A DNA stretch of 64,000 bases from Chloroflexota bacterium (lineage in GTDB: Bacteria > Chloroflexota > UBA11872 > VXOZ01), in the NCBI GenBank assembly GCA_963663275.1, contig OY760183.1:1408001-1472000 (forward strand), read 5' to 3'. Shown here piece by piece: positions 1-64,000 of this stretch. The notes below the pieces were generated by a model, which saw only the letters and a list, made by a program, of their open reading frames with translations, did not search any database and was not told the origin of the DNA. Both the position numbers and the translations under genes were made by a program. Numbering within the stretch: the stretch's first letter is position 1; every line of letters starts with the position of its first letter.

Positions 1-217
1 GCTCGGACGCCCGCTCCAGCATGGCCTGGGAGGTGTCGATGCCGGTCACGTCGTAGCCGCGCTGCGCCAGCGGAGCCAAGGCGCGGGCCGTGCCGCAGCC
101 AAGCTCGACGATAGGGCCGCCCGTCCGCGCCGCCAGGCTATGCCAGAAGGCGGCATCCTCATCCCAGTCGTCGTATTCCAGATCGTAGAGGCGGGCGAGG
201 TCGTCTGTCTCGAGCAT
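1..217 (-). CDS. Class I SAM-dependent methyltransferase (5' part; runs off window start)
   Basis: Manual translation from ATG at 217: MLETDDLARLYDLEYDDWDEDAAFW...IVELGCGTARALAPLAQRGYDVTGIDTSQAML; SAM motif I (ELGCGT) and motif II (VTGID). Confidence 0.85.
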   Translation of the reverse strand, partial: MLETDDLARLYDLEYDDWDEDAAFWHSLAARTGGPIVELGCGTARALAPLAQRGYDVTGIDTSQAMLERASE

Positions 218-266
218 AGTGAACCGTTGCTGAATTCGCTGCGGACGCGCCGCCGCGCGGCGCCGC

Positions 267-881
267 CTACTTGCGCGCCAGGAAGAGCGATTCCACCACG
301 GCGGCGAGCGCGGAGATGAGAATGAACATCGTCATGTTCCAACTGCCCACCAGCAGCAGGCTCAGATTGGCGACCAGAAAGCTCGCCAGCAGAAAGGAGT
401 GGCCGGCCACCAGCACGGGATTGCCCTGCACCAACCGCGAGGGCGCGAACCACGAGAAGATGCGGTGCATGACCGGCAGGCTGGTGACGAAGATGGCGCC
501 GAAGACCGCGGCCAGAAAGAGCACGCGGCTGCCGCTCTGCGCCGGATCCTGGGTAACCATCACCCACGTCAGGGCGAGCCAACTTGCGCCGATCAGGGCC
601 AGCATGATGACTGCCCGCACCAGCCACGCCGGCACGAACCGGCGCAACGAGAAAGCTCTCCTGGGCCGTGGGGTGCGCCGCGGGCGGGGGCGCCTGGCGG
701 GAGCGGCCGCGGGCGCCGCTTCCGGGGCGGTCGCGTTCGTCAAAGTCGCCGCGGCGTTCAGCGAGGACTTGGAAGTAAGGAGCGGCTCGATGCGCGGTGA
801 AGCCGGCGGCCTTGCCGTTGAGGGAACTGCCCGGCGCAGGCGCGCGCGCCGCGACTGACGCTGCTCTACCAAAGAAGACAT
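267..881 (-). CDS. Hypothetical membrane protein (Arg/Pro-rich N-terminus, about 4 TM helices)
   Basis: 204-aa ORF with four hydrophobic segments in the C-terminal half; co-oriented with the methyltransferase. Confidence 0.7.
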   Translation of the reverse strand: MSSLVEQRQSRRARLRRAVPSTARPPASPRIEPLLTSKSSLNAAATLTNATAPEAAPAAAPARRPRPRRTPRPRRAFSLRRFVPAWLVRAVIMLALIGASWLALTWVMVTQDPAQSGSRVLFLAAVFGAIFVTSLPVMHRIFSWFAPSRLVQGNPVLVAGHSFLLASFLVANLSLLLVGSWNMTMFILISALAAVVESLFLARK

Positions 882-987
882 GCTTATCCTTGGGTTAGCG
901 GTAGGCTAGCGGGGTGGATTCATACTAGCATACGGCGGCGCGCCCGGCAAGGAATGGGGCGCTCTTCCCTCGTGAATTACCGCGCTG

Positions 988-1016
988 TTGACCGCTCCCG
1001 CGCCGCGCCCTATCAT
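988..1016 (+). promoter_or_regulatory. Putative sigma70-type promoter of the NUDIX gene
   Basis: TTGACC-17 nt-TATCAT, 40 nt upstream of ATG 1056. Confidence 0.5.
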
Positions 1017-1055
1017 CAAGCAAGAGTAATTCGTCAGCCCGGGCAAGTGAGGAAC

Positions 1056-1679
1056 ATGGCAGGACTCCCCACGGTACCCAACTACTTTCGCTACTGTCCC
1101 CGCTGCGGGCAGGCGCTCTCGCTGCGGCCGGAAGGCGGGCGGCAGCGCGCCTCCTGCGGGGCGTGCGGCTTCATCCACTTCAGCACCTTCTCGCTGGGCG
1201 TGGGCGGCATCGTGGTGCGCGACAACAAGGTGCTCTTCATCCGGCGCGGCCAGGATCCCGGCAAGGGCCGCTGGACAATTCCCGGCGGCTACGTGGAGCA
1301 GGACGAACCGTTCGAGGAAGCGGTGGTGCGCGAGGTCTTGGAGGAAACCGGCGTCCGCAGCGAGGTGATCGGCCTGCTGGCCGCCCGCAATAGCCTTCAC
1401 GAGCGCGATAGCAACGTCTATATCGTGTTTGCGCTGAAAGACCTGGGGGGAGGGCCGGAGTGCGACGGGGTGGAGGTCGACCGCGCCGAGTTCCTGGCTG
1501 CCCACGAATACGAGGCGCTGGCGGAACTTGCGCCGGTAAGCAAGTACTTCGCCCAAATGGCGCTGGAGACCCCGGCGGCGCCGCTAACCGCTTCGGCGTT
1601 CGCGGGCCAGACCAGCGGCTACGCCTACTCGATGTTCGACATCGCCGGATTCGATCCCCACGCGCTGGACCTGGATTGA
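1056..1679 (+). CDS. NUDIX hydrolase with N-terminal zinc ribbon
   Basis: CPRCG...CGACG zinc ribbon; Nudix box GGYVEQDEPFEEAVVREVLEETG; GAGG RBS before ATG 1056. Confidence 0.9.
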   Translation: MAGLPTVPNYFRYCPRCGQALSLRPEGGRQRASCGACGFIHFSTFSLGVGGIVVRDNKVLFIRRGQDPGKGRWTIPGGYVEQDEPFEEAVVREVLEETGVRSEVIGLLAARNSLHERDSNVYIVFALKDLGGGPECDGVEVDRAEFLAAHEYEALAELAPVSKYFAQMALETPAAPLTASAFAGQTSGYAYSMFDIAGFDPHALDLD

Positions 1680-1758
1680 GCGGGGCCTGCCGCTGAGCGG
1701 GGTCTGTCGCGCCAACTGCGCACAGGCCTGTAGGGAACGCCCCGTCTGCAAAGCCGGA

Positions 1759-2514
1759 CTAGCCCTGATCGAGAAGTTGCGCTCTCAAGCGGGCAAGTTC
1801 GGCTTCGGCTTCGAGGCGCGCTTGGCGTTCGGTTTCAACACGGGCTTCGGCGTCGAGACGTGCCTGCGCCTGGGCTTCCGCGCGGGCCTCGGCCGCTTCG
1901 CGTTTGCCTATCGTCCTGCCGGTCGCGGGGTCGAGCGCGTCGAACTCCCGGCCGTCCCAGGAGAACACCACGTCCAGCAACGCGCTGTACGCCCGCACGG
2001 TGCCTTCTGCCCCAATCTCCAACTCGTACGGGGCATATTTGCCGTCCACCAACCGGTCTCCTGCCAGCGGCTGGCCGTACAACGTGCCGCCTGTCGGGTC
2101 CATCCGCCAGTACTCCGCTATGCCCAACCGCTCGTAGAGCGCGCGCTTCACTCCCAGATCGCGCTCAGCGGTGCTCTTGGACGCCACCTCCAGCACGAAG
2201 TCCGGCGGCTTCCCAATCTCCCAGATCCAGTAGTTGGGCAGGTTCTCGTAGATCGCTTCCACGTCTACTCCGAACGCGATATAGCAGTCGGGAGCAATCC
2301 GCTGGTTGCCGTCTTCAGGATTGTAGAAGACGAAACCGCCGCTGGAGACGAACACGTCGGGCGCGTCCTCGTAGCGTTCGACGAGCAGATGCGTGATACG
2401 GCGAATGAACGGGTCTTGCAGCATGCCGTCCTCGATTGGCTCCGGGTCTTCATAGAAGATGTCCGGCAGCGTTCTTACTTTCCAGGCGTTGGTGATAGTT
2501 CCGGTTGTTGCCAT
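1759..2514 (-). CDS. Uma2 (DUF820) family PD-(D/E)XK endonuclease-like protein with C-terminal coiled coil
   Basis: APDCY, PPDFVLEVAS and YERLGIAEYW motifs; AEARAE-type tail; GGAGG RBS. Confidence 0.85.
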   Translation of the reverse strand: MATTGTITNAWKVRTLPDIFYEDPEPIEDGMLQDPFIRRITHLLVERYEDAPDVFVSSGGFVFYNPEDGNQRIAPDCYIAFGVDVEAIYENLPNYWIWEIGKPPDFVLEVASKSTAERDLGVKRALYERLGIAEYWRMDPTGGTLYGQPLAGDRLVDGKYAPYELEIGAEGTVRAYSALLDVVFSWDGREFDALDPATGRTIGKREAAEARAEAQAQARLDAEARVETERQARLEAEAELARLRAQLLDQG

Positions 2515-2594
2515 TAGAGAACCTCCAGCATCGGGTCGTTTGGTCGGGAGCGCCGCTAGCCTCACTCTTGATTAATGTGCGCCGCCGCGCCTGA

Positions 2595-3188
2595 TTAGCC
2601 GGGGACAAGCCGGTCAACTTCCAGGATAGCGTCCGGTAACGCCTGCGGCGCAATGCTTGCGCCGGCCCCGGCATGACGCACTCTGGCGTATGCGTCGCCT
2701 TCCGGTTCGGTGTAGGCTTCGATACGGCGGTTCTGCCGCGTGATGATCCACACCTCCGGGATGCCGGCGCGGGCGTAGGCGGAGAGTTTGGCGCCGCGAT
2801 CGTAGTCAACGGTGGTGTCGGCAACCTCGATCAACAGCAGCACGTCAGCGGGGCCGGGATGTCCTCCCTGATAGAAGTCGTCCCGCCAGCGCAGCAGCAT
2901 CACGTCCGGCTGGGGCTCGCTGCGATCGTTCAAGCGCGTCGGGCCCTGGACGCTGACGATGGCCCGCCCCTGCAACGGGGGAACTATGGCATTGTTAAGT
3001 CGCAAAACGCTCGATGCGTGCCAGTCGCCAATAGGCGGCATAACGATGATGTCTCCCTCCAGCAGTTCAACCCGCTCGTTCTCGCCCAAGATGCCAACCT
3101 CGGCCAAGGCGTAGTACTCGGCCACCGTGAAGCGGCGGCGGGCCGGCGCTAACGCTGGAGGAGTGGAGGTTGTGGCTACAGCGGACAT
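2595..3188 (-). CDS. Uma2 (DUF820) family endonuclease-like protein
   Basis: RVELLEGDI, EPQPDV, LLIEVAD and YARAGIPEVW motifs. Confidence 0.9.
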   Translation of the reverse strand: MSAVATTSTPPALAPARRRFTVAEYYALAEVGILGENERVELLEGDIIVMPPIGDWHASSVLRLNNAIVPPLQGRAIVSVQGPTRLNDRSEPQPDVMLLRWRDDFYQGGHPGPADVLLLIEVADTTVDYDRGAKLSAYARAGIPEVWIITRQNRRIEAYTEPEGDAYARVRHAGAGASIAPQALPDAILEVDRLVPG

Positions 3189-3340
3189 GGCAACGCTCCC
3201 AGCGGTAAGATACCTCTTCAGTCAAGCCAGAGCGCCAAGGTGAAACGAATGGAGCCGGTCTCTCCTCGACGCGCTTTCAATTGTACCAGTCCAACTTAGG
3301 CTGCAAAGGAAGCAGGCAAGTCCCAGGCCGCGCGCGCCGC

Positions 3341-5758
3341 TCAGTTTCCTCGTTGCGGACGGTCGGCGCGCACGTCGCGCTGTACGCCCACCACGCCGCC
3401 GACGCGCTCGATCTTGGCCATCAGGTCGGCCAATCTGCCCACGCCGGTGACTTCCACCGTGAACGTAATCGTCGCCGTGCCGCCGTCGGTGTGGACGTTG
3501 GCGGCGCTGATGTTGAACTTCTCTTCCGTCACAACGGCGCTGATGTCGCGCAGCAGACCGGGCCGGTCCATGCACTCGGCGCGCAGGCCGACCGGGTAGA
3601 GCGCCTGCCGCTTGCTGGCGCGCGACCAGGAGACGCCAACCTCCGTTCCGGGCGGCCCGGCCTGGCGCACGCGGCGGCAGTCGTTGCGGTGTACCTCCAC
3701 GTTGCCGTCCACGATGTAGCCCTTGATCTTGTCGCTGGCCTGGGGGCCGCAGCACTGCGCCAGATGGAGCGGCAGATTGCGGGCCTCGGGGGAGACGACC
3801 TGGTCGCCCCAATCCACCGGCACCAGGCGTTCTTTATCCTTCACGCTGTGCACGTTGCGGCAGTCCCGGCGGTGCACGGTAACGCCGCGTCCGCGGGTAA
3901 TGTAGCCGACGATGTGATCGCCGGGCAGCGGCTTGCAGCAGGTTGCCAGGCGGGTGAGCATGTTGCCCTCGCCCATCACCTGCACCGTGCCGGTGGTTCT
4001 ATCCGTGCGCGGTTCCGTGGGCAGGATTTCCGGCTCTACCGTTGCGGGCGCGGCCCGCTCGCCGGAGCGGCTCAGGTTTGCCACCACCTGCTGGGTGGAA
4101 ATGGCGCCGTAGCCAATGGCCGCAAACAGGTCCTCCGCCGTATTGAAGGTGAAGGACTTGCACAGCGTGCGGAAGCGCGCCTGATCGACGCTGTTCAGAT
4201 CTCCCTGGCCCAGCCGCCTGATTTCTTTGTCCAGCATCTCTTTGCCGCGGCCGACGTTCTCGGCGCGTTCCTGCTTCTTAAACCATTGGCGGATGCGCTC
4301 GCGGGTGTGGCTGCTCTTGACGACGTTGATCCAGTCGCGGCTGGGGCCTTTGGGCGCTTTGCTCACCTGGATGTCAACCACGTCGCCGTTCTGCAGTTCC
4401 GTATCCAGCGGCCTGATCTGGCCGTTAATCTTGGCGCCCAGGCAGCGGTGTCCCACGTCGGTATGGATGCGGTAGGCAAAGTCAATCGGCGTAGAGCCGG
4501 CCGGCAGGTCTTTCACGTCACCGCGAGGCGTAAAGACGAAGACCTGGTCCTCGAAGATGTCCGCCTTGACGGTCTCCACAAAGTCCCGCGCGCTGGAAAG
4601 CTCTTCCTGCCAGGTGAGCAACTGGCGCAGCCAGGCCAGGCGTTCCTCCACGTTGCCGCCGCGCTCGCCCTCTTTGTAGCGCCAATGAGCGGCCACGCCA
4701 AGCTCCGCTTCCTGGTGCATGTGCTGGGTGCGGAGTTGCACCTCCACCGGCTGGCCGCGCGGGCCAATCACGGCGGTATGCAGCGAGCGGTAGTTGTTCG
4801 ACTTGGGCACCGAAATGTAGTCGTCGAACTGGCCGGGTATCGGCTTCCACAGCGTATGCACCAGTCCCAGCGCGGCGTAGCACTGCTGCACGGTGCTGAC
4901 GACCACGCGCACGCCGATCAGGTCGTAGATTTCCTGGATGCCCACGCCTTTGCGCTGCATCTTGAACCAGGTGCTGGTGATGTGCTTCGGCCGGCCGCTC
5001 ACCTCGCCCTGGATGCCCGCGCGGTCGAGTTCGCGCATGAGGGTCTGCGACGCTTCCTGCAGCACGTCGTGCTGCGCCAGGGAGCTTTCGGCCAGGGTGG
5101 CTTCGATCTGCCGATAGTCATCCGGATGGAGTACCGCGAAGGCGGCGTCCTCCAACTGCCACTTCCACTGCCCCATGCCCAGTTGGTTTGCCAGCGGCGC
5201 GTAGATTTCCAGGGTTTCCTGGGCCTTGCGGCGCTGGCGCTCCGGTTTCACGTAGGCCAGGGTGCGCATGTTGTGCAGGCGGTCCGCCAGCTTGACGATC
5301 ACCACCCGAATGTCCCGGGCCATGGCCAGGAACATCTTGCGCAGGTTTTCGGCCTGGGTATCCTCCAGGTTGAGGAAGTCGAGTTGGGTCAGCTTGGTGA
5401 CGCCGTCCACCAGCAGCGCCACGTCGTCGCCGAACTGGGCGCGAATGTCGTCCAGCGTGACGTCGGTATCTTCAACGCAGTCGTGGAGCAAGCCGGCGCA
5501 GATCGTGCTGGCGTCCATGCGGATTTCGGCCAGCAGGAGGGCGGTGCAGAGCGGATGCTGGGCAAAGGGCACGCCGGACTTGCGCATCTGGCCGGCGTGG
5601 GCGCGGGCGGCGAACGCATAGGCCTGGCGGATGCTGTCGCGCTCCCGCTTGCGCGCCGCCGGCTGCTCGCCGGCATAGGCGGCTACGGCCGCGAGCAGTT
5701 CGTCGACCGTGTGCAAGCGCGTCTCCGGGAGTGACGCGGCAGTGTGGGCGAGCGCCAT
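3341..5758 (-). CDS. rel: Long RSH (p)ppGpp synthetase/hydrolase (HD-SYNTH-TGS-ZFD-ACT)
   Basis: HD motif LLHDCVED, KLADRLHNMRTL, RPKH, YRSLHT, EVQLRT, TGS (TPIDFAYRIHT), C-terminal ACT (DRPGLLRDI). Confidence 0.95.
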   Translation of the reverse strand: MALAHTAASLPETRLHTVDELLAAVAAYAGEQPAARKRERDSIRQAYAFAARAHAGQMRKSGVPFAQHPLCTALLLAEIRMDASTICAGLLHDCVEDTDVTLDDIRAQFGDDVALLVDGVTKLTQLDFLNLEDTQAENLRKMFLAMARDIRVVIVKLADRLHNMRTLAYVKPERQRRKAQETLEIYAPLANQLGMGQWKWQLEDAAFAVLHPDDYRQIEATLAESSLAQHDVLQEASQTLMRELDRAGIQGEVSGRPKHITSTWFKMQRKGVGIQEIYDLIGVRVVVSTVQQCYAALGLVHTLWKPIPGQFDDYISVPKSNNYRSLHTAVIGPRGQPVEVQLRTQHMHQEAELGVAAHWRYKEGERGGNVEERLAWLRQLLTWQEELSSARDFVETVKADIFEDQVFVFTPRGDVKDLPAGSTPIDFAYRIHTDVGHRCLGAKINGQIRPLDTELQNGDVVDIQVSKAPKGPSRDWINVVKSSHTRERIRQWFKKQERAENVGRGKEMLDKEIRRLGQGDLNSVDQARFRTLCKSFTFNTAEDLFAAIGYGAISTQQVVANLSRSGERAAPATVEPEILPTEPRTDRTTGTVQVMGEGNMLTRLATCCKPLPGDHIVGYITRGRGVTVHRRDCRNVHSVKDKERLVPVDWGDQVVSPEARNLPLHLAQCCGPQASDKIKGYIVDGNVEVHRNDCRRVRQAGPPGTEVGVSWSRASKRQALYPVGLRAECMDRPGLLRDISAVVTEEKFNISAANVHTDGGTATITFTVEVTGVGRLADLMAKIERVGGVVGVQRDVRADRPQRGN

Positions 5759-5778
5759 GGGAAGAGCCTTGCGTTCTC

Positions 5779-7509
5779 TTATGCGTCGTGGGCGCCGCGG
5801 TCGAATCCGGCCACCTGCAAATCTTGCAGCACGAACTCCAGCCGGGAATAGCCGCCCCACGTGTTCTCTTGCAACGAATATACCACATCGAGGGCCTGGC
5901 CTCTTGCCAATGCCCGGCCCCGGTCGGCCATGCGGAAGCCGATGCCCGTCACCGACGCGCCGCCGAGGTCGAACGTGGCGCGCAGGTGGTTGGCGCCGAC
6001 GGTGCGCTTGCCGCTCAGCGTCAGGCCGCGGCTGAGGAAGCGCGGCTCCGGATTGCTTGCGCCAAAGGGGGCGAGGACGTTGACCTCATCGAGCACGTCG
6101 AGGCTCATCCGCTGCGCGGACACTTGGCAGTCGATGGCCAGTTGCGGTTGCAAGGCGGCGCGCTCCAGCAGCCGGCGCGCGTCGGTTTGCAGCCCGGAGC
6201 GCAGCGCGGCGCGGTTCGCTGGCGCCACGGCAAAGCCGGCCGCCTGGGGATGCCCGCCGTGGCGCCGCATCAGGCCGCCGTGGGCGGCCAGCGCGGCGGC
6301 AATGTCGTAGCCCTGGATGCTGCGGCAGGAACCCACGGCTTCGTCTTTGCCCACGGCGACGGCGAGCGTGGGTTTGCCAAACTCTTCGGCGAGTCTGCCC
6401 GCCACCAGCCCGATGATGCCGGCCGGCCAGTCGGCGCCTTCCACCCAGAGCAGCGCCTCGTCCTCCTGGGACGGTTCCACCTGTTGGCGCGCTTCATCGA
6501 TGAGGCGCTGCGTCTCGTCCTGGCGTAGCCGGTTGAGTTGCTGCAATTCCGCCGCCAAGTCACGCGCGTGCGCCGGGTCTTTCGTCGTCAAGAGTTCGAA
6601 TGCCAGGCGGGGATGCGCCATGCGGCCGGCGGCGTTGAGGCGCGGGGCCAGCGTGAAGCCAATGCTGCGGCTGTCGATGGCCGACTGCTCTATGCCGGCG
6701 ACGTCCATGAGCGCCACCAGTCCCGGCTGCGTCGTGCGCCGCAGCGCCTGAATGCCGGCGGCGACCAGCGCGCGGTTTTCGCTGCGCAAGGGCACCACGT
6801 CGGCCACCGTGGCGAGCGCGGCGAGCGCGCGGAGTTCGGCAATGGCGAAAGACTGGGCTTCGCCGCCGCCGCCTGCCGCCGACAGGAGCGCGCAGCCTAG
6901 CTTGTAGGCCAAGCCGGCCCCGCAGAGTTCCGCGAAAGGATAGGCGCAATCGGGCAGCCAGGGATTGATGATCGCCCGCGCCGCAGGCAGAACCGGCGGC
7001 GGCTGGTGGTGGTCGGTGACGATCACGTCCATGCCCCGCGCCGCCGCCGCGGCAACCGGTTCAACGGCGCTGATGCCGCAGTCCACGGTGATGAGCAGTT
7101 CGACGCCTTGCGCGGCCAGCGTTTCGATGACGCGCTCGGTCAGGCCGTAGCCGTCCGCGACCCGGTCCGGCAATTGCACGACGGCGGGCGCGCCCAGTCT
7201 CTCCAGCGCCTCTTTGAGAATCACGGCGGCGGTGATGCCGTCGGCGTCGTAGTCGCCAAAGACGCCGATGCGCTCGCCGTCCCGGACCGCCCGCAGGATG
7301 CGCTCAACCGCCGCATCCATGCCCTTCAGGAGAAACGGGTCGTGCTCCCGCGCGTCCTCGCCGGTGAAGAAGCCCTGGATGGTCTCCGGTGTGGTGTAGC
7401 CCCGGTTGTAGAGCAGTTGCACGACCAGGGGATTGCGGGCCGGGAACGCGGTGAAGAGCGAGTCCGGCGCGCGGGCCGCTACCTGCCACTGAAACTGGGG
7501 CGCGAGCAT
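5779..7509 (-). CDS. recJ: Single-stranded-DNA exonuclease RecJ
   Basis: GDYDADG, TVDCG, TDHH, TVADVVPL, PRLNAAGR and GGHPQAAG motifs. Confidence 0.95.
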   Translation of the reverse strand: MLAPQFQWQVAARAPDSLFTAFPARNPLVVQLLYNRGYTTPETIQGFFTGEDAREHDPFLLKGMDAAVERILRAVRDGERIGVFGDYDADGITAAVILKEALERLGAPAVVQLPDRVADGYGLTERVIETLAAQGVELLITVDCGISAVEPVAAAAARGMDVIVTDHHQPPPVLPAARAIINPWLPDCAYPFAELCGAGLAYKLGCALLSAAGGGGEAQSFAIAELRALAALATVADVVPLRSENRALVAAGIQALRRTTQPGLVALMDVAGIEQSAIDSRSIGFTLAPRLNAAGRMAHPRLAFELLTTKDPAHARDLAAELQQLNRLRQDETQRLIDEARQQVEPSQEDEALLWVEGADWPAGIIGLVAGRLAEEFGKPTLAVAVGKDEAVGSCRSIQGYDIAAALAAHGGLMRRHGGHPQAAGFAVAPANRAALRSGLQTDARRLLERAALQPQLAIDCQVSAQRMSLDVLDEVNVLAPFGASNPEPRFLSRGLTLSGKRTVGANHLRATFDLGGASVTGIGFRMADRGRALARGQALDVVYSLQENTWGGYSRLEFVLQDLQVAGFDRGAHDA

Positions 7510-7732
7510 ATAGTTTCCTTGCGTGAAGTGTCAATCCAGTAAGCCTTTGCAGGTATTATACCACGCGCGGCAGCGCGCGTACCCCGGCGCATGGGCCGCG
7601 GAGGATGAGCATTTCTTGTCACGCTTGAGGCGCATCGCGGAGGGGCGTTGGCCAATGCCGTCCGTCGGCCTCGGGGCTCTCCACCCGTTCGCCCGGATTC
7701 TGCCCAACGCCGTTCGCCTGGAACCTGTCACT

Positions 7733-7760
7733 CCCGTTCGCCCTGAGCGTGTCGAAGGGC
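7733..7760. repeat. REP-like element of the CCGTTCG..CTGAGC..GTCGAAG family (also 61709-61803, 63347-63380)
   Basis: cccgttcgccctgagcgtgtcgaagggc; related copies cccgttcgtgctgagcccgtcgaag and ttcgacaggctca/ttcgacgcgctcagg. Confidence 0.65.
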
Positions 7761-7882
7761 AGGTCCGCGCAGTGCGGAGCAGAGGCGGGCGGCAATGGGT
7801 AGTCACGCGCTGAGAATTTGTGCTATCGTCCCCGTAGAGGATGCGAAGCGGCAACGCCGCCAGCGGCACGGAAAGGCGAACG

Positions 7883-8776
7883 ATGCTACGGATCGCGCGG
7901 GAGCACTATACGTACAGCTTCGACAAAGACGCGCCGGCAATCGCCGAAATTAAGTCCGGCGACCGCCTCACGCTCGAGACGCATGACTCCTCTACCGGCC
8001 GCATCAAGCGCCGCGAAGACCTGGACTACTACCTCTCCGTGCGCAAGACCCGCGAATCGAACCCGGCCTGCGGGCCGGTGACGGTGCGCGGCGCCATGCC
8101 CGGCGACGGGCTGAACGTCCGTATCGAGCAGATCAAGCTGGTGCCGCCCGGCATCCTGCGCTTTACGCCGGGGTTCGGCATTCTGAACGACGCGGCGGAG
8201 GCGCCCGCGATCGTGATGGTGGACGTGGAAGGCGATACCCTCGTGCTGGACAACGGCATTCGCCTGCCGGCGCGCCCCATGGTCGGCGTGGTGGGCACGG
8301 CGCTGCCGGACCGGGTGGTCTACACTGCCGATCCGGACATAAACGGCAGCAACATGGACTGCAACAGCATTGCCGAAGGCACGGTGGTGCACGTGCCGGT
8401 ATGGGTACCGGGCGCGCAGTTCGGCCTGGGCGACGTGCACGCCGCCATGGGCGACGCGGAATCCACCGGCGGCGCGATTGAAATCTCCGCCGACGTGACC
8501 GTGCAAATAGACGTCGTGAAAAACGCCGGTTGGGAGAAGGTGTGGTGGGAGACGGACGATTCCTGGATTACCTACGGCCACGGCGAGACGCTGGAAATCG
8601 CTACGCGCGCGGCGGTGGCGGACATGTCCGGGCTGCTTTCGCGGCAACTGGACGTGCCTTTCCATGAGGGCTTCATGCTCATCAGCGCCTATGGCGACGT
8701 GCGCATCGGCCAAGCCGCCAACTGCGGCCTGGACGTGACATCCTGGGTAGAATTTCCTAAAGTAACCAAAGAGTGA
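7883..8776 (+). CDS. Acetamidase/formamidase family protein
   Basis: NPACGPVTVRGAMPGD, GSNMD and GDVHAAMGDAE motifs. Confidence 0.9.
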   Translation: MLRIAREHYTYSFDKDAPAIAEIKSGDRLTLETHDSSTGRIKRREDLDYYLSVRKTRESNPACGPVTVRGAMPGDGLNVRIEQIKLVPPGILRFTPGFGILNDAAEAPAIVMVDVEGDTLVLDNGIRLPARPMVGVVGTALPDRVVYTADPDINGSNMDCNSIAEGTVVHVPVWVPGAQFGLGDVHAAMGDAESTGGAIEISADVTVQIDVVKNAGWEKVWWETDDSWITYGHGETLEIATRAAVADMSGLLSRQLDVPFHEGFMLISAYGDVRIGQAANCGLDVTSWVEFPKVTKE

Positions 8777-8815
8777 CACCGGCGCGGTTCCTATCACGAA
8801 GACGTGGAGGATGCG

Positions 8816-10075
8816 ATGAGCGAGCAACCACCCCCGGATGAAGACAGGGAAGACGGACGGCCTTTGCCCGGTCCCCAGCGCGGCAGCGCGGACGACGCGG
8901 AGGCGCGGCGCAAGACCCAGCGCGAGCGCACGATTGGCATTATCGTCATCGCTGTCATCGCGGTCGTGGCGCTCTTTGCTTTTGTAGTCTATCCCCGTTT
9001 CCTGCAGCCGCTCCAGCAGCAAACGGTCGCCAATATGCGCGGCGGGCCGGAAGCGGCGGCGCAGGAGCACTTCACGCGCTCGATCGAATACCTCAACGAG
9101 TACGACTTCAATGGCGCTATGCGGGAACTGGATAGCGCCGTAGAACTGGATGGGGACAACCCGCAATACCGGTTGCTCCGCGCGATCGTGGCCGTGCAAC
9201 TCGACCGCTTGAGCAAGGCGCTGGACGACCTCGACACCCTCATCGAGGCGGATCCCGGCATGGTAGACGCCTACGAAATGCGCGCTAACGTCTACCTGCT
9301 GCAGGAAGAGTACGAACGGGCGCTGGACGACGCCAGCTACGCGCTTTCTCTGGATTCCGAGACCGCGCACCGCTACCTGACTCGGGCGAAGGTGTATCAG
9401 GGCATGGGTGAGTACGAAAAGGCGTTGGGTGACGTGGACGACGCGATACTCCTGGATCCGGCAAACCCGGAGGCCTATCGCGTGCGGGCGTACCTGGGCG
9501 TGAAGGTGGGCGCTTGCATGGCCGCGCTGGCGGACGCCAACGTGGTTACGGAAATGGCGCCGGACTACTCCGGCGCGTATCTGGCCCGCATCGCCGTCTA
9601 CCTGGCGCTGGAGCAGTACGAAGACGCCATCACCGACGCCACCCGCGAGATCAACATGGCGCCGGAGGTCAGTTTTGGCTACAACGCCCGCGCGTGGGCC
9701 TACGCCAAGGCCGGCCAGTATGAGCGGGCGCTGGCAGACGCCAACCGGTCAATCGAACTGGATGACGAGTGCGCCGAGTGCTACGATACGCGCTCGCTGG
9801 CGCTCCTGGGTCTGGGTGACCTCAACGCGGCGGAGTCGGACGCGGATCGGGCGCTGCAACTGAGCGACCGCGCCGGCTGGGCCTACGTGGGACGCGCTAA
9901 GGTCTTCCTGGCCAAGAACAGGCTGGACGCGGCGCTGGCCGATGCTAACGCCGCGGCGGAAAGCAGCCCCAACGAGCGCGAGGTCTACAACATCCGCGCC
10001 CAAATCTACCGCGCCATGGGCCGCACCAGCGAGGCCAACCGCGACGAGGCCCGCAAGCAGGCGCTTTCCTGCTGA
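8816..10075 (+). CDS. Membrane-anchored tetratricopeptide repeat protein
   Basis: One N-terminal TM helix, then about 9-10 34-aa TPR units (AY..RA..Y...G.YE.AL.D); GGAGG RBS. Confidence 0.9.
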   Translation: MSEQPPPDEDREDGRPLPGPQRGSADDAEARRKTQRERTIGIIVIAVIAVVALFAFVVYPRFLQPLQQQTVANMRGGPEAAAQEHFTRSIEYLNEYDFNGAMRELDSAVELDGDNPQYRLLRAIVAVQLDRLSKALDDLDTLIEADPGMVDAYEMRANVYLLQEEYERALDDASYALSLDSETAHRYLTRAKVYQGMGEYEKALGDVDDAILLDPANPEAYRVRAYLGVKVGACMAALADANVVTEMAPDYSGAYLARIAVYLALEQYEDAITDATREINMAPEVSFGYNARAWAYAKAGQYERALADANRSIELDDECAECYDTRSLALLGLGDLNAAESDADRALQLSDRAGWAYVGRAKVFLAKNRLDAALADANAAAESSPNEREVYNIRAQIYRAMGRTSEANRDEARKQALSC

Positions 10076-10150
10076 TCCCCGTATCCCCGCTCGCTATGGT
10101 TGGCTTTGCATAACCATCGTCGTCAGGCGAATACGCTCACTCTCCCTGGG

Positions 10151-10446
10151 GAGACCTTTGCGTAACCGGAGAGGGAATTAACGAGGCCCACCGCGCACGC
10201 GCCTCTTGTCCACTCTCCCCACAGGAGAGGCTGACAGGGGTATGTATTCTATGAACGACTTCACGTGTCATTCCGAGCGGAGCGCAGCGGAGAGAGGAAT
10301 CTAAGGCGTTCGCTGTAGAAACGTCGGTTCTAGATTCCTCGCTCCGCTCGGAATGACACGTGCCTAGCCCTGTCAGCCCAGGAGAGGGGATAAGAGGCGC
10401 GCGCGCTGAAATTCGTCTGTTCCCTCTCCGGTTACGTAAAGGTCTC
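10151..10446. mobile_element. MITE with IS1106-like ends (type A2) carrying a nested 150-bp MITE (type B, 10229-10378)
   Basis: 27-bp TIR GAGACCTTTGCGTAACCGGAGAGGGAA (1 mismatch); inner element GGCTGACAGGG...CCCTGTCAGCC flanked by direct repeat CAGGAGA. Confidence 0.85.
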
Positions 10447-10748
10447 CAAAGGGAGAGGGAGACTTTTCGCCTGCCGGGTCTCGTTATGCATAGGTCTCTT
10501 GGGGGGTGAGGGGGAATGGCAGCCAGCCGGCCCGCTCACGTACTCTCGGTAGAACTGCGCAAAGGTCCTCTCATAGCCTGCACGGCAGCACTGGCGCGCA
10601 CAGTGCGCGCTTAGCGCCACTGCTCCGCAAACGACACAGAATGGTGTACCGTTCACGGTTCGGCCGCGCCCGGAACACTGAACCGGGTACGCTAGAGTAG
10701 CCGTGACCGCGGTATCCCCGGACTCCCGCGTTTACAGCAGGTGGCAAG

Positions 10749-11558
10749 ATGATGCTGGATATGGCATCACGTACAGGCCCTAAGGCGTTTGGCAGAGCGT
10801 ACCAGCGTATGCTCGAGAACGACACCCATGCCCCGGGAAGTGTCGATCGTGAACTTGCGGCGAGCATGGTCAGGCTCTGCGAAGAAACTGCTGCCCATTT
10901 ATACAACGCATACACTGACCTGCATGTCGGCTACGTCACGGGGTCTCGTCCCGCTCTTGAAGAAACCCTTTCTGAAATCACACTCACAGCAGTTGCTCCC
11001 GGGCAGTTGATTTCTGCTATCGCGAACTTCACACAAGGGCTGGCGGGGAAGAGGCCGCGTGGACTGGATGCGATGCGCTTCGGCGGGACGGAAGAGCAGA
11101 TCATCGAGAGAGGCTCCGAATGGTGTACTGACGTGGCACGCGTGGGGTGCGCACTGTATCAAATCGCCGGCTTTCCCAGTCGCACCGTGAACCTTTTCAA
11201 CCTCGCTGCGGCGTACAGCGGGCACGTCATCGTCGAAGTCTACCGTTCTGAGACGTGGGGAGCTATCGACACTAATTCAGCCGTCGTCTATCAAAAGGAC
11301 GATGGCGCTCCCGCGACCACGTGGGAGCTCATGAACGACGCCCAATTGGTAGACCGGCACAAGGGTCCTGAAGCGTGGTACACCCAGCCGGAGCAGTTCG
11401 CGGCAGCCGGTATTGCCAACTACTCCGTGCGTGACGCGCAGCGGTATGACTACACGGTGAGCGGATTGAACGACTACTATCGCGCTATCTTGACAATGGG
11501 CGGCCAGGGTTGGCCGGGCGGCCTGCGTTGGCTTCATGGCGAGGACGGGGAGAGGTAG
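10749..11558 (+). CDS. Transglutaminase-like (Cys-His-Asp) domain protein
   Basis: WCTDVARVGCAL...GFPSR...GHVIVEVY...WGAID pattern typical of the transglutaminase core. Confidence 0.75.
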   Translation: MMLDMASRTGPKAFGRAYQRMLENDTHAPGSVDRELAASMVRLCEETAAHLYNAYTDLHVGYVTGSRPALEETLSEITLTAVAPGQLISAIANFTQGLAGKRPRGLDAMRFGGTEEQIIERGSEWCTDVARVGCALYQIAGFPSRTVNLFNLAAAYSGHVIVEVYRSETWGAIDTNSAVVYQKDDGAPATTWELMNDAQLVDRHKGPEAWYTQPEQFAAAGIANYSVRDAQRYDYTVSGLNDYYRAILTMGGQGWPGGLRWLHGEDGER

Positions 11559-11619
11559 GTGGTCTCAATCCGCTATGCCGGCAGGAAGCACCGCACGATT
11601 TAGATAGAAGCGCTGGGAG

Positions 11620-12027
11620 TCAAAAAAGTTCGCTGAGCGCCTCTTGCGGAACAACCGCGCGGATTGGCGAACGATTGTAGTCTCTGACGTTCCTCGTGAC
11701 AATGTGCCGCGCCCCGCAGGCACGGGCGGCGGCCACCTGCATCGCGTCCTCGAAATCAGCCATCGGCAGTGCAGCGGCATAGCGGATGCCGTCGGTGTCG
11801 GTCGTCGCCACCGCCACAATGCGCGTGAGTTCGACAATGAAGTCGCGCGTGTTCACGCCGCCCAGCGCGGGTGCCACGAGGTAATAGAGGTTAGCAACGG
11901 AGTGCCACGCGATGGATGCCGCCTCCGCGCCATGCTCGATCCGGTCAAGTAGCTCCGCGGCCGGCTCGGCGTGCGGATGCCGGTCCAGAGCGACGTCGAT
12001 GAGCACGTCTGTATCAAGCAGGATCAT
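11620..12027 (-). CDS. PIN-domain (VapC-like) toxin
   Basis: MILLDTDVLID start, DFEDAMQ and IVTRNVRDY motifs. Confidence 0.9.
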   Translation of the reverse strand: MILLDTDVLIDVALDRHPHAEPAAELLDRIEHGAEAASIAWHSVANLYYLVAPALGGVNTRDFIVELTRIVAVATTDTDGIRYAAALPMADFEDAMQVAAARACGARHIVTRNVRDYNRSPIRAVVPQEALSELF

Positions 12028-12251
12028 CGCAGGTACTTCTCGGCCAGCGCGGCGTAGCGCGGATCGTCTTCACGTTCCGCCGCCCGAAACTTGCCGCGCC
12101 ACCGGGAAGAGAACGATGGCGCATCCTCCCCCGCCAGTTCCCTGAGCGACCGCTCGATCAGCGAAGAAAGGGACACGCCGCGTGCGCGGGCGTACCGTTT
12201 CGCCACGGGCAAGAGTTCGGCATCCACCGTGATAGTAAGTTTTTGCTTCAT
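12024..12251 (-). CDS. Ribbon-helix-helix antitoxin (DUF6364-like)
   Basis: MKQKLTITVD...AKRYARARGVSLSSLIE; 4-nt overlap with the PIN gene. Confidence 0.85.
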   Translation of the reverse strand: MKQKLTITVDAELLPVAKRYARARGVSLSSLIERSLRELAGEDAPSFSSRWRGKFRAAEREDDPRYAALAEKYLR

Positions 12252-12277
12252 GTCGGCCCATACCTCTTCTATAAAGT

Positions 12278-12306
12278 ACACGTATATCCTTGATTAGTAT
12301 ACGTGT
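12278..12306. promoter_or_regulatory. Putative antitoxin autoregulatory operator
   Basis: 9-bp inverted repeat ACACGTATA-N11-TATACGTGT about 27 nt upstream of the antitoxin start. Confidence 0.6.
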
Positions 12307-12479
12307 CTCGGGACTGAATGGCAAGTGGCCTTATCCCGATGACTCTTCGTGTGAAGTCGCTGCCGCAACGACGCGCCGATTGTTCGCAAGCGATTGCCCG
12401 GGGAACATCTGGGCCAGTCGCAAAACGCGCTTCACAGCTAATGAAGCATCACGCAGTCTGCGCCAGAATTCAGCCGTAG

Positions 12480-13607
12480 CTAACGCAGTTCGAGAATCTT
12501 CTCGATCTCCCCCACGTCGTTGGGGGCCGGTGCTACGTCTCGGGCGACGTCGAGGGCGATTTGCGGGTCTTTGAGGCCGTGGCCGGTGAGGATGCAGGCG
12601 ATGCGGTCGGTGGGTTTTACCTCGCCGGCGGCGGCCATTTTGAGGACGCCGGCCACCGAGGCGGCTGACGCCGGTTCGGCAAAGACGCCTTCACACTCCG
12701 CCAGGAGTTTGTACGCATCCAGGATTTCGGCATCGCTCACCGTATCGATCAGGCCGCCGGAATCGTCGCGGGCGCGCACGGCGCGCTGCCAGTTGGCCGG
12801 ATTGCCAATGCGCAGCGCCGACGCCACGGTATCGGGGTTTTCTATGGGCCGGTTCTGCACGATGGCGGCGGCGCCCTCCGCCTCGAAGCCCCACATGCGG
12901 GGGAGGTTGGTCGTGTGTCCCGCCCGGCGGTATTCGCGAAAACCCATCCAGTAGCTGGTGATGTTGCCGGCGTTGCCGACCGGGATGGCGAGAATGTCCG
13001 GCGCGCCGTCCAGCGCGTCGCAGATTTCGAACGCCGCCGTCTTCTGCCCTTGCAGCCGGTAGGGATTGATGGAGTTGACCACCGTAATCGGATTGCGCGC
13101 CGTAATCTCGCGCACGATGCGCAGGGCGTCGTCGAAGGTGCCGTCCAGGCTGACAACCACCGCGCCGTAGATCAGCGCCTGGGCCAGTTTGCCCAAGGCG
13201 ATCTTGCCCTGGGAGACGACGACCACCGCCTTGATCTGGGCGGCGGCGGCATACGCGGCGGCGGCGGCGCTGGTGTTGCCGGTGGAGGCGCACATGATGG
13301 CCTGTGAGCCTTCCTCCAACGCCTTGGCCACGGCCATCACCATGCCCCGGTCCTTGAACGAGCCGGTGGGATTGCAGCCTTCCAGCTTGAGCCAAAGCTC
13401 GGCGCACCCCACGCGCTCTTCGATTGCGCGCGCGCGCACCAGCGGCGTGAAGCCCTCGCCCCGGCCGATGAGCGGCGTGCGCTCCGTTATGGGCAGATAC
13501 GGGCGGTAGTGGGCCAGCAAGTTGCGGCCCGCGTTCCCAGCCTCCCCGCCTGGGGCCTCGGCCATGGGGCCTGCGCTCTCGGTCGTGGATCCTGCCTTGG
13601 AAGCCAC
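12480..13607 (-). CDS. thrC: Threonine synthase
   Basis: PLP lysine motif NPTGSFKDRG, CASTGNTS, PVGNAGN and ILTGHGLKD. Confidence 0.95.
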   Translation of the reverse strand: MASKAGSTTESAGPMAEAPGGEAGNAGRNLLAHYRPYLPITERTPLIGRGEGFTPLVRARAIEERVGCAELWLKLEGCNPTGSFKDRGMVMAVAKALEEGSQAIMCASTGNTSAAAAAYAAAAQIKAVVVVSQGKIALGKLAQALIYGAVVVSLDGTFDDALRIVREITARNPITVVNSINPYRLQGQKTAAFEICDALDGAPDILAIPVGNAGNITSYWMGFREYRRAGHTTNLPRMWGFEAEGAAAIVQNRPIENPDTVASALRIGNPANWQRAVRARDDSGGLIDTVSDAEILDAYKLLAECEGVFAEPASAASVAGVLKMAAAGEVKPTDRIACILTGHGLKDPQIALDVARDVAPAPNDVGEIEKILELR

Positions 13608-13760
13608 CGTACATTATCCTTACAGTTGCGTCATTTCGGTAATTTTGTCCGCCATTCCCGATTGCGTAAGGTTGCTCGCCCCTGTGTTAGGTTATTCGTG
13701 CATGTGTTGGGCAAATCGTTGACGGCATGCGCTCTCCGACCTGAAGCGTTGACAGGTGGT

Positions 13761-13852
13761 GTCATTCCGAGCGGAGCGAGGAATCTGGGGTGCTTGGCCT
13801 TTAGGACTTCGCGCAGCATGGATTCTAGATTCCTCGCTCCGCTCGGAATGAC
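13761..13852. repeat. Free REP doublet GTCATTCCGAGCGGAGCGAGGAATCT...AGATTCCTCGCTCCGCTCGGAATGAC
   Basis: 26-bp perfect inverted arms around a 40-nt spacer; the same unit forms the core of the type-B MITE. Confidence 0.85.
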
Positions 13853-13958
13853 AATTCTGAGTGGTTTGCTTCTACGTTTCTTCTTCCTTATCCTTCAACG
13901 CATTAACCGACGCGGACTATTCGGCGAAAGCCGACAGCCGGCCATGCCCGGCACAAAG

Positions 13959-14016
13959 GCGCAGGTTGCAAACCTACGCTACCGTGTGTAAGCAGGTTAC
14001 AAACCTGCGCTACCGG
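13959..14016. repeat. GTAG-type REP pair (GCAGGTTACAAACCTGCGCTAC family; also 25888, 31551, 31678, 47615)
   Basis: Two copies; the reverse strand reads GTAG followed by the hairpin GCGCAGGTT-TGT-AACCTGC. Confidence 0.8.
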
Positions 14017-14040
14017 AGGCGCGGGTTCTTGCCGCGGCCT

Positions 14041-15360
14041 TCACGTCCGGGCTGTTTCGCCCAGATCCACGATGCGGAGGAATCCCGCCACTTTGGCGAC
14101 CACGTCCAGGGCCGCGATGTCTTGCAGGGCGGCCCGCATGGCGCGTTCTTGGGCGTGGTGGGTAGTAATCACGACCTCCGCGGTCTGGTTGGCCGGGTCC
14201 GTTTCTTTCTGGATGACGGAAGCGATGCTGATGTGGTTTTGCCCGCAGACCGTCGCGATCTTCGCCAGCACGCCCGGCCGGTCGGTCACCCACAGCCGGA
14301 AGTAGAACCGGGTTTCCACGTCGTCCGGCGGCCGCATGGTCTTGGCGGAATCGACCGTGTAAGGAATGCGGTTGGTCACGCCGCTGATGATATTGTGCGC
14401 CACGTCGATCACGTCGGCCACGATGGCGCTGGCCGTTGGCTCCGAGCCCGCGCCGCGGCCGTAGAACATGACGTTCCCCACCAGGTCGCCCACCACGTAC
14501 ACTGCATTATACACGCCGTCTACGCTGGCAAGGGGCGCAGACTGGGGCGCCAGCGCGGGATACACCGACGCCTCATACCGACCTCCGTTCTGCCGGGCCA
14601 GCGCCAGGAGCTTGATGACGTAGCCGAGGTCTTCGGCGTAGCGAAAGTCGGCCGGTTCCAGTTGCATGATGCCTTCACGGTAGATGGCCGCGGGATCGAC
14701 CTCGGTGCGGAATGCGAGCGAGGCCAGGATTGCCAGCTTGAACGCGGCGTCGATGCCCTCCACGTCTTTGGTGGGATCGGCCTCGGCGTAGCCCAGTCGT
14801 TGGGCCTCGGCCAGCACGTCCGGCAGGGCCGCGCCTTCCCGGGACATGCGGGTCAGGATGTAGTTGGTGGTGCCGTTGATGATGGCGTAGATTTCGTGAA
14901 TCTCATTCGCTGCCAGGTCGGAGCGAAACGAGCCGATCAGGGGGATGCCGCCACCCACGCTCGCCTCGTAATAGACGTCCACGCCCTGTTGGCTGGCGAG
15001 GCGCAGGAGTTCCGAACCGCGCGCCGCCATAACGTCCTTGTTGGCGGTGACCAGGTGCTTGCCGGCCTGGAGCGCGCGCTTGGCGTAAGCGTAGGCCGGA
15101 TCGACGCCGCCAATCAGCTCGATCACGACGTGGATGTCCGGGTCGTCCAGAATGTCGTCGGGATTGGTGGTTAGCAGCGCGGGGTTCACGTCCACGCCGC
15201 GTTCCTTGGCCGTCTCCCGCACGAGGACTTTCTTCACGCGCAGGCTGCGGCCCGTCTCCCGCTTGAGCGCGCGGGCCTTCTCGCGCAGGATGCACAGCAC
15301 GCCGGTCCCGACCACGCCGAGACCCATCAGTCCGATATTTATCGTTTTGTCATCACTCAC
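14041..15360 (-). CDS. hom: Homoserine dehydrogenase with C-terminal ACT domain
   Basis: GLGVVGTG, VTANK, EASVGGGIP, NGTTNYIL and DRPGVLA motifs. Confidence 0.95.
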   Translation of the reverse strand: MSDDKTINIGLMGLGVVGTGVLCILREKARALKRETGRSLRVKKVLVRETAKERGVDVNPALLTTNPDDILDDPDIHVVIELIGGVDPAYAYAKRALQAGKHLVTANKDVMAARGSELLRLASQQGVDVYYEASVGGGIPLIGSFRSDLAANEIHEIYAIINGTTNYILTRMSREGAALPDVLAEAQRLGYAEADPTKDVEGIDAAFKLAILASLAFRTEVDPAAIYREGIMQLEPADFRYAEDLGYVIKLLALARQNGGRYEASVYPALAPQSAPLASVDGVYNAVYVVGDLVGNVMFYGRGAGSEPTASAIVADVIDVAHNIISGVTNRIPYTVDSAKTMRPPDDVETRFYFRLWVTDRPGVLAKIATVCGQNHISIASVIQKETDPANQTAEVVITTHHAQERAMRAALQDIAALDVVAKVAGFLRIVDLGETART

Positions 15361-15508
15361 CGAGCGTTCCGCTCCTTTGTCGTGTTTGGCGCCGCGGACG
15401 GCGCGGCCCCTAATTGCCGGTTAATGGATGCTGCTCGAATAGCCTAAGGCTGAATTCAGCGGCGGCGCTTGCGCTTGGCGGGCTCGCCTCGTGGCGCGCG
15501 ATCAGACT

Positions 15509-15702
15509 CCCTCTCCCCGGGGAGAGGGCAGGGGTGAGGGGGAATCCTCGCCGGTTCCGCCCCATCTCGCAAGAATAACGTATGATTCGCCGCGTAATCT
15601 CCCCTCACCCTAGCCCTCTCCCCCAGGAGAGGGGATAAGAGGCGCGCGCTGAGCTTCGTCTGTTCCCTCTCCGGTTACGCAAATCTCTCCTCGGGGAGAG
15701 GG
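15509..15702. repeat. Cluster of CCCTCTCCC..GGGAGAGGG hairpins, including the empty type-B site and an A2 right end
   Basis: ctctcccc-CAGGAGA-ggggataagaggcgcgcgctga...ttccctctccggttacgcaaa matches 10379-10440 but has a single CAGGAGA. Confidence 0.75.
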
Positions 15703-15749
15703 GACAGGATGGCAGTTTCGTTCTGTGCCGGTTCTGCTTGGAAACGGCG

Positions 15750-16286
15750 CTAGGTGGAGCCAATGCGATGGACGAAGAAGAGCGCCACGTCCTGGGTTGG
15801 ATAGTACCGGTCATTGTACCCGCTGTAGGCAAAGCCGTTCTTTTGCAGGAACTGTATCGCCGGATAGTTACGCGATTGCACGTCCATGCAGAGTCCTTGC
15901 AGCCGGTTGTGCTTGGCCCAGTTCAGGCCGGTGCGCAGCAGCGCGGAGCCGACGCCGCGCCGCCGCAGATCCGGGCGGACGACGACGCTCTGGATGAGGC
16001 CGCTGCCCAGCCGCCGGGGCGTCACCATGTCCAGGTAGCCGAAGATCACGTCTTCCTCTTCCGCCACCAGGAAGAGGTCGCCGTTGCGCCAATCGTCGTG
16101 CAGATCGTCCGGGTCCAGGGGCGGCCGCAGCGTGAGGACGCGGGGCAGGCGGCGGGCCTGGAAGCCGGACAGCTTGCGGTTGCCCTCCCAGCGCGTTTCC
16201 ATCGCCCACACAGTCTGCGTCTGATAGGAAGCGTCCAGCCGTATGCAGGCGGTAATGTCGTTGCGTTCGGCGCGGCGTACACGCAT
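15750..16286 (-). CDS. GNAT family N-acetyltransferase
   Basis: Motif A VRPDLRRRGVGSALL; NYPAIQFLQKNGF. Confidence 0.85.
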   Translation of the reverse strand: MRVRRAERNDITACIRLDASYQTQTVWAMETRWEGNRKLSGFQARRLPRVLTLRPPLDPDDLHDDWRNGDLFLVAEEEDVIFGYLDMVTPRRLGSGLIQSVVVRPDLRRRGVGSALLRTGLNWAKHNRLQGLCMDVQSRNYPAIQFLQKNGFAYSGYNDRYYPTQDVALFFVHRIGST

Positions 16287-16299
16287 GAGCAGGCCTGGC

Positions 16300-17430
16300 C
16301 TAGGTAGTGAGCTTGACGTAGAGGTAACTGAACACGATGCGGAGAATGGCCGCGGTCGGGATTGCCAGCAACATGCCGGAGATGCCGAACAGCGCGCCGC
16401 CGGAGAGGATGGCAAAGATGGTCAGGACCGGATTGAGTTGCACGTAGCGCCCGACGACGTTCGGGATGATGAGGTAGTCCTCCAACAGGCGGAGCACCGT
16501 GTACATGAGGGCGACCACGATCGCGCTCACCACCGGAGACCATCCGAACGGGCTGGGGTACACGAGCGCGAGCAGCACGGCCGGCGTGGCCGCCAGGAAC
16601 GGCCCGACCAGGGGGATCAACTCCAGCACGCCCGCCACCGGCGCCAGCACCAGCGCATAGGGCACGCCCAACAGCCGCAAGCCGATGTACGTGGCAATCG
16701 ACATAATCACCACCAGCATCAACGCGCCGCGAAAGAAACGGCCCAGCATGTGGTCGATCTGGCTGCCAAGTTGGCCTAACTCCTGGCGGTACGGCGCGGG
16801 CACCATGCGGCGCGCCCAGCCGCCGAAACGATCCGATTCCAGCAGCAGGTAGAACGTGGCGAAGAGGCAGATCAGGAACTTGAGCGCAAGTTCCACGACG
16901 TGCAAGGCCAGTTCCAACGCGGCGTCAACCATGTCGGACGTGGCGGAGTCCAGGGCGGCCGTGAGAAGCCCGCCGGAAGAACCGATGACGCGCTCCAAGC
17001 CGAAGAGGTCGATCTGGGCGTAGTCGCTCAGGGTGCTTTCGAGATTTTCCACGATGCTCGGCATACTCTGGCGCAGGCCCTCCAGTTCGCGGCTGAGCGG
17101 CGGGTAGCCAAAGGTGAAGAGCAGCACGATGCCGCCAAAGAAGAATCCCATGAGGATGAGCGTCACCCAGAACCGGTGCAGGCGCGTGCGTTGGCAGAGC
17201 CACGTTACCAGCGGCGCCAGGAGATAGGCCAGCACGGCCGCCCAGATGAACGGCCAGATGATGACGCGCACACCGTACACGAACAGCAGGGCAATGACGA
17301 CGAGCGCCAGCACGATCGCGGCCTTGGCGCGTTGCGAAAGGCGAAATCCCGGCTGCGGTGTCGACTCCGCCGCGTCCGGCTCCGCCTGCGGTGTGTCTGC
17401 GATCTCCGGCGGATTCGCGGCGCTACTCAT
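16300..17430 (-). CDS. AI-2E (PerM/UPF0118) family transporter
   Basis: LAYLLAPLV, LELIPLVGP and GGALFGISGMLLAIP motifs; about 8 TM helices. Confidence 0.9.
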   Translation of the reverse strand: MSSAANPPEIADTPQAEPDAAESTPQPGFRLSQRAKAAIVLALVVIALLFVYGVRVIIWPFIWAAVLAYLLAPLVTWLCQRTRLHRFWVTLILMGFFFGGIVLLFTFGYPPLSRELEGLRQSMPSIVENLESTLSDYAQIDLFGLERVIGSSGGLLTAALDSATSDMVDAALELALHVVELALKFLICLFATFYLLLESDRFGGWARRMVPAPYRQELGQLGSQIDHMLGRFFRGALMLVVIMSIATYIGLRLLGVPYALVLAPVAGVLELIPLVGPFLAATPAVLLALVYPSPFGWSPVVSAIVVALMYTVLRLLEDYLIIPNVVGRYVQLNPVLTIFAILSGGALFGISGMLLAIPTAAILRIVFSYLYVKLTT

Positions 17431-17600
17431 GGCGTCTTCGGTCCATCGGTTTCCGTTCGCGTAGCAGAAGGTCTCTCTACTACTATGACATAGGCGGCGC
17501 GGGAGCGCATCCTGTGTGTGGTGAAGCGCCCAGTAGGCGGCCCAATTGACGGTAGAGGCAAGGCGCGTATGGTTGACAGAATGCTTAGAATTAGCTTAGA

Positions 17601-18068
17601 ATGGAAACAGGCGACGTTGTAGACGATGAAGTTGCACAGGCTTGGGCGAGGAGGCAATTGATGGCCAGTAGTAGTGACGTGGATTCTGTTTTGCGGATAT
17701 ATACCTCCTTTCTCTCCAATCAGAAACGGCTCTCGCGCACGGAAATGGGTAAGCGCATCCAGTGGCTCAAAGAGTTCAGCCGTTGTATGTGTGTACGAAA
17801 GACTATGTACGACATAACGGTACGGGACGTTGTGCTCTATTTTGCGGAGTGGGCCGAAAAATTCGAAGATCCTGAAGAATGGTACGACCGCTATAAAGTG
17901 CTGGAACGATTCTTCGACGACCTGGTGGAAATGCAGATGATTGAATCTAATCAGATTAAAGGCATCTACGACGATACGGACATCGAGCCGGACCTGACCG
18001 ACGACGCCGGCCCGGCCGAATCGGTGGCCCCGGTAAACTGGATGCGGCAGGACCACCCCCTCTACTAG
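17601..18068 (+). CDS. Stand-alone tyrosine-recombinase core-binding (SAM-like) domain protein with acidic tail
   Basis: FLSNQKRLSRTE...LKEF...DITVRDVVLYF...LERFFDDLVEMQMIESNQI follows the XerC/D N-terminal pattern; no catalytic domain; lower GC. Confidence 0.6.
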   Translation: METGDVVDDEVAQAWARRQLMASSSDVDSVLRIYTSFLSNQKRLSRTEMGKRIQWLKEFSRCMCVRKTMYDITVRDVVLYFAEWAEKFEDPEEWYDRYKVLERFFDDLVEMQMIESNQIKGIYDDTDIEPDLTDDAGPAESVAPVNWMRQDHPLY

Positions 18069-18220
18069 ACGCTGAACGTCAGCGCATACGTCGTCAAGCG
18101 GTTGGCGCCCGGCCGCGAGCGGCAGCGCCGGAACCGGCAAACCGCTGCCGCCAAGTACGACGTGTGGGCTGACCCCCGGCAAACCCGGATACGACGAATA
18201 CCCCAATTAAGGAGTCGGCA

Positions 18221-18880
18221 ATGGAAGATTCTGTAGCTGCCGCCCCCCACTACGGCGTTGTGGGATTCTTCGTTCTCGGTACGCTCCTCTTCGCGTTTCT
18301 GGCATGGCGATTTGCCTTCAGCCCGGCACCCGTGTTCCGGCACTTCGGCATTGGCCTGGCCTGGACCGCGGCGGCGTTTGCCGTGTGGAGCGCCATCGTC
18401 TGGATTCGCCCGGAGAATCTGCACCTGTGGACGTCAGTTGGAGCGGCGCTGTTCTTCCCGGGCTATTTGTTCTTCCTGAACGCGGCCACCCACACCTGGC
18501 TGCCCAGGAACCGGCGTCTGGCGCTGGGCCTGGCCGGTCTGTACCTGGTGGCCCTGTTCGTCGTGCGCACGTTCATCGCGCCCTCCGAGCCTGGGTTCTC
18601 CGAACGCGGGCTGTTCTACTTCAACACCCAACCGCCCGTGCTGCTACTCTACATAATCTCGTTGGTTGGCGCGGTCATGTCGGCCGGGAACGCGGTTGCG
18701 CGCAACATCAGCGTGCCGTGGGTCTCCAGAGCGACCTCAGTCTGCATCAACCTGGTTGTCGTGTGCGCGGTAATTCTGCTTACCAGTTACGACGACGATC
18801 TGCAAACCTACAACGGCTATCTGCTGGGCGCCGCCCTCCTCGCCCTATCCGTGATCTACCTGCGCCGGAAACCGGCCTAG
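18221..18880 (+). CDS. Hypothetical integral membrane protein (about 7 TM helices)
   Basis: 219 aa with seven hydrophobic segments; AAGGAG RBS. Confidence 0.75.
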   Translation: MEDSVAAAPHYGVVGFFVLGTLLFAFLAWRFAFSPAPVFRHFGIGLAWTAAAFAVWSAIVWIRPENLHLWTSVGAALFFPGYLFFLNAATHTWLPRNRRLALGLAGLYLVALFVVRTFIAPSEPGFSERGLFYFNTQPPVLLLYIISLVGAVMSAGNAVARNISVPWVSRATSVCINLVVVCAVILLTSYDDDLQTYNGYLLGAALLALSVIYLRRKPA

Positions 18881-19021
18881 AGAGCGGCAACTCGACGCGC
18901 CGCGCCGTGAAAGGTGGATTGCCGCTCGCGGAGACCGCGCACGTCTCGAATTCTTGCTAACGGCGCTTCTATCCATTGAGAACGGGAAGGTCGAAGCGCT
19001 GGCTACAGGGCGAAAGACACG

Positions 19022-19774
19022 ATGGAAGCACTCTGTTTCGGCGTCGGTGAGAAGATCGTCTTTATTGGCGACAGCATCACCGACTGCGGGAGGCGCGCGG
19101 AGCCGCACGCGCCGTATGGGAACGGCTACGTCAGTCTGGCGCGCGCTTTGCTGCACGCGCGGTATCCGGCGCGCGGGCTGCGGATCGTCAACCGGGGCAT
19201 TGGCGGCAATACCATCCGCGATCTGGCGGCGCGCTGGCGGGAGGACGTGCTGGCGGAAGAACCGGATTGGCTCTCGGTAAAGGTCGGCATTAACGACGTG
19301 GGGCGTCTCATCATCGGCAATCTGACGGACCACGTGCCCATCGACGAATTTGAAGCCACGTACCGGTCGCTGTTGCGGCAAACCCCGGCCGCCGCCAACG
19401 GCAAGCTGATTCTGATGGAGCCTTATGTGATCGAGCCGCCGTTGGCGGGCGAGCCTGCGGCGGTTTCCGGCGTGAGTCTGGCGGAGGTGCAGGGGCAGTT
19501 CGGCGCTCTGCGCGCCAGCGGCGCGCGGGACGACGCGCTGCTCACCGCCGGCTGGATGTATTTCCGCGCCTACATCGACGCCTACCGCGCGGTGGTGCGC
19601 CGGCTGGCCGCGGAGTACGACGCGCTTCTCGTGCGCACCCAGGCTGCGTTCGATGAGGCTTTGGCCGCGCAGCCGCCCCACGTCTGGGCGGCGGACCGCA
19701 TCCATCCCGCATTGCCCGGCCATGCCGTCATCGCGCGCGCGTGGTTGGCGGCGGTAGGCTACGGCGACGTATGA
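19022..19774 (+). CDS. SGNH/GDSL hydrolase
   Basis: FIGDSIT, NRGIGG, GIND and DRIHP blocks. Confidence 0.92.
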   Translation: MEALCFGVGEKIVFIGDSITDCGRRAEPHAPYGNGYVSLARALLHARYPARGLRIVNRGIGGNTIRDLAARWREDVLAEEPDWLSVKVGINDVGRLIIGNLTDHVPIDEFEATYRSLLRQTPAAANGKLILMEPYVIEPPLAGEPAAVSGVSLAEVQGQFGALRASGARDDALLTAGWMYFRAYIDAYRAVVRRLAAEYDALLVRTQAAFDEALAAQPPHVWAADRIHPALPGHAVIARAWLAAVGYGDV

Positions 19775-19845
19775 TGCGGCGCGCCCCGGCGGCAATCTAA
19801 GCAATTGTAGTGAAGACGGCGCGCGGAGCGCATGAGGAGGGACGT

Positions 19846-20844
19846 GTGAGCACGAAGCTACGGGTCGGCATCGTCGGACTGGGCGGTAACGGCGGTCGTT
19901 TCCTGGACGCCTACGCCACCAACCCGCGCGCGGAAGTGGCCGCGGTCTGCGACGTGCGCGACGACCACCGCGAGGCTCTGCAAGAGCAATATGGCGTGGC
20001 GCACGGCTACGCGGACTTCGCGGCGCTGCTGCGCCATGACGAACTGGACCTGGTTTCCATCCATGCGCCGGATAGGCTCCACGCGCCCTTCACGCTGGAC
20101 GCGCTGGACGCCGAGAAGCACGTGTTCGTGGAAAAGCCCATGGCGACCAGCGTGGAGGACTGCCTGCGCGTGGTGGAACGCGCCGGCCGGGCCGCGACCC
20201 GGGTGGCGGCGGGGCACGTGCTGCGCACGCGGCCGTTCTATCGCATGGTCAAGCAGATGGTGGACGCCGGCGAACTGGGCACGCTCTACGCCATGCGCAC
20301 CCACTACCTGACGAGCGCGATGCGGCGCAGCGCCGGCTTTCTGGAAACGGCGAACAACAGCTACTCGCTGCCGATGCTCACTATGGGCGTGCATCCGGTC
20401 GACCTGATGCGCTGGTACGCCGGCGACATTGTGGAAGTACAGGCGATGGCGAACCGGGGCCTGGCGCTGCCGGGCAATCCCCGGGACGAATCGGTTACGG
20501 CGCTGTACCGCTTTGCTTCCGGGGCCACCGGCAGCATTACGGTGTGCTGGGCGTCGAACTATGTGTTCGACTCGTTCTACGGCCTGGAACTTCACGGCAG
20601 CGAGGCCAGCGTGGTGTGGGATAAGATTCATGGCAAAGAGGGGTTCGAGGCGAGGCCGCTGCCCAAGCCGCCGGAGACGGCGCGCCCCGGCTACGCCGCC
20701 GAGGTAGACAGCGTGGTGGATAGCCTCCTGGACGAGACGCCGCTCTTCTGCGACGTCCACGAGGGCGCGCGCAGCGCCATCGCGTGCCTGAAAGCCGTCG
20801 AAGCGGCGGAGACGGGCAAGACGCTGGCAGTGCCGAATCCCTAG
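19846..20844 (+). CDS. Gfo/Idh/MocA oxidoreductase
   Basis: GIVGLGG Rossmann motif, VEKPMA, HPVDL. Confidence 0.9.
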   Translation: MSTKLRVGIVGLGGNGGRFLDAYATNPRAEVAAVCDVRDDHREALQEQYGVAHGYADFAALLRHDELDLVSIHAPDRLHAPFTLDALDAEKHVFVEKPMATSVEDCLRVVERAGRAATRVAAGHVLRTRPFYRMVKQMVDAGELGTLYAMRTHYLTSAMRRSAGFLETANNSYSLPMLTMGVHPVDLMRWYAGDIVEVQAMANRGLALPGNPRDESVTALYRFASGATGSITVCWASNYVFDSFYGLELHGSEASVVWDKIHGKEGFEARPLPKPPETARPGYAAEVDSVVDSLLDETPLFCDVHEGARSAIACLKAVEAAETGKTLAVPNP

Positions 20845-20868
20845 CCGATATTGGCAATGTGTATACGA

Positions 20869-20903
20869 AGAAGCCCGGGGAGTTGAACACTCTCCGGGCT
20901 TCT
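20869..20903. terminator. Hairpin between convergent genes (probable bidirectional terminator)
   Basis: AGAAGCCCGGGGAGT-tgaac-ACTCTCCGGGCTTCT. Confidence 0.7.
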
Positions 20904-20949
20904 CGTTTCCAAACCGGTCTCGCGTCAGACGATGGGTAAAGCCGTCAGC

Positions 20950-22341
20950 CTACAGGTTGGCGGCGTTCCAGTCGTCCACGATTACCTGGCAGTCTTCCTC
21001 GGCCTTCTCCAACGCTTGCTGGGCGGTGGTCGCTTCTTCGCTCCACCACGGACTCATGGCGTCGGCGTAAGCGCCGCGCAACTCGCCGTACTGCGGATGC
21101 GGGAAGTACGGCTTGGCGTAATCGGCCGCGCGGGCGAAAGCCAGCAGGTTGGACGGATCCGGCTTCTCATCCGTCGGCACGAAGACCTCCTCGGCAATCG
21201 AGTTGATCGCCGGGATGATGTTGCCCTGGCCGCCGGTCCAGCTCAGGTGCTCCGGCCCGACCAAGAAGGAGAGGAACTCGGCGGCGGCGTCCAGCTTCTT
21301 GGTGGTGGCCACCGTGAAGATTTCCTCGATGCCGAAGAACGCGCCCTTGCCTTCCTGCCCGTCGCCCATCGCCGTCGGCTGCTCGACGATGTCGAAGTCT
21401 ACGCCGGCCTCGTGGCGCCGGATCGGCTCCAGGCCCCACGTGCCGTAGACGGCCATGGCGACTTTGCCGTTGGCGAACGAATTGAAGAACTGGGCGTCCT
21501 CCTGCCGGTTGTAGTCCTCGGCCCGCGGGCCGACCTCATACTTGGCCCAGTTGTCCCGCCACCATTGGACGGACTCCAGCCCCAAGGGGCCATTCACCGT
21601 CACCTCGGTGCCGCTATCGTCCATGAAGCCCTGATACATGCCCGCGATCCAGTAGGCGACGTAGTGAATGGTCGCCACGCCCCAGATCTTCTCATCGGAC
21701 GTGCTCAGACTGGCGGACACCTTCTGCGCCGCATCCAGCCGGTCTTCGAACGTGTCGCTATCCTGGGGATAGGGCACGCCGGCCCGGTCGAAGAGTTCCT
21801 TGTTGTAGAACCACGCCGTGGTGTTGATGCCGATCGGCGCCGCCACCAGCTTGCCCTGCCACGTAAGGCCGTTCACCAGCGTCTGGTTGAGCTGGCTCAT
21901 GTCGTACTTCAGGCCCTTGAGCAACTCGTTGGCGTCGTAGAGGATGCCGGCAAAGGGATGGATGCCCACGCCGAACCAGCCCATGTCCGGCGCCGCGCCG
22001 CCCGCCACCGTGGCGAGAAGCTTGGACCGGGGATTGCCGCCAAATGAACCGGCAACGTCCATTGTGTTCACGTGCACACCGGTCTCTTTGGAGTTGTAGG
22101 TCTCCAGGATCCACTCCAGCCAGCGGCTCTTGCCGGAGGAATAGTGGGGCCAGAGGAAGGTGATTTCGGTCGGTTCCGCCATGGCGGGCTTTTCCGCCTC
22201 GGCAGCCATCTCGCCGCCCTCAGCCGGCGCCGCCGGGGCCATGCCGCCCTGGGCGCAGGCGGCCAGCAGCGCCGTACCGCCAACCAGGGTCGCGCCGCCG
22301 CTCAAAAGCTGCCTTCTTGAAATCCGCTTATCGCCAATCAT
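20950..22341 (-). CDS. ABC carbohydrate-type solute-binding lipoprotein (Tat signal)
   Basis: SRRQLL twin-arginine motif, LAAC lipobox, FYNKELFDRAGV and FANGKVAM. Confidence 0.9.
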   Translation of the reverse strand: MIGDKRISRRQLLSGGATLVGGTALLAACAQGGMAPAAPAEGGEMAAEAEKPAMAEPTEITFLWPHYSSGKSRWLEWILETYNSKETGVHVNTMDVAGSFGGNPRSKLLATVAGGAAPDMGWFGVGIHPFAGILYDANELLKGLKYDMSQLNQTLVNGLTWQGKLVAAPIGINTTAWFYNKELFDRAGVPYPQDSDTFEDRLDAAQKVSASLSTSDEKIWGVATIHYVAYWIAGMYQGFMDDSGTEVTVNGPLGLESVQWWRDNWAKYEVGPRAEDYNRQEDAQFFNSFANGKVAMAVYGTWGLEPIRRHEAGVDFDIVEQPTAMGDGQEGKGAFFGIEEIFTVATTKKLDAAAEFLSFLVGPEHLSWTGGQGNIIPAINSIAEEVFVPTDEKPDPSNLLAFARAADYAKPYFPHPQYGELRGAYADAMSPWWSEEATTAQQALEKAEEDCQVIVDDWNAANL

Positions 22342-22541
22342 GCAAGACCTCCTTCAATGGTCTTTCGTACACGTTCCACACTGCCCTGATCGTATCAACT
22401 ACCTTGGCAGCATCATTACTATACCATAACCCCGTTCGCGTCGTGGAGCAGGGCGCGCTTGGACGCACGCGCCGTAATCTTCGCGCGAGCGCAATGGACG
22501 GAAGGCACAGAGCGGCAATGGAATATGCGTTTTACGCGGAA

Positions 22542-22820
22542 CTAAGGCAGGACGTCCAAGAACAGCGCCAGCAGGAAGCCGAACGCCGCGATGACCAAGG
22601 CGGCCGTGGTGAAGACGAGACCGACGAGCCAGCGCTGCTGCGCGCTGAAACGGTCGGCAATGTCTACTTTCAAGTCGGCGATTGCCGCGTTCAACGCATC
22701 CGTCGTCACAAGGTTGTCGCGGCGGTCGTGTATCGCCTCAACCAGCACCGCGGCGTGGCGCTCGGGTATACCCGCCTGCACAAACGCCGTATAGGTCTTG
22801 TGGGTGTCAAAGACGGCCAT
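22542..22820 (-). CDS. Small DUF1640/CCDC90-like coiled-coil membrane protein
   Basis: FDTHK...AGIPERHA head, LVTTD neck, coiled coil, C-terminal TM helix. Confidence 0.75.
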   Translation of the reverse strand: MAVFDTHKTYTAFVQAGIPERHAAVLVEAIHDRRDNLVTTDALNAAIADLKVDIADRFSAQQRWLVGLVFTTAALVIAAFGFLLALFLDVLP

Positions 22821-22878
22821 CGATTACTCCCTCTCTCGGTTGGAAACCACTCCCGTCACTCAGTGCGGCGCGCCGGCG

Positions 22879-23313
22879 CTAGGCCACCGTCCAGAAGCGC
22901 GGTATCATTTCAAGGGCCGCCAGGATGATGACGATTGCGGCCAAGGCGACGCCGATGAGCCACTTCACCTGCGCGTTGTGGCGGTTGGCGAGGTCAATCT
23001 TGATGTCGGCCTTGAAGTCGGTAAAATCGGTGCGCAGCCTCTCCATGCTCGAGTTCTGATCGGACCGCAGCGCCTCCATGTCGGTGCGCAGCCTCTCCAT
23101 GCTCGAGTTCTGATCGGACCGCAGCGTCTCCATATCGGTGCGCAGCGTCTCCATGTTGGTGCGCAAATTCGCCATATCGGTACGCGAATTCGCCGCGATC
23201 AACTCTATGGCGTGCCGCAATTCCGCAAAGCCGGCGTCTATGCGGGGCTCCAGCGCCTTCAACTCAGCCTTGGTGGCGTAGTCTTCCGGCGGCCGCTCTA
23301 CCTCTGTTGCCAT
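22879..23313 (-). CDS. DUF1640-like coiled-coil membrane protein with internal repeats
   Basis: YATKAEL neck, LRTDM heptad/hendecad repeats, C-terminal TM helix (KWLIG). Confidence 0.7.
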   Translation of the reverse strand: MATEVERPPEDYATKAELKALEPRIDAGFAELRHAIELIAANSRTDMANLRTNMETLRTDMETLRSDQNSSMERLRTDMEALRSDQNSSMERLRTDFTDFKADIKIDLANRHNAQVKWLIGVALAAIVIILAALEMIPRFWTVA

Positions 23314-23409
23314 GGCGCGCTACCTGTTGCTTCTCGCTTCATGCGTATCAGCCGCGTCTATCTTCACCGTACACCCGCAAACTACAGGCGGTCAAGCCTC
23401 GCGCGTTCT

Positions 23410-23520
23410 CCCTCACCCCGGCCCTCTCCCCAGGGAGAGGGAGAAAAGAGCGTGACTGACCGGCCTCTCCCCAGGGAGAGGGTGTCCTGAGCGCGTCCGA
23501 CCAGTGCTATGCAAAGGACT
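23410..23520. repeat. Two CCTCTCCC-CAG-GGAGAGGG hairpins plus a degenerate IS end
   Basis: ccctcaccccggccctctccccagggagaggg, a second shorter copy, and ctatgcaaaggact at about 23507. Confidence 0.65.
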
Positions 23521-23579
23521 TCCCCAGAGGGAAGCAGGCTCAGTGCTTAGCTATTTGCCAGTCCTACGTTGTTTCGGCG

Positions 23580-24560
23580 CTAGAGCGGCAGAATGACGTC
23601 TCCGCCTTGCTCGGCGGACATGAACGTTGCCAGGCACACTTCCAGGGCGCGGCGGCCGTCGTGGCCGTCGGGCATGGGTGTCCCGCCGGAGCGGGCGCAG
23701 TCGTAGAACGCGGCCAGTTGGTTGCGCATGCCCACGCTGTGGGACTCGACCTCGATCTGCTCGCGGTTGCCGTCGTGGGTAACCAGGAGCGGGTCGGCGT
23801 GCCTGTTGATGTGAATCGCGCCCTTAGTGCCGGCCAAGCCAAAGTTCGAGGCCCCCGCCGGGTAGATCTGGCTGCTGTGCAAGGAGCCAATCGCCCCGTT
23901 CTCGTAATTCAGGGTCGTAATGAAGGTGTCCTCCAGGTCGGTGTTGGCAAACGTGCCGAACGTGGCGTTGCCGTGCACGGAGGCCACCGGGCCGCCCATC
24001 CAGAGCAGCAGGTCGAGTTCGTGCACGGAGGATGACCAGGTGCCGCCCACCAACTTCCGGTCCAGGCGCCACTCGCCCACGCCCACCGGCGGCCGCCCGC
24101 TCAGGCGCGTGGACCACGCCAGCTTGAGGTCGCCGATGTCGCCGTTCTCCAGCCGCTTGTGTATCTCGACGTAGAGCGGCCAGTAGCGCATCACGAAGCC
24201 CAGCATCAGGGGCACGCCGTTTGAGTCGGCGGCCGCGATCATGGCGTCGCAGTCGTCGAGTTGCAGCGCCATCGGCTTCTCGCAGAAGACGGCAATGCCG
24301 GCGTTGGCCGCATCCACGCAGATTTCCCGGTGCGTCCAAGTGGGCGTCACCACCAGAATGGCGTCGAGCCCTTCGTCGATGAGGTCGCCGTGGTGTGAAA
24401 AAGCCTTGACGCCAAGCTCGTCCGCTACCGCCTGGGCGGACTCGATGTTCACGTCCACCACGCCTACCAGTTCGATGCCGTCCATCTCGTGGGAAATCTT
24501 CGCTTCGCTCGGCCCCAGGCCGCCGCAGCCGATTACTCCGGTTCGCAACGCGCTTGCCAT
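23580..24560 (-). CDS. Gfo/Idh/MocA oxidoreductase
   Basis: GVIGCGG, CEKPMA and HELDL motifs. Confidence 0.9.
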   Translation of the reverse strand: MASALRTGVIGCGGLGPSEAKISHEMDGIELVGVVDVNIESAQAVADELGVKAFSHHGDLIDEGLDAILVVTPTWTHREICVDAANAGIAVFCEKPMALQLDDCDAMIAAADSNGVPLMLGFVMRYWPLYVEIHKRLENGDIGDLKLAWSTRLSGRPPVGVGEWRLDRKLVGGTWSSSVHELDLLLWMGGPVASVHGNATFGTFANTDLEDTFITTLNYENGAIGSLHSSQIYPAGASNFGLAGTKGAIHINRHADPLLVTHDGNREQIEVESHSVGMRNQLAAFYDCARSGGTPMPDGHDGRRALEVCLATFMSAEQGGDVILPL

Positions 24561-24756
24561 AGCCGCCTCTCCTTGCTAACTGGAAATTGGACACGTCCGT
24601 TCGCCTTACGCGAATTTGGACACCATGATAGCAGGTAGTATCGTCATTTGGGAACTGGGCGGCCGCGCTGAGAGCGCCGGGTCGATGCTGCCCCGAACGG
24701 ACTAATGCCGTTACAATAGAGCCATCGGAATCAGCGCAGTCACGCAGGAGTACACC

Positions 24757-25800
24757 ATGGCGGAAACGTATCGCGTCGGCATCATCGGTTGCGGGTGGAT
24801 GGGAAAGGCGCACGCGCAGGCCTATGCCGAGTTGGACAACGTGGAGATAACGGCCGCGTCCGACACCCATCCCAAGGCTTTAGCGGAGTTGCGGGAAGAG
24901 CACGGCATCGGCCGCGGTTACGCCGACTACCGGGAGATGCTGGACGCGGAAGACCTGGACATCGTCAGCGTCTGCTCGTGGCCGGGGCTGCACGCGCCCA
25001 TGTCGATTGCCGCCGCCGAGGCCGGCGTGCCCGGCATCATCTGCGAAAAGCCCATGGCGCGCACGCTGGCCGAGGCCGACGCGATGATCGCCGCCGCGGA
25101 AGCGCACGGCGCCAAGCTGGTGATCGGTCACCAGGGCCGCTTTCGCGAACAGACGAACGCTATCCGGAATCTCATCGCCGACGGCGCGATCGGCCGGGTG
25201 GAGATGCTCTATATCCAGCAGAGCGGCGGCTTGACCAATAGCTCCATTCACAACGTGGACTACGCGCGCTACATTCTGGGCGATCCGCAGGTGGCGTGGG
25301 TGATGGGTTCCGTCGAGCGGCGCACCGACCGCTACGAGCGCGCCGAGCGCATCGAGGACCGCGCCCAGGCGCTCATTGGCTTTGCCGGCGGCGTGCGCGG
25401 CGTCCTGGAATCGGACATTGGCGACGACCGGCGGGTGCAGCCCTGCATCGTCTACGGCTCCCACGGCAGCATCTTTCCCGTGAGCGGCGGCATCCGCCTG
25501 CTGACGCCGAACGGCAACACCGAGTTTTCGTACAACGAGCCGAATGCCCAGGCGCTCCAGGCGAAGGAGTTGATCGAGTGGATGGAAGGGCGGCGCGAGC
25601 ACCGGGGACACGCGGAAAATGGCCGCCAGGCGCTGGAAGTGTTGCTGGCGATCGCGGCCTCCACCTACACGCGCGGCATCGTCAATCTGCCGCTGGAAAT
25701 CACGGATAATCCGCTGGAGCTTGCCGTGGACGCGGGCGCGCTGCCGGTGGAGAAGCCGGGCGCGTACGACATCCGGGGCTATCTGGTGCGCAAGGACTAG
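24757..25800 (+). CDS. Gfo/Idh/MocA oxidoreductase
   Basis: GIIGCGWMG, CEKPMA and HNVD motifs. Confidence 0.9.
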   Translation: MAETYRVGIIGCGWMGKAHAQAYAELDNVEITAASDTHPKALAELREEHGIGRGYADYREMLDAEDLDIVSVCSWPGLHAPMSIAAAEAGVPGIICEKPMARTLAEADAMIAAAEAHGAKLVIGHQGRFREQTNAIRNLIADGAIGRVEMLYIQQSGGLTNSSIHNVDYARYILGDPQVAWVMGSVERRTDRYERAERIEDRAQALIGFAGGVRGVLESDIGDDRRVQPCIVYGSHGSIFPVSGGIRLLTPNGNTEFSYNEPNAQALQAKELIEWMEGRREHRGHAENGRQALEVLLAIAASTYTRGIVNLPLEITDNPLELAVDAGALPVEKPGAYDIRGYLVRKD

Positions 25801-26005
25801 GCGGAGTACACTGAGACAGAGAACGCGACCGCGCATCTGGCTATCACTTTCTTTCATAGATTCGTCTAGAAGAGCGCCGGGCAGTCCGGTAGCGCAGGTT
25901 TGTAACCTGCGACCCAAGACTGCACACTATTGGCAGAAATGAGGTCAAAGACACGGTCGCACGTACTCAATTCTTGGAACAGCGGACAGCAAAGGAGCAT
26001 TCAAC

Positions 26006-27052
26006 ATGGCCGTACAAAGTGCGCGTGCACTAACGCAGGACGAGTTGGCGGCGAAGCTGGACGAGCAGCCGCGGGTTGCGTTGGGCACGTTTCCCACGCC
26101 GCTGGACGCATGTCCCCGGCTCTCCGAGGCCGTCGGCGGGCCGCCGATCTACATCAAGCGCGACGACCTGACCGGTCTTGCTTTAGGCGGCAACAAGACG
26201 CGCAACCTGGAGTTTCAGTTGGGGCAGGCGGTGGCAACCGGCTGCGACAGCGTGGTGGCCGGGGCCGACACCCAGTCCAACCAGTGCCGCCAGGCCGCGG
26301 CGGCCAGCGCCAAGCTGGGGCTCGATTGCTTCCTGGTGCTCGCCGGCGGCATCCACAGCGAGGTGCAGGGCAACCTGCTGCTCGACCACATCTTTGGCGC
26401 GGACGTTACCGTGCTGCACGACGCCAACCTCGACAACCTGCAGGCGCGCATCGATCCGGTCGAGGCGGAACTGCGCGCCCAGGGACGCAAGCCCTACCGC
26501 ATCACGAGCGCCTATCCCGATCCCGCGCTGCGGGCAATGTGCGGCTACCTGAGTTGCGCGCTGGAGCTATCGACGCAGCTTTCCTCTCTGCCGCAAATGC
26601 CCGGCGCCATCTTCATCACCTCCGGTTCCGGCACCACCCACGCGGGCTTCGCCGGCGGCATCAAGGCGCTGGGGTTGCCCATCCCGGTCGTCGGCGTCTC
26701 CATCAAAGACCCCGCCGGCCAACAGCGCGCCAACGTCGCCCGGCGATCGCAGACCCTTGCGGAACAGCTTGACATTCCGTGCGCCCTCTCAGAGGACGAG
26801 GTGATCGTCACGGACGACTATCTGGGCGCCGAATACGGCGTAACCACGGCGGAGGGCATGGAAGCGATCCGGCTCACGGGACGGCACGAGGGCATCCTGC
26901 TCGATCCGGTCTACACCGGCAAGACCATGTCCGGCCTCATCAGCTATGCGCGCGCCGGCAAACTGCCCGCCGATCAGCCGGTAATCATGGTACACACCGG
27001 CGGCATTCCGGCGCTCTTTGCCTACCACGAAGAACTGGCGGCCGCGCTCTAG
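26006..27052 (+). CDS. D-cysteine desulfhydrase-family PLP enzyme
   Basis: KRDDLTG..GGNK PLP lysine, QSNQ, DPVYTGK and HTGG (Thr/Thr signature rather than the Glu/Leu of ACC deaminase). Confidence 0.85.
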   Translation: MAVQSARALTQDELAAKLDEQPRVALGTFPTPLDACPRLSEAVGGPPIYIKRDDLTGLALGGNKTRNLEFQLGQAVATGCDSVVAGADTQSNQCRQAAAASAKLGLDCFLVLAGGIHSEVQGNLLLDHIFGADVTVLHDANLDNLQARIDPVEAELRAQGRKPYRITSAYPDPALRAMCGYLSCALELSTQLSSLPQMPGAIFITSGSGTTHAGFAGGIKALGLPIPVVGVSIKDPAGQQRANVARRSQTLAEQLDIPCALSEDEVIVTDDYLGAEYGVTTAEGMEAIRLTGRHEGILLDPVYTGKTMSGLISYARAGKLPADQPVIMVHTGGIPALFAYHEELAAAL

Positions 27053-27130
27053 GCCGCGCGCCGCGCGGATCACCCACGCGACTATGCCGAGTGCAGACGG
27101 GGTGCGGGGCGGCGGCTGACCAACGCTAGC

Positions 27131-27511
27131 CTAGCCCGCCGTGCCATCCTTGCGTCTGTGGAGAAGGATCAGGTTGCCGTCCGGGTCGGCGATCCCGGCC
27201 GCGTGACAGGTTTCCTGTTCGCCTGGCTCGAGCGCCACGTCCACGCCCTGGGCGCGCAATTCGTCAACGGCTCGCGCTACATCTTCGACCGCCAGCGCGA
27301 TGGCGCCGCCGCGAAACTCTCCATGCTCGGCATGGTCACCATGAGCGGCGCGCAGCGCGAGCACCGTTGGCGTGTCGCCGACCGCGAATTCCACCCATCC
27401 CGGACCGATCCATGCGGAGAGCGTCAGGCCCAGCGTGTGCTCGTAGAAGGCCGCGCTCTTGCGGATGTCGCTGACGGTGTAGCAAAAGAAATCGACGCCT
27501 CTCGGATTCAT
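27131..27511 (-). CDS. VOC (glyoxalase/bleomycin resistance) family protein
   Basis: VSDIRKSAAFYEHTLGL, LAVEDV and DPDGNLILL motifs. Confidence 0.88.
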   Translation of the reverse strand: MNPRGVDFFCYTVSDIRKSAAFYEHTLGLTLSAWIGPGWVEFAVGDTPTVLALRAAHGDHAEHGEFRGGAIALAVEDVARAVDELRAQGVDVALEPGEQETCHAAGIADPDGNLILLHRRKDGTAG

Positions 27512-27698
27512 CAGGCTCTCCGAATTGATTTGATACACATCGTCTTGGCGGCGCGCCGACGCGCGCCGCGCTTGCCTTGGCAGTCGCGCGAAGGAAGTAC
27601 AGCGCACACTTATGATCAAGGTTTTGCTAGCGCAAGACTGTGGTATTATGATGGCACAGAATGAAGAGACGCTACAATCTACCGGAAAGGCGCGTCCA

Positions 27699-27953
27699 AT
27701 GGAGAATTATGAGTTTTGGGCGACGATCGCCGCTATCATAATCGCGGCAATTGCCGTCGTTGCGTTCATATCCAACCAGCAGAATAAGTTCGAGAGCCGG
27801 ATGGAAACGCGATTGAATCTGATGGAATCCCGGTTCGAGAACCGCTTTGTCCAGATTGAGAATCGCCTGGCCGGTCTAGAGCAGCGTGTATCCACCATCG
27901 AAGGGTGGATCATGGGAAGGTCGGGGCCTCCAAATCCGCCGGCCGCTGACTAA
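27699..27953 (+). CDS. Small membrane-anchored coiled-coil protein
   Basis: N-terminal TM helix followed by heptads (RMETRL..MESRFENRF..IENRL..LEQRV..IEG). Confidence 0.65.
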   Translation: MENYEFWATIAAIIIAAIAVVAFISNQQNKFESRMETRLNLMESRFENRFVQIENRLAGLEQRVSTIEGWIMGRSGPPNPPAAD

Positions 27954-28245
27954 CGCCTGGAAAAATTTGGCATTTAAGGGCATTCACGGCGCTCTCCACT
28001 GCCTCTTCTCATTGAGGGTCAACACGTGCCGCGGAATGTGATTCCGGTTGCGTTCTCCATCCGGCCTTCTTCCCCAAGAAATCTCTCTCCCGTCCAAAAT
28101 TGCCGTGAACCTGTCGTGCCCTGAGATTGCGGACACGTCCGTTCGCAAGGATCCTCTATTCGCGCGCCATGTCCTCTCAGCGTGAAGTGGCGCAGCCCTC
28201 CCGGACCACTGGCGGCCAGGCCGCCGCGCGGTTGTGTAAACGACA

Positions 28246-28271
28246 AACACACATTTAGGTGTATGTGTGTT
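28246..28271. promoter_or_regulatory. Putative repressor operator upstream of the solute-binding protein gene
   Basis: AACACACAT-N8-ATGTGTGTT perfect inverted repeat abutting a TACCAT -10-like hexamer. Confidence 0.5.
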
Positions 28272-28368
28272 ACCATGTTGTCGGACTTAGTGCCATTTCA
28301 TCAAGTAGGCGTAGTATTCAGCAGGGCTTCCGCACTCAAGGGTGCGAGATTAGAGGAGGTACGGTGCA

Positions 28369-29781
28369 ATGGGTATGGCACGTTCTATGAAAGTCACGCG
28401 GCGGGCGGCGCTGGCGGGCATGGGCGCGGGCGCGCTGGGCGCGGCGCTTGCCGCCGCGTGCGGCCAGGCGACCGTAGCTACGACGGAGGACACCGCGCAA
28501 GCCGAGACCAAGGAGGAGGCGCCCCAGGCCGAACCGACGGCCATGCCGGAGGTCGAAACGGTAACCATCTCCATGATCTCGGCCGAAAAGCCGACCACGC
28601 GGCCGGTGCTGGAGCCAATTCTGGCCGACTTTTCCGAAGAAATGCCCCACATCGCCATCGACCTGGTGCCCTCCGGCGGCTGGGGCGAGGTGCGCACGAA
28701 GTTCTACGCGGCACAGGCGGCCGGCGATCCCATCAACATCATGGAAAACGGCTGGAGCGCGGTGCTCACCACCTATGAGACCGGCGTGACGATCGACCTG
28801 GCGCCATTCTTTACCCGCGACAAGATCGATACGGCCGCCACGTTTGCGGCCCCGGCCATCAACATGTGGACGGTGGAAGGCCGCATACTGGGGATGCCGA
28901 TCACCATGTCGGTGGACGCCACCGCCTATAACGTGGAAATCTTCGAGGCGGCCGGCATCAATCCCCTGCCGGTTGACCTGAACGATACCGACTGGAACAT
29001 GGAGACCTTCCTGGACCTGGCGACGCAACTCACCAATGAGGAGCGCACCCAGTTCGGCCACGGCGGCGGCATCACCTGTTCCAACGGCGGCGGCATCGGC
29101 ACGGGCACCTTCTGGGGCGTGGGCCCGTGGGACGCGGAGGCCGGACGCGCAACCATGGATACGCCGGAATTCATCGAGGCGTTGGAGTGGTGGCGCGACT
29201 TCAGCGATAAGCACCGTGTGACTCCAAACGCCGACGAGCGCGCGGCGGCCATGGGCGGCCAGAGCGGCAACGTCTTCATGTCCGGCAAGGTGGCGATGCA
29301 GCTTACGTGCACGTCGTTCCGCGATGCGCCGTTCACCTGGGCGCTGGCGACCATGCCGTACTCCGGCGAGGGGCCGAGCCAGTCGGGCCGCACGTGGACT
29401 CACCCGCTGCAAATGGCCGACGACGGCGCCGACAACAACGATCTGGCGTGGGAACTCTTCAAGTGGCTCCTCAAGCCCGAAAACGGCGGCCGCTTTCCGC
29501 CTTCGGCCGGCCACGTCGTCTCGCCGCTGCTGGACGACAACGCCTCCACCCTGGCGCAGGAGGGCTATCAGAACAGCCTGGGCGTTGACCCCAGAGCCTT
29601 TCTGCTCCACTCCCGCACCACGAAGCCGGCGGGCTGGGGCCTGTGGACGTTTACGGAGTATGGCGACATCTCCGGCGACATCAACGGCCAGTACCGCGAG
29701 TTTCTCGCCGGCAATCTCACCGGCGCGGAGTACGCCCGCTGGGCCACCGACCTCATCAACGCGACCCTCGGTGGAGAATAG
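28369..29781 (+). CDS. ABC carbohydrate-type solute-binding lipoprotein (Tat signal)
   Basis: TRRAAL twin-arginine motif, LAAAC lipobox, YNVEIFEAAGI and FMSGKVAM. Confidence 0.9.
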   Translation: MGMARSMKVTRRAALAGMGAGALGAALAAACGQATVATTEDTAQAETKEEAPQAEPTAMPEVETVTISMISAEKPTTRPVLEPILADFSEEMPHIAIDLVPSGGWGEVRTKFYAAQAAGDPINIMENGWSAVLTTYETGVTIDLAPFFTRDKIDTAATFAAPAINMWTVEGRILGMPITMSVDATAYNVEIFEAAGINPLPVDLNDTDWNMETFLDLATQLTNEERTQFGHGGGITCSNGGGIGTGTFWGVGPWDAEAGRATMDTPEFIEALEWWRDFSDKHRVTPNADERAAAMGGQSGNVFMSGKVAMQLTCTSFRDAPFTWALATMPYSGEGPSQSGRTWTHPLQMADDGADNNDLAWELFKWLLKPENGGRFPPSAGHVVSPLLDDNASTLAQEGYQNSLGVDPRAFLLHSRTTKPAGWGLWTFTEYGDISGDINGQYREFLAGNLTGAEYARWATDLINATLGGE

Positions 29782-29887
29782 ACGGCCGGGTTGGCAGTGA
29801 GGGCGGTGCCACCCTGTGATACAGGGTGTTGACAGATTGTGCCGCGAGGCAATCACCGAGCCTTAGGGCGCGCGTAGCATTGGGAAA

Positions 29888-29931
29888 CAACACGTGTAGG
29901 GGCACGACATGTCGTGCCCCTACACGTGTTG
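29888..29931. repeat. 44-bp perfect palindrome built on REP core GTAGGGGCACGACATGTCGTGCCCCTAC
   Basis: CAACACGT-core-ACGTGTTG, no spacer; same core at 42809 and 59851. Confidence 0.9.
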
Positions 29932-29994
29932 AATGGCGATGTGCCCCTGGGTGTTAAGGTGGGCTTGTTCCCCTGCGCGTTCGTTGGAAAAGTC

Positions 29995-31446
29995 ATGGCG
30001 GATCTCCCACAGAGACAGTTAAGACTTGGCGTTGGCGCTGAGCGCATCAACCCGCCGCTGGGTGTGCCGCTGCCGCTGGCCTACAGCGGGGGCGGGAAGC
30101 CGGTGGTGGTTGCGGGTCGGCACGACGACTGCTGGGCGCGGGCGCTGGTGTTGGAGCAAGGCGACACCCGCCTGGCGCTGGTCTCGGTTGACCTCTGCAC
30201 CATGCGCGACGACCAGTACCGGGAGATCGTCGCCCGCATTGCCGAGCGTTGTCATATCCCTGCCGCAAACATCCTGCTCGCGTGCACGCATAATCACTCC
30301 AACGCGCCGCTGCTGGAGCCTTTCGACGCCCCGCCCTCGGCCTGGCAGGAGACGTTAAACGACCTGATCGTCTCCGCGGTTTTTCAAGCGTGCCGCAGAT
30401 CGGAGCCGGTCGCCCGCATTCGCTACGCTGCGGCGCGCTACGGCAGCGTGGCGTACAACCGGCGGGTGGCGCTGCCGGAAATAGTCTGCATGCTCATCGG
30501 TGCTGAGCCGAAATGGGAGGCGATTGTCGAGCGGCTGGCGAACACGCTGGGGGCGACCCGCGAGCAACTGGGAGTGTCAAAAGGTCCGATTGCGCCGCGG
30601 GGCATAGTTGACGACACGCTGCGGCTAATGACTTTCGATTCCAGCGAGGGCAAGACGCTCGCCGGCATCGTCAGCGCGGCGTGCCATCCGGTGACCCATA
30701 GCTTCGCCGACCGGCAGACCTGCGCCGATTATCCCGGTTTTCTGGTGCGGCAGGTGGAGCGCGAGTTGGGCGGGATGGGTCTGTTTCTCCAAGGCTGCAG
30801 CGGCGACGTGCGGCCGCGCTACCGCGAACCGACATATGGGGAAGTAGAACGGGTGGGCCGGCGGTTTGGCGGCGCGCTGCGGGAAGCGGCGCGCAATCTG
30901 GTCGCGATCGACGGGCCGCTCGCCATAGACGCGGTCAAGCAGGAAGTCGAACTGCCGCTCAAGCCCTACGAATCGAGAGCGCAACAGCGGGGCAAGCTAG
31001 CGGAACTTGAACGTGTTCTCGAAGAGGCGGCGCAGTCTCCGGCTCGCGGCCCTGGGGATGTCGAGGAGCGCTGGGCTATGTGCCAGGAGAGCGCCTTCCT
31101 GCGCTACCAACTGAAGTGGGGCGACCTGGAGACCCGCCAGGCGGACCTGGAACGCGAGCGCGTGTGGGTGACGTTGCAGGCGGTGCGGTTGGGCGACGTG
31201 CTGGCGCTGGCCTCGCCCGCGGAGGTGTTTGCCGAAACGGGTGTGGAACTCTCCGCGTGGGCGGCAGACGAGGGTTGGCGCGGCAGTTTCGTCTCGTCCT
31301 GCACGAACGGCTACGTCAACTACATTCCACCCCGCGCCGAGGCGGAACGGGGCGGTTTCGAGCCAAGTTGCACGATGCTGGCGCCAGGGGCGTGCGAGCG
31401 GATGACGGCGGCTCTCAAGGCGTTGGGACGGAGGGTTGCGGCGTGA
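29995..31446 (+). CDS. Neutral/alkaline ceramidase-like hydrolase
   Basis: ARALVL, LACTHNHS, ACHPV, ADYPG, LQGCSGDV and GYVNYIP motifs. Confidence 0.75.
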   Translation: MADLPQRQLRLGVGAERINPPLGVPLPLAYSGGGKPVVVAGRHDDCWARALVLEQGDTRLALVSVDLCTMRDDQYREIVARIAERCHIPAANILLACTHNHSNAPLLEPFDAPPSAWQETLNDLIVSAVFQACRRSEPVARIRYAAARYGSVAYNRRVALPEIVCMLIGAEPKWEAIVERLANTLGATREQLGVSKGPIAPRGIVDDTLRLMTFDSSEGKTLAGIVSAACHPVTHSFADRQTCADYPGFLVRQVERELGGMGLFLQGCSGDVRPRYREPTYGEVERVGRRFGGALREAARNLVAIDGPLAIDAVKQEVELPLKPYESRAQQRGKLAELERVLEEAAQSPARGPGDVEERWAMCQESAFLRYQLKWGDLETRQADLERERVWVTLQAVRLGDVLALASPAEVFAETGVELSAWAADEGWRGSFVSSCTNGYVNYIPPRAEAERGGFEPSCTMLAPGACERMTAALKALGRRVAA

Positions 31447-31504
31447 GCGGCGCGCCCAAAGGGGCGGTTGCGGCGAGCCCAAGGGGGCGGTTGCGGCGCG
31501 CACA

Positions 31505-31705
31505 GGAGCGGGGGACAAGCCCCCGCGCTACGATAATCCGGGGGAGCGGACGCAGGTTACAAACCTGCGCTACCGGAGAAGAGCGGGCGCGGATAGCAGA
31601 CCAGCGCGTGTACAAGGCCTGCGTTGAGGGCGGGGGACAAGCCCCCGCGCTACGGTCATCCGGCAACACCGGGCGGGCGCAGGTTACAAACCTGCGCTAC
31701 CGGAG
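31505..31705. repeat. BIME-like cluster of two alternating GTAG-type REP families between convergent genes
   Basis: gcgggggacaagcccccgcgctac and gcaggttacaaacctgcgctac, each present twice. Confidence 0.8.
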
Positions 31706-31774
31706 AAGAGATGACAAGAAAAGAGAAGGTAAAGGCAAGAGAAAACAAGAGAGAGCAGAGAATACGCGGATGCT

Positions 31775-33730
31775 TTACGTTGCCATGCCCGGGTAGGGGC
31801 GGGTTCGGGGCTTTTGGGCGCCGTCGTCGCTGTCCGGCGGTGACGAGGGTTGCTGCTCTTCATCATCCACCAGTGTGCTGGCCGCCTGGGTATCCACGTC
31901 GTCGGAGGGTTCAGGCTCTTCTTTGAAGAACGCGCTGAATGACTTCTCGTCGAACGTCTCGACCTCCATCAGCGTATCGGCGATTTCCACCAGCTTACTC
32001 TTGTTGGCCGTGAGCAAGCTGGACGCCTTGTCGTGGGCCTGCTGTATCAGGCCTTCCACCTCGCCGTCGATATCCTGGGCCACGGCCTCGCTGTAGTTGC
32101 GCTGTTCCTGGATGTCGCGGCCCAGGAAGATGAGCTCTTCCTTGCGGCCGAACGCGCGCGGGCCCAGCTTCTCGCTCATGCCGTACTCCATCACCATGCG
32201 GCGCGCCAGGCCGGTAGCCATCTCGATGTCGTTGGAAGCGCCGGTGGTCATCTCGCCGAAGACCAGCACCTCCGCCGCGTAGCCGCCCAGGGCGAACGCC
32301 ATTTGCTGCCGAAACTGGGAGCGCGTCCACAGGTGGCGGTCTTCCGGCGGCAGCACCCGGGTGTAGCCGCCGGCGCGGCCGCGCGCCACGATGGAAATCT
32401 TATGCACCGGGTCCACGTCCGGCAGCAATTGCGCCACCAGGGCGTGCCCCACCTCGTGGTAGGCCGTCACCTTCTTCTCGCGGTCGCTGATGATGCGGCT
32501 GCGGCGTTCCGGCCCGGCCAGCACGCGCTCCACCGCTTCTTCAACCTCCGCCTGGCTGATAGCCTTCTTGTTGCGCCGGGCGGCCAGCAATGCCGCCTCA
32601 TTGAGCAGATTCTTCAGGTCGGCGCCGGAGAAGCCGGGCGTCTGGCGGGCAATGGTTTCCAGGTCCAGGTCATCCGCCAGCGGCTTGTCTTTGGCGTAGA
32701 GGTGCAGGATGTGTTCGCGGCCTTTCACGTCCGGGCTGTCCAGCACCACCTGGCGGTCGAAGCGGCCGGGGCGCAGCAGGGCCGGGTCCAGCACATCGGG
32801 GCGGTTCGTCGCCGCCAGCACGATCACGCTGGTATTGCTCTCGAAGCCGTCCATTTCCACCAGGATTTGATTGAGGGTCTGCTCGCGTTCGTCGTGGCTG
32901 CCGCCGAGGCCGGCGCCGCGCTGGCGTCCCACGGCGTCGATTTCATCGACGAAGACGATGCAGGGCGCGTTGCGCTTGGCCTGGTCGAAGAGGTCGCGCA
33001 CCCGGGAAGCGCCGACACCCACGAACATCTCCACGAACTCGGAACCGCTGATGCTGAAGAAAGGCACGCCGGCCTCGCCGGCCACGGCGCGCGAGATGTG
33101 GGTCTTGCCGGTGCCCGGCGGGCCGACCAGCAGCACGCCCTTGGGAATCTGCGCGCCCAACGCCTGGAAGCGTTCGGGATACTTGAGGAACGCCACGACC
33201 TCTTGCAACTCTTCTTTGGCTTCCTCCACGCCGGCCACTTCCGCGAAGGTGATGGTGGGCTTGTTGCTCTTGAAGACCCTGGCCTTGCTCTTGCCAAACG
33301 AAAGGGCCTGGTTATTCGTGCCCTGGGCCTGGCGCATCATGAGCAGCAGGATGCCGCCGAAGATGACGATGGGGAGGAAGGTGCCGAGGATGGGGAGCAG
33401 GTTGCTGAATTGGCTGGGCTCCCGCACGGTCAGCTTGATCTTGTCGTCCGGCACGCCGCGGCTGTGCAGCGTTTCCAGCACGTCCATCTCGTCCAGCTTG
33501 CGGGTCGTTAGGCGCTCCTCGCCGATTTCGGCTATCAGATGATCGTTCGAGACGATGACGGACGGGTACCCGTCTTTCCAGGCGGATTCCGAAACCGCGG
33601 CAATAAACTCAGTCAGAGAGACCGTGGTAGTCTGGCGCGACGGCGGCGTGAACAGGGTAAAGACGATGGCCAGAATGGCTACGGTGATGACCAGATAGAC
33701 GAACCCGTTCTTCAGCCACTTACTATCCAC
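31775..33730 (-). CDS. ftsH: ATP-dependent zinc metalloprotease FtsH
   Basis: Two TM helices, [17 protein letters not shown] ([20 protein letters not shown]) and HEVGH. Confidence 0.97.
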
Positions 33731-33993
33731 GATGCTCTTCCTCAGTTGACGCGCCCACGCGCGCGCCGGACCCAGGGGGCCGCCGCGCCGCAGTTTTCTG
33801 TGTAGACAACACGTGCATTATACCATAGGGCTCAACGCGACACGCCGCGTGTGATTTCACGGGGCCGCCGGCCGCTTTATACTCCAAGACTTAAGGCCAC
33901 AATGACACATTTCGGCGAGTATGGCAAGTTGTAGGCGTGAGGCGGCCGTCCGGGCGGCCGGATTTCACCCTCACCCCGGCCCTCTCCCTGAAG

Positions 33994-35232
33994 GAGACCT
34001 TTGCGTAACCCTGGTTTGGCCCTTGGTGGGGGAGTAGTGGGTGCTAAATTGCGGTTTTTGGCCTTTGTCGGCGGCGTTCGGCCTGTGCAGGCGCGTCAGG
34101 GCGCTGCCGGTGCGGTCTTTTGCCGGCCGTGCGCTGCCGTTGCGACCCGGTCTTCCCCTTTCTGGCGGTGTGTGGCCGTGCGGTTACCGCCTACGCCGTC
34201 AGCGCCTCCAGCTTGCGCAGGTTGTACGCCAGCAACTTCAGCCACATCTCTACCGTGTTCCGCCCAAGCCCGCGGTAGCGCACCCGCCGGTAGCCGTAAC
34301 TCCGCTTCAGCGTGCCGAACACCCGTTCCACTGCTGCCCGTATCGGCTTGATCGCCGCGTTGCGTTCTCGCTGCCATTCCGGTAAGCCGCGCTGGTTCTT
34401 GTGCGAGCGGTGCATGATGCCGTCCGCTATCCCTTGCGCCCGCAGCCACGCCCGCCGCTCCTTGGACTCGTACGCCCGGTCACCGTACACCGTTCCTTCA
34501 TCACCGCTCACCAACTGGTCCGCCACCGTACTCTCCGCTACTTTCGCCGACGTTAGCTCCGCCCGCCGCACCAACCCGCTCCCCTGGTCCACCCCAGCGT
34601 GCACCTTGTACCCAAAGTGCGCCTGCCGCTTCTTTCCGCTCCGCGTCCAGTCCGCGTCCGGGTCTTTCTCGCTCTTGCCCCCCAGGCCCGCCGAGACCGG
34701 CGGCCGCCGCACCTGCGCCTCTACCAACGTCGCGTCCAGCAGCGTCCCCTCCTTCACCAGCAACCCACGCTCCTCCAACTGCCCTACCAACTCCGCAAAC
34801 AGCTTCTCGCTTACCCCGTGCCGCTCCAACTGCGCTCGAAACCGGCTCAGCGTCGAGTGATCCGGCGTGTCCTCCGCCAACCCCAACCCCACGAACCGCC
34901 GAAACGAGATGCGGTCGGCCAACGCCTCCTCCATCTGCGGATCCGAGAGACCATACCACTGCTCCAACAACAGGATCTTCACCAGCATCAGCGGCGGATA
35001 GCTCGGCCGCCCCTCACCGGAGGCGTAGATGCCCGACACCACCGCGCCCAACCGCTCCCAGTCCACCACTTCATCAATCCGCTCCAGCCGCTCGTTCCGA
35101 CCCAATTTCTCCGGTAACCACTGCTCCAACAGTGACGGTCGTCCCATCTCGCGGTGCATGGCGCTCTCCTGTCTGCTTGCGGTACACTCACCCTAGATTC
35201 TCCCTCAATTGCGGGAGTTATGCAAAGGTCTC
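33994..35232 (-). mobile_element. IS5-family insertion sequence (IS1106-like ends), 1239 bp
   Basis: TIRs GAGACCTTTGCGTAAC / GTTATGCAAAGGTCTC; flanking direct repeat CTGAAG (33988-33993, 35233-35238). Confidence 0.92.
34191..35159 (-). CDS. IS5-family DDE transposase
   Basis: GRPSYP, WYGLSD, PDHSTLSRFR (DUF772-like); catalytic D (LDAT), D (GDRAY) and E (RAAVERVF). Confidence 0.93.
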   Translation of the reverse strand: MHREMGRPSLLEQWLPEKLGRNERLERIDEVVDWERLGAVVSGIYASGEGRPSYPPLMLVKILLLEQWYGLSDPQMEEALADRISFRRFVGLGLAEDTPDHSTLSRFRAQLERHGVSEKLFAELVGQLEERGLLVKEGTLLDATLVEAQVRRPPVSAGLGGKSEKDPDADWTRSGKKRQAHFGYKVHAGVDQGSGLVRRAELTSAKVAESTVADQLVSGDEGTVYGDRAYESKERRAWLRAQGIADGIMHRSHKNQRGLPEWQRERNAAIKPIRAAVERVFGTLKRSYGYRRVRYRGLGRNTVEMWLKLLAYNLRKLEALTA

Positions 35233-35262
35233 CTGAAGGGAGAGGGAGAAAGATGGCGGAAA

Positions 35263-35460
35263 GGATGGGGGAGAAATGGCTTGACTTTGCACTGGCGTTG
35301 GTTGTACGTGCGCCCTGGATTCCGGCTTTCGCCGGAATGACGGAACTATGCAAAGGTCTGCAAAGGGATACGGAACTGTGCAAAGGTCTGCAAAGGGATA
35401 CGGAACTGTGCAGAGGTCTCTAAGCGGATAAGGATCTGTGCAAAGGTCTCCATAGGGATG
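35263..35460. repeat. Right half of a type-A1 MITE followed by 4 tandem 30-bp copies of the IS end
   Basis: ggatggggg...ggattccggctttcgccggaatgac, then (cggaactRtgcaaaggtct-N11)x4 at 35341, 35371, 35401 and 35431. Confidence 0.8.
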
Positions 35461-35488
35461 AGGTTTGCCTCATAGGGATAGGGAGCGT

Positions 35489-37402
35489 CTAGCGGGAGGG
35501 TATGGCGCTGGGCTGTGAAGCCGCTTGCTCGGCGTCCAGGCCGGCGGTGACGCCGGTGGTATAGAGTTCGGCGTAGAAGCCCTGGGCGGCCAGCAGCGCG
35601 TCGTGGGCGCCGCGCTCGACGATTTTGCCGTCGCGCAGCACCAGGATGGCGTCCGCGTTCTTGATGGTGGAGAGGCGGTGGGCGATGACGAACGCCGTGC
35701 GGCCGCGTAACAGCGTGGCGAGGGCGCGCTGGATGAGAATCTCCGTGTGGGCGTCCACGCTGCTGGTGGCCTCGTCGAGGATGAGAATGCGCGGGTCGAT
35801 GAGCAGCGCGCGGGCGAAGCAGATCAACTGGCGTTGGCCGACGGAGAGCCGCCCGCCGCGTTCCATCACCGCCGTATTGTAGCCGTCCGGCAGGCGCTGG
35901 ATGAAGCCGTCGATGCCCACGGCCCGCGCCGCCGCCTCCACTTCCTCCATTGTGGCGTCCGGCTTGCCGTAGCGTATGTTCTCCAGAATCGAACCGGAGA
36001 AGAGGAAGCTATCCTGCAGCACCATGCCCACCTGGCGGCGCAGCGAGCGGATTTGGAGGTCCCGCAGGTCGCGGCCGTCGATGGTAATGCTCCCCTGCTG
36101 CACGTCGTAGAAGCGCATGAGCAGGTTGACGATGGAGGTCTTGCCGGCGCCGGTGGGCCCCACCAGCGCAATCGTCTCGCCCGGCTTGGCCTCCAGGTCG
36201 ATTTCCGTAAGCACCGGCTGCTCGGGATCGTAGCCGAACGTCACGTCCGCGAAGCGCACGTGGCCGCTCACCGCGGACAGCGCGGACGCATCCGGTTTAT
36301 CGACGATTTCCGGATCGGTGTCCAGCAGTTGGAAGATGCGCTCGCCGCCCGCCATCGCTTGCTGGAGGTTGGTGTACCAGGCCGAAATCTCGCGGATGGG
36401 CATGAAGAATTGCTGCACGTACGAGAGGAAGGCCACGAGCACGCCCACGCTCAAGGTTCCATCCAGCACCCGAAAGCCGCCGTAGACGATGACGAGGCCG
36501 ATGGCAAGGGCGGTGACGAGTTCCACCGCCGGCGGAAAGGCGGCCATCACCTTGGCGGCCCGCACCGAGGCGTCGAGATTATCACGGTTGGTGCCGCGAA
36601 ACTGGCGGTAATTCAGGTCCTCCCGCGTAAAGGACTGGGCGACGCGCACGCCGCTGATGTTTTCCTGCAAGTTGGCGTAGACCTTGCCAACCTGATGCCG
36701 CACCTCCCGGAACCGCCGCCGCGCCTGCCAACTGAAGACCCGCGTTATCAGGAACATCAGCGGCAGCACCACGAACGTGGCCAGGGAGAGCGCGGGATCG
36801 AGAATTAACATCATGCCGAGAATGAGGACGAGACCCAGCAGGTCGGCCACCAGCGTCATGGTGCCCTGGGAAAAGGCGTTGTTCAGGGCGTTCACGTCGC
36901 TGGTGACGCGCGCCATGATGACGCCAATCTCGTTGCTGTCCAGGTAGCGGAACGAGAGTTTCTGCAGATGGGAGACCACGCGCACCCGCAGCGTGTGGAG
37001 CATGCTCTGGGAGACCGCCGCTATGAGAGCGTTGTTCGCGTAGGAAGAGAGGCCCATGACGCAGAGGCTGACCAGGAAGAGGATGGCGGCGATTGCCAGC
37101 ACCCGCGCGTTGTCCTGCGCGATGCCGTCGTCGATGGCCACTTTGATCAGGTACGGCCCGGCGGTGGTGGCCGCGGAGGTGATCAGCACCAGCACGACCG
37201 CGAGCGCGAGCCGTCCCCGATAAGGCTTGAGGAAGGGCAGCATCTGCCGCACCACGTCCTGGTCGAAGGCCTTGCTGTCCGGGTCAACGTCTACCGAGTC
37301 GTCCGAGCCGCGCCAGCCGCCGCCGCGCGAACTCATGCCGCTGCGGGAAGTCATGCCGCCGCTGCGCCAACTGCCGCCCATGTCGAAGCCGCCGCCAATC
37401 AT
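35489..37402 (-). CDS. ABC exporter, fused permease/ATPase (heterodimer subunit, consensus site)
   Basis: Six-TM domain, GPTGAGKT, LSVGQRQ, LDEAT and IAHRL. Confidence 0.93.
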   Translation of the reverse strand: MIGGGFDMGGSWRSGGMTSRSGMSSRGGGWRGSDDSVDVDPDSKAFDQDVVRQMLPFLKPYRGRLALAVVLVLITSAATTAGPYLIKVAIDDGIAQDNARVLAIAAILFLVSLCVMGLSSYANNALIAAVSQSMLHTLRVRVVSHLQKLSFRYLDSNEIGVIMARVTSDVNALNNAFSQGTMTLVADLLGLVLILGMMLILDPALSLATFVVLPLMFLITRVFSWQARRRFREVRHQVGKVYANLQENISGVRVAQSFTREDLNYRQFRGTNRDNLDASVRAAKVMAAFPPAVELVTALAIGLVIVYGGFRVLDGTLSVGVLVAFLSYVQQFFMPIREISAWYTNLQQAMAGGERIFQLLDTDPEIVDKPDASALSAVSGHVRFADVTFGYDPEQPVLTEIDLEAKPGETIALVGPTGAGKTSIVNLLMRFYDVQQGSITIDGRDLRDLQIRSLRRQVGMVLQDSFLFSGSILENIRYGKPDATMEEVEAAARAVGIDGFIQRLPDGYNTAVMERGGRLSVGQRQLICFARALLIDPRILILDEATSSVDAHTEILIQRALATLLRGRTAFVIAHRLSTIKNADAILVLRDGKIVERGAHDALLAAQGFYAELYTTGVTAGLDAEQAASQPSAIPSR

Positions 37403-39291
37403 GGGGAATCGCTCCCGCGGCGCTCGCCGCCGTTCGCCGCCGCCAGCGCGCTCTGGAGACCGCCGCCGTCCGTTTGCGCCGCGCGCTGCCGCTCCATGTG
37501 CTCCTCTTGTTCCTGCAACTGATAGACGTACATGTCGCGGTAGAGGCCCTCCCGCGTCACCAGGTCGCTATGCGTGCCGCGCTGCACGATGCGCCCGGCG
37601 TCCAGCACGACGATCTCGTTGGCCTCGCGCACGCTGGAGACGCGCTGCGCGATGATGAAGGACGTGCGCCCCTGCATGAGCCGGTTGAGCGCCTCTTGCA
37701 GCGCGGCCTCGGTGCGCGTGTCCACTGCCGAGGTGGATTCATCCAGGACGAGAACGCGGGGGTCGAGCAGCAGCGCCCGCGCAATGGCGACGCGCTGCTT
37801 CTGGCCGCCGGAGAGCGTCACGCCGCGCTCGCCCACGTGGGTCTCGTAGCCGTCCGGGAACTGCATGATGAAGTCGTGGGCCTGGGCGGCCTTGGCGGCC
37901 GCGATCACGCCCTCCGCGGTGGCGTCCGGCCGGCCGTAGGAGATGTTTTCGCGGATGGAGGCGGCAAAGAGGAAGGTCTCCTGCGCCACCAGGCCGATGT
38001 GCTGCCGCAGGGCGCGGAAGGTGAGGTCGCGGATGTCGTGGCCGTCCAGGGTGATGCGGCCGGCGGTGACGTCGTAGAAGCGGGGCAGCAGGTTGATGAT
38101 GGTGCTCTTGCCGGAGCCGGTGATGCCCACGATGCCGATCACGTCGCCGGCCTTGGCTTCCAGGGTAATTTCTTCCAGCACCGGCAGGCCGCCGGCTCTG
38201 TAGGCGACCGCCTCGAACTTGACGTTGCCCGCCACCGACGCCAGGTCCAGCGCGTCGGGCTTCTCTTCGATCTCCGATTGCATGTCGAGGATTTCGAAGA
38301 TGCGCTCGCCCGCGGCAATGGCGCGGGCGTAGGTGTTGATGGTCATGCCCAGCATCCGGATGGGACGCTGCAAGAGCATGAGGTAGGCGCTGAACTCCAC
38401 CAGCGTGCCGAGGCTCATGCCGCCTCCCATCACTTGCAGGCCGCCGTACCAGACCACCGCCGTGGTGCCGATGCCGGCGATGAATTGCAGCAGCGGGTTG
38501 CGCATGGCAAAGAGTTCCATGGTGCGCACGGTTGCTTGGGCGAGCCGGTCGGAACTGCGCGCGAACTTGACCGACTCCCGGTCCTCCTGGGCAAAGGCCC
38601 GCACCACGCGCATGCCGGAAAGGTCTTCCTGCAGCACAGTGCTGAGTTGGGCGGTCTCCTGCTGCACCCGGCTGAACATGGGCCGCAGTTGGCGGGCGAA
38701 GAGGTAGGCAATGGCGAAGAGCACCGGCATCGTCGCCAGTGAGAGGAGCGCCAGGCGCCAGTGCGTCAACAGGAGCACGGCCAGCACCGCCACGAACGTC
38801 AGCAGCATGAGCGCGCCGTTGATGAGGCCCTGGGAGACGAAGAAGCGGATTTGCTCCACGTCGCTGGTGGCCCGGGACATGAGTTGCCCGGTCTGGGAGC
38901 GGTCGTGGTAGGCAAAGGAGAGGCGCTGGTACTGGTTGAAGATGCGGTTGCGCAGGTCGAAGCAGGTGCGCTGGGAGAGATACTCGGACAGGAAGACCTG
39001 CGCGAAGGTGAAGATGCCCTTGACGAGGGTAGCGGCGATGATCAGTCCGGCAAAGAAGAAGAGCGCCTGCATCAGTTGGCGCGCCAGTTCTTCGTCTACG
39101 ATGCTGCTGAACTCACCGGCGAAGATGTGCAACACGCGCGTTTGGCGGTTGAGGGCTTCGTCTACGACGTCGCCCATGAGGCGGGGAATTACGAGGCTGA
39201 GCAGGGTGTTGCCGAGCAGCGCGCCATAGGCCAGAAAGGCCAGTTTCCGGTAGCGCCAGGTGTAGAAGAAGAGCCGCCGCAGCGTATCCAT
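37399..39291 (-). CDS. ABC exporter, fused permease/ATPase (heterodimer subunit, degenerate site)
   Basis: GITGSGKS, LSGGQKQ, LDES and switch IAQR (His to Gln); 4-nt overlap with its partner. Confidence 0.93.
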   Translation of the reverse strand: MDTLRRLFFYTWRYRKLAFLAYGALLGNTLLSLVIPRLMGDVVDEALNRQTRVLHIFAGEFSSIVDEELARQLMQALFFFAGLIIAATLVKGIFTFAQVFLSEYLSQRTCFDLRNRIFNQYQRLSFAYHDRSQTGQLMSRATSDVEQIRFFVSQGLINGALMLLTFVAVLAVLLLTHWRLALLSLATMPVLFAIAYLFARQLRPMFSRVQQETAQLSTVLQEDLSGMRVVRAFAQEDRESVKFARSSDRLAQATVRTMELFAMRNPLLQFIAGIGTTAVVWYGGLQVMGGGMSLGTLVEFSAYLMLLQRPIRMLGMTINTYARAIAAGERIFEILDMQSEIEEKPDALDLASVAGNVKFEAVAYRAGGLPVLEEITLEAKAGDVIGIVGITGSGKSTIINLLPRFYDVTAGRITLDGHDIRDLTFRALRQHIGLVAQETFLFAASIRENISYGRPDATAEGVIAAAKAAQAHDFIMQFPDGYETHVGERGVTLSGGQKQRVAIARALLLDPRVLVLDESTSAVDTRTEAALQEALNRLMQGRTSFIIAQRVSSVREANEIVVLDAGRIVQRGTHSDLVTREGLYRDMYVYQLQEQEEHMERQRAAQTDGGGLQSALAAANGGERRGSDSP

Positions 39292-39442
39292 CGTCGGCTG
39301 CTCCGCGCCTCCTGTTCTCTGCTCCGCAGGCTCTCAACGCGCCGGTAGCGGGACGCTCGCCAGCGAGGAGCGAGCGGTAGATTCCAGACACTAACCCACA
39401 CGTTCACGTTAATGTCTATCCTAGCATGGGCGGTATTGACGG

Positions 39443-40279
39443 TCAAACGGACGCGCCGGCCGGTTCGGGTTGGCAGCGCGGGCAGAAGTGGGTGCCGCGC
39501 TGGGCCACCACGATGCGCGCGATTGGCGCGCCGCAGGTGAGGCACGGCTCGCCCGCGCGGCGGTAGACGGCCAGGTGTTGCCGGTGGCGGCCGGGCCTGC
39601 CTTCCGCGTCGCTGTAGACGGCGTCGAAGGTGGTGCCGCCGTTGGCGATGGCGGCGCGCAACGTGCGCCGGATGGCGTCGAGCAGGGCGGCGGTCTCTTT
39701 GTGGCTGAGGGCGCCGGCCGGCCGGCGGGGATGCAGGTTGCAGGCGTGCAGCGCCTCGTCCACGTAGATGTTGCCCAGTCCCGCGATGAAGCGCTGGTTG
39801 AGCAGGAGCGACTTGAGCGGCGCGGTGCGCTCTGCAAGGCGTTCCCGCAAGGCGGCCGCGGTCAGATCGGGAGCGAACGGCTCGGGGCCGAGCGGGGCGA
39901 AGAGTTCCGCCAGGCGGTCGTCGTCCACCAGCCAGATACGCCCGAAGCGGCGCATGTCGTAGAAGCAGAGCGCGCGCTCGGAGCGGAGGTTCCACTGCGC
40001 GCGCAGGTAGCGCGTCTCGTCCACCTGGCCCACGAGCCTGAGGCGGCCGCTCATGCGCAGGTGCACGACCAAATTGCTTGTATCCAGGGCAAAGACGAGA
40101 AATTTCGCCCGGCGGTTGACCGCGCGGATGCGCCGGCCCGGCAGCAGCGCGGCGATTGCGTGCGGGTCCGGCTCGACCACGGCGTGGGGATCCAGCAGCG
40201 GCACGGCGTCTATCACGTCATCGCAAAGATGGGGCGCCAGGCTGCGGCGAATGGTCTCGACCTCGGGTAGTTCAGGCAT
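39443..40279 (-). CDS. mutM: Formamidopyrimidine-DNA glycosylase
   Basis: MPELPEVE, HLRMSG, GLGNIY and C-terminal zinc finger CLTC...CPRCQ. Confidence 0.97.
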   Translation of the reverse strand: MPELPEVETIRRSLAPHLCDDVIDAVPLLDPHAVVEPDPHAIAALLPGRRIRAVNRRAKFLVFALDTSNLVVHLRMSGRLRLVGQVDETRYLRAQWNLRSERALCFYDMRRFGRIWLVDDDRLAELFAPLGPEPFAPDLTAAALRERLAERTAPLKSLLLNQRFIAGLGNIYVDEALHACNLHPRRPAGALSHKETAALLDAIRRTLRAAIANGGTTFDAVYSDAEGRPGRHRQHLAVYRRAGEPCLTCGAPIARIVVAQRGTHFCPRCQPEPAGASV

Positions 40280-40284
40280 GATGC

Positions 40285-40902
40285 TTAACGCAGGGTTTCG
40301 CCGGTGAGGCGCAACTCACCCGGCACGATGTGCACGCTGGTTACCCGTATCCCGTACTCCGTCCTGAAGAACGTGTCCAGGTGTTTATTGGCGTCCTTCA
40401 TCGCCTCCGCCATGTACCCCGCCGGCACCGGGATGATGCCGAGCCTGCCCTTCACCGCGTCCGCCTCTACCTTGCCGTCGCGCACGACGAGGCGTCCGCT
40501 CACCTGGATCGTCGTGCGGATTGGACGCTGCAACGTGCCTTGGATGATGAAGGCGTCTTGCTGGAACGTAAGGGCAATGTCCGTTACCTCGCCGTCGGGG
40601 TTGTTCACGGCGATGGCGGCTTCGATCTTGGGGATCAATTCGTGTGCGGTGAGCGTCATGGTGACGTGCCCCGGGGCTGTGGAAGGACAGAGGAATACCG
40701 GCAGCAGCGGCGGCTCGGCCTGCGGCGGCAGGCAGGAGACCCACGTCGCCGGCGCTTGCGCCGCTGCCGCTGGCGGCGCGGGACGGGACTCTTGCACCGT
40801 ATCGCCGGTCTGAGGCGGTACAATCTCACCGCCGCAGTGCGCGAGGAACACCATGCACGCGACGACGGCTAATCTCTTGGCTTGCAACCGGATCCGCCCC
40901 AT
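40285..40902 (-). CDS. Putative lipoprotein, LmeA/DUF2993-like fold
   Basis: Signal peptide with LAHC lipobox-like motif; C-terminal VTSVHIVPGELRLTG; paralogous to 41361-42050. Confidence 0.6.
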   Translation of the reverse strand: MGRIRLQAKRLAVVACMVFLAHCGGEIVPPQTGDTVQESRPAPPAAAAQAPATWVSCLPPQAEPPLLPVFLCPSTAPGHVTMTLTAHELIPKIEAAIAVNNPDGEVTDIALTFQQDAFIIQGTLQRPIRTTIQVSGRLVVRDGKVEADAVKGRLGIIPVPAGYMAEAMKDANKHLDTFFRTEYGIRVTSVHIVPGELRLTGETLR

Positions 40903-41043
40903 CGCGCGGCGCCTTCGTTATGCGGCATCACATTGTCATAAACCCATGGTACCGAAATCACCGGCGTTCGTGTTGGCGGCAAGACAACGGCGGACGCCGC
41001 GCGCCGCAGCGGGCGCGCAGAGGTCGGCGCCAAAGCTCTCGCG

Positions 41044-41338
41044 GAGACCTCTGCAAAACCCCTTCCCCATCGAGGGCTGACAGGGGTAGGCAACTGTCAT
41101 TCCGAGCGGAGCGAGGAATCTAGAACCGATATTCTTTCAGCGAAAGCCTTAGATTCCTCTCTCCGCTGCGCTCCGCTCGGAATGACAATAGAACTCGGAT
41201 GTAGTATGCCTACCCCTGTCAGCCATCGAGGGGGAAGGCCGGGATGGGGGTTAACAGGATTGACTTCTGCCATCTGTAGTTGTAGATGCGCCCTGGATAC
41301 CGGCTTTCACCGGAATGACGGAGTTTTGAAAAGGTCTT
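41044..41338. mobile_element. Type-A1 MITE with nested type-B MITE (41075-41223)
   Basis: Ends gagacctctgcaaaac / gttttgaaaaggtct; inner GGCTGACAGGGGTAGGCA...TGCCTACCCCTGTCAGC flanked by CATCGAG twice. Confidence 0.85.
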
Positions 41339-41360
41339 CCGCAGGAGAGCTGGACGTGCG

Positions 41361-42050
41361 CTACCGCTCCAGGCGCTCGCCGGTGACGATGATCTTTCCC
41401 GGAACGATCTCGACACTATCGATGCGCAGCCTGCGCGCGGGGCCGACTTCCCGTGCCAGGAACGTGTTGGCTTGCTCGGTCAGTTGATCGCGCAGCGCCT
41501 CGGGCATCAGGAACGCGCCCATGCGCGCCTCGGTAAACTCGATTTGCACGGTATCTTCACCGACGACGAAGTGTCCGGTGGTCTCCACGGTGGCGCGAAA
41601 CGGCGACGTGAACGTACCCCTGGCCACGAACGTGTCCTGCTCGAACGTGACGACGAAGTTGGAGACCGGCGGATTGTCGAGCGAAGAGAGAAGTTCGCCC
41701 AGCAGCGCGGTCAGGTCGCCGTCGGACACTTCGATTGTGAAGGGGCCGGGTTCGTCGGCCTGGCTGATGGCGTCTTCGGCCCGTTGGATCGCTGCCGCCC
41801 GCTCCGCATCCGGTGACAGAGTGGGCGTCGCGCCGGGCACGGGCGTCGCGGCCGCGCCGGAAGATTGCGTTGATGCGGAATCGCCGGCGACGGTTGCGGT
41901 TGGCGTCGGCGCGTCGCCGCGACTGAAGAGCCCGCTAAGCCCCGTGCCCTCCAGGATGCCCATCCCCACCAGCGCGAGCCCGCCGAGCAGCAACAGCGCG
42001 AGGAACAGGGTAAAGACCAGCGCGGCAAGCGCCTTATAGATCCGCCGCAT
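41361..42050 (-). CDS. Membrane-anchored protein, LmeA/DUF2993-like fold
   Basis: N-terminal TM helix, Pro/Thr linker, C-terminal IDSVEIVPGKIIVTG; start trimmed to MRRIYK. Confidence 0.65.
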   Translation of the reverse strand: MRRIYKALAALVFTLFLALLLLGGLALVGMGILEGTGLSGLFSRGDAPTPTATVAGDSASTQSSGAAATPVPGATPTLSPDAERAAAIQRAEDAISQADEPGPFTIEVSDGDLTALLGELLSSLDNPPVSNFVVTFEQDTFVARGTFTSPFRATVETTGHFVVGEDTVQIEFTEARMGAFLMPEALRDQLTEQANTFLAREVGPARRLRIDSVEIVPGKIIVTGERLER

Positions 42051-42173
42051 GAATCCCAGAGTCGCTTTCTTGCTCGGTGAGGGTGTGCTCTCTACATGGT
42101 ACAATACCGGCGGCTCGAGGCCACTGCTTCCGCCCGGCGGGATGCTGGCGCGGCGCACGATCGGGGAGCACCC

Positions 42174-42770
42174 ATGCAGGATGAGCGCGGGACGGATCTG
42201 CGTGCGGCGGAGGCGGACCGTGAAGAGACTGGCGCGGCGCTGTCCGCCAAGGGCATTCAGACTCTTGCGTGCTTGCGGCGGGCGCGGGCGGCCGCGCCGC
42301 GCAACCCAAACTTGACCGCGCCGGAATGGGAACTGCTTGGCCGGTTCGGCCTGAATTCCGTGGAGGCGGTGCGGCGGCGCATGGGGGAACGCGCGCTGCT
42401 GGCCGCCTACGACGGCGCGCCGGCCGCTCTCATGGAAACACTGGTGGAGCGGGCGGAGTCGCCTGCGCGGGACGGGCGCGGGTCTGCAAACGGACGGCCG
42501 CGCGGAGAGACCCGCCGGGAAACCCTGCTGGAGACGACGCTCTGCTACGAGCCGGACGCCGGGCGCGTGCGCGTGGAGTACGCCATGACGCGGCGGCAGG
42601 TTGCGGTCGACGAGAGCGGTCAATGCCAGGAGACCCGCGACGGCGAGTTCTACGCGGTGGCTTTTGACACGGGCGGCGGTGTCGTCTGGCGGGAGTGGGG
42701 CGCGCTGCGGCGCGTGCCGGGAATACCCGTGGCGCGGCGCGACGTCACGGTCGAGGTCGCCCCCCGGTAG
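42174..42770 (+). CDS. Hypothetical protein
   Basis: GGGGAG RBS before ATG 42174; GC-rich third codon positions; stop codon supplied by the GTAG of a REP half. Confidence 0.55.
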   Translation: MQDERGTDLRAAEADREETGAALSAKGIQTLACLRRARAAAPRNPNLTAPEWELLGRFGLNSVEAVRRRMGERALLAAYDGAPAALMETLVERAESPARDGRGSANGRPRGETRRETLLETTLCYEPDAGRVRVEYAMTRRQVAVDESGQCQETRDGEFYAVAFDTGGGVVWREWGALRRVPGIPVARRDVTVEVAPR

Positions 42771-42842
42771 GGGCACGACACTCCCCGGCAGGGACACGAC
42801 GCCCCCCGGTAGGGGCACGACATGTCGTGCCCCTACCGGGGG
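42761..42842. repeat. Half-REP 21-bp tandem copies plus a 40-bp perfect palindrome (42803-42842)
   Basis: cccccggtaggggcacgaca repeated; CCCCCG-core-CGGGGG. Confidence 0.85.
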
Positions 42843-43062
42843 AGACCGTTGCATAACCCCTTCCCCATCGAAGGCTGACAGGGGTATGTACTATAGAATC
42901 GACTTCACGTGTCATTCCGAAAGGAGCGCAGCGGAGAGAGGAATCTAAGGTGCCACACTACAAAACAGCAGCTCTAGATTCCTCGCTCCGCTCGGAATGA
43001 CATTTACATACCCTTGTCAGCCCATCGAGGGGGAAGGTAGGGATGGGGGTGAAACGGCTTGT
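42842..43062. mobile_element. Truncated type-A1 MITE with nested type-B MITE (42873-43022, opposite orientation)
   Basis: gagaccgttgcataac left end; flanks CATCGAA / CATCGAG; no A1 right end. Confidence 0.8.
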
Positions 43063-43096
43063 CTCTATCCATGTCGCTAAACGTAGGTAATCCCGC

Positions 43097-43855
43097 GTGG
43101 CGCTGCTCAGCCTGACCGACTTTCAGACGCTGCTGCTCATGGGCGGCCTGGTGACGTTCCTTGCCGCCGCCGTCGCGGGCATGACGGGGTTTGGCTACGG
43201 TCTCGTCAGCGTGCCTCTGCTGATGCTCGTGCTGCCGCCCAAGGTGGTGGTGCCGGCGGTCACCACGCACATCTTGCTGCTCTCATTGCTCATACTCCTG
43301 GACGTCGTCAAGCAGGTGAACCTGCGGCGCATCTGGCCGTTGATGGCTACCGGCCTGTTCGGGTTGCCGCTGGGCATCGCCGCGCTGCTCGTGTTGAGCG
43401 AGGGGGCGCTCAAGACGATCGTCGGCGTGGTGATCGTGTGCTTCGCGGTCGCCTTGCTGCTGGGTCTCAACCTGGAGATCAAGAACGAGAGACTTGCGCT
43501 CGCGCCGGTCGGCGTCGCGAGCGGGCTGCTGGCCTCGGGCATCGCCATGGCCGGGCCGCCGGTAATCCTCTTCTTCTCCAACCAGGGCATGCCGAAGCAG
43601 GTGTTTCGCGCGAACCTGGCCGCTTACTTCGTCTTTCTCAACACGATAACTATCCCCGCCCACGCGGCGAGCGGGCTGATCACCGGCGAGGTCGTGCGGT
43701 ACGCGCTGCTCTTCCTGCCGACGCTGGTGGCGGGCATGGCGCTGGGCAGCTTTCTCTCGCGCAAGGCGCCGGAGGCGCTCTTCCGGCGGGTGGTGCTGGT
43801 GGTGGTGCTCTGTACCGGGCTGCTGGCGATAACCTCGGGCATGGGGATCTTCTGA
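43097..43855 (+). CDS. TauE/SafE (sulfite exporter) family membrane protein
   Basis: GMTGFGYGLVSVPLL and AMAGPPV repeats; about 8 TM helices. Confidence 0.88.
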   Translation: MALLSLTDFQTLLLMGGLVTFLAAAVAGMTGFGYGLVSVPLLMLVLPPKVVVPAVTTHILLLSLLILLDVVKQVNLRRIWPLMATGLFGLPLGIAALLVLSEGALKTIVGVVIVCFAVALLLGLNLEIKNERLALAPVGVASGLLASGIAMAGPPVILFFSNQGMPKQVFRANLAAYFVFLNTITIPAHAASGLITGEVVRYALLFLPTLVAGMALGSFLSRKAPEALFRRVVLVVVLCTGLLAITSGMGIF

Positions 43856-43947
43856 GCGACTTGGCCGCGATGACGATTGGCACGCGCCCAAAGAGGCGGG
43901 GGACAAGCCCCCGCGCTACGGGGTGGAGGTGTTGGTGGGGGGATGTG

Positions 43948-44490
43948 CTAGCCGGAACGGGATGCGCGGAGCGTTTCCATGACCGCCTCCCAGCGGGCGG
44001 GGTAGCTTTCGTGACTCATGCGCGGTGTGAAGCCCAGTTTCAGGTAGATGTGGATCGCGGGCAGACGCCCGTCGTCGGTGAGCAATTGCACGGATTCAAA
44101 GCCGCGTTCTCGCAAGCGGTGCAGCACCGCCAGCGAGAGCCAGTATCCCAGGCCGTGGCCGCGATGGTCGGGATGCACGCAGACCATGTGCACCGTGCCG
44201 CGCTCCGGCGGGTTCCTCTCCTCGTGAAACGCGGTGGCGGTGCCGACGACCTGTTCGCCCCGTACGGCAAAGAACATGCCCCCGGCGTCGAATCCCGGCG
44301 CGCCGATGATGTTCTCTCGGCACGCCTCGACGGTCCACGACGAGTTCATCGCCACCCGCACGAGATCCGTCCAGAGCGTCTCGTCGTTGGGCCGGTAGGA
44401 GCGGATGCGGTAGGGTTCCGGTACCCGCATGGGGGGCAGGTCGTCCAGGTGCGGACGTTCCATGATCAACTGGGGATTAGCCTTGCTCAC
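43948..44490 (-). CDS. GNAT family N-acetyltransferase
   Basis: VHPDHRGHGLG and AIHIYLKLGF motifs; AAGGAG RBS before GTG. Confidence 0.88.
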   Translation of the reverse strand: MSKANPQLIMERPHLDDLPPMRVPEPYRIRSYRPNDETLWTDLVRVAMNSSWTVEACRENIIGAPGFDAGGMFFAVRGEQVVGTATAFHEERNPPERGTVHMVCVHPDHRGHGLGYWLSLAVLHRLRERGFESVQLLTDDGRLPAIHIYLKLGFTPRMSHESYPARWEAVMETLRASRSG

Positions 44491-44550
44491 GACGCTGCTC
44501 CTTGCCGTGGCTATTGTTCTCGTCAACGCTCTCGCGCCCCGACGTCCTGC

Positions 44551-44728
44551 CCTCACCCTAACCCTCTCCCAGAGGGAGAGGGGACAAGAGGCGGGCTAGG
44601 CATTGTCAGTTGCCTCTCCGGTTACGCAAAGGTCTCTACAGGAGAGGGAACTTTCAAGACTTTCTCCCACGTGGAGAGGGAACTTTCAAGGTTTTCTTCC
44701 ACATGGAAAAGGAACTTTCAGGATTTTG
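44551..44728. repeat. Hairpin REP, A2 right end and a 32-bp tandem repeat (about 2.7 copies)
   Basis: cctctccggttacgcaaaggtctc; ggagagggaactttcaag...ccacRt units at 44641, 44673 and 44705. Confidence 0.7.
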
Positions 44729-45902
44729 GAATGGTACCGGCGGGATCGTTGAAGATTGTCCCTCCCCAGGTATCCCGCGTCGGGCGGCTCCAGGGCGTGG
44801 GGATGTGGCGGTACGGATGCCTGCGCAGCGCCTCCTCGTCCAGTTCGATGCCCAGTCCCGGCGCGTCCGGTATGCGCAGCGTGCCGTCCGGTTGCAGGAC
44901 TTCCAACGAGTCTACCACGATGTCCTGCCGCCAGGGACAGCCAAAGAGGAACGATTCCAAAATCAGCACGTTGGGGATGCAGCCGACCGCCTGGAGCGTG
45001 GCCGCCATCGCCACCGGACCGTAGGGATTGTGGGGCGCGACCGGGATGTCGTAGGTCTCGGCCCAGGCGGCGATTTTCTTGGCCTCCAGAATGCCGCCGG
45101 TATGGCTGATGTCGGGCTGGATGACGTCGAGAAGCTGTTGCTCGATGTATTCCCGAAAGCCCCAGCGGGTGAAGAAGCGCTCGCCCGCGGCGATGGGCAT
45201 GCCGATGTGCGCCTGCGCCAGTTTGGCGTAGGCCGCGGGGTTGTCCGGTCGCAGGGGTTCCTCATAGAAGAAGGGCCGGTAGGGGCGCAGCGCCGCAGCC
45301 GCCGCGATCGCGCTGGTGACGTTCAAGCGCCCGTGCACCTCTACGCAGAGATCGACGTCGTCGCCTACGGCTTCCCGCACCGCCGCGACGCTGGCCGCCG
45401 CTTCCCTGATCTCCCGCTCCGAGGCGGTGATCCAGGCGGTGAACGGGTCCCACTTCAAGGCCGTATAGCCTTGCGCCACGACCGCCTCGGCAGCGCGCGC
45501 GAACTCGTGCGGCGTGCTCGCGCCCTCGAACCAGCCGTTGGCGTAGACGCGCACGCGCTCCCGGCACGGCCCGCCCAGCAGCGCGTGCACCGGCAGGCCG
45601 GCGTCCTTGCCCTTGATGTCCCAGCACGCCTGCTCCAGCGCGCTGATGGCGGTGTTGTAGACCGGCCCGGTGCCGCCGTACTCGCCCCGGTGCAGCAGTT
45701 GCAGGTTGTTCTCGATATGGCGGGGGTCTTCGCCAAGCAACACCGCGCCCAGTTCCTCGATGGCGGCGGCCGCGGTGCGCTCTTTCCACGCCAGGGGCGC
45801 TTCGCCCCAGCCGTGGAGGCCGGCGTCCGTGGTGACCTTGGCAAAGACCCAATTCCACCACTGGCCGTCTACGATGAACGTCTGGATACCCGTGATCTTC
45901 AT
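44718..45902 (-). CDS. Mandelate racemase/enolase-superfamily enzyme (galactonate dehydratase-like)
   Basis: GWGEA, WDIKGK, EVHGR, YEEP, AAGER, QPDISHTGG and APHNP motifs. Confidence 0.88.
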   Translation of the reverse strand: MKITGIQTFIVDGQWWNWVFAKVTTDAGLHGWGEAPLAWKERTAAAAIEELGAVLLGEDPRHIENNLQLLHRGEYGGTGPVYNTAISALEQACWDIKGKDAGLPVHALLGGPCRERVRVYANGWFEGASTPHEFARAAEAVVAQGYTALKWDPFTAWITASEREIREAAASVAAVREAVGDDVDLCVEVHGRLNVTSAIAAAAALRPYRPFFYEEPLRPDNPAAYAKLAQAHIGMPIAAGERFFTRWGFREYIEQQLLDVIQPDISHTGGILEAKKIAAWAETYDIPVAPHNPYGPVAMAATLQAVGCIPNVLILESFLFGCPWRQDIVVDSLEVLQPDGTLRIPDAPGLGIELDEEALRRHPYRHIPTPWSRPTRDTWGGTIFNDPAGTIPKS

Positions 45903-45906
45903 GCGG

Positions 45907-46665
45907 CTATGCGATGGGAGTCCGGTGGAACCTGCGGATGAAATCGGCCAGATTGTTGGTGATCACGTCCAGGAACGCCTTGCCTTTTGCGGCGGTGGCC
46001 ACGGTCGGGTCCCCGGCCACGCCGGTGGTGCCCGGGTCGAAGACCGGCCAGAAGTAGACCGGCCCGCCGGTGGGCAAGCGCGTCGGTGGAATGCGCAGGT
46101 CCTTGACCGCCGTGCTCATGTCCACGGTCTCTGCGCGCAGGTGGAGCAGCAGCGAGGTTTCGATTTCGCAGGCGTGGCCGACGTTCTTGCGCTCGCCCTC
46201 GACGATTTGCGCCATTTCCGCCGCCGCCAGGTCCCAGTAGGTGACCGCGGCCACCTCGATGCCCTCGGCGCCGAGTTTCATCGTGGCGGCTTTCATCGTC
46301 TGGTCGTTGCCGCCGTGGCCGTTCAGCAGCAGGACGTGGCGAAAGCCGTGCTGCCAGATGCAGGTGACGATTTCGCGGATCACCTGCGCGAACGTGTCCA
46401 CGCTAAGCGTGAGCGTGCCGGTGAAGTGCATGTGATGAGGCGAAACGCCTGTCCACACCGGCGGCGCGACGAGCACGGGAACGTCGGGCGCGAGGGCCTC
46501 CGCCGCCGCCAGCGCCACGGTCTGCGCCGCGAAGATGTCGGTGTCCACCGGCAGGTGGCGGCCGTGCTGCTCGATCGAGCCTAGCGGCAGTACCACCACG
46601 GCGTCGCGGTCGCGCATGGCGGCGATTTCGTCACGCCGCATCCGCTGCCACTCGAAGTTTTCCAT
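45907..46665 (-). CDS. Creatininase/amidohydrolase family protein
   Basis: GSIEQHGRHLP..D, NGHGGN and HACEIETS motifs. Confidence 0.92.
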   Translation of the reverse strand: MENFEWQRMRRDEIAAMRDRDAVVVLPLGSIEQHGRHLPVDTDIFAAQTVALAAAEALAPDVPVLVAPPVWTGVSPHHMHFTGTLTLSVDTFAQVIREIVTCIWQHGFRHVLLLNGHGGNDQTMKAATMKLGAEGIEVAAVTYWDLAAAEMAQIVEGERKNVGHACEIETSLLLHLRAETVDMSTAVKDLRIPPTRLPTGGPVYFWPVFDPGTTGVAGDPTVATAAKGKAFLDVITNNLADFIRRFHRTPIA

Positions 46666-46706
46666 GCGATGCTCCTTTATGTGCGCCGCTCGTACTACGG
46701 TACTCC

Positions 46707-47531
46707 TTAGCCGCTAGTGCCCGGCGCGGAATACGGTTGAATGAGGCGGGCGGCGCTGAGGGTTTCCAGCGCCCCGCCGCCGCGATATTCGACTGTTCTG
46801 GAATCGACCTTCGTGCAGCCGCTGCCGTCGAAGTAGAGGCGGTCCACCAGGTCGGTGCTGTTGTAGCGGATGCGCACCGAGACCGGCGCGGGCACGGTGT
46901 AGGGCGTGAGTTCGCGGGCGCGCTGCACGGCGCGGCGCGCTTGCGTATGCAGGAGTTCCCGCGCGCGGCGCGGCGAAAGCATGCGCGCGGAGTGGCGTCC
47001 CAGCGCCTGTTTCACTTGCGCCGTCTCCACGTCGCCGAGGAGATTGCGCGCTTCGGCGCAGGCCTTGTCGTCGCCGGTGACCAGTCCTACCGGCACGCCG
47101 TGGGCGCCGGCGATGGCCGCGTCGATCATGATTTCGCCGGCCGGCTGCCCGTTGATCCAAATGTCCTGGTAAGAGGCCGAACTCATGGTGTGGTCGCGCA
47201 CGGCGTCGGCTGTGCCGGACATGGCGTGGTAGCCCACCAGCAGCATCACGTCCGCGTCCTCCAGGAAGGGAAACCGCCGCTGGTGCGCGCCGCCCATGAT
47301 GTAGTCGGCGGACTCGTGCAGTTCTTCATAGACGAAGTTGAAGCCGGAGGCGTGGGCGTCGACCACCAGCACGTCCGTCGCGCCGCCGTCCAGCGCGCCG
47401 CGAATGACGGCGTTGGTGTCGGCCACCAACGAGCGGCGCGCCTCTTGATAGAACAGCCGGCCGTGCAGGAGTTGCTCCGTGATGACGACGCCGCTGATGC
47501 CTTCCATGTCTACGGCAATGTACGCTTTCAC
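46707..47531 (-). CDS. M55 family D-aminopeptidase (DppA-like)
   Basis: DMEGISG, DAH, GYHAM, HTMS and TGDD motifs. Confidence 0.92.
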   Translation of the reverse strand: MKAYIAVDMEGISGVVITEQLLHGRLFYQEARRSLVADTNAVIRGALDGGATDVLVVDAHASGFNFVYEELHESADYIMGGAHQRRFPFLEDADVMLLVGYHAMSGTADAVRDHTMSSASYQDIWINGQPAGEIMIDAAIAGAHGVPVGLVTGDDKACAEARNLLGDVETAQVKQALGRHSARMLSPRRARELLHTQARRAVQRARELTPYTVPAPVSVRIRYNSTDLVDRLYFDGSGCTKVDSRTVEYRGGGALETLSAARLIQPYSAPGTSG

Positions 47532-47614
47532 GCTTGCGCGTCCTTTCCGTTGCGCGTCCAAAGGCCCGGCCCGCCGGGTTGGCGGCCGCGGCCGGGAAGC
47601 GGGGCGGCGGCTTT

Positions 47615-47792
47615 GCGCAGGTTACAAACCTGCGCTACCGTGCGGCGGCTCTGCGCAGGTTGGAAACCTACGCTACCGGGGGGCGGCTCTGCGCAGATTG
47701 GAAACCTACGCTACCGGGCGGCGGTCTTGCACAGGTTACAAACCTGCGCTACCGTGCGGCGGCTCTGCGCAGGTTACAAACCTACGCTACCG
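47615..47792. repeat. Tandem array of 5 GTAG-type REPs, 38-bp period
   Basis: gcgcaggttacaaacctgcgctaccg and variants at 47615, 47653, 47691, 47729 and 47767, with near-identical 12-nt linkers. Confidence 0.9.
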
Positions 47793-48148
47793 GTGTACCG
47801 GTCGCCGCAAGTTATTCGAACTACCGAACCAAAACACACCGCGGGCCGCGCCTTGCCGCGCGCTGAACGGGCAAGGCGAGATTATTATAGTCGTTTTGCG
47901 CGTTTCGCGTAAATGCGCGGGCTCTTGCTGACATGTTCCCCCAACTGTGATACGCTCTCAAAAGAGCGGTACCGTGTGCGGGGAACCGCATAGCAGGTCC
48001 CGCGACGGCGCGGCATACAACGAGAAGCCGGACTCTGGGGCGTTGGACATTGGGTTCGCGGCGGCTGTGACAGCGGAGCGGCGGAATTGGCGGTCGCGAC
48101 GACGGTGAGGAAGGAAAATAACCCACCATGCGAGGCACGAATAGGTCG

Positions 48149-50011
48149 ATGAAGACTCTGCGTCACACACCGGGAGCGCTAGCCCTGCTGGTGTTATTCT
48201 TCATGCTGGCGGCGGCGCCGAGCCACGCCCAGGAGGCTACTACCTTTCCGGCGGCGACGGTCACCGGGAACTTCTACAACGAGACGTTACGGCACAATAT
48301 CCCCAACCTCTTGGTCACGCGGAACAACGAGACGCACAACGTCAACTTTCTCGACCACTATCGTGCCACCGGCGGCCTGATCCGGTGGGGGCATCCCACC
48401 TCCGAGGTAATCGAGGAAGAGACCGGCAACCTGGCGCAGTACTATCAGCGGGGCGTGGTGGACTGGCACTGGCGCGCCGACCTGGGTGGCTACGTGATGG
48501 AGCGCCGCCTGGCGTGGGACTTCTTTGGCGGCGGCGCCGGCGGCAGCTTCGACCAGGGGGTCGAACCGGGCATCCTCAACCCGCACCCGGGCGAGGAAGT
48601 CGGCCCATGGGGGCACAAGGTTTCGGACTTTTCGATCGAGGGCATCTATACCGGTTTCAAGGGGTTCTATGAATCTCTGGGCGGGGTGCAGGCCTTTGGC
48701 TATCCCAAGACCGACGCGCGCATCGACACCAATGCGGACGGCACGCTGCACATCCAAGCGGCGACCCCCGGCTTCATCCGCCAATACTTTCAGTCGGCCG
48801 TGCTGGAATACCACCAGGGGGATGACGACCCGGTCAAGCTGCGGCTGCTGGGCGACGACCTGCGCAACCTGAACTATCCGGGCGATAGCTGGCGATCGTA
48901 TGCGGCGTTCAATGAGGCAACCGCGCTCAGTGAAGGACAGCAGTACGCGGTGCCCCGGGTCGTGCGCGGGCGCACGGGCACGGGACAGCCGGCCCCCGCG
49001 CCGCGGCCGACGGCCGCGCCGCGCGCCACACCCGGCATCGTGCCCACGGCGCCGCCCGGCGTCACGCCTACGCCCATTACCGCGCCCCCAACGATACCCA
49101 CGCCGTCCGGCGTCACCAGCGTATGGTTCGCGACGTACGGCAGAGGTGTTTCGCACTTCAATGGGGCGGAGTGGACGTATGAACGCACCTTCGATTCCGC
49201 GCTCCCCGATGATCGTGTGCTGGACGTCTACATCGACTCGGCCGGCGCGAAGTGGATTGCGACCGAAAACGGCCTGGCGCGGCTGCACAACGGCTCGTGG
49301 ACGGTCTACAATTCGAACACGCGCGGCTTCCCCCCTGGGAACAGGATCACGTCCGTCCATAGCCACGGCGGTCTCCTGTTGATTGGGACCGACGGCAGCG
49401 GCGCGGGCGTGTTCTCCAACAACAGGTGGGAGAGTTTCAGGACCGGCAACGTCTCCGGCATCCCCAGCAACAACGTGCGGGACGTGCTGGTGTACAGCGC
49501 GGAACCGCGGCGGGCGTGGCTGGCTACCGCCAACGGCGTCGCTCGGTATGACGACGGCCAATGGCAGATCTACCGGCAGGCGCAGGGCCTTGCCAGCAAC
49601 GATACCCTGAGTGTGGCAATTGATGGCAACCGTGTGTGGGTAGGCACGAACGGCGCCGGCGTCAGCGTCTACGACGGCACAACCTGGACGACCTACGACA
49701 CGTCCAACTCCAAGATTGCGCATGACACCGTGCGCAGCATCACCGTGGGGCCGGTCGGCCGGGTCTGGCTGGCAACGGACGGCGGCGTCAGCGTCTACGA
49801 CAATTCAAGTGGAACGTGGAAGAGCTACAGCACGTTCAATTCCAGCTTGGTGCACAATAGCGTCTACGACATTGCCGTGGACGAGCGCGGCCGGGTCTGG
49901 ATAGCCACCAACGCCGGCGCGAACCTGCTGGAGGGCGGCCGCTGGACGTCGTTCCAGGTTGCCAATTCGCACATCGGCCACGATAGCCTCCGCGCGGTGG
50001 CCGTAGAGTAA
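48149..50011 (+). CDS. Secreted protein: Chloroflexi-type repeat domain, Pro/Thr linker, regulator-type beta-propeller
   Basis: Signal peptide (..SHA|QE); two GG...(W/F)G(H/Y)P....QY(Y/F)Q repeats; about 7 blades with W.AT..G...(F/Y)DG..W. Confidence 0.8.
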   Translation: MKTLRHTPGALALLVLFFMLAAAPSHAQEATTFPAATVTGNFYNETLRHNIPNLLVTRNNETHNVNFLDHYRATGGLIRWGHPTSEVIEEETGNLAQYYQRGVVDWHWRADLGGYVMERRLAWDFFGGGAGGSFDQGVEPGILNPHPGEEVGPWGHKVSDFSIEGIYTGFKGFYESLGGVQAFGYPKTDARIDTNADGTLHIQAATPGFIRQYFQSAVLEYHQGDDDPVKLRLLGDDLRNLNYPGDSWRSYAAFNEATALSEGQQYAVPRVVRGRTGTGQPAPAPRPTAAPRATPGIVPTAPPGVTPTPITAPPTIPTPSGVTSVWFATYGRGVSHFNGAEWTYERTFDSALPDDRVLDVYIDSAGAKWIATENGLARLHNGSWTVYNSNTRGFPPGNRITSVHSHGGLLLIGTDGSGAGVFSNNRWESFRTGNVSGIPSNNVRDVLVYSAEPRRAWLATANGVARYDDGQWQIYRQAQGLASNDTLSVAIDGNRVWVGTNGAGVSVYDGTTWTTYDTSNSKIAHDTVRSITVGPVGRVWLATDGGVSVYDNSSGTWKSYSTFNSSLVHNSVYDIAVDERGRVWIATNAGANLLEGGRWTSFQVANSHIGHDSLRAVAVE

Positions 50012-50025
50012 AGTCCTCTCTCTCC

Positions 50026-50124
50026 GAACCGTAGCGCGGGGGCTCGTCCCCCGCCGGCGGCGCGGGGCACGATGGAGAGAGCGCGGGTTGCGGGTGAACC
50101 GTAGCGCGGGGGCTCGTCCCCCGC
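50026..50124. repeat. Two GTAG-type REPs GTAGCGCGGGGGCTCGTCCCCCGC
   Basis: Identical copies at 50031 and 50101. Confidence 0.85.
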
Positions 50125-50126
50125 TG

Positions 50127-50266
50127 GAGACTTTTGCATAACTCCGTCATTCCGGCGAAAGCCGGAATCCAGAGCGCATTCACAACCAAAAACGTCATGA
50201 AGTCAAGCCGCTTCACCCCCATCCCAACCTTCCCCCTCGATGGGGAAGGGGTTGTGCAAAGGTCTC
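50127..50266. mobile_element. Type-A1 MITE, empty allele (140 bp)
   Basis: TIRs gagacttttgcataac / gttgtgcaaaggtctc; contains GTCATTCCGGCGAAAGCCGGAATCC and the hairpin ccttcccc-ctcgat-ggggaagg with a single CATCGAG on the minus strand. Confidence 0.85.
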
Positions 50267-50359
50267 CGCCCGGCGCGGCGTCCGACGTCAGTGCGGACGG
50301 GGAATCTACGGCTCCTTGCGGAAGATGAATGACGGCATGAGCGTTCGCTGAACCTGCTG

Positions 50360-51028
50360 ATGCGAGACCCGGTACGGCACCTCAAAGCGCTGGCGTTCGC
50401 GGTGACGGTCTTTCTGATCACGTCATTCGCCCTGGCGCAGGTCTATCCGCAACTCTTTCCCTTCATGCCCTACGTCTGGCCGTACGTAACCGGCGGCTCC
50501 CTGACCTACACCGGCACGGAACTGGAGAGCGCCCCGGCGCCGCCCTTTGCGCTCCGGGACCAGCGCGGCGCGATGGTTTCCCTTGCCGACTGGCGGGAGC
50601 GCATCGTGCTGCTGACTTTCCTCGATCCCCTGTGCACCGACGACTGCCTGTTCATGGCGCAGCAAATCGCCGCAGCCCACGAGCGTCTGGCGGCCGACGG
50701 GGAGGAACTTGTGGTGCTGGCTATAAATGTCAATCCTGAGGCGCAGTCTCCGGAGGCGATGCGCGCCTTTCTCCAAAGCCGGGGGCTTGGCGATGATCCG
50801 GCCTGGCACTTTCTCGGCGGCGAGTGGGAGGCGGTGGCGGAGATCGTGGCGGCGTACCACGTGGTGGCGGGCGCGCCGAAACCGGAGAAGCCGGGCGAGG
50901 TGGCGCACCAGGACGTGGTGTTCCTGATTGACCGGCAGGGCAATCTGCGGGTGCTCATCACCTACCCCACCCCGGTCGGCGCCGCCATGCCGGACGTGAT
51001 CGTGTGGCGGGCGCGGGAACTATGGTAG
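50360..51028 (+). CDS. SCO1/SenC family copper chaperone
   Basis: N-terminal TM helix, CTDDC (CxxxC) and distal His (VAHQDVVFLID). Confidence 0.85.
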   Translation: MRDPVRHLKALAFAVTVFLITSFALAQVYPQLFPFMPYVWPYVTGGSLTYTGTELESAPAPPFALRDQRGAMVSLADWRERIVLLTFLDPLCTDDCLFMAQQIAAAHERLAADGEELVVLAINVNPEAQSPEAMRAFLQSRGLGDDPAWHFLGGEWEAVAEIVAAYHVVAGAPKPEKPGEVAHQDVVFLIDRQGNLRVLITYPTPVGAAMPDVIVWRARELW

Positions 51029-51086
51029 AGCCGCTCGCGATTGACGTTGCCCGGTCGATCTACCCTCACCCCGGCCCTCTCCTCTC

Positions 51087-51383
51087 GTGACCTTTGCAAA
51101 AGCCCCTTCCCATCGAGGGCTGACAGGGGTATGTAAGTGTCATTCCGAGCGGAGCGAGGAATCTAGAGATGCTGAATTTGCAGGGCTGTGTTCTAGATTC
51201 CTCTCTCCGCTGCGCTCCGCTCGGAATGATACGTCAAGGCGATTCAGGATTGCCTACCCCTGTCGGCCCATTGAGGGGGAAGGTAGGAATGGGGGTAAAA
51301 GGGATTGACCCTTGCTATCTTTAGTTGTAATGGCGCCCTGGATTCCGGCTTTCGCCGGAATGACAGAATTATGCAAAAGATTC
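51087..51383. mobile_element. Type-A1 MITE with nested type-B MITE (51118-51268), itself inside a CCCTCTCC..GGGAGAGGG hairpin
   Basis: Ends gtgacctttgcaaaa / ttatgcaaaagattc; flanks CATCGAG / CATTGAG; host hairpin arms at about 51075 and 51387. Confidence 0.85.
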
Positions 51384-51482
51384 TCTGGGAGAGGGAGTTT
51401 CGTTCCGCGCCGGCCGCGGTTTCGCAAGGGTCTCAACTGGATAGCGAACGAGCGCGGGAATTGGTCATTCGCCACTGTCAGG

Positions 51483-52475
51483 TTAGTAGGGCAGTTTCTC
51501 CACGCGCTCGACGACGAACTGCGGCTGGGGTTCGTCTTCCTTGCCGCAAGAGCTTGGGAAGAGGAGCAGGCGCTCGGGCGCTTCCCGGACCGTGACCCGA
51601 TACGACCCCACGGCAGACCCGTCGGACGCGGTGTAAGCCAGCGTCACGGCCGCCGCGCCGTCTTCTCCGCCGCTGACGGCGACTTCGCCATTGGCGACGA
51701 CCTCGCTGCGGACGCGGTGCGCCGTCCACGGCCAATCCTCGGCCAGCAACACCGCGTGCTCGGCGGTCTGTTCCAGGGGCGAGAGGCGTCCCCAGCCGCG
51801 GTACTGGCCTTCCAGCGCGGCAAACGAGCCAGCCCGCGCGATCAGGTTGGGCAGGTCCTCAACGCCTACGTAGGCATAGTAGCGTCCTTCGGGAAGATCG
51901 AGCAGCGTCGGCGCCATGCGGTGGCCGCCCAGGTGGCTGCACCGCCACACGCGCAGCGCGTCCGGCCGCGCGTAACGCTGGCGCAGTTCGCGGTAGACGG
52001 GAAAGCCGAAGGTGGCGCAGCAGCGGTCGCGGCTGCCGTGGTTGCAGACCAGGAGTTCGCGGACATGGCCGGTGTCTTGCGCGTACGCGGCGAAGCGCGC
52101 CAGCGTGTCCGGCGTATAGAGCAGGGCCTCGATCAGCGCCGGCAGTTGGGCGTGCGGAACCAGGTACTCCCGCTTGGCGTACGTGGGGGCCTCGCCGGTG
52201 TGCGCGAAGGAGAAGACGCGGGTCAACCCCGCTTGCGAGTACTCGTCGTCGGGCACGAGGCCGGTGAGGCGCGGCTCGATGCCGTCCCGCACGGCGCGCG
52301 CCAGCAGGTCCCGCACCGGGGCGGGGAACGTGGCGGAATCCGTTACTTCACGCTCCCACGGCAGCGGGCACTCGATTGCCAGGTGCGCCTGGTACGTGGG
52401 CGCCGTGCCAACCGGATGAAACCCCGCCGATTGCGCCACGCGCGAGCAGAACGGCATGGTTGTGGATTGTGCCAC
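51483..52475 (-). CDS. Sucrase/ferredoxin-like (thioredoxin-fold 2Fe-2S) protein
   Basis: LVCNHGSRDRCC and WRCSHLGGHRMAPT motifs. Confidence 0.88.
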   Translation of the reverse strand: MAQSTTMPFCSRVAQSAGFHPVGTAPTYQAHLAIECPLPWEREVTDSATFPAPVRDLLARAVRDGIEPRLTGLVPDDEYSQAGLTRVFSFAHTGEAPTYAKREYLVPHAQLPALIEALLYTPDTLARFAAYAQDTGHVRELLVCNHGSRDRCCATFGFPVYRELRQRYARPDALRVWRCSHLGGHRMAPTLLDLPEGRYYAYVGVEDLPNLIARAGSFAALEGQYRGWGRLSPLEQTAEHAVLLAEDWPWTAHRVRSEVVANGEVAVSGGEDGAAAVTLAYTASDGSAVGSYRVTVREAPERLLLFPSSCGKEDEPQPQFVVERVEKLPY

Positions 52476-52658
52476 TATTAGGGTCCCTTCTGGGTTGGAA
52501 GTGCGAAGGAGCGCGAGTCGCAACGCGGCGCGGGCAACGCCGCCCCCAGGGCCGCCGCAGTCTCCGGCAGCGCGGGTTCGCGCGCGCCGCCGCTGCTACC
52601 ATGCTACACTATCGAGGAATTGAGCGGGGGCATCGCGGCCTCAAGGAGTGCGACGGGC

Positions 52659-53165
52659 GTGAGCACGATAGACCTTCTGCGCGTCGCGCTGTACTGGGCG
52701 CACCTGGTCGCGGCGGTGTTCTGGATCGGCGGCACGTTCTTCTATCTCTTCGTCATCCGGCCCGCGGTGAATACCCCGGAAGCAGCCGCCGGCTGGAAGA
52801 CGATCAGCCACGGCGTCGAGCGGCGGTTTCACGAAATCGTCCAGGTCTGCGTCTGGACGTTCCTGATAACCGGCGCGATCCTCACCTACGACCGCCTGAC
52901 GACGGTGAATCCGGGCCTGGACTATATAGTCGTCCTGGCATTTAAGGTACTATTGGTGGTGTGGATGATCTACGTCTCCGGCGGGCTGCGCCGGGCGGGC
53001 GTCCGCGGAGTGGCGGACGCCGCGCGGCAGGAGCAGCCGGTGGCGCGGAGCGTGTTTAGGCGATTGCGCTCGCCGGTGTTGCAGGTCGCCGTGATTGGCA
53101 GCTTGGTGTTGCTGCTGGCCGAATTGCTCAAAGTCATCGCGGAGAGCGCCCTGCGTTCGCCGTAA
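52659..53165 (+). CDS. CopD-like 4-TM membrane protein
   Basis: HLVAAVFWIGG motif, LITG, LAFKVLLV. Confidence 0.6.
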   Translation: MSTIDLLRVALYWAHLVAAVFWIGGTFFYLFVIRPAVNTPEAAAGWKTISHGVERRFHEIVQVCVWTFLITGAILTYDRLTTVNPGLDYIVVLAFKVLLVVWMIYVSGGLRRAGVRGVADAARQEQPVARSVFRRLRSPVLQVAVIGSLVLLLAELLKVIAESALRSP

Positions 53166-53186
53166 GGAGTCAGGAAACGCTGTCCA

Positions 53187-53642
53187 ATGGCAAATGAGGC
53201 CGCAATCCCCCGCGCGGGCGGCCGGCGCGGGTTCGACGTGAAGATCATGGTGGGCGGCGTCGTCATCCTGTTGGCGGTGGCGTACCTGGTAGTGGCGGCT
53301 TTGCCCTCAGGCACCGCGTACTACATCACGGTGAGCGAGTTGGCCGAGATGGGCGCGCGCGCCCAGACCGAGCAGACGCGCGTCTCCGGCAACGTCGTGC
53401 CCGGCACGATCGTGCGCAGCGCCGAGAGCCAGGACGTGCGCTTCCAGGTGGAGGATGCCAGCGGGCGGTTGACGGTAGTTTACAATGGGCTCGTGCCCGA
53501 CATCTTTGGCGACGAGGCGCAGGTGGTGGTGGAAGGCACGCAGGGCGCGGACGGCGTCTACCACGCCCATACGCTCCTGGCCAAGTGCCCGTCGCGGTTC
53601 GAGGAAGCGCCCGCCAGCGGCGGCAACGCGAAATCCGGCTGA
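53187..53642 (+). CDS. ccmE: Heme chaperone CcmE (Cys-type)
   Basis: YYITVSE, RVSGNV, YNGLVPDIF, VVVEG and LLAKCPSRF. Confidence 0.9.
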   Translation: MANEAAIPRAGGRRGFDVKIMVGGVVILLAVAYLVVAALPSGTAYYITVSELAEMGARAQTEQTRVSGNVVPGTIVRSAESQDVRFQVEDASGRLTVVYNGLVPDIFGDEAQVVVEGTQGADGVYHAHTLLAKCPSRFEEAPASGGNAKSG

Positions 53643-53719
53643 CGGCGGACGATGGCGGAGATTGCGCCGGCCGCGCTGAACTCGTCGTATCGAAACGAGC
53701 AGACCGAGGAGGACAACCG

Positions 53720-54043
53720 ATGATTCTCGCAACGACGGAGCGGATTCCCGGCAAGCGGGTGACCGCGGTGAAGGGCCTGGTGCAGGGCAACACGATTCGC
53801 TCGCGGCACGTGGGACGCGACATCATGGCCTCGCTGAAGAACGTCGTCGGCGGCGAAATCGGCGAGTACACGCAACTCATGACGGAATCGCGCAAGCAGG
53901 CCGCGGACCGGATGGTGGCCGAGGCCGAAAGCCTGGGCGCAAACGCGGTGATCGGCGTCCGGTTCGTGAACGCCGAGGTGATGCAGGGCGCGTCGGAACT
54001 GCTGGCCTACGGCACGGCGGTTGTCGTCGAGGACGAGGAGTAA
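53720..54043 (+). CDS. YbjQ/UPF0145 family protein
   Basis: GRDIMASLKNVVGGE, GANAVIGVRF and LAYGTAV motifs. Confidence 0.92.
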   Translation: MILATTERIPGKRVTAVKGLVQGNTIRSRHVGRDIMASLKNVVGGEIGEYTQLMTESRKQAADRMVAEAESLGANAVIGVRFVNAEVMQGASELLAYGTAVVVEDEE

Positions 54044-54128
54044 GGCGGACGCGCGCACCGATAGAGCATATCTCCATTAGCGCCGCCGCAAGCAGGGCGG
54101 CGCGCTTGCGCCCTGTAGAAGCGACACT

Positions 54129-56144
54129 ATGACCGCCAGCATTGGAACAGCGCTCCTCTTCATCGCCTTCCTGGCGGCGCTCTACGGGGCCGTCGCGTCC
54201 GTGCTCGGCGCGAGGCTGCGGGTGCCGGAACTTGTCGTGAGCGCGCGCAACGCCGTGGTCGCCGTGGCCGCCTTGGTCGCGCTGGCGGCGCTCACCCTCA
54301 TGTACGCCTTCGTGACCCACGACTTCAGCCTGAGGTACGTGGTCGCCCAGTCCACCCGCTCACAGCCGTGGCCGTACCTCTTCAGCGGTTTCTACGGCGG
54401 CCAGGCGGGTTCGCTGCTCTACTGGTCGCTCACGCTGGCGCTGCTCTCGTCGGTGGTTGTCTTGATCCACTTCCGCGGTGACCGGCGGCTCATACCGTAC
54501 GTCATGGCTACGCTCATGGTTATCGAGTCGTTCATCCTGGCGGTGCTCAACTTCATCTCGTCGCCGTTCGAGACCGTATTTCCCGTGCCGCCCGACGGCC
54601 GGGGCCTCAATCCATTGCTGCAAGACCCGGGCATGTTGGTGCACCCGCCTATGCTGCTGGCCGGCTACGTGAGCGTTGCGATTCCCTTCGCCTTCGCCAT
54701 TGCCGCGCTAGTGACCGGGCAGGTGGACAACCGCTGGCTCAAGGCCACACGCCATTGGGCGCTGCTTTCCTGGCTCTTCCTCTCGCTGGGCAACCTGCTG
54801 GGCGCGTGGTGGGCGTACCACGTGCTCGGCTGGGGCGGCTACTGGGGCTGGGATCCGGTGGAGAACGTGGCGATTCTGCCCTGGTTCGCCATGAGCGCCT
54901 ACGTGCACTCGGTGCTGGTGCAAGAGCGGCGGGGGATGCTGAAAGTCTGGAACATGGCGCTGATCATCGTGGCTTTCAATCTGGCAATTTTCGGCACGTT
55001 CGTGGTGCGCAGCGGCATCCTGGCCTCGGTGCACTCGTTTGCCGTATCCGAGATCGGGCCTTACTTCTTCGGATTCCTGGCGGTGAGCCTGATCGTCTCG
55101 CTCACGCTGCTCATGCTGCGGCTGCCGCAATTGCGCGACGAGCACGACTTCGACTCCCTGCTCTCCCGGGAGGCCACGTTTCTCTTCAACAATCTGCTGT
55201 TCGTCGCGGTGATCGTCGTCACCTTTCTCGGCGTGATCTTTCCCCTGCTTTCGGAGGCGCTCCAGGGGAGGCGAATCAACGTCGGCGCGCCGTTCTACCA
55301 GCAGGTGAACGGGCCGTTGCTGCTGGCGGTGGTGGCGCTGATGGGCCTGGGCATGCTGGTGCCCTGGCGGCGCGGCGCGGCGCGGGCGCTGTTGCGCGGG
55401 CTGCGAACCACGCTGGCCGTTTCGGCGCTCATTACGCTTGCCGCGATCGTGCTCGGCGCGCGCTCGCCGTGGACGATTCTGAGTATCGCGGCCTGCGCCT
55501 TCGCGTTCGTGGTTGCCCTGCGGGAGTTTCACCGCACGGCCCTGGCCCTGATGCGCGCCCAGCGCACGCTCTATCCCGCCGCGTTGCTCGCGGTCTTTCG
55601 CTACAACCGCCGCCGCTACGGCGGGTATCTGGTGCACGTGGGCGTGGCGCTCATGGGGCTGGCAATCATCGGTTCCTCCTTCTTCCAGACCGAACGGTCG
55701 GTGAGCATGCGCCCCGGCCAGAGCGTGCAGGTGGGGCAGTACACGGTGGCCTACCAGGGTCTCACCCAGTGGAACGAGCCGGGCAAGAAACGCACGATCG
55801 CGTCGATGCTGGTGCGCAATGGCGGCCAGTCCTTCGAAGTCGCGCCGCAGAAAGTGGAATTCGTGAATTGGGAAGACCAGCCGGTGAGCGAGGTGGTGAT
55901 CAAGACGGTCTATCCGCAACTGGACGACGTGTACGTGGTGATGGCGGCGTTTGGCGAAGACGGCGCGGCGAGTTTCCACATCTTCGTGAATCCGCTCGTA
56001 GCGTTTCTCTGGCTCGGCGGCGCGCTGCTGGTCGTTGGCGGGCTGATCTCCTGGTGGCCGTCCACGGCGCCGGCGGCGGCGTTTGCCCCGGCGACCGGTG
56101 AGTCCCGCGCCGGCCGCCTGGCGCCGGACGCGGCATCGTCATGA
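54129..56144 (+). CDS. ccmF: Heme lyase CcmF
   Basis: GQAGSLL, GLNPLLQ, HPP, WWD domain WGGYWGWDPVEN and RSGILASVHSF. Confidence 0.95.
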   Translation: MTASIGTALLFIAFLAALYGAVASVLGARLRVPELVVSARNAVVAVAALVALAALTLMYAFVTHDFSLRYVVAQSTRSQPWPYLFSGFYGGQAGSLLYWSLTLALLSSVVVLIHFRGDRRLIPYVMATLMVIESFILAVLNFISSPFETVFPVPPDGRGLNPLLQDPGMLVHPPMLLAGYVSVAIPFAFAIAALVTGQVDNRWLKATRHWALLSWLFLSLGNLLGAWWAYHVLGWGGYWGWDPVENVAILPWFAMSAYVHSVLVQERRGMLKVWNMALIIVAFNLAIFGTFVVRSGILASVHSFAVSEIGPYFFGFLAVSLIVSLTLLMLRLPQLRDEHDFDSLLSREATFLFNNLLFVAVIVVTFLGVIFPLLSEALQGRRINVGAPFYQQVNGPLLLAVVALMGLGMLVPWRRGAARALLRGLRTTLAVSALITLAAIVLGARSPWTILSIAACAFAFVVALREFHRTALALMRAQRTLYPAALLAVFRYNRRRYGGYLVHVGVALMGLAIIGSSFFQTERSVSMRPGQSVQVGQYTVAYQGLTQWNEPGKKRTIASMLVRNGGQSFEVAPQKVEFVNWEDQPVSEVVIKTVYPQLDDVYVVMAAFGEDGAASFHIFVNPLVAFLWLGGALLVVGGLISWWPSTAPAAAFAPATGESRAGRLAPDAASS

Positions 56145-56764
56145 GAGTTGTCATGGAAAAGGCAGCCGGCGGTATGAAGGACGGCGCCGCAATGAAGGGA
56201 ACCGCGCTCAGGGGAACGCAGGAAGTTGGCGCGTCGCGCGCGGCTTGGCGGCGGGCGGCGCGGGGCGCCGCTGGGGTGACCGCCATTGTTCTGTTGCTCG
56301 CCGTTGTGCTGCTCCACCTTGGGGTGCACGCGGCGCGGGCGGACACGATCGAAGAACGGACCACGGCGATTGCCAAGCAACTCAAGTGTCCGGTCTGCCA
56401 GAACATTCCGGTGGCGTATTCCCAATCGCAGTTGGCGGACGAGATGCGCCGGGTGATACGCGACAAGCTGGCGCAAGGCGAGAGCGAGGAGGCCATCATC
56501 CAGTACTTCGTAGACCGCTACGGCGAGGACGTGCTGCTGGAACCGCGCCGGGAGGGGTTCAGCCTGCTCTTGTGGCTGGCGGCGAGCGGCGCGCTGGCGT
56601 TTGGCGGGGCGGTGGTTGGCATTGTGCTCTGGAACTGGAGCCGCGCCCGTCCGGCGGCCGCGGCCGGCGCGGCGGCGGCAGAGGCTGCCGGGCCGCCTGC
56701 CGGCAAGCTGGAGGAACTCTTCGAGGAAGAATTCGCGCGCTACAAGCGGGGCAGGCGGTCATGA
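56141..56764 (+). CDS. ccmH: Cytochrome c biogenesis protein CcmH
   Basis: LKCPVCQN, FVDRYGE.VLLEP and C-terminal TM helix; ATGA overlap with ccmF. Confidence 0.9.
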   Translation: MRVVMEKAAGGMKDGAAMKGTALRGTQEVGASRAAWRRAARGAAGVTAIVLLLAVVLLHLGVHAARADTIEERTTAIAKQLKCPVCQNIPVAYSQSQLADEMRRVIRDKLAQGESEEAIIQYFVDRYGEDVLLEPRREGFSLLLWLAASGALAFGGAVVGIVLWNWSRARPAAAAGAAAAEAAGPPAGKLEELFEEEFARYKRGRRS

Positions 56765-58143
56765 ACTGGATCGTTGGTGGTGTGCTCGGCCTCGGCGCGT
56801 TGCTCTGGATACTGTGGCCGCTGGCGCGGCGCGGCGGCCCGGCGAGAACGCGCCGGGCGGACGGCGCGGCCGGCTTGGCTGAAGGCGGAGGCGCGGTCAG
56901 AGACGGCGGCGCGGTCGTAGACGACGACCTGGCCGAACGCACGCTGCTGCTCTATCAGGAACTGGAAGAGATCGACCTGGAGCACGAGCAGGGCGACCTT
57001 TCCGATGACGAGTACGCCGCTTTGCGTGAGGCGCAGAAGGGGCGCGTGCTTGCCGTGCTTGAACAGCGGCAGCGGGCGGCGGGCGCTGCGCGCGAGGCCG
57101 AAGACCCCGGCGATGACATTGCGCTCCACCGCGATTCCGGGCGTAGTGATGCCAACGCGCTCAGCGACGCCATTGAGGACGAGATTCTGCGCATTCGCGC
57201 CCAACGGCGGGGAGAGCGCGCGGCTTCCGCCGGGCAGCCGTCCGCGGCCCTGGCCCCGGCGCGGGGGATGCACTGGCTCTGGCTCGGCGTGCCGGCCGCC
57301 TTGGTGCTCATCGCCTTTGGCGTCATCTTCCAACTCTACCAGTCTTCCGCCCGCACGCTCACCGAACAGACGCCGATCGCGCAGATCGAGGCTGCGGCGC
57401 TCGTCGGCTTTGCCTACCTCGCGCCCAACCACGTGCTGCTGGCGAGCGCCAACGGTCTGCGGGAGAGCCGCGACGGTGGACGGTCGTGGACGGAGAGCGC
57501 GCTGGATGCCGCGCCGACCGCTCTGGCGACAGCGCCAGGGGCGGCAGCGCGCGGGTATGCGTACGTGTTTACCGCGGACAGTGTGCTCGCGACCGCCGAT
57601 GCAGGAGAAACGTGGCAGGAAGTGCAAGGCACGTTGCCGGGCGCGGACGTGCTCGCGGCGGCGGTAAATCCTTTCATGCCGACGGAAGTCTACGCCGGTT
57701 TCGCCGGTGCCGGCCTCTACCGCTCGCGCGACGGCGGCAGGACGTGGGAACCGGTGGCGACGCCGGACGATGAACCGGTCGTGGCAATCTTCGTGGGCAG
57801 CATACCGCCGCTGCTCTTCATTGCCGGAGAATCGGGGAACGTGCGGGTGAGCAGCGACGAGGGAGCGACGTGGCGGGCGGCCAGCGGCGCGGTCACCATG
57901 GCGCTACGGGGCCCGGTGCGCGCGCTCTCCGGCGCGCCGGACGCCAGCGTGCTCTACGCCGCCTCCCACACCGGTCTCTACATGAGCACGTCGGCGGGGC
58001 AGACCTGGATCGATCTGCCGCTGCGCAAACCGCTGGCGGCCGTGGCCGTTGATCCGGCGGACGCCCGCACCGTGCTGGCCGTGACGGAATCGGGCGAGGT
58101 GTACCGCAGCACGGACGGCGGCATCGCGTGGAGGGACGAATGA
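56761..58143 (+). CDS. CcmI-like membrane N-terminus fused to an Asp-box (BNR) beta-propeller
   Basis: TM-WPL, ELEEIDLE..QGDLSDDEY motif, second TM helix, six S/T.D.G..W Asp-boxes; ATGA overlap with ccmH. Confidence 0.7.
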   Translation: MNWIVGGVLGLGALLWILWPLARRGGPARTRRADGAAGLAEGGGAVRDGGAVVDDDLAERTLLLYQELEEIDLEHEQGDLSDDEYAALREAQKGRVLAVLEQRQRAAGAAREAEDPGDDIALHRDSGRSDANALSDAIEDEILRIRAQRRGERAASAGQPSAALAPARGMHWLWLGVPAALVLIAFGVIFQLYQSSARTLTEQTPIAQIEAAALVGFAYLAPNHVLLASANGLRESRDGGRSWTESALDAAPTALATAPGAAARGYAYVFTADSVLATADAGETWQEVQGTLPGADVLAAAVNPFMPTEVYAGFAGAGLYRSRDGGRTWEPVATPDDEPVVAIFVGSIPPLLFIAGESGNVRVSSDEGATWRAASGAVTMALRGPVRALSGAPDASVLYAASHTGLYMSTSAGQTWIDLPLRKPLAAVAVDPADARTVLAVTESGEVYRSTDGGIAWRDE

Positions 58144-59789
58144 CGGTACCAGCCGCCAACAGTCATCGCGGTTGTCGCGGGAACGCGCCGTCATTCCCGC
58201 GCACGCGGAAATCCAGCCGCGTAGGGGCGGTTCGCGAACCGCCCGTTCGGGGTGGCGAACGTGTTGATGACAAACGGGAAAGCGTTTCCGCAGGCGTTTC
58301 GTCATTCTTGTGCGTGCGGAATCTTGTCCGCATCGGGGCGGTTCGCGAACCGCCCGTACAGTGTGGCAGTGGACATAGTGCCAGACTGGAGAGCATTCCC
58401 GCAGGCGAATTGTCACTCTCGCGCAGGCAGGATCCTATCCGCATCGGTGCGGTTCGCGAACCGCCCCTACCCGGTCTTGGGCGCAGGTGGGGATTAATCC
58501 GCGCCGCGCCCCTCTTCCTCGGCATTCTGCTCTCCCTCCTTTTGCCGTCCGCGCTTGCGGCGGCGGACGGGGTCGTCACCGGCACGGTCGTGAACGGCAC
58601 CGCGGGCGGCGGCGTGCCGGCGGACGTAGCGGTGACGCTCTACTTCCTGCGCGAAGGCGACATCGTGGAGCAGCGCACGGCGGTCACCGACGCCGGCGGC
58701 GAATATAGTTTTGTGGATCTGCCGCTGGACGCGGGGCTGCGCTTCGTGGTGGTAGCCGCCTACCTGAGTGTGCCGTACAATACGCCGCAGTTTCAGTTCG
58801 AGGAGAGCGCCGCAGTCCAGGCGCCCCCGCTCACGGTGTATGAAGCGATCCAGGACCCGAGCGTGGTGCGGGTCATTACCGACGTGATGATCGTCGCGCC
58901 GGGAGAGGAGCGGAGCGGTTTGCTGGCCGTCATCGAGGTGGTGCGGCTGGCCAACGACAGCGACCGCACCTATCTCGCCACCGGCGTGGCCGGGGGCAGG
59001 CCGGCGATGGACCGGGTGCTCCGTTTCGCGCTGCCGGCGAACGCGCAGGACCTCACGATGATCAGCGGCCTCAGCGGCCAGAACGTGGTGGAGATCGACA
59101 GCGAACGCGACAACCTGCGCGGGTTCGGCGTCTTCATGCCGCTGCTGCCCGGCGAGCGGGAAGTGGCGTTTGGCTACCAGGTGCCGTACGCCGGCAGCAC
59201 GCTGAGCCTGAGCAAGCGCACGGTCTATCCCACCGACCACTTTGCCGTGATCGCGCTGGAAGAGCACGCGCTGCGCTTCGTTTCGGAGGAGCTCGAGGTG
59301 CAGGCCACGCCAATCGGCGAGCGCCGCTACCTGGTTGGCGCTACCAACACGCTGGCGGCGCGGGCGCAGGTAACGGTGCGGGTCGAGGGTTTGCCCGCGC
59401 CGTCGCTGCGCGTGCGGTTGGAGCGCCTGTTCGAAGGCCTGCGGGGCGCGCAAGCCACGGTCTACGTCTTGCTTGGCGTCGTATTGGTCTTGCCGATTCT
59501 CTATGCGCTCTATCGTCTGCGGGGCGGACGACGGCGGATACCGGCGCGCGGCTCCGCGGTCGCCGCGCCTGCGGCGCAGCCAGCCGCGCCGGACGCCAGT
59601 GACGAGCTGGTCGCAGGCAGCCGTTCGCGTGACGACAGAGAGTCATTGCTCCTTGAGATCGTCCAACTGGATGACGACTTCGCAACCGGCGGCATGGGCG
59701 AGGAGGAGTACCGGCGGCTGCGGGCGGAGAAGAAGCGGCGCTTGGTGGAACTCTATCGGGAACCGGATGCAGAGGATGGCCGTGAGTGA
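58140..59789 (+). CDS. Ccm-associated membrane protein (carboxypeptidase-regulatory-like/Ig domains, C-terminal CcmI-like motif); N-terminus contains REP-derived sequence
   Basis: ATGA overlap with the upstream gene; signal-like LFLGILLSLLLPSALAA; VTGTVVNGT...TDAGGEYSF; TM helix; LDDDFATG..GEEEYRRLR; start uncertain. Confidence 0.65.
   Translation: MTVPAANSHRGCRGNAPSFPRTRKSSRVGAVREPPVRGGERVDDKRESVSAGVSSFLCVRNLVRIGAVREPPVQCGSGHSARLESIPAGELSLSRRQDPIRIGAVREPPLPGLGRRWGLIRAAPLFLGILLSLLLPSALAAADGVVTGTVVNGTAGGGVPADVAVTLYFLREGDIVEQRTAVTDAGGEYSFVDLPLDAGLRFVVVAAYLSVPYNTPQFQFEESAAVQAPPLTVYEAIQDPSVVRVITDVMIVAPGEERSGLLAVIEVVRLANDSDRTYLATGVAGGRPAMDRVLRFALPANAQDLTMISGLSGQNVVEIDSERDNLRGFGVFMPLLPGEREVAFGYQVPYAGSTLSLSKRTVYPTDHFAVIALEEHALRFVSEELEVQATPIGERRYLVGATNTLAARAQVTVRVEGLPAPSLRVRLERLFEGLRGAQATVYVLLGVVLVLPILYALYRLRGGRRRIPARGSAVAAPAAQPAAPDASDELVAGSRSRDDRESLLLEIVQLDDDFATGGMGEEEYRRLRAEKKRRLVELYREPDAEDGRE
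58190..58470. repeat. dRS3-like GTCATTCCCGCG..CGCGGAAATCC element plus three GGGCGGTTCGCGAACCGCCC REPs at 111-bp spacing
   Basis: gcggttcgcgaaccgccc at 58227, 58338 and 58449. Confidence 0.85.
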
Positions 59790-59796
59790 CCACAGG

Positions 59797-60027
59797 CCCG
59801 TGGTGGGGGCGCGACATGTCCCGAACCTACTTCGCCGTTCGCCCGCCGTGGTAGGGGCACGACATGTCGTGCCCCTACCACGGAACGGGAACCGGGAAGG
59901 AGGGTTGCGATACGTCGTGCCCCTACCACGGAACGGGAACCGGGAAGGGGGGTTGCGATACGTCGTGCCCCTACCACGGAACGCGAACCGGGAAGGAGGG
60001 TTTCAATTCGTCGTGCCCCTACCACGG
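59797..60027. repeat. 38-bp perfect REP palindrome (59846-59883) followed by a 48-bp tandem repeat
   Basis: gtcgtgcccctaccacgg at 59866, 59914, 59962 and 60010. Confidence 0.9.
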
Positions 60028-60134
60028 CGCGGACACCGCCAAGGGGCGCGCTCACATTCCGTTGCCGCGGCGGCGAGGGGGGCGGCATTGGGATTGGACC
60101 TCGACCCTGCCGGGCCGAGCGAAAGGGGAGCGCG

Positions 60135-60869
60135 ATGAGCGATGCCGCGCCGTCCGCGGCCGGCTTTGCCGTAGAGGCGCGCGGTCTGGCAAAGCGCTTT
60201 GGTCCGCACGTTGCCCTGGATCGGGTTGAACTCTCTCTGCGAGAGCGGGAGCGCCTGGCGGTGCTGGGACCCAACGGCGCCGGCAAGAGCACGCTCATCG
60301 CCGTGCTGGCCACGCTCACGCGCCCATCGGCGGGAACGCTGCGCGTGATGGGCTACGACAGCGCCGCCGCGCCGAACGAGGTGCGCCGCCGCGTTGGCGT
60401 CGTGGCGCACCAGACCTACCTGTATCAGGAGCTTTCGGCGCGGGAAAACCTGCTGTTCTACGGGCGTTTGTATGGTGTGGCCGGGCTTGCCGAGCGTGTA
60501 GACGCACTGCTGAAACTCGTAGACATCTACCCGCGCCGCCACGAGCAGATCGCCAATCTATCGCGCGGCATGCAGCAGCGCGTGGGCCTGGCGCGGGCGC
60601 TGGTGCACGACCCGGGGGTGCTCCTGCTGGATGAGCCGGACACCGGCCTGGACCAGGAACACCTGGCGTTGCTGGCGTCTCTGGTGGAAGGCCGCGCCAT
60701 TCCGGCCCGGACGGTCGTTCTGACTACCCACAATCTGGAGCGCGCGCTGGCGTTGTGCGACCGCGTGGCGGTGCTGGCGCGGGGGCGGCCGGTCTATCAG
60801 GCCGCGAGCGGGCGCCTCGATCGCGCGGCGCTGCAAGAGGCCTACCGCCTGGCGGGAGCCGCGCCATGA
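60135..60869 (+). CDS. ccmA: Heme exporter ATPase CcmA
   Basis: GPNGAGKS, LSRGMQQR and LLDEP; adjacent to ccmB. Confidence 0.88.
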   Translation: MSDAAPSAAGFAVEARGLAKRFGPHVALDRVELSLRERERLAVLGPNGAGKSTLIAVLATLTRPSAGTLRVMGYDSAAAPNEVRRRVGVVAHQTYLYQELSARENLLFYGRLYGVAGLAERVDALLKLVDIYPRRHEQIANLSRGMQQRVGLARALVHDPGVLLLDEPDTGLDQEHLALLASLVEGRAIPARTVVLTTHNLERALALCDRVAVLARGRPVYQAASGRLDRAALQEAYRLAGAAP

Positions 60870-61534
60870 TCCTGGCCGCGCGGCAGGTAATCGCGGTGGT
60901 GCGCAAGGATCTCCTGGTCGAGGCGCGGGCGCGCGACTTGCTGAACGTGATGCTCACCTTTGCCGTGCTCACGCTCATCATCTTCAACCTCGCTTTGGAC
61001 CTGCGGGGGCCGGTGGTGCGGGACGTAGGGCCGGGGCTGCTCTGGCTCACGATCGCCTTTGCAGCAATGCTGGGCATGGGCCGCGCGTTCGTGCGCGAAC
61101 ACGAGCGCGGCACGCTGGACGGCCTGCTGCTCGCTCCCATCGACCGGGGCGCGCTCTTCATCGGCAAACTGCTGGCAAACCTGCTCTACCTCTTCATCAT
61201 GGAAGCGGTGGCGCTGCCCCTGTTCGCGCTGCTCTTCGACCTGCCCGTGCTCCGGCCGGACGTGCTCCTCATCACGGGGCTGGGCACGCTGGGCTTCGCT
61301 ACGCTGGGCACGATCTTCTCGGCAATGGTGGCCCACAGCCGGGCGCGGGAGGCGCTGCTGCCGCTCCTGCTCCTGCCCACGACCGTGCCGGTGCTCATCG
61401 GCGCGGTGCAGGCAACGAGCAGTGCCATCGATGGAGTGACAGGCGGCCCGCCGTGGGTCGGCCTGCTGATCGCCTTCGACGTGATTTTTCTTACCCTTTC
61501 GTACTTGCTATTCGAGTACGCGATTGAAGGATGA
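60866..61534 (+). CDS. ccmB: Heme exporter permease CcmB
   Basis: KDLLVEAR, F.RE.E.GTLDGLLL and LLPLLLLP..VPVLI motifs. Confidence 0.92.
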   Translation: MILAARQVIAVVRKDLLVEARARDLLNVMLTFAVLTLIIFNLALDLRGPVVRDVGPGLLWLTIAFAAMLGMGRAFVREHERGTLDGLLLAPIDRGALFIGKLLANLLYLFIMEAVALPLFALLFDLPVLRPDVLLITGLGTLGFATLGTIFSAMVAHSRAREALLPLLLLPTTVPVLIGAVQATSSAIDGVTGGPPWVGLLIAFDVIFLTLSYLLFEYAIEG

Positions 61535-61855
61535 ACGCGGCCGTATGATTCGCGCGGAGGCGGGACGAACGGTGTATACTGTAAGACCGCATGGGAGTTA
61601 AGGTAGCTTTACAAACGTGCGCATACATTAATCAGATGCGCAAAGTGAGCAGGAGCGGAAGTAGACAAGCCCCAGTGTTGGCGCTTTGGACCTGGGAGCG
61701 CGCTACTACCCGTTCGTGCTGAGCCCGTCGAAGTATGAACGGGTGGTACCGTGCACCACAAACCAACCCGCCGCTCACCTTTCGACAGGCTCAAGGCGAA
61801 CGGCTGTGCGCAGGCTCATCGAGTTGTCAAGATTTGAAGAGACAGAGGCGGCGTG

Positions 61856-62285
61856 GGGCGAGCGGACACGGTCGGGCAAGGGCCGTGCGGCAAGAGGCGG
61901 GGGACAAGCCCCCGCGCTACGGCTAACCGGTAGGGGCAGGCCTTGTGCCTGCCCGAGGCGAAAAGCGGGTGACAAGCCCCGCGCTACGGGGAGGCGAGGC
62001 GGGGCGAGCGGACGCGGGCGGGTAAGCCCGTACGGCAAGAGGCGGGGGACAAGCCCCCGCGCTACGGCTAACCGGTAGGGGCAGGCCTTGTGCCTGCCCG
62101 AGGCGAAAAGCGGGTGACAAGCCCCGCGCTACGGGGAGGCGGGGCGAGCGGACGCGGGCGGGTAAGGCCCGTACGGCAAGAGGCGGGGGACGAGCCCCCG
62201 CGCTACGGCTAACCGGTAGGGGCAGGCCTTGTGCCTGCCCGAGGCGAAAAGCGGGTGGCAAGGCCCCGCGCTACGGGGAGGCGGC
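61856..62285. repeat. BIME-like array: three 141-145-bp units, each with several different REP hairpins
   Basis: caagaggcgggggac(a/g)agcccccgcgctacggctaaccggtaggggcaggccttgtgcctgccc at 61891, 62036 and 62177. Confidence 0.9.
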
Positions 62286-62423
62286 CTCCAGCGCAATTGG
62301 GGTGTGGGCAAGAATACTAAACCCGGGCGTAGGCGGAAAGAACACTATCACGGGCATAGGCAGGAAGAACATCGTACCCACGTGCAACTTTGCGGCGGAT
62401 TGCCGTTGCAGGAAAGGATGCCA

Positions 62424-63125
62424 ATGTTGTTGAGCAGGAGGGGCACAGGCGGGCGCAGTTGGATAGACGACGCGCTGGGCGTTGCCGCGTTGGTCGGCAT
62501 GACCGCGGCGCTGTGGCTGATCTTCATCTACACGCCGGTTGAGGCCGTGCAAGGCGCGGTGCAGAAGGTCTTCTACATTCACCTGGCGTCGATCTGGAAC
62601 GCCTATCTGGGTTTCTTCATCGTCTTCGTAGCGAGCATTCTCTATCTCCGGCGGCCAAGCGAGCGCAAAGACCGCATCGCCCGCGCCTGGGCGGAAATCG
62701 GAGTGGTCTTCACCACGATTACGCTGGTCAGCGGCTCGATTTGGGGCAAGCCGATTTGGGGCACGTACTGGACGTGGGACCCGCGCCTGACGTCCACGCT
62801 CGTGCTCTGGCTCATCTACGTGGTCTACCTCATGCTGCGCGGCTTCGTCGGCGACCCGGAGCGCGGCCGGCGCTTTGCCGCCATCGTCGGCATCATCGGC
62901 TTCATCGACGTGCCCATCGTGCACATGTCCGTGCGCTGGTGGCGCACGCTGCACCCGGAACCCATCGTCGCCACGGCCGAGGCGGCCCTGCCGGCGAGCA
63001 TGTGGTATACCGTGCTCTTCTGCATCGCGGTCTTTACGGCGCTGGCGCTCTTCCTGGTGCGGCAGCGCCTGCAAATCGATGAAATGCGGGAAACGCTGCG
63101 TTCCCTGCGCGCGTCCTCGAGTTGA
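62424..63125 (+). CDS. ccmC: Heme exporter CcmC
   Basis: FYIHL, WWD domain WGKPIWGTYWTWDPRLT and WWRTLHP. Confidence 0.93.
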   Translation: MLLSRRGTGGRSWIDDALGVAALVGMTAALWLIFIYTPVEAVQGAVQKVFYIHLASIWNAYLGFFIVFVASILYLRRPSERKDRIARAWAEIGVVFTTITLVSGSIWGKPIWGTYWTWDPRLTSTLVLWLIYVVYLMLRGFVGDPERGRRFAAIVGIIGFIDVPIVHMSVRWWRTLHPEPIVATAEAALPASMWYTVLFCIAVFTALALFLVRQRLQIDEMRETLRSLRASSS

Positions 63126-63146
63126 AAGCAATTGAGGAGTATTGAC

Positions 63147-63326
63147 GTGGAATCCGTACAGAACTTCGATTACCTGTTCGCCGCGTTCGCTATCTTCTGG
63201 GTAGTGTTGTTCGGCTACTTCTTCTGGGTCACCCGGCAGCTTGGCGACCTGCGGCGCGAGGTCAATGCGCTCCGCGAGGAACGGGCGAGTGGCGAGGCCG
63301 GGCGGGAAGAAGAGTCCGGCGCATAG
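63147..63326 (+). CDS. ccmD: CcmD family protein
   Basis: YLFAAFAIFWVVLFGY TM helix followed by a charged helix; directly after ccmC; GAGGAG RBS. Confidence 0.8.
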   Translation: MESVQNFDYLFAAFAIFWVVLFGYFFWVTRQLGDLRREVNALREERASGEAGREEESGA

Positions 63327-63397
63327 GTTGGGCGTGAGGCCGGTAGCCGTTCATCCTTCGACGCGCTCAGGACGAACGGCTACCGGGTTATTGTGAG

Positions 63398-63630
63398 AAG
63401 ACCCCTGCATTACCCCTTCCCCATCGAGGGCTGACAGGGGTAGGCAAGTGTCATTCCGAGCGGAGCGTCGAACAGGGTTCGCGGAATCTAGAACCGACGT
63501 TTTTGCAGCGAAAGCCTTAGATTCCTCTCTCCGCTGCGCTCCGCTCGGAATGACACGTGAAGTCGGATGTAGAATGCCTACCTCTGTCAGCCCATTGAGG
63601 GGGAAAGTTGGGATGGGGGTGAAAAGGCTT
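63398..63630. mobile_element. Truncated type-A1 MITE with nested type-B MITE (63429-63592)
   Basis: Flanks CATCGAG / CATTGAG; GGCTGACAGGGGTAGGCA...TGCCTACCTCTGTCAGCC. Confidence 0.82.
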
Positions 63631-63800
63631 GCTTCCTACCGTTCCAGACGCTGCGCGCCCTCTCCGGCAGGCGTAGAGTTTGGCGCCGCATCTAGCGGCA
63701 ACGAGCCCCTGCCGCCGCGCTCTGTTGGCACTCGCAGAGGCGCGTGGTATCCTATAAATAATGAAGTAATGGAGCGATTCAAGAATCTGAGTGTGCACTG

Positions 63801-64000
63801 ATGCCGAAAGACTCGCCATGTACGGCCCCGGAGCGGCAGGCCGCCAGCAGCCAGGGTGACCCCGCGCTCACCTGCGCCGCGCCCGCGCCCGTAGCCGAGC
63901 CTGCGCTCGTTGCCGAGCGCGCGGAAACCGACGCCCGCGCCCGCAGCCTGGCGCTGAACGAGCGGGTGCCTGCCAGCGGGTTGTTTGGCGAGGCCAGCCG
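63801..64000 (+). CDS. Possible 5' end of a gene running off the window
   Basis: ATG 63801 opens a frame (MPKDSPCTAPERQ...) with no stop before the window end; no family motif. Confidence 0.3.
   Translation, partial: MPKDSPCTAPERQAASSQGDPALTCAAPAPVAEPALVAERAETDARARSLALNERVPASGLFGEAS

Follow-up and report, generated by a model that had tools for sequence, protein, structure and literature searches.

An intact IS5-family element in the spacer of a REP-like hairpin in a Chloroflexota genome, and MITEs with the same ends

An IS5-family element at a REP-like hairpin

The window, by which we mean the whole 64,000-nucleotide stretch of DNA analysed, carries at 33994-35232 an intact IS5-family element of 1239 bp with 16-bp inverted ends and one ORF for a 322-aa DDE transposase. 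Blastn with the whole element found a single copy in this 3.53-Mb Chloroflexota genome. The element splits a REP-like hairpin, CCCTCACC-N4-CCCTCTCC / GGAGAGGG, the full 6-bp spacer of which, CTGAAG, is duplicated. The features of the locus, with the evidence in brackets, are as follows.

33968-33987, plus strand: left REP-like part, CCCTCACC-CCGG-CCCTCTCC, comprising the one-sided extension and the left hairpin arm (sequence)
33988-33993, no strand assigned: CTGAAG, left copy of the target duplication and the entire inter-arm spacer (sequence, flank comparison)
33994-35232, minus strand: IS5-family insertion sequence, 1239 bp, single copy (blastn; homologous elements in sister genomes)
33994-34009, plus strand: terminal inverted repeat (TIR) GAGACCTTTGCGTAAC (sequence, TIR scan)
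34191-35159, minus strand: intact transposase gene, 322 aa (Pfam, NCBIfam, homologue alignment)
35217-35232, minus strand: TIR GAGACCTTTGCATAAC, in minus-strand reading (sequence, TIR scan)
35233-35238, no strand assigned: CTGAAG, right copy of the target duplication (sequence, flank comparison)
35239-35246, plus strand: right hairpin arm GGAGAGGG (sequence)

The two IS ends, GAGACCTTTGCGTAAC and GAGACCTTTGCATAAC, are complementary at 15 of 16 positions. The initial annotation had placed the IS within the hairpin loop at 33968-35246, and these bounds proved exact, with both arms outside the element. In a sister species (G011), the orthologous site in the ftsH/ABC-transporter intergenic region is a complete hairpin with a 6-nt spacer and no element.

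Transposase and family

The transposase scored 112 bits against the Pfam domain DDE_Tnp_1 and 95 bits against DUF772, and its score against the IS5-family NCBIfam model NF033581 (transpos_IS5_4) was 297.6 bits compared to a cut-off of 140. The single ORF, the length in the range of ~1-1.5 kb and the short TIRs are the layout of the IS5 type and are common to 27 relatives. Membership of the IS1182 family (IS1272 type) was rejected: the model NF033551 matched through the N-terminal part of the transposase with 200 bits, below its cut-off of 270, and target duplications are present. The protein aligned end to end with its homologues, and D142, D227 and E278 were invariant in eight sequences down to 43% identity; judged by their position in the alignment, these residues probably form the DDE triad.

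Homologues at 60-79% identity, from 12 other genomes, were all bracketed by GAGACCTTTGC ends, and the homologous elements with the same ends in sister genomes were 1177-1248 bp long. The ends of IS1106 presumably resemble GAGACCTTTGC as well. When genome contigs were scanned with a 14-base TIR pattern (at least 126 stretches), the matches listed included many Chloroflexota/Dehalococcoidia records and no Neisseria record; we estimate that the many single matches in unrelated taxa are chance matches to a pattern of this length.

The REP-like hairpin family

The genome was found to contain 294 hairpins with exact arms and none with the arms in inverse order, and the REP unit with the one-sided CCCTCACC extension occurred 277 times. 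The family was present in 17 of the 17 genus genomes searched. Short, abundant and extragenic palindromes (intergenic in the examples read), these repeats fit the description of REPs or REPINs. The commonest spacer among the 292 empty hairpins was 4 nt (147/292). Folded as DNA, the hairpins had a median of -9.0 kcal/mol compared to -2.4 kcal/mol for shuffled sequences. A cognate RAYT for the CCCTCTCC REP was not found in the genome, where the single Y1_Tnp match scored 43.7 bits; this Y1_Tnp gene was rejected as the source of the REPs because it is flanked by GGGGGAC(A/G)AGCCCCCGCGCTACG and not by CCCTCTCC hairpins. We also considered that the hairpins might be mostly MITE-borne, which would make insertion into them self-targeting. 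This effect is real but minor, a TIR lying close to only ~50 of the 292, and the idea was rejected.

Elements with the same ends in the window and genome

The TIR 16-mer, with two mismatches or fewer allowed, gave 12 matches in the window compared to 0.03 expected; CCCTCTCCC gave 13 compared to 0.72. Such numbers are too high for chance. The whole genome contains 257 TIR ends, of which 97 match the 16-mer exactly and 160 nearly. Six short elements of the window had been credited with this TIR in the initial annotation. The scan recovered it at 10151 (0 mismatches), 41044 (2), 42842 (1) and 50127 (1); at 51087 and 63398 it has more than two mismatches, too degenerate for the scan but still visible by eye. 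The elements had also been grouped as one type of MITE ('type A'), a label that covers a heterogeneous set of plain 140-bp elements, nested elements of ~300 bp and a further composite at 10151. In the ~300-bp elements, the 140-bp MITE has itself received an insertion of another MITE, to which it is unrelated. Individual MITEs and hairpins of the window are listed here.

10151-10446, no strand assigned: composite MITE of 296 bp that shares the TIR, between REP-like arms, the left arm with 1 mismatch (TIR scan, flanks)
15602-15702, plus strand: REP interrupted by a MITE remnant with one end; what looks like a free hairpin borrows a MITE-internal GGAGAGGG as its right arm (sequence)
23409-23443, plus strand: free REP-like hairpin of the same family, spacer CCAG (sequence; DNA fold -8.0 kcal/mol)
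44551-44650, plus strand: REP left half, followed by a MITE remnant that ends in its TIR (44621-44636) and by the right arm (sequence)
50127-50266, no strand assigned: plain MITE of 140 bp that shares the TIR, outside a REP (TIR scan, flanks)

The composite at 10151 was said to split the hairpin. It does lie between REP-like arms; the left arm is imperfect, and there is no target duplication. Of the three hairpins described as free (23410, 15602 and 44551), only the first is so: in the other two, the GGAGAGGG belongs to the interior of a MITE, and the true right arm lies beyond the TIR of the remnant. Nor do free hairpins have the 6-nt spacer attributed to them, the spacers between the 8-mer arms being 4 or 5 nt.

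Target preference

As the IS is present in one copy with no full-length replicate here, IS flanks were taken from relatives in other genomes. Ends, arms and duplications were tabulated in full for G000, and the listing for the genus comprised ends with spacers of at least 6 nt. A CCCTCTCC arm (≤1 mismatch) stood 3-7 nt outside 114 of the 257 TIR ends, compared to ~0.4% of random positions. At 91 ends the arm was exactly 5 nt out, where random positions gave ~0.07-0.09% per distance. Among the paired elements in the genome (n = 86), 40 had both arms, 12 had one arm and 34 had none. The full-length relatives (n = 28, 12 other genomes) split the same hairpin with both arms in 12 cases and with one arm in 6, and were found in other palindromes in 5 and in no recognisable palindrome in 3. 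Together with the empty site in G011, these counts strongly support the targeted insertion into hairpins that had been proposed from the sequence alone, and the tabulated flanks of IS and MITE copies are non-random with respect to the hairpin. The preference is not absolute, as no arm was present at 143 of the 257 ends.

The arms are mutually inverted and lie next to almost half of the ends, as would be the case if they were part of the element, with true terminal repeats of the form CCCTCTCC-N-GAGACC..., and if the free hairpins were footprints or solo ends. Some hairpins do lie inside MITEs (the ~50 of 292 with a TIR are those in which it is 26-28 nt away), and two IS copies (L005 and L030) have inverted rather than direct spacers. 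However, the spacers flanking the elements are direct, not inverted, repeats in most cases, arms are absent from 34 of the 86 elements, and the one-sided CCCTCACC extension adjoins either end of the MITEs (11 vs 16). In addition, for ~79% of empty hairpins the nearest TIR is more than 80 nt away, and the G011 site is a complete hairpin where no element is present. We regard arms that belong to the element as extremely improbable.

Eighteen duplication-bearing insertions lay outside REPs, and these had the consensus TCC-CNNNG-GGAG. On the left side, C was found at -1 in 17/18, C at -2 in 13/18 and T at -3 in 13/18; on the right side, the successive bases were G (13/18), G (11/18), A (12/18) and G (11/18). 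There was no stem at these sites, where a mean of 3.6 of 8 flank positions were complementary, mostly in the TCC/GGA triplet. That insertions with a shared consensus occur at sites with no stem indicates that the hairpin is not required, and, given the recurrence of TCC-CNNNG-GGAG outside hairpins, target choice is largely sequence-based. The targeting originally described as 'structure- or sequence-guided' can thus be narrowed, with a sequence consensus added outside REPs and hairpin structure no longer a requirement.

The distribution of elements could also be imagined to arise with no targeting, through broad insertion and survival only in neutral intergenic repeats. REPs are intergenic and presumably neutral, and the genome is compact, such that most random insertions would strike genes. 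Selection would, however, be unable to fix the distance to an 8-mer at precisely 5 nt for 91 ends, or to make the duplication coincide with the spacer, and the insertions outside REPs have a common sequence consensus. We give hardly any credence to survival as the sole cause.

Hairpins with 4-nt spacers were seldom occupied (2 of 40 both-arm pairs), though they are the commonest empty class. The resemblance of the arm GGAGAG to the element tip GGAGAC ('end mimicry') was given no weight, because unrelated palindromes serve as targets for relatives that have these tips.

Duplication length and arm spacing

The target duplication of the IS5 group is short and fixed at 4 bp, and in DDE transposases the architecture of the complex normally sets a constant stagger. 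The duplications seen here were not of fixed length. They were usually 5 bp, ranged from 4 to 8 bp and followed the half-site spacing, being equal to the inter-arm spacer where the spacer was 4, 6, 7 or 8 bp. Proteobacterial relatives (41-46% identity) had duplications of 4-5 bp. Where the arms lay at equal distance in this genome, the two spacers were identical at 21 of the 29 sites with a distance of 5 nt; for 6 nt and 4 nt, the figures were 2/3 and 1/2, respectively. In the genus pairs with exact arms at ≥6 nt on both sides (n = 12), the spacers were identical in 8 (6, 6, 6, 6, 6, 7, 8 and 8 nt), differed by one base in 1 and were different in 3; an internal 5-bp duplication fitted none of these 12 pairs. 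In G004, one 1217-bp IS is present in five copies with 0-7 base differences between them; the duplications of four are 4, 5, 6 and 8 bp, and the fifth copy has hybrid flanks.

There were exceptions. At genome position 1042377, a 5-bp duplication accompanies a 4-nt spacer, and at 40128 and 442163 a 4-bp repeat lies beside a 5-nt spacer. Duplications of 0-1 bp were found in 27 of 86 pairs, and among the 12 IS copies with both arms there were 4 with unrelated or inverted spacers; we read both groups as probable recombinants. The base at -1 was G at 226 of 257 TIR ends. A TIR reaching one base further out (GGAGACC, with a 3-bp duplication) was rejected by a duplicated T at that position, which was found in near-identical IS copies in G004 and in MITEs in G007 and G015 (CTCAAT, CTCGAT).

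Proposed mechanism of target selection

The best explanation overall, and one we hold to be quite probable, is that of an IS5-family element that seeks half-sites, for which the REP hairpin is the best site and the duplication is the interval between the half-sites. The DDE transposase would bind the 16-bp ends, GAGACCTTTGC(R)TAAC, and would prefer a pair of facing, inverted half-sites that end in TCC and are separated by a few base pairs; the REP-like hairpin, CCCTCTCC-spacer-GGAGAGGG, would be the most favourable arrangement. Both strands would be joined immediately 3' of their TCC half-site, and repair would then duplicate everything between the half-sites, usually 5 bp (C-NNN-G) and otherwise 4, 6, 7 or 8 bp. 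The ~290 free REPs, being short intergenic repeats, may provide harmless landing pads. Gene-less MITEs with the same ends would use the same sites and would most likely be moved in trans by a transposase of this type. The data show directly the layout of the element, its preferred targets, the relation of duplication to spacing and the empty site in G011; recognition of the half-sites by the transposase, activity of this copy and its role in moving the MITEs are inferred from them.

The equality of duplication and spacer over 4-8 nt would also follow if the target were read as a structure, a cruciform or single-stranded hairpin, with joining at the stem-loop junctions so that the duplication is the loop. 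Relatives from other families, centred in dissimilar palindromes (ATTCCCGCG..CGCGGGAAT, CCCCGC-ACAC-GCGGGG and CCCCCTAGGGGG) are consistent with this, as is the stability of the hairpins as DNA, and a published study describes IS1182-family relatives with DUF772 as targeting hairpins with little sequence conservation (PMC4923244). On the other hand, the 18 insertions with clean duplications are at stemless sites, the duplications at these sites were still 4-7 bp long with CC and GG on either side, and one-arm sites work too. We consider a structural reading of the target rather unlikely. Equally doubtful to us is a mechanism with no fixed stagger, in which each active site would be set by one arm and would join at the arm/spacer boundary, with the REP engaged as a cruciform or hairpin. 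If true, a single element would produce duplications of 4, 5, 6, 7 or 8 bp, each matching the loop, and this would be a structure-reading IS5-family DDE transposase, which would account for the relatives centred in unrelated palindromes.

Comparison with known REP-associated elements

REP- and hairpin-seeking insertion sequences are already known, so that the basic finding extends them to a further family and phylum and establishes no new principle. Literature searches for precise hairpin splitting by the IS5 family or in Chloroflexi found only PMC1525189, PMC4923244 and PMC5678879. IS1397 and ISKpn1 are given as the experimentally supported REP-targeting IS (PMC1525189); like the present element, they insert into REP palindromes, and their specificity is attributed to the transposase. 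They belong to the IS3 family and have a two-ORF, frameshifted transposase, whereas the transposase here is a single ORF.

ISRm22 of Sinorhizobium meliloti (listed in the IS4 family, Transposase_11) has all its copies in REPs, a 'type 1' association (PMC1525189, Tobes and Pareja 2006). It resembles our element in being a DDE element that splits REPs at the axis of a palindromic consensus with a short direct repeat (6 bp there), and in that some copies have hybrid repeats, which were ascribed to recombination. It differs in family and host, in the proportion of copies in REPs (all, compared to about half here) and in its fixed 6-bp repeat, compared to 4-8 bp tracking the arm spacing here; our element also has MITE partners, and none are described for ISRm22 in the portions of PMC1525189 used. 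Broken REP fragments that flank the IS and direct repeats at the junction, as in a type 1 association, were found here. In one respect our data depart from that class, with both arms at 12 of 28 copies and an arm at 114 of 257 ends.

Within the IS5 family, ISNm1106 / IS1106 of Neisseria meningitidis has a 'type 2' association, with 4/7 and 7/14 copies near REPs (PMC1525189). ISNm1106 is thus another IS5-family element associated with REP-type repeats, but broken REP fragments flank the IS here and none are reported for ISNm1106. REP targeting had been thought unreported for IS5; an association is published, albeit a loose one with unbroken REPs. IS1272 / TnSha1 (IS1182 family, Staphylococcus) shares with our element a related type of transposase and hairpin-forming inverted-repeat targets. 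Unlike our element, which duplicates its target and has a clear half-site consensus, IS1272 is described in these sources as deleting part of the hairpin with no duplication, and as having targets without sequence conservation (PMC4923244, PMC5678879). Two observations go beyond these texts. One is the precise splitting of REP hairpins by an IS5-family element, the published IS5 case found (ISNm1106) being a loose association. The other is a duplication length that follows half-site spacing among near-identical copies in one genome, which is unexpected for a DDE transposase. With a 322-aa enzyme, 16-bp ends, a 20-bp target and a tunable spacer, this is a simple testable system for the positioning of two strand transfers.

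Relation of the IS to the MITEs

The MITEs and IS copies have the same TIRs, arms and duplications, as expected of MITEs and an autonomous partner. This IS carries the only transposase gene bracketed by this TIR in the genome, and the two variants of the TIR that it carries are precisely those seen most often among the MITEs. Beyond the 16-bp TIR, one IS end has a short subterminal match to the MITE consensus (z = 4.0), and the other MITE-IS end combinations gave z ≤1.3. An origin of the MITEs by internal deletion of the IS was rejected, the interiors being unrelated save for this one match. The 140-bp MITEs include two identical pairs, and two 1177-bp MITE+IS30 composites at different REP sites are 100% identical, which indicates recent movement on MITE ends.

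Targeting could be real and the MITEs nevertheless have been moved by an earlier or lost relative, or this copy could be inactive. In line with this, the MITE interiors are not derived from this IS, the median identity of the 140-bp MITEs is only 84%, and the nearest IS relatives are only 79% identical. Furthermore, MITEs with intact, perfect duplications occur in the sister genomes G008, G001 and G012, in which a search with this protein found no transposase homologue. The sole TIR-bracketed gene, the two matching TIR variants and the recent movement of identical copies point the other way, and we think another mover, or an inactive copy, possible but on the unlikely side. We accordingly soften the initial designation of this IS as the 'probable driver' of the MITEs: that this copy drives them is plausible on circumstantial evidence, as the sole TIR-bracketed transposase that has little beyond the TIR in common with them.

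Six TIR-bounded elements of 1.18-1.33 kb were rejected as a source of the MITE transposase, as they are MITEs with a nested IS30-family element that has its own ends and its own duplication. REPs receive MITEs, and the hairpins of MITEs receive the IS30-family element and a second MITE family. Such stacked target preferences produce nested piles of repeats without gene damage.

An IS5-family element in a REP-like hairpin

The window's insertion element and its reading frame lie as follows.

33994-35232: insertion element, 1239 bp; left end GAGACCTTTGCGTAAC; right end, on the other strand, GAGACCTTTGCATAAC
34191-35159, minus strand: single ORF of the element, 322 aa

In profile searches the 322-aa protein matched Pfam DDE_Tnp_1 (112 bits) and DUF772 (95 bits), and it scored 297.6 bits against the NCBIfam IS5-family model NF033581 (cut-off 140). 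An end-to-end alignment was possible with homologues as distant as 43% identity, and its invariant columns include D142, D227 and E278. The insertion has the anatomy described in the initial annotation, CCCTCACC-CCGG-CCCTCTCC-CTGAAG / element / CTGAAG-GGAGAGGG. A whole-genome search found the element as a single copy in G000, the window's own genome (one contig, 3,531,182 bp, 64% G+C). Its 16-bp terminal inverted repeat (TIR), allowing two mismatches, occurs 12 times in the window (0.03 expected by chance) and 257 times in the genome (97 exact, 96 with one mismatch and 64 with two); CCCTCTCCC occurs 13 times in the window (0.72 expected).

G000 contains 294 exact CCCTCTCC-N-GGAGAGGG units; the inverse arm order does not occur. 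Their spacers measure 4 nt (147 units), 5 nt (107), 6 nt (31), 7 nt (6), 8 nt (1) and 12 nt (2). Among the 292 units with spacers of up to 8 nt, 277 have the CCCTCACC-N4 extension, always on a single side. A TIR stands 26-28 nt from about 50 of the 292, which places these within a hairpin-bearing MITE; for ~79% there is none within 80 nt. The outer flanks show no conservation. Folded as single-stranded DNA, the units reach a median of -9.0 kcal/mol versus -2.4 for shuffled sequences. All 17 congeneric genomes searched contain the repeat. As to a RAYT source, the only RAYT-like gene in G000 has another repeat family at its flanks.

Insertion into REP hairpins

At 114 of the 257 TIR ends, CCCTCTCC (up to one mismatch) ends 3-7 nt outside GAGACC, and at 91 exactly 5 nt outside; at random positions an arm is found at ~0.07-0.09% per distance. 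Pairing neighbouring opposite TIR ends gave 86 elements, 40 with both arms, 12 with one and 34 with none, and left 85 ends unpaired (22 with an arm). Both arms also flank 12 of 28 full-length IS copies (L001, L002, L004, L005, L012, L022-L025, L030, L031 and L033), and one arm flanks six. The initial proposal that the IS targets the REP hairpin is supported and sharpened. Other palindromes host five of the 28 (62-69% identity, from other families of the class):

GTCATTCCCGCG/CGCGGGAATGAC: L008 (genome G038), L011 (G020), L013 (G039)
CCCCGC-ACAC-GCGGGG: L027 (G038)
CCCCCTAGGGGG: L032 (G021)

L003 has a partial arm-like stretch on its left side only, a contig end truncates L009, and three of the 28 have no recognisable target. 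More distantly, a Rhizobium etli plasmid carries a relative of 41% identity at TTCTCCCC/CAGCG/GGGGAGAA, and an Azospirillum replicon carries one at CAGCC/ATTCC/GGCTG. One MITE end (window 42800-42842) abuts a different long palindrome, GGTAGGGGCACGACATGTCGTGCCCCTACC, which also stands beside TIR ends elsewhere in G000, e.g. at 1540119.

The hairpin arms are part of the target, not of the element. The left and right spacers are direct repeats of each other, the arms are absent from elements sited outside REPs, and the one-sided extension of the REP adjoins either end of an asymmetric MITE (11 versus 16 cases). In the orthologous intergenic region of a relative (G011), between ftsH and an ABC-transporter gene, the hairpin is intact and carries no element (...CCCTCAC(g)CCGGCCCTCTCC-CGCGCG-GGAGAGGG), with a spacer also of 6 nt.

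The target duplication follows the spacer

The base at -1 is G at 226 of 257 TIR ends, and GGAGACC was considered as the element start. This was rejected in favour of GAGACC, because T stands at -1, within the direct repeat (CTCAAT, CTCGAT), in identical IS copies of G004 and in MITEs of G007 and G015 (all relatives). With this start the duplication is usually 5 bp long, C-NNN-G. Among the 34 armless pairs it measured 5 bp in 14, 4 bp in one, 6 bp in two and 7 bp in one, and at REP sites with a 5-nt spacer the spacers were identical in 21 of 29.

The duplication comprises all of the sequence between the half-sites, also where the arms stand further apart. The whole 6-bp spacer was duplicated by the window's IS (CTGAAG) and by a MITE at genome position 508216 (CTGGAG). 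A genus-wide list of ends with 6-9 nt spacers (83 ends, 14 of 17 genomes) contained 12 pairs with exact arms on both sides; in eight the spacers were identical (6, 6, 6, 6, 6, 7, 8 and 8 nt), in one they differed by a single base and in three they differed further. Pairs with a degenerate second arm followed the same pattern (L047 and L061 identical, 6 nt; L040 one mismatch, 7 nt), and no differing long-spacer pair fitted an internal 5-bp duplication. The clearest case was G004, in which five copies of a 1217-bp IS, 0-7 bases apart, show duplications of CGGG (4), CACGG (5), CTCAAT (6) and CTCAACAG (8), the fifth copy having hybrid flanks. Exceptions were a 5-bp duplication at a 4-nt spacer, with one arm base included (1042377), and two 5-nt spacers adjoining a 4-bp repeat (40128 and 442163). 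Occupied sites with equal arm distances are skewed to 5 nt (2, 29 and 3 sites with spacers of 4, 5 and 6 nt, versus 147, 107 and 31 empty ones).

A duplication of 0-1 bp was found in 27 of the 86 G000 pairs, and the spacers were unmatched in four of the 12 both-arm IS copies, inverted in two of these. Pairs with unmatched spacers would most simply be hybrids that arose when copies recombined, the explanation that Tobes and Pareja put forward for the hybrid flanks of ISRm22 (PMC1525189). The inverted-complement spacers of the full-length copies L005 (G015; cgccg/cggcg) and L030 (G021; cgctg/cagcg) may stem from recombination of copies whose REPs face opposite ways.

Half-sites or hairpin structure

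Eighteen non-REP insertions had clean duplications of at least 4 bp. In their flanks, positions -1, -2 and -3 were C, C and T in 17, 13 and 13 of them, and the mirrored flank had G, G, A and G in 13, 11, 12 and 11, giving a consensus, TCC/CNNNG/GGAG, that is the inner part of the REP arms. The element strongly prefers inverted TCC half-sites, with its joints just 3' of the half-site on both strands. Complementary flank positions at these sites averaged 3.6 of 8 (2.2 at random), too low for a stem, so that a hairpin is not required for insertion; the non-REP sites argue that a duplex target is sufficient. That the REP is instead engaged as a structure, an extruded hairpin, seems to us rather unlikely, and is kept alive by the variable stagger and by the relatives' use of unrelated palindromes. 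We favour viewing the REP as a perfect half-site pair. We infer that the transposase itself reads the half-sites and that its two strand transfers are placed with enough mutual independence to allow for 4-8 bp.

REP targeting has been reported for five IS families by Tobes and Pareja (2006; PMC1525189), with precise "type 1" cases in ISPsy8, ISPa11, ISPpu9, ISPpu10, ISRm22 and ISRm19. For ISRm22 the insertion point is the axis of a palindromic consensus and the repeat measures 6 bp; the recombination proposed there is also the simplest reading of the unmatched spacers here. ISNm1106, the only IS5-family case reported there, is "type 2", lying near REPs with REP flanks not broken. In the related IS1182 family, IS1272/TnSha1 is described as using hairpin targets with no duplication (PMC4923244, PMC5678879). 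We found nothing closer on IS5-family hairpin targeting or Chloroflexi MITEs in the open-access literature. The kind of element is already known; what is new is the precision in the IS5 family and, above all, the spacing-dependent duplication.

Ownership of the ends and the MITEs

The TIR ends are those of the IS5-type transposase. When G000 and 40 relatives of the same class (41 genomes) were searched with the protein, 12 genomes other than G000 yielded full-length transposase homologues, at 59-79% identity. Each of the 27 copies taken besides the window's own has GAGACCTTTGC-type ends, at a distance of 1177-1248 bp from each other. Six TIR-bounded elements in G000 (1177-1334 bp) encode an IS30-family transposase (NF033563, 237.5 bits) and for that reason first looked like rival autonomous elements. 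They are 140-bp or ~300-bp MITEs with an inserted 1033-bp IS30-family element that brings inverted ends and a GGAA duplication of its own. The other DDE_Tnp_1 genes in G000 are only four copies with quite unlike ends, located in a different repeat. With no rival gene having these ends, the window's IS is the sole gene in G000 bracketed by this TIR.

That second DDE_Tnp_1 element (~1.23 kb, ends …AATGCTGTCGCATTAA) lies in the repeat GGGGGAC(A/G)AGCCCCCGCGCTACG; one copy adjoins the only RAYT-like (Y1_Tnp) gene of G000, after which an array of this repeat follows.

Second DDE_Tnp_1 element, G000:C1: 381613-384000; 1063147-1064358; 1097993-1099226; 3017998-3019231

The MITEs resemble the IS in the 16-bp ends and target behaviour and in almost nothing besides. 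The 140-bp family has 47 paired copies (138-142 bp); the 38 of exactly 140 bp have a median pairwise identity of 84%, with two identical pairs and 15 pairs at 98% or above. The ~300-bp elements, among those named type A in the initial annotation, are 140-bp MITEs with a second MITE (ends CTGACAGGGGTA, 118 + 123 such ends in G000; 11-bp duplication CCCTCAATGGG) nested in the subterminal hairpin CCTTCCCC/GGGGAAGG. The GTCATTCCCGCG…CGCGGGAATGAC palindrome is similar to this hairpin.

~300-bp type-A elements: window 41044-, 42842-, 51087-, 63398-; example G000:C1:309656-309966

Other MITE families carry one or two internal REP hairpins (e.g. genome 96569-96770). A pair of 1177-bp MITE+IS30 composites, located at two different REP sites, shows 100% identity, which suggests recent movement via the MITE ends; their duplications are imperfect. 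Perfect duplications also flank MITEs in G008, G001 and G012, in which a search with the window's protein found no transposase homologue. From these observations, a transposase of the window IS's kind likely mobilises the MITEs in trans, and the window's copy itself is a plausible driver.

The IS30-family element has nine 100%-identical copies in G000, none in the window, all at one position (…GCCGGAA/TCCAG…) of the subterminal hairpin in MITEs of differing sequence, so that there is a third nesting level: REP, then MITE, then IS30. Its ORF passes its own end, with the stop codon within the MITE.

IS30-family copies, G000:C1: 40169-41205; 660218-661254; 1342927-1343963; 1666808-1667844; 2087594-2088630; 2470185-2471221; 2814832-2815868; 2919059-2920095; 3187007-3188043

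Directly right of the window's IS, a 140-bp MITE remnant (35340-35460) carries about four tandem copies of its TIR-containing end, the period being 30 bp (…ACTRTGCAAAGGTCTGCAAAGGGATACGGA…). Same-direction runs of two or three units of TIR, ~22 nt, hairpin arm and spacer occur in G000, and look like one side of repeated nested insertions whose other side is missing via adjacent deletions or one-ended events.

Same-direction runs, G000:C1: 727180-727420; 756640-756800; 1539960-1540180; 214960-215300
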